Assembly: GCF_964204645.1 (NCBI RefSeq)
Contig: NC_134036.1
Span: 7,240,704-7,265,233 of the forward strand
Length of the DNA: 24,530 bases
Source: Tubulanus polymorphus
Lineage: Eukaryota; Animalia; Nemertea
Direction: 5' to 3'
The position numbers and the translations under genes were made by a program. Of the stretch, positions 1 to 24,530 are shown piece after piece. The notes beneath the pieces are model-generated. The model saw nothing but the letters and a program-made list of their open reading frames with translations. It did not search any database and had not been told where the DNA came from. Within the stretch, counting starts at the first letter, position 1, and the number at the start of each line of letters is the position of its first letter.

Positions 1-1146
1 GATTTCACTGAAATCAGTTCATTACGTACCACTATCTGTGAAGAAGCGCCACCTAGGGGTTATCCTGTATCATGGGTCAGCCCATATCATGGATATGTTG
101 ACCCATGGCTCTTAAGTGCAAAGTAATGATGTACCAAGTTTAGGGAAAATAACTTGGTGATACAGTGTTCTACCATTCCCTCGTAGCAAAGTACCTGTGT
201 ATCAATTTTCATAGAAATTCCTCCATCCGATAAGTAGATATCAATGAAAATGCATTTCCAACAATTTGTAGGTGGCGCTACTGGAGCACCATATGAGTTA
301 CCTACTTAAACCATACACCAATACAAGTGTCTTGTAAAGGGCTACTAACCACACATTTCAACCTCGATTCTATGACCAACGGTTTAGGAGCAAAGATCGT
401 TGTTTTCACAGTCCCCTGGTGGCAGTTGTATGAACTAATCATGCAGGTTGGCATATTACACACGTGTCTTTGTACTTATACTAAGTTTTGTAATAAACAG
501 ACCGCATTACATACGAAAAAATGGATGCCGAAATCGATTTTTCAAAATGTACGCCCCCTAGTGGTTAAAATAGGAACTAATCATGTGGGAGGTTCGTTGC
601 ATTTAGTAACCAGGTACATGTGTATCAATTCTTATAGAAATCCATTGATACCCTTAGTCGATATAGATGAAAATGTGTTTTCCAGCCTCTTATAGGTGGC
701 GCTACTGGAGAACCATATGAGTTACATAGTTATACCATACATCAATACAAGCGTCTTGTCAAGGGCTACTGATCACTCGCTGCAACCACAATTCTATCTC
801 CACCGGTTAAGGAGCTAGGAGCAAAAATCGCTTTGAAAAATTTGGTGTCCCATTTTCGAGCCCGTAGAGCCCAAACGGTTAATCGCAGATAGGGCGTGCC
901 ACTGACTTTTTTAGCCTCCAGGCTGTCATGAACAACTTTCGTGCCCGGCCGAAGCTGAAAACTCAAAGACAAAAATTTTCTCACACAGTAACTTTTCCAT
1001 GTCAGAATTTTCAAAAGTAAAACGCCCCCTGGTGGGTGAACGGGGTCCCCAATCAAAAAGCCATTAGACTTACCTCAAGGTACCTGTGTTCCGTACATCT
1101 AACGTAAGTTTCAAGTAAAACCGTTGAGCAATATTCTTGTTACTAG
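1..1146. repeat. Diverged internally repetitive non-coding element (about 423-bp direct repeat), probably a non-autonomous transposon, rich in CTCF-like motifs
   Basis: ~191-400 and ~613-830 are diverged direct copies (TGTGTATCAATT..ATAGAAAT; TAGGTGGCGCTACTGGAG.ACCATATGAGTTAC; CAATACAAG.GTCTTGT.AAGGGCTACT). ORFs 327..695 and 766..1056 show no recognisable protein features. Right boundary approximate. Confidence 0.55.
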
Positions 1147-1638
1147 CCGAATTCGAAGTATCAAAGCCTATGATGCTCACTACTAGTGTTGCCAGCTCTC
1201 TAACTTGTATACGGCACAAACACAAACAAGGCTATTAAAAATTCCACAGTTGCGTTCAGTCGAGCAATGTCCTAATTCAACGATCGATTCGTAGGAGTAA
1301 GAGATAAAAATATCACTACTGCTTACGTGTTTACTACAGATTCAGAACAATACAGCTCTATCGATATAAGGACACAGACACAAACACACGTATTTAGGAC
1401 GTGCTGTGGGAATGACACGTAGGCAATACACATACGTATATGGATACTGTTTGAATCGGGCTTAAATTTCGATGTTTAGAGGCTCACAGTGAGTAAACAG
1501 TGCAATTCTAATTAATATCATATACAGTATATGTCAATGCAGCGTAGTACTTGTGATACAGAATGGTTTCACCGACAGTGAAAGTAAATTGCAGTTGTTT
1601 ATATCCTTTCAGTACGATCCAGTGTGAAAAAGAATATG

Positions 1639-1881
<243 letters not shown>

Positions 1882-1884
1882 TAA

Positions 1885-2283
1885 TATAACTTATGACTAT
1901 AGTGTCAATATGTGCTTTAAGGTCGTAATCAACATGTGACATTACTCAACATGTTTTCACGATAATTAGCTATAGTCAGTGCTCATTGATAATTAATCAA
2001 TGTCTCTCAAACATGTAACTAGGTGTTTGTTTGTGAGTCCTGATGTCTACAACTTGTCTGACACCTAGTTCTCACATTATACTCATGATTCTGTATATAA
2101 AGACTATGTAAAGCTATGATAATCATTCTCATTCCGGGATGCAATAAAGATTGTACATATAAGGTTTAACTGCCTTGTTGTTCCTAATGGATGGAATCCT
2201 GTACCGCTGGTGTAAATGCTAGTTCCCCAGTCAGCCTGCCGATACAACAACCAGCCGGTTACAGATGGCGGAGAACCGGGTTT
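1885..2283 (+). mobile_element. Putative LTR (about 380 bp) plus primer-binding-site-like sequence
   Basis: Starts TATAAC (one change from TGTAAC) and ends GGTTACA at 2263. TATATAA near 2094, AATAAA at 2143. TGGCGGAGAACCGGG follows two bases after the end (PBS-like, loosely tRNA-Ala-type). No second LTR in the window. Confidence 0.4.
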
Positions 2284-2429
2284 ACCTCCACAGATCGAAG
2301 GTTACACCTTTATAACGTGGATTTATCAAAATTCCCATGCAGTATCTGGAGATTGAAGTGAGCTGAAGGACATCATACGGATTGTATCGGCGACAGCGGT
2401 AAGGTAAGGAAGCCTTTATACTTTTAACA

Positions 2430-2517
2430 AAAACTATGTGGAAAAGGGAAAAAAAAAAAATAATAATCACGCGAATTTCAATAGGGTTTTCTGTGAAGAA
2501 ACAGAAAACCCTAATAA
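2430..2517. mobile_element. Helentron/HINE-like terminus with perfect 13-bp hairpin, abutting the truncated Polinton polB
   Basis: TAGGGTTTTCTGT (2482-2494), loop GAAGAA, ACAGAAAACCCTA (2501-2513). Preceded by an A12/TAATAAT tract and followed by ATAA, a layout typical of non-autonomous Helentron ends. Confidence 0.45.
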
Positions 2518-2801
2518 CAAAAAGTGTAGTAGAAAAGAATATTCATTTCAAAGATTATATCAATTGTATATTCAATGAAGAAGTTAGAAAACATAGGATG
2601 AGATGTTTAAGATCTGAAGATCATGAAATGTTTATTGAAGAAATTGAAAAGATAAGTCTAAACCCATTTGATGATAAAAGATATATTTTAGATGATGTAA
2701 TTCATACAGTTGCTCATGGATGTAATTTAGATGAATACTTAAAATTTAAAAGAGAAGAAACAAAAGAGAACGAGATAATGAAAATAATTCTAACGTGTTA
2801 A
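2514..2801 (+). pseudogene. polB: C-terminal fragment of protein-primed DNA polymerase B (Polinton pPolB)
   Basis: ITKSVVEKNIHFKDYINCIF...MRCLRSEDHEMFIEEIEKISLNPFDDKRYILDDVIHTVAHG matches the Polinton pPolB C-terminal signature (KGvkk.vvk..i.f.dY..cl ... K.aLs.fDDKRyil.dgi.Tl.yG). The first 26 codons of ORF 2436..2801 come from the adjacent hairpin element. Confidence 0.9.
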
Positions 2802-2811
2802 TCAAATTTTA

Positions 2812-2833
2812 ATAAAAATGTGTTATTAAAATG
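2812..2833 (+). promoter_or_regulatory. A-rich class gene-start motif ATAAAAATGTGTTATTAAAATG
   Basis: A-run at about the offset where the downstream genes have a T-run; ends TAAAATG at the ATG. Confidence 0.4.
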
Positions 2834-3180
2834 GAGAGTAAACAAGCACACAGTGAGAACAACAAATTATTTCTAGACAGAATTAAAGATTTAACAAATG
2901 TAAAATCTGTAGATTATAAATTCAAAAAACAGAATTAACAATTCATAAGAAATATCTAATTACAAATATTGATACAGTTACTAATAACTATGGAGATAAA
3001 TTAGTTATACACTTAGAATATGAAGGATTAAAAGGAAATACATATAAATTCAGAACATATTTACCGGATAGATTTCATAGATTATCAAGTGAAGATTTAG
3101 AAGAATTATGTTCTGGAGATTTCTATTTCGTATACAAAGGTAAGAATGAAAAGGGGCACCATGAAATAGATTTCGAATAA
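2831..3180 (+). pseudogene. Small (~116 aa) Polinton accessory protein, possibly an OB-fold ssDNA-binding protein; frameshifted
   Basis: Absent from the ORF track. MESKQAHSENNKLFLDRIKDLTNVKSVDYKFKK, then a frameshift at A6 (2924-2929), then TELTIHKKYLITNIDTVTNNYGDKLVIHLE...FRTYLPDRF...FYFVYKGK...HEIDFE*. The beta-rich pattern (v.t.yG.k.v..l; ylP.Rf; fvY.G) resembles arthropod Polinton small proteins. The OB-fold call is inference. Confidence 0.6.
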
Positions 3181-3200
3181 GAAAATATGTAAAATAAATG
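3179..3200 (+). promoter_or_regulatory. A-rich class gene-start motif AAGAAAATATGTAAAATAAATG
   Basis: Ends in TAAATG at the penton-like ATG, with an upstream A-run instead of a T-run. Confidence 0.45.
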
Positions 3201-3954
3201 GTAGAATTAAAAGAATACAGAATATTTGTTGATTCTAGAAGACTTACAAATTATAAATCACATAATTTAATAGTTCAATTAGATAGAGAATTTAAGAATT
3301 GTGTTGATTTAAAATTAGTAAATATAAGTTTATGTAATTCTTTTTATAATGTATCGGATAAAAGTCTAGAACATTTAAATTTTTCAATCTTTTATAAAAA
3401 AGGAATAAATGGTTTTTTTATATTTAAAACCAGGATTATATAATTTAGATACATTAGCACAAGAAATTAATAGAAAAGCTCGAGCTAAATTAGGAAGTGA
3501 TTCCGGATTTAGTATTAGAATTTTAAAAAGTGATAGTTCTAATAAAATAAAGATTAGGTTAGCTAATGTCGAACAATTTAAATTTACAGTAAGAAAACCT
3601 TTAGGTAAACTGTTAGGAATTAACCCAGATATTGTTACAGCATACGCAGAAGGTAGATCAAACTTAATACCTTTTACACATTTTTATATTTATTGCAATT
3701 TAATTGACCCAACAAAAACATTTGAAGCAACTAAAGATACAATTTGTAATTCTAGTATATTAAATATTTTACCATTAAAAAATGTTAAACAATTTGGAAC
3801 GCAAATAAATTATAATTTAGCTGAATGTGATTTTAAACCTTGTATTCCACATTTCAATAATTTTAAATTAGAAATAAGAAATCACAATGGATATTTAATT
3901 GATTTGAATATCTTTCCTGTAATTTATGAATTAGTTATAAGATGTAGAGAGTAA
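3198..3954 (+). pseudogene. Minor capsid protein (penton, single jelly-roll)-like gene, split by one frameshift
   Basis: ORFs 3198..3443 and 3409..3954 join if one T is removed from T7 (3413-3419), giving ~251 aa. Motifs: IFVDSR, ISLCNSFYNV, LKPGLYNLDTL, LGKLLG, FYIYCNLID, ILNILP, FKLEIRNHNGYLIDLNIFPVIYELVIR, typical of Polinton/virophage minor capsid proteins. Confidence 0.75.
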
Positions 3955-3973
3955 TTTTTTCACTATATAAATG
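3952..3973 (+). promoter_or_regulatory. 22-nt gene-start motif TAATTTTTTCACTATATAAATG (poxvirus-late-promoter-like)
   Basis: Copy 1 of 6; the leading TAA is the upstream stop codon and the final ATG is the start codon. Confidence 0.75.
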
Positions 3974-4327
3974 AATATAACTGTTGGACCGAGTATATGT
4001 TTTGGGTTTGATTTTAAACGTGAGAAAGAAATGAAATTTAACATTAATGATGTAATTACACATATCAAAAATATTGCATTTTCTAATGAAACAACATTTG
4101 AGTATGAAACAACAATAGATAAAGAAACTTTAAATGTAGAAAAGATTACTAATTTAATTAGAGAATCTTTAAGATTTTATGAATTAGATGCAGATTTTAT
4201 CATCGATGATATTAAAAAAATAATAATTGAAATATATACAAATGAAACTAGTAATGAAATAAACGTTGAATTAATCATAAATAAGATAACTAAATATTTT
4301 GATGATAGTAATTTTTTTGATAAATAA
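3971..4327 (+). CDS. Hypothetical acidic 118-aa protein of the Polinton-like element
   Basis: Intact ORF exactly filling the space between two copies of the gene-start motif; no recognised domain. Confidence 0.7.
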   Translation: MNITVGPSICFGFDFKREKEMKFNINDVITHIKNIAFSNETTFEYETTIDKETLNVEKITNLIRESLRFYELDADFIIDDIKKIIIEIYTNETSNEINVELIINKITKYFDDSNFFDK

Positions 4328-4330
4328 ATG
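4309..4330 (+). promoter_or_regulatory. 22-nt gene-start motif TAATTTTTTTGATAAATAAATG
   Basis: Copy 2; embedded in the last codons of the upstream ORF (..NFFDK*), whose TAA directly precedes the next ATG. Confidence 0.8.
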
Positions 4331-4550
4331 AGTGATAATAAGTGGATAATAACTGGATTATATAATGGAGCATTACTATCAGTTGGAACTGTTGGTTATT
4401 CAATGGTATTAAAAAAAAGTATTTAAAATGGGAAGTGTTAATGTTGATAGATTTGATATAAATGATATTTTAAAATTAACGTTAGCAGTTACTTTATCTA
4501 ATTTAACTATTGATTATTTGGAAAAAGAAAAATATATTCCTCCCATATAA
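4328..4550 (+). pseudogene. Small (~73 aa) two-helix membrane-associated Polinton protein; frameshifted
   Basis: Absent from the ORF track. MSDNKWIITGLYNGALLSVGTVGYSMVLKK, one extra A in A8 (4411-4418), then VFKMGSVNVDRFDINDILKLTLAVTLSNLTIDYLEKEKYIPPI*. The pattern (Y.Ga.....vGy..l.Kk...; D..D..Kl; dYL...k.iP) recurs in invertebrate Polinton-like elements. Confidence 0.7.
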
Positions 4551-4555
4551 ATGCA

Positions 4556-4577
4556 TAATTTGTTTGCTAAATAAATG
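4556..4577 (+). promoter_or_regulatory. 22-nt gene-start motif TAATTTGTTTGCTAAATAAATG
   Basis: Copy 3; one T>G in the T-run. Confidence 0.8.
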
Positions 4578-4997
4578 GCTTCTGCAATTATAACTATTAT
4601 AGGATCAGCAATTGTTAACGCTTTAGCATTTACTGGTGGTGGTTATTTATTTAAACATATTGATAAAAATAGTTCATTAGGAGAACAAAGAAGACATAAC
4701 TTAGCATTAGAGAAATATAATAAAGCTGCAGAAGAATATAGAGAAAAGAGACAAAACTATATGGATTACATCAATAAAGAATTATATGATCAGAAGATTT
4801 CACATAGAGATTTTCAATCAGTTGATGATGCAATGAGTTTATATAACGCGGTAACCAATAAAGAAAAATTACATCTATACAAACCTAAATTATCAGATTA
4901 TTATACCCCAAGTAAAGAACAACAGAAATATGAAATAATTTGGATTTTAGGCGGAACTGTTATTGTTATATTTGTTGCTTATAAGTTTACTAATTAG
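4575..4997 (+). CDS. 140-aa Polinton-associated membrane protein (N-terminal Gly/Ala hydrophobic peptide, coiled coil, C-terminal TM anchor)
   Basis: Intact ORF. MASAIITIIGSAIVNALAFTGGGYLF...EQRRHNLALEKY...PKLSDYYTPSKEQQKYEIIWILGGTVIVIFVAYKF; the NALAF.G..YLF, E..RH.LA.E and P.LSD.Y.PS..Q..E motifs are characteristic of invertebrate Polinton-like elements. Confidence 0.85.
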   Translation: MASAIITIIGSAIVNALAFTGGGYLFKHIDKNSSLGEQRRHNLALEKYNKAAEEYREKRQNYMDYINKELYDQKISHRDFQSVDDAMSLYNAVTNKEKLHLYKPKLSDYYTPSKEQQKYEIIWILGGTVIVIFVAYKFTN

Positions 4998-5019
4998 TAA
5001 TTTTTTTGCTAAATAAATG
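4998..5019 (+). promoter_or_regulatory. 22-nt gene-start motif TAATTTTTTTGCTAAATAAATG
   Basis: Copy 4; constitutes the whole intergenic region. Confidence 0.8.
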
Positions 5020-5451
5020 GATGATAAAGTTGATAATATTGATATTATTCCTCATGATATAAATAAAACTTAATTAAAAACATATTTAGAAAAACAAATA
5101 TTAGAATTTGAAAGTGACTTAAAGATAAAAAAGAAAAAATATCTAAAATCTAAAATTATATATTATTTGATTATAAGTGGTTCGGTTACAATTAGTTCTG
5201 TAATAACATTTCTAGCAATTTTCAGTCCATTAACACCTTTAGCCATATCAATTGGTGTGTTAGGATTAAGTTCAAGTGTTTTAACTGGTATAAGTTCAAA
5301 ATTAAATATAAAAAGTAATAAAGAAAAAATTAAAACTAATATAAAAGAAATTAATAAATTAAAGAACACACTAGATTATATAATAAGTTTAAATGTTCAT
5401 ATAACAGTTGAAGAACAAGATAAATTATTAAAAGAATTAATAAATTATTAA
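5017..5451 (+). pseudogene. Two-TM coiled-coil protein (~144 aa) with a premature stop
   Basis: True start is ATG 5017, in frame with ORF 5167..5451; in-frame TAA at 5071-5073. Lys-rich helix, two hydrophobic helices (IIYYLIISGSVTISSVITFLAIF; LAISIGVLGLSSSVLTGI), then a coiled coil. Confidence 0.75.
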
Positions 5452-5470
5452 TTTTTTTATTAAATAAATG
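5449..5470 (+). promoter_or_regulatory. 22-nt gene-start motif TAATTTTTTTATTAAATAAATG
   Basis: Copy 5; the leading TAA is the upstream stop codon. Confidence 0.8.
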
Positions 5471-6756
5471 GTAGATAGTTTTCCAAAAGCTTTCCAATAT
5501 AATAAATCAATTAAATATAATATTCCAGCAATAGATTTTAATAAAGATATTACATATAGAAATGAAGTTTTAGATTCATTAACTAATTTAGAAATTTATG
5601 TTACTGAAACTAATAATTTTAATGCAAAGATGATAAATATATTTCATGTATATTTAATTAATTTTAAAAAATTGAAAGATGAAAAACAATGGTTATTAAA
5701 ATCTAATATGAAGTATTGGCAGAACCAATTAAATTTTGCTGTTTATTGTGCAACAACAGGTTGTGGAATTAGTTGGAATGATCATTTGAATAATTCTAAA
5801 TATAAATTAATGCAAAGTTTATTTAGATTTCATACATACTTTCAAATCAGAATAATATTAAATGAATTAGAGTGTGCTTTACCAGGATCTAGATATTTTA
5901 AAGAATTAGATAATAATATTAATTTATCTAAGTTTTATAAAATTTGCAATGAATTTAATATAGATATAAATAATTCTGATTTTAGAACAAAAATTGGAAC
6001 AATAAGATCACTTCCTTGCCCTAAAAAGATTGCAGAATATTGTGCACTTCCCATACCATCTAATAGTTTTTATAATATCTATAGTAATAAATTAGGTTAT
6101 GGTAAAATAGAAACTAAGGATTTAGAAACATTGAATCAGGTATACAAAGAATAAATCAATCTATTAGAACTTATTTGATATGTATTTTAGGTGCGCAAGT
6201 TGAAACAAGATCACCGTTAATTGGAAATTTGAATACATCATTCGATACACAAAAACAATTTAAATTTTATTTGAAGATTCCATACATAATGATAAAAATA
6301 GATCGATTCCAGAAAACATTGTAAGATATCAAAATTATTTAGATAAATCACATATTAGATTAAATTATTGTATAGGCCCTAATCTATTAATTATTTCTAA
6401 TGACTTAGTATTAAAGATGGGAAATATAATTGGTTATAATAATCTAATTAAAACTGCAACAATAAATAATTCATTTGGATTGAATGATATAAATAAAAAG
6501 ATTATCACTGCTCCAAAATTAATGGAAGGTGAAAAAAATAAAAAACATATTCAATCAACTGAAACTAAAACTAAAAATATTAAATTAAATAATGATTCTA
6601 AACCGGATTATAATACATCAAGAAAATGTTAAAACTGATAATATTCAACTTGATATAATTAAAACTAATGATGATAATATATCCCATGAAAATGCTAAAT
6701 TAGCTTTAACTTGTATAGGAATTGTAATCGGAGGAATATCATATTTTAAATTTTAA
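5468..6756 (+). pseudogene. Conserved Polinton-associated protein (WQNQLNFAVYCATTGCGIS family) with C-terminal TM anchor; several frameshifts
   Basis: ORF 5468..6154 continues in shifted frames as RINQSIRTYLICILGAQVETRSPLIG, then IVRYQNYLDKSHIRLNYCIGPNLLIISNDLVLKMGNIIGYNNLIKTA (ORF 6417..6632), and ends HENAKLALTCIGIVIGGISYFKF* at 6756. Confidence 0.8.
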
Positions 6757-6775
6757 TTTTTTTATTATGTAAATG
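6754..6775 (+). promoter_or_regulatory. 22-nt gene-start motif TAATTTTTTTATTATGTAAATG
   Basis: Copy 6; the leading TAA is the upstream stop codon. Confidence 0.75.
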
Positions 6776-7685
6776 GCAGAAGTCGGAGAAGATTTTCCAT
6801 TGTAAAACGGGGGAAATAATGATGAAGGATATATTGATGATGATTATAATGATGCAGGTGCTAATCTTAATGAAACTAATATTGATAATGATGATGAATC
6901 GGCATATAATTCTAATTTAGCAGATAGTGGTTCTAAAGTCCCATCAACAGATGAATTTGATAGAAGAACTAGATCGAGAATACCTACTGAAAATGAAAAT
7001 CCAGATTTAGTAAAACAAAATTTAGAAAATATTGAATTTATGTATGATTTTCAACGTGTATTTAAAGAATCTGGATATAATATAAATGATAGAGGCGCCA
7101 GATATTTAGTAAGAGAATTAAAATCATTAGATGGTGAATATTATTATCATTTGAAAGATGATTATTATATTGATATCTCTTATAAAAAACAAAACAAAAT
7201 ATTAGCAGAATCAACTTTGTTTAGGTTAGACCTATCTAGAATTAAAAGAATAAGAAATCGTTATGAAATAGAAGATGTAACACAAGAAGAAATTATTAAA
7301 AATGAAAGAGTATTTAAACAAAGAATTAATGAATTATTTGAAACAATCAAAGATAATCCAGAAACAGAAACAACTTCTGAACAGAATAAAACTTCCAAAA
7401 CTAGTAAACTTAAATCAAATAAAGTTCCAATTGAAAAACTTTTACCGAATGGATTACTTGATGCAACAGATCAAGAATTAGAAGATTTAGATATATTTTC
7501 TGATAAAGCAATAAGAGAAATTTTTAGTATAAGACTTGCATCTGATAAAATTGCGCATGATAAAAGTATAAGAGTTTTAAAATTAGAACTTTAGAAAAAG
7601 AATTAACTGATAAAAATAAAGAAATAGAACAATTAAAGTCTGATTTAGATCATCAAGTAATTGATGAAATATATCAATTTTATCT
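6773..7685 (+). pseudogene. Large acidic/coiled-coil Polinton protein, N-terminal part only
   Basis: ATG 6773 is in frame with ORF 7040..7594; in-frame TAA at 6803-6805. D/N-rich N-terminus, then a coiled coil continuing in another frame past 7594 (ELTDKNKEIEQLKSDLDHQ). AT-rich composition ends near 7685. Confidence 0.7.
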
Positions 7686-8029
7686 AAGAGGTCCAGAGAC
7701 ACCACGCCAATGGTTTGAAATGCCCAACAGAAAATTCCGATATTCAACACACCTTGGTGAACATTTGAAATCATATAGAAAGCGATGACCTTAGAACTCA
7801 CCACAATCATAGAACATGTCAATAGCTACAATTTTGTTAAAGCATACTTTTCCGAAATGTTTACGTTTCTCTCATATGCATTTCATCCCTGCTAAGTATA
7901 GGGCTATGGTATTCGGCCAGTTTAAAGCTGGAATCAATTTTCAACAGGGTAATCGACAGTGAATTGGGAAAAAGGAAATACGAGGTCTTTACACCCAGCG
8001 TGCAAGAATTGTGGACGACACGAGCAAAA

Positions 8030-8640
8030 TGGACGACTAATCATTCTCGATGCGTTTAGTGAAATGGGAAGCGTTTACTATTTCCACAGCGAAATCTTCG
8101 GTTTATGGCGACATTTGGTCTATAGCGGCATTGGGGCCACCCGACGGTTGGCGAAAAGGCGAGATTTAGAAAGATATAGCAACTAGCAAATGAGCCAAAA
8201 GAGTACCATCCTTGGATCACAAAGTTGATGCTTTCTATATTTCAAAAGAAGTTTGTTGTTGCTTACATTTCAAAAAATCAGGATCGGCCACAATGTCACT
8301 GGGTAGGAAGAGTACACGAGGAGGAAGAAAATAATACAAGATCTTTGAACCCGGGACCCTGATAGTAGGTGCATCTATTCAAGGATCTAGCATCGAACAA
8401 TGGTCACACATTGAACTTGACAAAACTTTTGAGTAGGACTTCTCATTGAATTGCAACCGAGCGATTGTTAGACGAATCGCTGTTCCGCTACAGAGATGAA
8501 TGGTATACGGTAAATATTATCTTGGTTTTGATTATGAAAAAGTTACCAGTGCAAAGCTTATCACCCTAGAGTTCCTTTCTTGTCTGGATTTAAAGTACGT
8601 AAAGTGCTAGAAAAAATCAGTACAGGTAGATTACCTCGAG
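8030..8640 (+). pseudogene. Highly decayed Ty3/Gypsy-type integrase remnant
   Basis: LIILDAFS, frameshift, KWEAFTIST, then TFGL resembles the rve core (l.ivDafSKw.ea.p ... rfGlP); KVLEKIS near 8600 resembles the GPY/F region. Many stops and deletions. Confidence 0.35.
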
Positions 8641-9394
8641 AATGGTGCCCTAGCCGTGGGGGCCGTCGGCGCATCACAGTTCGCACAGTTTGTTGCTTAT
8701 GCTATGTTATGATTTAAGCACACGTGCCTAGCCGAAATTAGTTAGAACTGATTTAAAGATCGAAGAATTTTGGGGTTGTTAGAACTCCGGTTACGAAATT
8801 AGATAAATAGAATTAGATAAAAATTACTCCACGTGCTAAACCTATTGTACACAAAACACTGCTGACCCCCCACGATGACGTCACTTCTAATAGAGATGAT
8901 CGTCAAATTAAGGTGGAGTTGCTATAGTTAACAGTGCACCGTATACGAAGTATGAATGCTGAATGGATATTTGGTATTTTTCTGGTAAACTCGATCAAAT
9001 TCGTTAGGTTTTGTTTACTGAATGTTTTTCATCAAGCACTATAGTAAGTTGAAACGTGAATTCGAAAAAAAAATTAATTCGTATTTGTGTATGTGTGTGA
9101 TGTGAGAGGATAATAAGCAATAAAAAAGAAGAAAACCATCGATTTGTTGAAGATGAATTTTGAGTCCGCGTAGTAATTTATGTAGCTGTAGGTATGTATG
9201 TAATTTACAGAATATCACAATGCACTGTATACATTGAATACCGGTTCTATGTGTTAAAATGTGAATAAATCCTTGAAATCAATAGTTATTTTTGACTGAA
9301 TTTCTAAAGCGGATTTTCAGACAGAAATACTTACGAATTTCTCGGCCCCGTAAAATTATATTATGTAAACATTTACTACATATTTACATGCATG

Positions 9395-11558
9395 TGTGGC
9401 GAAAATTGTCAATATCTGGGGTGGGTTTGACCACAAAATGTCGGTCTTTGGTGAAATTATATTATGTATTTCGGAATGGCCTTTAGCTGTTCTTTTCTCA
9501 TTGTTTCTTTTTAGATGTACGTATTCCGGGACGGGGCTGGGTGTTCTGCGGCGATGTTTCGGGATCTTTTCGGCTCAATTTCAATCTGACAGATTTTTGG
9601 CAGTCCTGTCAGATTCCAATTTCACGACCTGGGCAGGCCCCCGCGGTGTTGGCCACGCCACATCGCGGTGACATAAGCGATTTTTCGGCGCCTGTCCAGG
9701 CCATTCTTTTATCCTCCACCTACCTATTAGTGTGTGTTCTCCTTTTTATATTCGAGACCCAACTTCTTTGATTTTGGGCCGTTTTGGTTCCGTCTCGTCG
9801 CCGGAGAATTCTCCAGCCCTGCTCGTGTTTACGCTCGTTTTTACGACGCCGTTCGCTGGCGCCGCCTCACTTCCGTGTGAGCGTTTTCGCGGTGGTGCGG
9901 TTAACTCCGGTTTATTTTTAGTAAATATCTCCGTATCGGTCTTATAGTCGTCATTTTTCGCGTTAATCTTAAAATATTATAGAACTTAATTCTATTTCTC
10001 GCGTATGAAGTCTTTATTTAGGGTTTTATCATTCGTCACGGTCGAATGATTTCGCGTGCTCTACTTTGTCCGCGGATCGTATCACTGCTCGTCACGCTTG
10101 ACCAATCACCGCGTGCGTTGACCGCATTAAAACTATAAATTTGGCGCAATCGCGCTCATTGGCAACTTGGCTCTGGCAGAGCCACATTAGAAACTCTTCT
10201 TGCTGCCTCTTCGCCGTTTTACGAATCGGACGCTGTAAATCGTACAGATCATGTAAGAAGACAATTTTACTCTCTAATTAAGACACGGGCCTCCGGGTCG
10301 TCTGACCCCGGGATCGCTTCAGTGGTTTTTGACATCCCGCCCTCAGTGAGTCCCGAGTGCCGACGCACCCGGGGGTCGTGTAGTCGTCGGCCATGGGCTG
10401 CCGATAAACTCGTCACTTACAATCCTGTAAATATTGTAAATTCTCCGTCAGTTCATCGTCTGTTTAAATTCAATCCTCTGACGATGCCAACTTAACGCTC
10501 TCGTCGCTGTAATTAGTAATAGTAATAATAATAGTATGGTATATCTTCTGTGCTATTTCCGTAATTTTACTCCGAGATGTCGTTTCTGCTGACCATGAAA
10601 ATCACCTGTATTCAGTAATTCCTTTTTTGAACGAACGCGCGGTCGTTTCATCTTCTTGACGTCGCCTCTGAATTTCGACTCTTTGAGTTCGCGTCACCGA
10701 CATTTTGAATTTGGCGCGCAGTCGTTGATTAACGACAACGCTCGTCGTTAACTATTTGACGTTCCGTCGTGTAATTCTTATCGTTGATTGAAGACAACGC
10801 TCGTCGTTAACTATTTGACGCTCCGTCGTATAATTCTTATCGTTGATTGAAGACAACGCTCGTCGTTAACTATTTGACGCTCCGTCGTATAATTCTTATC
10901 GTTGATTGAAGACAACGCTCGTCGTTAACTATTTGACGCTCCGTCGTATAATTCCTATCGTTGATTAACGACCACGCTCGTCGTTAACTATTTGACGCTC
11001 CGTCGTATAATTCTTATCGTTGATTGAAGACAACGCTCGTCGTTGACTATTTGACGCTCCGTCGTATAATTCTTATCGTTGATTAACGACAACGCTCGTC
11101 GTTAACTACTTGACGCTTCGTCGTTAACATCTTAATCGTTGATTAGCTTCGACGCTCGTTTACTGAGACCTAAGTTATATTAGATACACACCGGAGTCCG
11201 CCGCGCCACCGCTTCTATTTGACGTTCGGTCGTCTCCTTTGTATGCTACCGTACATTGACTGTACCAAGGCTTTGCAAGCCACGAAGGGCACATTCTTTT
11301 TATATATCGAAATGTAAATAATCAAGGTGTTTTGCGTGTGGACATGATGTCCCCTTGGCATCAAGAACGATGAACTTTGTATTATAAGAAAATATATATA
11401 TTTAATAATTCGTACTACATTCCAATCAAACTTCGAATCTTGCGTTTATTTGATTCGCCGGCACTGGAAGGAAGGACGAGGATTTCTGTTTGTTTTCCTG
11501 CTGCATCGAACCCATTTAGTTCTACGTGAGGATCGTTCCCCTATTGACCGTCGCTACG
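9395..11558 (+). mobile_element. Long (~2.2 kb) LTR-like segment (possible solo LTR)
   Basis: Begins TGTGGCGA and ends TCGCTACG (imperfect terminal inverted repeat). Non-coding and CpG-rich, with CCAAT (10102), TATAAAT (10134) and an internal tandem array. No target-site duplication found, so boundaries are tentative. Confidence 0.45.
10722..11160. repeat. 59-bp tandem repeat, 7 copies plus a partial copy
   Basis: Unit TCGTTGATTGAAGACAACGCTCGTCGTTAACTATTTGACGCTCCGTCGTATAATTCTTA starting at 10722, 10781, 10840, 10899, 10958, 11017, 11076, with a partial copy at 11136. Confidence 0.97.
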
Positions 11559-12306
11559 GACAACACTTATGCATACGACTAGTTTGACAGATCTGGCATG
11601 AGTCGCAATTAGCTCCTGAGATGACGGGGGACAGCTATGTGCGAGAGGGCACTTGGAATGGGGGTAGCCATATCCGCCGAGTAATCAACACTGCGAGTTT
11701 CGTCCGAGGAAAGCCCCTAAAGCGGATTACTCTGAGGAGAGCGGGTTGGGGGGTCTGTATTGGCCACACAGATTAAGGCTACGTGGAGTAGGGAGGCGAC
11801 TGTTTGGAGGAGAGCGTACTGCTTAAGCGCCCTTTTTAGCGACATTTTTTAATAGAGGAACCGATTCTACATATTTTATATCATTTACTTTCCTGGGGAA
11901 GACAAGTCTCCTTGCCGTATTCACTACCCGAGTGCGGTCGACCCAGGCGGACCCGTGTAGCGAGCGCCCCGGCACAGCAGAGTGACTACGACTACGCTAC
12001 CTATGGACAACAGCAGTCACTACCTGAATTACTTTTTTTTTTTAATGTTTACACTACAACCGCTACACATGGAACTGAGTGCAAATGTCTAAGAAATCTC
12101 TCTGCTTCGGCAAGACTGGTAACAACGACGTTATAGTATTTTGAAGTGTAAATATTGCAAAAAATGTTACATGTGAGTTCGTGTTTGTTTCATTTCGTGT
12201 ATCCGCAGTCATTGGACTATCATTTCGTGTATCCGCAGTAACTGGACGTTGACTGTAATGATGTGTTATACATGATTCTTGAAAGTGACATAAGCAAAGA
12301 ATATAT

Positions 12307-15300
12307 TTACGTATTGACTTTTAACGTACCCGAGTTTATGCCTATATCGAACTTTATTCTTCCATACGGATCAATCGATGACACTTGCTCCGTTCTTTTC
12401 TCAAGTAAATGCTCCGCATCACAATTGATTCGAACGTTCCAGAAGTGAATAATGAGTCGCAGCACGAAAACGTGTTTTGCAGCACCCATCACGTCGAGAA
12501 AAAAATTTTCTTTTTTATCACAGAATTAATCTGTTCTTGCGATTCGCTATTTAGCCAACCACGTAACTGGCGCACATGGTTCATCCGTCTCAAAATATCT
12601 TTCTCGACGCTGGTGTTAGTTTCGTGAAAACGATTGAAATTACGTAGGTATCCGTTGTACGAGTGATTGGATGGCCACCTGTATTATTTACATAATCATG
12701 GTTGACAACTGTTCATATTTCAAGTGTCTTAAATAGGGTATATCAATGTCTAGTTTCTTTGTTTTTGGCCGCTGTGATATTTTCCTCGGTTGGTTCTAAC
12801 AGACGGCCTTCGTTAGGATGAAACATATTCGAAGTGCGTTGATTGCCGTGTTTTGTTACTATCCCAGCCAAGTCACTTATTACAACAGTCGGCTGGTGCT
12901 TCATGGAAAGTATCATGTGTACGTGATCTCTCGCCCCTTCTCCACCAAGTAACACCTTAATACCGTAGGCCACTCGATGTGGACATGTTACAGCAAGCCA
13001 ACCACCTGACAATAAAAATAAAGTCATATTATTCGAACGAACTTTATATTTAAGTTCGGAGAAACAACGAACATTGTTCCTTACCTGATGCTCCTCATAG
13101 TTTAACTAACTTTTCATAGTACTATTGTTACCATAGACCTTGCTTTAAAGCATTTTAAGCATACCCGTTTTCGATCCGGTCTTTTTTATTCCGATGCTTC
13201 TGCATGCTTTCTGAATGTCTTGTACTGTAATAATAGCGCTTATTCCATCTTGCCATTGTAGGTAAGAATTATTTAGTCATAATCTAGGTCTGTTAACTCC
13301 TTTCCACAGTGTCGTACATCAAATGTAATATCTGTTCGGTGGTTATCGTCAATTCATTGTCTTCATCATTGTTGTCGTCTTGGGACATGCAAACAGTTGT
13401 ATTTTTTGTACTCTGTATTTACAGCGGTATCACCGCTTCTACTTTTACGATCCATGGCGCCCAGTTACTAAAGTTTGGGGCTACTATCTTGTTTGCCATG
13501 CAACCTTAAATATGTACAAACGATTGCTGTAGCCACTATTTGAGATAAATGTGGCTACCTTCTAATGTTGAAAATGCTACCTTTGCTTGATTGATTGATT
13601 ATATCAGTTTCCACTTGCGATTAAAACGAATCAATATTTGCATCATCCGTGCAGTCGTCTGTTGGCTCTAATTCTGCAGCTGCAATAGAAAATAACGCGG
13701 ATGAATGACGTCCGTTGGTAGAAACAAACATATTTGTCTGATCTGCTAAAACTTGATTTATGCCTTACCATTGAGCCTGTTGGTTGAGTTTTATGTTCGA
13801 TGTTTCCTCTATGATTGACACCAAACGACCTACTGCTGTATGATTCTGAAATTATAAGACATAAAATTTCATGAACAATAGAATTAACAAAGTCATATTT
13901 GAACTTTACAGTGAGGTTGATACTTACCATCAAACCAGCTCGTAACCACAGACATAAACGAGTCGACAACAACAAACTGCCGTCGAAGATATGAATTCCC
14001 TCATCGTGCTCCTGATATCAAAACCAATGACCTCATTGTCGACATTGCCGAACGTATACTTCAATATCTTAAAAAAACAGTGTCATTGAACATTATATGA
14101 TTAGATAAGACAACATTTTAAATGCATGATTTTCGACTCAATTAAATAAATCCATTAAATAATCCAATCAAAATAACTTATGTGAATGGCAATAATATCG
14201 ACAATTTCCCCGCGAAACGTAAATCTGTGTTCGTGCAGTTCACATCCACATTTATGGCAACGATTTTTGCGAAGTCTAATCTGCGTGATTTGGCTTGGGG
14301 ATTGTACATGTCCCGGGATAACCGGGATTCGCTTGTAATTGCGTAAATAATGTGACAATTCGTCCAAAAGTTGACCCTGTGGCGGGTATGAATTGTCGAT
14401 GGAATGGTCAGCGTCTTGGTGTCCAGATTATTGGATTTCACGTCGGTGAATGCCAGATTTGATTGCAATGAAAACCACTTTGCAATAGACTTGTGGATAC
14501 AGCCTTTCCTGATGAGCATTTACAATTTAATTGTTATGCTTTCCGATCGAACGAAATGACACATCTACCATGCCGACTCCATGATCGTATTTCTCCGCAA
14601 AATATTGACATATGGATAAAGCGTTCACTTCTCATCCATACACTGATCAATGGAGCCTTTTTTGCAATGCCAACTGTGAACGCACTGGACAAGCATTTTT
14701 GCTATCTATTCCAATAATTTATCTATGTGCAAGTGACTCTAAACTGTCGTTTTTTAACTGTGTATTTACATATGGAAGGGCGTGAGTAGCACTTTTGACG
14801 TGTGGACTCTGGTATGCATTATTGCCACCTCGTGCAGACGCTTCTGATGCCGAGATGCACGTGTCGTTTTCGCAACTGAACATTGCAGGCGGCGATGCCC
14901 TTGCAATCACATGGATGGGGTATCCCGCTCCGTGCATAGAATTCGCGATCAAAAATATTCCCCGATTGGGGTCGACACCCGGGGTGGTGTCTGTTGGAAT
15001 CAATAATTGCAGGTGAATGCTGTGCCATATGCTTCTTTATATTTTTTCTATACCTAATGGTAGCATTGCAATGTGTAAATTTCACATTGTCCCATTTAGG
15101 GTTCGGCATTTCATTGACGGATACGACTGTTTCTAAGCGCGGATTCGGTACTTCGTTGGATACGACTGCTGCAGAGCGTGGGTTCGGCATTTCATTGACG
15201 GATACGACTGTTTCTAAGCGCGGATTCGGTACTTCGTTGGATACGACTGCTGCAGAGCGCGGATTCGGTACTTCGTAGACGGATACGACTTCTGCAGAGC

Positions 15301-15690
15301 GCGGATTCGGTACTTCGTTGACGGATACGACTGCTGAAGAGCGCGGATTCGGTACTTCGTTGACGGATACGACTGCAGCAGAGCGCGGATTTGGTACTTC
15401 GTTGACGGATACGACTGTTTTATTACATACGGCTAGATGTGTTTCGATATTTTCTCTCCGCGATATGATGGCCAAACACTCGGAGCAATGAAAATGGTCA
15501 TGTCCACTTTGGTTTCGGCAACAAACATGATGGCATGCGAGTATAAGTATATCTAGCAAAAGCAAAAAAAACAGAAAAAGAATAAAAAGCAATAATAATA
15601 CATCGCTTTCATCGTTGGTAGCCTTATATTCAAGAAATGCATAGTTCAGTTTACCTCTGTACAAAAACGCTGATTTTCTATGGCATAAGC
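12307..15690 (-). pseudogene. Spliced KDZ/Zisupton-related (HMGXB3-like) transposase pseudogene with zinc fingers, a SWIM-like and a CxC-type region
   Basis: Ordered minus-strand motifs: HFHCSEC; VDPNRGIF..YPIHV; CKC..GCIHKSIAKW; YQEHDEGIHIFDGSLLLSTRLCLWLR; NWAPWI..NTEYKK; GASG/GWLAVTCPHRVAYGIKVLLGGEGARDHVHMILSMKHQPTVVISD; RFHETN; LNSESQEQ; MGAAKHVF. Frame-restoring GT-AG introns at 15553-15654 and 13006-13084. Many stops and frameshifts; N-terminus missing. Confidence 0.85.
15098..15418 (-). repeat. Coding minisatellite, 8 units of 42/39 bp (VVSVNEVPNPRSAA) between two zinc fingers
   Basis: Visible in ORF 14819..15748. Units differ by whole codons; the last four form two copies of an 81-bp higher-order repeat. 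Confidence 0.95.
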
Positions 15691-15693
15691 TCC

Positions 15694-16603
15694 ACGCCAT
15701 CAGATTACTTGCCTTGTCCACACTGCAGAGGATATTACAAAAGAGCAAGTTTGTGGCGACACTGTGGAAAATGTCCGGCGAAACCAGTTAGCCATTCCAA
15801 AAAGAGAGTTCGAGTGCAGACGGAAGCTGCATCAATGTTACCTGGTTGTCAAGATGAGGCTTAGCTGAATTACTTGATACATTGCAGCATGATGATGTAT
15901 CAATGGTTGCTAAAACAGATGTCCTGAAAAAAGATGTCGCAAAAAGGTCATTGTCCAAACACAATAGAAAAAAAAACAAGTTTTCTTCATTAAAAAAGCA
16001 TATGAGGTTACTTGGTAGGCTTGTGCTTAAACTGCGAGAGATTTCAGATATTGTCCTGTACTGATGTTATACGGCCATGTAGCTTTGATGACATTGTAAG
16101 AGCAGTAAAGGAAATGGCAGGATTTTGATCCACAACATGGTGTCTACAAGGTGCCATCTTTAGCTTAAGCAGTTGGTCATGCTCTTGGGAGAGGCACTAG
16201 TTATCAAGTTCATAAAAACTCATGAAGATGAATATGAATATGAATGTGAAAAACACCTGTGCAAAGAACTAACACATATCAGCGTTATCGGTAAGTGGGG
16301 TAGCCATGTGCCAGTTATTTTGACACAAACTGTGACGAAGTATAATGATATTTTGATTGATCTGCGGTCCGTGGTGAGAGTCTCCGACAGAAATCCATAC
16401 ATATTTGCACGCCCATATGGTGCATCATTGAATGAAATTCGTGGTGCTGATTGTTTGCGATTGTATGCACATGAATGCGGGGCTAAGAAGCCAGAGTTAT
16501 TGACATCCACAAGATTGCGAAAACACATGGGTACTATGTCGCAGATTTTAAATTTGAAAAACCATGAATTGGATCTCCTGGCTCGGTATATGGGTCACGA
16601 TAT
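15694..16603 (+). pseudogene. Crypton-like tyrosine recombinase pseudogene (animal YR family), internally deleted and truncated
   Basis: DYLPCPHCRGYYKRASLWRHCGKC; HMRLLGRLVL; FDDIVRAVKEMAGF; YKVPSLA; VIGKWGSHVPVILT; NPYIFARP; IRGADCLR; LTSTRLRKHMGTMSQILNLKNHELDLLARYMGHDI. The expected continuation with the catalytic Tyr is replaced by the hAT end at 16604. Confidence 0.85.
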
Positions 16604-17005
16604 CAGGCGCGGATACAGGGGGTGGGTTCCTTGGGTTCGAACCCACCCCTTTTTGGACAAGTGCCCTTTTTAAAAACGCGCTGCTGAAAAATCCGGTGCT
16701 CGCACGTCGGCTATTTGCCGCCTCGCGTTGTCCGGTGTCTATGTCCGGGGCCGCGTTCCGGTACGCAACATGGCAACTCTCGCTAGCTGAAGTTATAAGA
16801 AATTTTTTTATTAACTTTCTCTGAATATGCCGCCAAAAGAAAGATATGGAAAACGAAAAAAGCAGGAAAATGTTGCGGCGGCGTCGAAAACTGCAAAAAT
16901 TACAGATTTGTTCAGGTAAAGATAGTGATCAGATGGAAATTTTGACGTTAAAACACGACAGAATTCGTTCGTCGAACGAAGGCCATATTACTACTAGTAG
17001 GCCTA

Positions 17006-17502
17006 CTGTCCGTCACACCTACTCTCCGTGCGACGTTTTGGTCCGTAATTTCATTAGTAAACCGTTTATCTACCTTTATTACACATCAATTTGTTAAGTG
17101 GGGACTTAGAAATTTAGAAATAAACACCAATTTTTACTAAAGGTGTTTTTGTTGTCATTTATGAGCGATAGTTTACTCAGCATACGCTCGTGTAATGCTG
17201 AAAAACTCCGCGGACGCTCGGAAACGTTACAGTGACGTCATTACCTGCTCGTTAGCATATCAAAATACAGTAGGTGGCGCCACGTAATGGGCCATAAATG
17301 CAGATTTTCAGCATCACGCGAGCGTATGCCAGGTAAACTATCGCTGACAGATAAAAATACAAACAAATCTATGACACTTCATCATTTATTTCTGAATGCA
17401 AATTCCTTACTGAACAAATTGATGCATAATTTTTAGAGATGAACCGATTATTCACGTAATTACGGACCAAAACGTCGCACGGAGAGCAGGTGTGACAGAC
17501 AG
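17006..17502. mobile_element. Foldback MITE with TA target-site duplication (Tc1/mariner-type)
   Basis: TA|CTGTCCGTCACACCTACTCTCCGTGCGACGTTTTGGTCCGTAATT ... AATTACGGACCAAAACGTCGCACGGAGAGCAGGTGTGACAGACAG|TA: 45-bp TIR with 2 mismatches; imperfect symmetry continues about 200 bp inward. Confidence 0.9.
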
Positions 17503-17710
17503 TAGTCTGTAAGAACTTCGTCCACCCATCATAACTGATGTATTTGGCGGCACTAGAATGGATTATGATTCCGATGAGAATTTATCAGGGGCACATTATT
17601 TTCATAACAAGGTCATTCTCATTTCGAACGGGTGAATGTTCTTTATTTTGATGAGGGCACCTAATTTTTCCTGCGGATCCAAATTTCAGAAAAGGGCCCT
17701 GCACCATATG

Positions 17711-18330
17711 TACTGATATAGGGGCACATAATTTTAACCCATGTTTCCGAATCTATAAAAGGGCACTGAAAATGTGGTAGATGTGTGAAAATGTGGTATT
17801 ACGATAATGCATAAGAGCCTATTATAAATTTCTTTATGTAGATCTGGTGTTGACGGCTGTCGAACCTGTTATTGTACATCCCGATGCAGAACCTGTAGAA
17901 CATATTGATGCGGCATTGGAGGAACATGTACCTCGCATAGGGTCAATATGCTCATTGGCACACTGTCTACGATATTTGTTTTGATGCAAAAAGGGCACTT
18001 AAAATGCGATAAATATACTGATAGGGGCACATAGTTCTCACCCGCGTTTTCTTATCTTAAAACAGGGCACTGAAAATGTGCCAAAAGTGTTTTTACGTAT
18101 TACGAATTTGCATAAGAGCCTATTATCAATTTCTTTATGTAGATCTGGTGTGACGGCTGTCGAACCTGTTATTGTACGTCCCGATGCGGAACCTGTAGAA
18201 CATATTGATGCGGCATTGGAGGAACATGCACCTCTAGGGTAAATATGCTCATCGGCAGATACACCTTCCTGTGATATTTGCATTGATACAAAAAGGGCAG
18301 TTTCAATATGATAAGCATGCTGACAGGGGT
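17711..18330. repeat. ~302-bp tandem duplication of an intron+exon unit in the hAT element
   Basis: GCATAAGAGCCTATTAT..ATTTCTTTATGTAGATCTGGTG..GACGGCTGTCGAACCTGTTATTGTAC.TCCCGATGC.GAACCTGTAGAACATATTGATGCGGCATTGGAGGAACATG occurs at ~17809 and ~18110; a third AGATCTGGTG exon start is at 18362. Confidence 0.92.
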
Positions 18331-19547
18331 ACACAAGTATCATAATATTTTCATATTCTGTAGATCTGGTGCGGCAGTGGTTGTTGAATCTGACAACTTT
18401 TTAGACCACGATGAATCGTCAGAGGGACATGATGTCATCAATGAAGAAATGGAGGGTGATGAGAACAACAACTCAATCGGCCATATGATAGGTATAATTT
18501 ACCTTAACATTCAGAATATTTGTCATAGCATGACATCAGCTATTCTATGCAAATCTAAAAAGTAACGCATGCAACCATTATTCAACATATGATTAAATAA
18601 TACTAAATACCAATAATTTCCTTTTTAGATGAAGGTGCCAAAGATGTTGGAACCTTTGTAGAAAGATTTGAAGGACTACAAAAATGGATAACGTAGAGAA
18701 AGCTGCTTATTTGGACAATGATTTCATACCGGGAAACAACTACGAATTTAAACATCAATTGATCCACAAGCCGTCGAAACAACGATACATTACATTGAGA
18801 TTCTAGAGAAGTTGGCTTTCTGATTATCCATGGTTAGTCTTTTCGCCAGCATTGCAGGGCGGTCTCTGCAAGTATTGCGTTATGTTTCTTCCTACTTTGA
18901 TGTATGTATATGAGGTAATTGTTATTTCACTGCTTTTGTGGTAGTCATGGGGCGAGTACCTGGGAACTAAAACGTAGGAAGGGTGCTTTCTTCATGACTT
19001 CCTAGAGGCAGTGGTTTAATTGTTACCACTAAAATCTTGTTTGGTAAACCGTAATTGTTGACTCTGTAGGCCTAATGTCTAGATAATCTTGTATGTCATA
19101 TTTACACAAACAAGTGAATTATCCAAATAGATTTATTCCATTCGTATCATATACGTATATAAGCATATATTAAGTTTTCTCTTGTTGTTCAATCGATTTG
19201 GGACCGTTCCATAGATGTAAGGCGTGAGTTATGCTTTGACTAATTTTAATTCGCAATTGTGAACTGGATGATGAGGCATTCTTCGTATTTTGTCAGATGA
19301 TCATTTCTATTTTTGGGACAACAGGTTGCAGTAAGCTGGAATTTTCGTACCTGAAAAGAAAAATTCCGTGCAAGTATTTTTCTATAACATATTCGGGATT
19401 CGAACTCAATAGCACTGCAAACAGATTAACTAGCGACACTGGGTCGTCAAAATTTGAATTAAGATCAAAATTATTTGGGATTCGAACCTAATAGAAACTA
19501 CAGCGACGCTGGAGCCATTCACATGTTATTGAAGTTCTGACATGTAG

Positions 19548-19692
19548 TGACGCCTGCGCACTCGACTGTTTTCTGGACTTAGAGAATTTTGATGGTAAGC
19601 GATTTTTTCTACCGGCCACAGTTAGGTTTCGCTCTGCGCATGTTCTGAATATACCGGAAGTAAACAAACCGTGACGTACGCGGAAGTAAAGT
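19548..19692. promoter_or_regulatory. Promoter-like cluster: NRF1-like (TGCGCA/TGCGCATG), two ETS (CGGAAGT) and CRE-like (TGACG) sites
   Basis: GACGCCTGCGCA ~19549, CTGCGCATG ~19634, ACCGGAAGTAAA ~19653, GTGACGTACGCGGAAGTAAA ~19671, upstream of the Ulp1 remnant. Confidence 0.4.
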
Positions 19693-19808
19693 TCAGCACA
19701 TGTAAGTCGCAATTGTAATTAATTCTTTTTCTCTCTTTCTTCTACATGAAATACGTGTGCCACAAATGATGTTTTTTCATGTCAAATGTATTTTGGACAA
19801 AAAGGAAG

Positions 19809-20630
19809 ATCCAATACTCATCTGGTAGTCATCTCTTGACCGATGAGGGATTGCGGTCCTTGAAAATAAATTCCTATGTCATATATGTTACTACTAGTGA
19901 GTAAGTAGTGTGTTGTTTCGGAAGATCTTAAAACTTTTGTTTGTATTAATTAGTATCTCATACAGTTCTAGACAACATGTATGGTTACTGGATAATAAAT
20001 CATCCCATGCGCATTTTTTCATTGAACTTCATATCAATATCTTTTGCTCTTTATTCAGGTGATAAACATGGCCCTAGCCCTTGAAGCTGAAAAAAGTATG
20101 TATGACTGTACGGTTATTGATTCTTATATAATAACTCCGATTGTCGCAGGAAACAAATCACGATACAAATATAGTCTATTCAAGAAAGTATGTAGTACTT
20201 TGATACATCTGAGCATCTGATTTTAAAAAAGCTCAAGCACTGAAGAATATTAAGTAAGAAATCATTATGAAAACTGCGTTATTCTCTATCGATGTCAATG
20301 TATTATGTATAATTTCCAAACTATTTCTCATCTCAATGTAATGTCTTACTTGACTTACTGAGCCACAGCCCTTGGTAGACATGACATTGATGATATTGAA
20401 TGGTCCATAATCGAACTGCCTCACCAGAAACAACTTGATGGGCATAGTTGTGGCGTGCTGACTATTTTGGTAGGATTGATTTGTTTAATTTCAATATTAT
20501 TGATTATTGTTTAACAAATTTCATTCAATTACATATGTGTATTCAACAGTATGCTGGCAGTGTTCTTCAAGGTACCGACACGACCCATATTTCAACAGAT
20601 TTCAACTCTTTTTATAAAACTTAAGAATAG
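19809..20630 (+). pseudogene. Ulp1/SENP-like (peptidase C48) protease remnant, spliced
   Basis: Absent from the ORF track. Exons: LTDEGLRSLKINSY; VINMALALEAEKSMYDCTVIDSYII (20059 on); EWSIIELPHQKQLDGHSCGVLTIL, intron 20470-20549, YAGSVLQG. Q-x-D-x3-C-G-V at 20431-20457 is the C48 catalytic Cys motif. The His-Trp exon was not found. Confidence 0.7.
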
Positions 20631-20992
20631 ATCGTGTTTGGTTAGGTCGGAACATCGGGGTGCATTAATTATGTGGCTGGTGAAAGGATCACGCTGTTAC
20701 TTTATGATACTCCCGAGTACTTTCTATAAAAAGAAAAACAGAAGTATGGGCAGACATTGTTGTTTTGCTTTATCCCGTATTGTAATAAAATTAGTATAAC
20801 AGTTATAGAATGATTTAAAGAATGATAATTGATCATAATGAAGTTCCGAATCGGAAGTATTTTTAAAAATTCAAAAAAGAAACAATGTGCATTAACGTAA
20901 TTTGAGACGAATACTAAAGTTTTGAAAATATATTTAATTTGAGTATCCTGGATGTTAATACGGGATATCGACAAATTCAAGTTCTTGAATTA

Positions 20993-21724
20993 CTCGTTTG
21001 ATGGCGCTAGTCAGAACCGGAAATTGGAACCTAAATTCGCCATGCTCTAGTTCATTTACAATGAAAATCTCTCGCCTACCGCTACGTAAGATAATATAAA
21101 ACCTCACTGCAAAGGCTAGAAATCACTATAAATGTCCTAAAATTAAAAAAAAAAAACATTTTTCCACGGCTAACGATGCAATGACTGGTTGCCAGGTATC
21201 ACATGGTGGCAGCACTTGACGGCCCAATTTTAATTGTTGGTTCGAGTCCTGGTACTTTTCATATTTTTATTATGAATCTACGAGTGTAGTCCTTCTAAAA
21301 TCAATTTTATTTCATAATATATTTTCATATTAAAATCAGTGTAGATTATATTTCATATAATAATCAGTGTAGCCTGCAATTAATTCACCTCAGAGTCTTG
21401 AACTCAACAACTAAATGATGACACCCGGCACCAGTCATTACTTGCATTAGCTGCTTCCAGCGTTATCGCTAAATTTGTGATTGTTGGTAGTTCTTTGACA
21501 TTTCAAGTGATCTTTAGCGTTCGAAGTGAGGTTTTATCGAATTCATCACATTGTCGGGATATCATATTTAAAGGATTTAAATGCGTGCCGATGTATGATA
21601 AGTAAAATATCGCTAACTAAAACGTTGAAGCGATAGATTTTTATTGCAAATGAACTAGTACATAAGGTATTTCGGTTATATTTTGAATTCATTTCCAGGT
21701 TAAATTCAGCACCATTCTCGCGAG
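20993..21724. repeat. Long imperfect inverted repeat (arms ~20993-21255 and ~21385-21724)
   Basis: ATAAAACCTCACTGCAAAGGCTAGAAATCAC (21096-21126) matches the reverse complement of 21507-21537; CTAGTTCATTTACAATGAAAATCTCTCGC (~21047) matches the reverse complement of ~21630-21658. Confidence 0.75.
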
Positions 21725-21806
21725 CCATTTTTGCGAGATTATCAACAACCCGGAAGTAAAATCCAAGTCAAATGTGGTTATTCGTGCTATTATCGGAGAT
21801 TTCACA

Positions 21807-22260
21807 ATGTCTGACTATTGTGTTGTGGTTGGTCACAATAGCAAAGGGGGACATAAGTTCCCTACCAAGAAAAACCTGTATAAGGAATGGTGTGTAGCAA
21901 TAAAAAGAGCCGATAATACTGACAAAAGAAAATTATGGTCGCCTGGTCAACGTAGCTTTGTTTGTCACAAGCACTTTAAACCAGCTGATCACAGAAAAAC
22001 GGGACTTTTAGGTTAGTTTAAATTTGCATGAGAAATCAATATGCTGACAATCTACCACGAAGCTCTTTTATACGTGTTGCTCAAATTTCAATTTCAGAGG
22101 AAAGGAAAATCTTGAAACCAGACGCTGTTCCCTCAGTCGTTGCGTTCAAAGAAAAACTAAACCAGCACAAAAAAAGATCAACAGATAATAGGGGAAAACG
22201 TGCTGCAAAGCAAATGAAGGTTATGAAAGATAATCGTTATACTAGACATTTTTTTAATTC
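21807..22260 (+). pseudogene. THAP-domain protein, two exons (21807-22011, 22098 on); probably transposon-derived, truncated or degenerate
   Basis: MSDYCVVVGHNSKGGHKFP...EWCVAIKR...WSP..RSFVCHKHFKPAD...LL|EERKILKPDAVPSV. The GT-AG intron 22012-22097 joins ORFs 21774..22016 and 22028..22339 in frame. Second THAP Cys is replaced by His; ETS site CCGGAAGT at ~21750. 3' end uncertain. Confidence 0.8.
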
Positions 22261-23396
22261 ATGTGAATTAAAAAGAATGGTGATCAGATTTTATTCTTGG
22301 CAACATATTGCACGTCCAATACATCCAAATTCCGGCTGAATATATAGAAACTGTATGAAATAATTCAGCCTTTACCGATTGTTATGCATATGCATATCTT
22401 ACTAGTTTTACATGTAGATGTGTCTCATGTTACTCTGTGTTAAGAATGGAATTTTATCCCTAGGAATATACGTTTTCAAGTCATTATCGTTTTAAGGGTG
22501 TAATTTTGTAGAAACGATCAAGTGAGACGTTTTTTTCGGTTGTTTTTTACGTCAGTAGCTTAATCGTACGTGGACCAATAGTTCTAGTACACATATTATT
22601 AGAATCACATTCACAAGTGCAGTAATTCCTTGAAATAATGTAACAGGCTTTTATGAAAGTGAATGTTTTTAAGTGAGTCAAGAGTAGGTATACAACATCT
22701 GAAATTGTATATTGTTTTACTGAAAATCAACGTTTGAGTATGAATAATAAAGATATGAATATTTCATGAATGCGCTCACCTCAATCGCTTCTTCCAACGT
22801 ATTCAACTCTCCTTTTCTTCAGCCAGTACGGTCGACGAATGACACATTTGGTGCCTTATTTTATACATTTGGACTCATTGAAATAAGCTTATGATTGCAC
22901 AGCTTAATATATATTGAAACTTCTACCGAAGTTTTGTTATGGTAAATCGATTCGTATCTGGCACTTCAAATCGTTCCACCTGCATCACTATGTACTCTCA
23001 CAGAGCCGTGAATGAATTGTTTTTCCAATCGGTCCTCAGAATTGTTTTTCTTCACTCGTATCGCGTCATATTGATCGTCATCTGGTCATCACTGACAGTT
23101 GCATGAAAAACTATATAACGATATAGGAAGCTCTATGTAGATTATTCTCTCATGAATTTTGCACTTCAGATATATAATACACTATTTGTTTTTCTGTTCA
23201 GGATTATTAACTCGCTCGGTGTTAACGTCAGTGCATCAATCCTGAGTGGAAACGGGTGAAATATGAAACTTTTTCGTCTGATGTAATAACTGAATATTCG
23301 GGACCCAAAATGACATAGTTTAGTAAGGAACGCATTCAACCATGTTAAATTAAAGATCGGGCTTGATTCGGAGACATATTAGACTTACATAACTGC

Positions 23397-23743
23397 GGAA
23401 CTGGATTCCCAGTCATCTTGAGTGCATATAGTGAAACTGGATTCCGATCCCGCTCTTTATCTTGGAACGGGATTCGGAGTAAAACCAATACATTAAAACT
23501 GTGGAAGTGGATCGCGAATCATTTTAAACAGTTAAACCGTGGGGTTGTATTTAGATTCGAGCCATATCGTGGAACTGGATCCCGATCAAAAATAACTGAC
23601 AAACTCACCATGACAACTATGGAACTAGACCCAAATTCCAATTACACCAACCAGATGAACAACTTGATTCAGATTAAAATAACATTACGATAAGTGTGGA
23701 ATCCAAATTGAAAAAAAATCATATATCCAATGAACTGGATTCA
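23397..23743. repeat. Degenerate short-period repeat (GGAACTGGATTC core)
   Basis: Variants at ~23397, 23433, 23464, 23503, 23571, 23621 and 23732. Confidence 0.55.
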
Positions 23744-24439
23744 TTTAATATTTTTGATCATTTCAATTATTGTGGATCTTTTTCAAATTAGTCGAATTGA
23801 AACTGAATCTTTAGAATCAATGTTCACGCTCAATTGTGAAAACCCTAGAAAATGTGTTCAGTTGCGAATGTCACATCAGACAACATAGATGTACTTTTCA
23901 ACATGTAGGTTTAACTGCCAACCAACAGCCATAACATAGGTAAACCAAAAACTGTGTTCTCTGCGAATTTCTCATCCTCGATAGTGTCAACGATTCAGTG
24001 AAATAGGTATTAGTCGTGACGACCTTCTCATTCACGATGGGTCATTTGATTCAATATGATAAGATCACGAGTTAATAGTAATGACTTGTTTATCATTCTC
24101 AATAACTTTTTCGCAACGATGATTTTGTTCAATTCAAATCATTTACTAAATGACGACCATCGCAATCTCGATGGATTTAAAGATTCAAGAAGACGGTTTG
24201 AGGATCTCTTGTGATGGTTTAAACTGTTTAATAAATTTAACTTAAATAACCATGAAAAATCTTAGTACTCCTAAAACAGCTGCTGAAGTTCGGAACATAT
24301 GTTGTTTGACGTTGGTGATATACGATACCAATTTGAGTACGTTTGAGTGATGGAGATAAAGAGAATTGAAACCAATTGAAACATCGTCATTATTTCAATA
24401 GTTCGATCAAACATTATTTCTCTCTACATTAATTGCTAT

Positions 24440-24530
24440 TGTTGTTCGCACCGTTGTAGACGTACACGCTGTTCATCAGGTTCGAATCCTTGCTGGGGGT
24501 TGGACTCTCTATACCAGGGAAACAGTTTAA
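24440..24530 (+). repeat. Possible tRNA-derived SINE fragment
   Basis: B-box GGTTCGAATCC at 24479-24489; no convincing A-box or cloverleaf. Confidence 0.25.

Follow-up and report, generated by a model that had tools for sequence, protein, structure and literature searches.

Within the window (the whole stretch of 24,530 nucleotides that was analysed) lies a decayed 5.3-kb piece of a Polinton family that is present in many copies. The copy in the window is itself a dead fragment. Most of its genes are broken, and the capsid, rve integrase and A32 ATPase genes are all absent from it. Its features, all on the forward strand, are listed below.

2403..2801, +, C-terminal remnant of a protein-primed DNA polymerase B (PolB; found with tblastn)
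2831..3180, +, broken gene, homolog of a 114-aa ORF in relative L004
3195..3200, +, TAAATG initiator with A-rich upstream sequence and no T-run (seventh site)
3198..3954, +, frameshifted gene for a candidate minor capsid (penton) protein, homolog of 254-264-aa ORFs in L001 and L004
3952..3973, +, motif 1: upstream stop, T-run, TAAATG; ATG at 3971
3971..4327, +, 118-aa ORF, kept in L001, L003 and L004
4309..4330, +, motif 2, lying over the 3' end of the 118-aa ORF; ATG at 4328
4328..4550, +, gene of a 75-aa family, frameshifted near 4415
4556..4577, +, motif 3, T-run interrupted in the window copy; ATG at 4575
4575..4997, +, intact 140-aa conserved Polinton ORF, no assigned function
4998..5019, +, motif 4; ATG at 5017
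5017..5451, +, hydrophobic gene of about 144 aa with one early stop
5449..5470, +, motif 5; ATG at 5468
5468..6756, +, conserved Polinton gene of about 440 aa, in several pieces
6754..6775, +, motif 6; ATG at 6773
6773..7700, +, broken homolog of the L004 485-aa gene, truncated at its 3' end

The PolB remnant was matched at 2541-2720 by PolB queries from L054 and L059 (tblastn, E 2e-8 and 2e-9). For the gene at 3198..3954, a candidate penton function is suggested by a DUF5901 match (E 0.003, under the curated cut-off). The 140-aa ORF has 472 representatives at E ≤ 0.001, and the product of about 144 aa gave a weak SLATT-like match (E 0.002, also under the cut-off). The protein of about 440 aa was used as the family marker; it had no relatives among the viral contigs and no usable Atlas match. 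In L004, the 485-aa gene sits just before the capsid gene.

A Polinton-type element had been proposed for this locus, and this was borne out by the PolB remnant in the window together with Polinton genes in its relatives. A full protein-primed PolB gene (PF03175) is present in L054, rve integrases in L004, L009 and L006, and an A32-type packaging ATPase in L004 (PF04665, E 5e-11). A 415-aa protein of L004 was modelled as a double jelly-roll major capsid that matches the PBCV-1, SGIV and mavirus capsids (best E 5e-15; pLDDT 75 from a 13-sequence alignment, only 34 when folded from the single sequence). The L004 gene set also includes a nucleoside kinase (dNK) on the opposite strand. No RNA polymerase was seen in the gene set of the family. 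No adenovirus-type cysteine protease was found among the 15 L004 proteins (contigs incomplete, with part of L054 scanned), and no terminal inverted repeats (TIRs) or target-site duplications were found in the window, L004, L006, L046 or L054, all of which are fragments. Read depth (run X5) was mostly 160-575 per mate direction over 2408-6725, compared with 10-46 at 8250-9265, and was at flank level past about 8 kb. Of 55,032 aligned reads in that run, 1,560 were at ≥ 99% identity to the window copy. The element is thus dispersed, multicopy and integrated in the host genome.

The first-pass annotation had reported that six successive genes start inside one motif, and 22-mers of this kind were found at 3952, 4309, 4556, 4998, 5449 and 6754. 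Five copies fit TAA-T6-N7-TAAATG exactly and the copy at 4556 has one mismatch; no further site with ≤ 2 mismatches occurs on either strand of the window. When 2401-7700 was shuffled 500 times with dinucleotides preserved, exact matches averaged 0.0 and one-mismatch matches 0.032, and no shuffle reached the observed counts, so that six copies stand against about 0.03 expected by chance. The ATGs at 3971, 4328, 4575, 5017, 5468 and 6773 are the starts of six consecutive genes; tblastn alignments to intact relatives begin at residue 1 or 2 for the first five of these genes and only at residue 26 for the sixth. The motif makes up the whole intergenic gap at 3952, 4998, 5449 and 6754 and most of it at 4556, while the copy at 4309 is overprinted on coding sequence, both as had been described. 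Motif 3 carries an uninterrupted T-run in more than 90% of host reads from other copies. Two further gene starts depart from this pattern: the one at 2831..3180 is missing the exact hexamer in the window copy, with the motif present in its L004 homolog, and the one at ATG 3198 has TAAATG with no T-run, an A-rich form that recurs in the L004 homolog.

An exact length of 22 nt proved too strong a description, because the leading TAA varies among relatives (-18 is A in 91% and -19 is T in 74%); in 3/6 window copies it is the stop codon of the upstream gene. The core of the motif is shorter, namely a T-run centred near -13 plus TAAATG.

In order to follow TAAATG across the family, gene starts were counted per clade on tree-defined clades. 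TAAATG was found at 17/20 starts in clade A (the clade of the window) and at 47/51 in clade B, compared with 0/9 in the sister pair L005/L006, 0/2 in L008/L025 and 0/104 in clade Y. In L004, TAAATG stands at all 14 gene starts from 125 to 10981, including those of the integrase, ATPase, capsid and dNK. On the tree, the motif label requires 3 changes (13.9 when shuffled), and TAAATG is all-or-none per element. Its presence in clades A and B shows conservation in relatives, which removes one of the objections that the first-pass annotation had named against itself. Upstream of most of 10 starts inspected in the sister element L006, a different recurring word was found (a T-run with a TATA-like word), and words of this kind therefore turn over between lineages.

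With element GC at 19-25%, the hexamer might have been a by-product of extreme AT richness. This explanation, to which we give next to no weight, was ruled out by the shuffles, by a GC-matched contrast of relatives (47/51 in clade B versus 0/27 in the nine clade-Y loci at 34-43% GC) and by the coding sequence, in which TAAATG is not enriched.

A translation or 3'-end signal was also considered, either as stop-start coupling on a polycistronic RNA or as the poly(A) signal of the upstream gene. TAAATG joins a stop to a start, AATAAA lies inside 4/6 window copies and the window genes are co-oriented. Against this, the upstream stop falls inside only 5/71 hexamers, hexamers also stand at the head of divergent genes and of genes on the opposite strand (the clade-B pair of ATPase and 440-aa genes, and the L004 dNK), and AATAAATG, found in 4/6 window copies, occurs at just 10/23 clade-A and 12/51 clade-B starts. 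We regard such a signal as improbable.

The motif had been read as a poxvirus late promoter. The vaccinia late consensus is T-N9-TAAATG (PMC11980589, PMC11423596, as far as available), with TAAATG over the ATG, T at -13 in a T-rich block and a spacer of 5-7 nt (available parts of PMC5294985 and PMC4542343), and an entomopoxvirus TAAATG appears in the available part of PMC3061580. The geometry of the element motif matches the vaccinia consensus, since T stands at -13 in 5/6 copies of the window and, in clade A, at 22/23 starts (0.5 after shuffling); this T is weaker in clade B (31/49), where the peak is at -14. Among pox gene families, 0.73 fit T-N9-TAAATG (0.40 after shuffling); among iridovirus-like families the fraction is 0.34 (0.37 after shuffling). 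A pox profile outscored an iridovirus profile at 5/6 window, 17/23 clade-A and 34/51 clade-B starts, the pox sample being drawn from a single region of vertebrate poxviruses and comprising 11 gene families (38 vertebrate-poxvirus-like records retrieved, entomopoxviruses absent) and the iridovirus-like profile being blurred by mixed temporal classes. With positions -5/-4 left out, clade B favours pox in only 21/51 starts. A T-run of ≥ 5 over -13 is more frequent in the elements (5/6; 57%) than in pox (8%) or iridovirus (21%), so that the motif is stricter than the viral pattern from which it would have been copied. It also differs from the vaccinia late promoter in its longer T-run, in its near-fixed A at -4 and in standing at essentially all genes rather than at one temporal class.

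A poxvirus as the helper was not established by this likeness, since iridovirus-like genomes share TAAATG, and TAAATG alone is therefore no proof of a poxvirus link. In 13 iridovirus-like loci, TAAATG occurs at 56/132 distinct starts (42%), compared with 1-5% of non-start ATGs; a T-run is present at some of these starts, and the pattern of the window is matched exactly in three records. No description of such starts in iridovirus-like genomes was found in the literature searched. Iridovirus-like loci also came out on top of an unbiased motif scan, in which no poxvirus was recognised. The helper need not be a poxvirus, and an invertebrate iridovirus or another non-pox nucleocytovirus is a possible, if tentative, alternative. 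A at -4 was found in 5/6 window copies, 23/23 clade-A starts and 97% of iridovirus-like families, compared with 36% of pox families, and the A at -4/-5 of the window (AATAAATG) is likewise nearer to iridovirus (0.88) than to pox (0.25). Iridoviruses have both nuclear and cytoplasmic phases (available part of PMC5294985), so that an integrated element would be easier for them to reach. Other positions point away from an iridovirus: T at -5 (57% of clade A, 0-2% of iridovirus-like starts) and T at -4 (55% of clade B, 3% of iridovirus-like families) are near-absent there, and the iridovirus-like T peak lies at -15/-14 with no enrichment at -13. The clade-A peak is at -13, and the T-run of the window spans -15/-14.

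When 50 element proteins were searched against 178 viral loci (partial genomes), no genes shared with pox or iridovirus loci were found. The sole match was dNK to L201, a locus without the motif; dNK, with four unnamed homologs and one viral locus that lacks the motif, did not point to a helper. Avoidance of the poxvirus early terminator TTTTTNT in these elements had no specific support, because motif-free controls are depleted too (11 versus 18.8 ± 3.8) and the window (5 versus 4.8) and clade B (22 versus 24.7) are not, leaving clade A at 6 versus 11.9 ± 2.0. AATAAA was depleted in no group.

The motif could instead be an autonomous, lineage-specific promoter that host RNA polymerase II reads in the nucleus, possibly together with a factor encoded by the element; the likeness to pox would then be convergence. 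The integrated, multicopy state of the element and the word turnover seen in L006 are consistent with this, and coral polintoviruses are transcribed, with no helper reported in the available part of the source, which counts against helper dependence. However, the motif adjoins the ATG and leaves no space for the 25-30 nt between TATA and start (PMC5294985, as far as available), at -3 it has T, whereas a purine is favoured there by motif-free relatives (79/104 clade-Y starts), and no transcription-factor family was found in the 15 L004 proteins, though most of these had no Pfam match. We consider this explanation unlikely, at roughly one chance in five.

Our preferred reading is that the motif is probably a post-replicative promoter and initiator, used by the polymerase of a large DNA virus that co-infects the host. 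Within this reading a helper of pox type is the likeliest, at somewhat short of an even chance, with an iridovirus or another nucleocytovirus less likely. Initiation would fall within the AAA of TAAATG, with nearly no templated 5' UTR, and a poly(A) leader made by slippage, as in poxviruses, would take the place of the Kozak-poor T at -3. Every gene would be a separate transcription unit; integrase, ATPase, capsid and nucleoside kinase would be switched on together in the late phase of the helper, and the integrated element would be silent without it, as for mavirus. It counts against this reading that an integrated copy, being in the nucleus, would first have to reach a polymerase in the cytoplasm. 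No evidence was found for the antiviral defence that the first-pass annotation had raised as a possibility.

Promoter borrowing in protist virophages and poxvirus-associated Polinton-like viruses (PLVs) are already known. Mavirus carries the promoter motif of its helper CroV (available parts of 10.1101/068312 and PMC8547959), and mavirus and the EMALEs, as described there, are likewise integrated mobile DNA viruses of pPolB/rve type with promoters like the late motif of a large helper. EMALE types carry different motifs, much like the turnover among the Polinton relatives here. They differ in their protist host, their Mimiviridae helper and a dependence shown by experiment; the window family has a probably animal host, a motif of pox/iridovirus type and a putative dependence on a helper. 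The PLV Gezel-14T carries the promoter motif of its helper PgV upstream of its genes (10.1101/2022.07.28.501842, as far as available), in this case an early mimiviral motif at 5 genes in an algal host. PLVs present in entomopoxvirus occlusion bodies (Barth et al. 2024, PMC11296320, as far as available) are also small Polinton-related viruses and proposed poxvirus hyperparasites, one of them integrated in a beetle genome. They have a protease and no rve integrase, and their poxvirus link is co-purification and shared genes, whereas the window family has an rve-chromo integrase and its evidence is the promoter. A search of the text and supplement of PMC11296320 did not turn up the word 'promoter'. 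With the Maverick/Polinton group (adintoviruses, polintoviruses) the family shares pPolB, rve integrase, A32 ATPase, a double jelly-roll capsid and multicopy integration; no protease or TIR was found in the incomplete contigs examined, and the shared gene-start motif divides the Polinton family into motif-bearing and motif-free clades.

No promoter analysis of integrated Polintons of this kind was found in the literature. It has long been asked whether the Polintons of animals live as autonomous viruses, as transposons or as parasites of larger viruses. A borrowed promoter, if true, would mean that the virophage lifestyle also occurs among integrated elements of a host that is probably an animal. 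The all-or-none 22-nt motif offers a sequence-level classifier, and predicts which large DNA virus to seek in a host. More speculatively, and with well under an even chance, entire lineages of integrase-bearing Polintons in animal genomes may be virophages that have become endogenous and depend on pox-type viruses, some of them still undiscovered and in hosts for which no poxvirus is known. The word would then act as a fossil barcode of the helper, rewritten at every gene when a lineage switches helper. The words themselves differ by lineage: two clades have TAAATG, L006 has an asfarvirus-like T-run with TATA, and clade Y has none.

The six 22-mers in which the first-pass annotation had six successive genes begin (window positions 3952, 4309, 4556, 4998, 5449 and 6754) were recovered, five matching TAA-T6-N7-TAAATG exactly and one with a single mismatch; a search of both strands found no further site in the window, even with two mismatches allowed. 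When the 5.3-kb AT-rich block was shuffled 500 times with its dinucleotides preserved, an average of 0.0 exact and 0.032 one-mismatch sites turned up, and no shuffle was as high as observed. Aligned with intact relatives, five of the six motif ATGs are true starts (residue 1 or 2), and the same relatives show the six motif-headed genes to be consecutive. The claim of a fixed 22-nt motif held for the T-run and the TAAATG hexamer; the leading TAA is the stop of the upstream gene in three window copies and is looser in relatives, so the core was taken as a T-run centred near −13 (counted upstream of the ATG) plus TAAATG. In genomic reads from the same species, the T-run of the imperfect motif was uninterrupted in 485 of 519 and 495 of 535 reads. 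In a seventh gene (ATG at 3198) the hexamer is preceded by A-rich sequence; four contigs carry a variant in which a T-run precedes this gene.

The surrounding block (2.4–7.7 kb) has a GC content of 19–32%, versus 33–47% elsewhere in the window, and gave no convincing Pfam match. Relatives were collected by using a 440-aa marker gene (46 of 64 parts covered), and among the best 80 of 85 confirmed metagenome loci, gene order was kept in the four closest at 69–73% identity. The longest of these, L004, continues into a capsid gene (double jelly-roll in a predicted model; 13-sequence alignment, pLDDT 75), an rve-chromo integrase, an A32 ATPase and a deoxynucleoside kinase. pPolB is present in more remote relatives, and its C-terminus matches window positions 2541–2720. 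Given this gene set and this match, the window copy is an internal piece of an element of the Polinton family, in agreement with the first-pass label. It lacks capsid, integrase, ATPase and TIRs, and most of its genes are broken; the antiviral defence that had been suggested is impossible for this copy. This copy's depth in genomic reads from the species is about 10 times that of the right flank, and the reads are mostly 85–99% alike, so many diverged copies of the element are present in the host. The THAP domain found in the flank would fit an animal host. The L004 kinase (10340–10981, opposite strand) is a motif-headed cargo gene with few close homologs found. At window positions 5017–5451, a hydrophobic protein has a weak SLATT-like match (E 0.002, below cut-off); SLATT-domain genes have been reported in polisuviruses.

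In two clades of this integrating DNA virus family, almost every gene was found to have the motif fused to its start codon. TAAATG forms all 14 L004 gene starts between 125 and 10981, including those of the integrase and of the opposite-strand kinase. A quick IQ-TREE marker tree was built from the window piece and 55 of the 80 loci (ORF ≥ 220 aa), its four closest rows being flagged for odd composition; motif-bearing elements form two groups, clade A (which holds the window piece) and clade B, inside one 27-row clade, with 3 label changes for the motif versus 13.9 in shuffles. Counted over near-full-length ORFs of 11 conserved families, TAAATG heads 17 of 20 starts in clade A and 47 of 51 in clade B, so that the conservation on which the first-pass annotation had staked its reading is present; the counts are 0/9 in the sister pair L005/L006, 0/2 in L008/L025 and 0/104 in motif-free clade Y (0/27 in the clade-Y loci whose GC content matches that of clade B). 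Among the 22 loci with at least three starts, 11 have TAAATG at two thirds or more and 11 at none. This all-or-none pattern is the main point; the Fisher value of 5e-17 overstates the case, as it counts as independent the starts of one element and those of closely related elements.

Stop-start coupling was ruled out, since the upstream stop lies inside only 5 of 71 hexamers and the hexamer also heads divergent genes. A translational or 3'-end role for the motif seems very improbable. The base at −3 is a purine at 79 of 104 starts in motif-free relatives and T in the motif clades. At the ATPase/440-aa gene junction (L007, L009–L013, L017, L018, L020 and L021), the hexamer of the 440-aa gene lies inside the overlapping opposite-strand ATPase coding sequence and is preserved by synonymous codon choice. 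In L006, the nearest motif-free sister, a different word recurs at most of the starts of 10 conserved genes (judged by eye), a T-run and then TATA-like bases a few nucleotides before the ATG; it is reminiscent of the late architecture of ASFV and asfarvirus late promoters, and suggests a switch of promoter or helper.

No RNA polymerase was seen in the element's family, and the polymerase of a helper nucleocytovirus probably transcribes the element. The motif would be promoter and initiator for the helper's post-replicative polymerase, transcription would start inside the AAA of TAAATG, a slippage leader of the kind described for poxviruses (PMC4542343) would take the place of the T at −3, and all element genes would fire in the helper's late phase. 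A parallel is mavirus: its promoters are similar to the late motif of CroV, and its integrated copies stay silent until infection (10.1101/068312). Host Pol II might instead read the motif, which we consider unlikely. Coral polintoviruses are expressed, and the available passages of PMC11131425 mention no helper, so not all Polintons need one, and the motif-free clade could be of this helper-independent kind.

For the favored helper polymerase, the first-pass annotation had proposed a poxvirus-type source. Vaccinia late promoters have TAAATG and a conserved T ten bases upstream (PMC11980589; PMC11423596 Table 1), and TAAATG is also used by entomopoxvirus late genes (PMC3061580). An unbiased viral-contig scan with the window's pattern (56 of 64 parts) gave 120 stretches, 80 with flanks. 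The records richest in TAAATG starts were iridovirus-like, a label drawn from WIV, DUF5772, MSV199 and DUF3627 domains and from record sizes typical of invertebrate iridoviruses. TAAATG stands at 56 of 132 distinct starts in 13 iridovirus-like loci and, with the selecting match removed, at 13/101 in giant-virus bins and 25/320 in other viruses. The 38 poxvirus records (labelled by Rap94 and VP8) have it at 354 of 780 starts, all from the region around one gene.

In family-weighted profiles, poxviruses show a T peak at −13 (73%) with −5/−4 free, and iridovirus-like records show A at −5/−4 (89% and 97%) and T at −15/−14. T at −13 occurs in 5/6 window copies, 22/23 starts in clade A and 31/49 in clade B, and in 0.73 of 11 pox and 0.34 of 30 iridovirus-like families. 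The pox profile outscores the iridovirus-like one at 5/6, 17/23 and 34/51 starts, respectively, in a comparison where the pox side is limited to one region of vertebrate viruses, entomopoxviruses being absent, and the iridovirus side combines genes of different temporal classes. Against a pox source, clade A resembles iridoviruses in having an almost invariant A at −4, the long T-run is commoner in the elements than in either virus group, and clade B becomes a toss-up (21/51) without −5/−4. No gene linking the element to either group was found in the viral stretches compared. A pox-type helper is put forward tentatively, an iridovirus or other helper being only somewhat less likely; the first meeting of a nuclear integrated copy with a cytoplasmic polymerase would be easier for an iridovirus, because it has a nuclear phase (PMC5294985). 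In the iridovirus-like records L107, L117, L128 and L202–L213 the hexamer almost always takes the form AATAAATG, and a T-rich block lies at −15/−14. Two viral records of 340–380 kb, L333 and L334, encode an RNA polymerase that is divergent (27% to the pox query) and have TAAATG at only 2/19 and 2/20 starts.

Promoter borrowing is already known from protist virophages and one algal PLV, and poxvirus-associated PLVs are also known (PMC11296320). The supplement of the latter has no match to 'promoter' and two to TAAATG, both in repeat tables, and the main text of recent preprints on PLV diversity and egoviruses has no match to 'promoter'. A full-text literature search, with most subscription papers outside its reach, returned no report of the TAAATG motif in Polintons or of TAAATG as an iridovirus start motif. 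What appears new is the probable helper-promoter mimicry in integrase-bearing Polintons, with the helper leaning pox; the motif observation stands and its interpretation is partly supported. With a conserved, cheaply testable motif, transcription of animal Polintons becomes a directly testable question.

Other features of the window are as follows.
1636–1884: long (AAT)n microsatellite, to the left of the element by some 500 nt
7785–7837: short host repeat present in a very large number of copies, just past the element's right end
10663–11193: tandem array, 59-nt period, about nine units
15099–15425: 39–42-nt tandem repeats within a 293-aa ORF, minus strand
16179–16673: 164-aa ORF, presumably like a tyrosine-recombinase C-terminus, no Pfam match
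17003–17505: MITE-like nested inverted repeats, arms 105 and 64 nt, 80%
21021–21684: other inverted repeats
21807–22016: THAP domain remnant in the element's flank (PF05485, E 2e-9)
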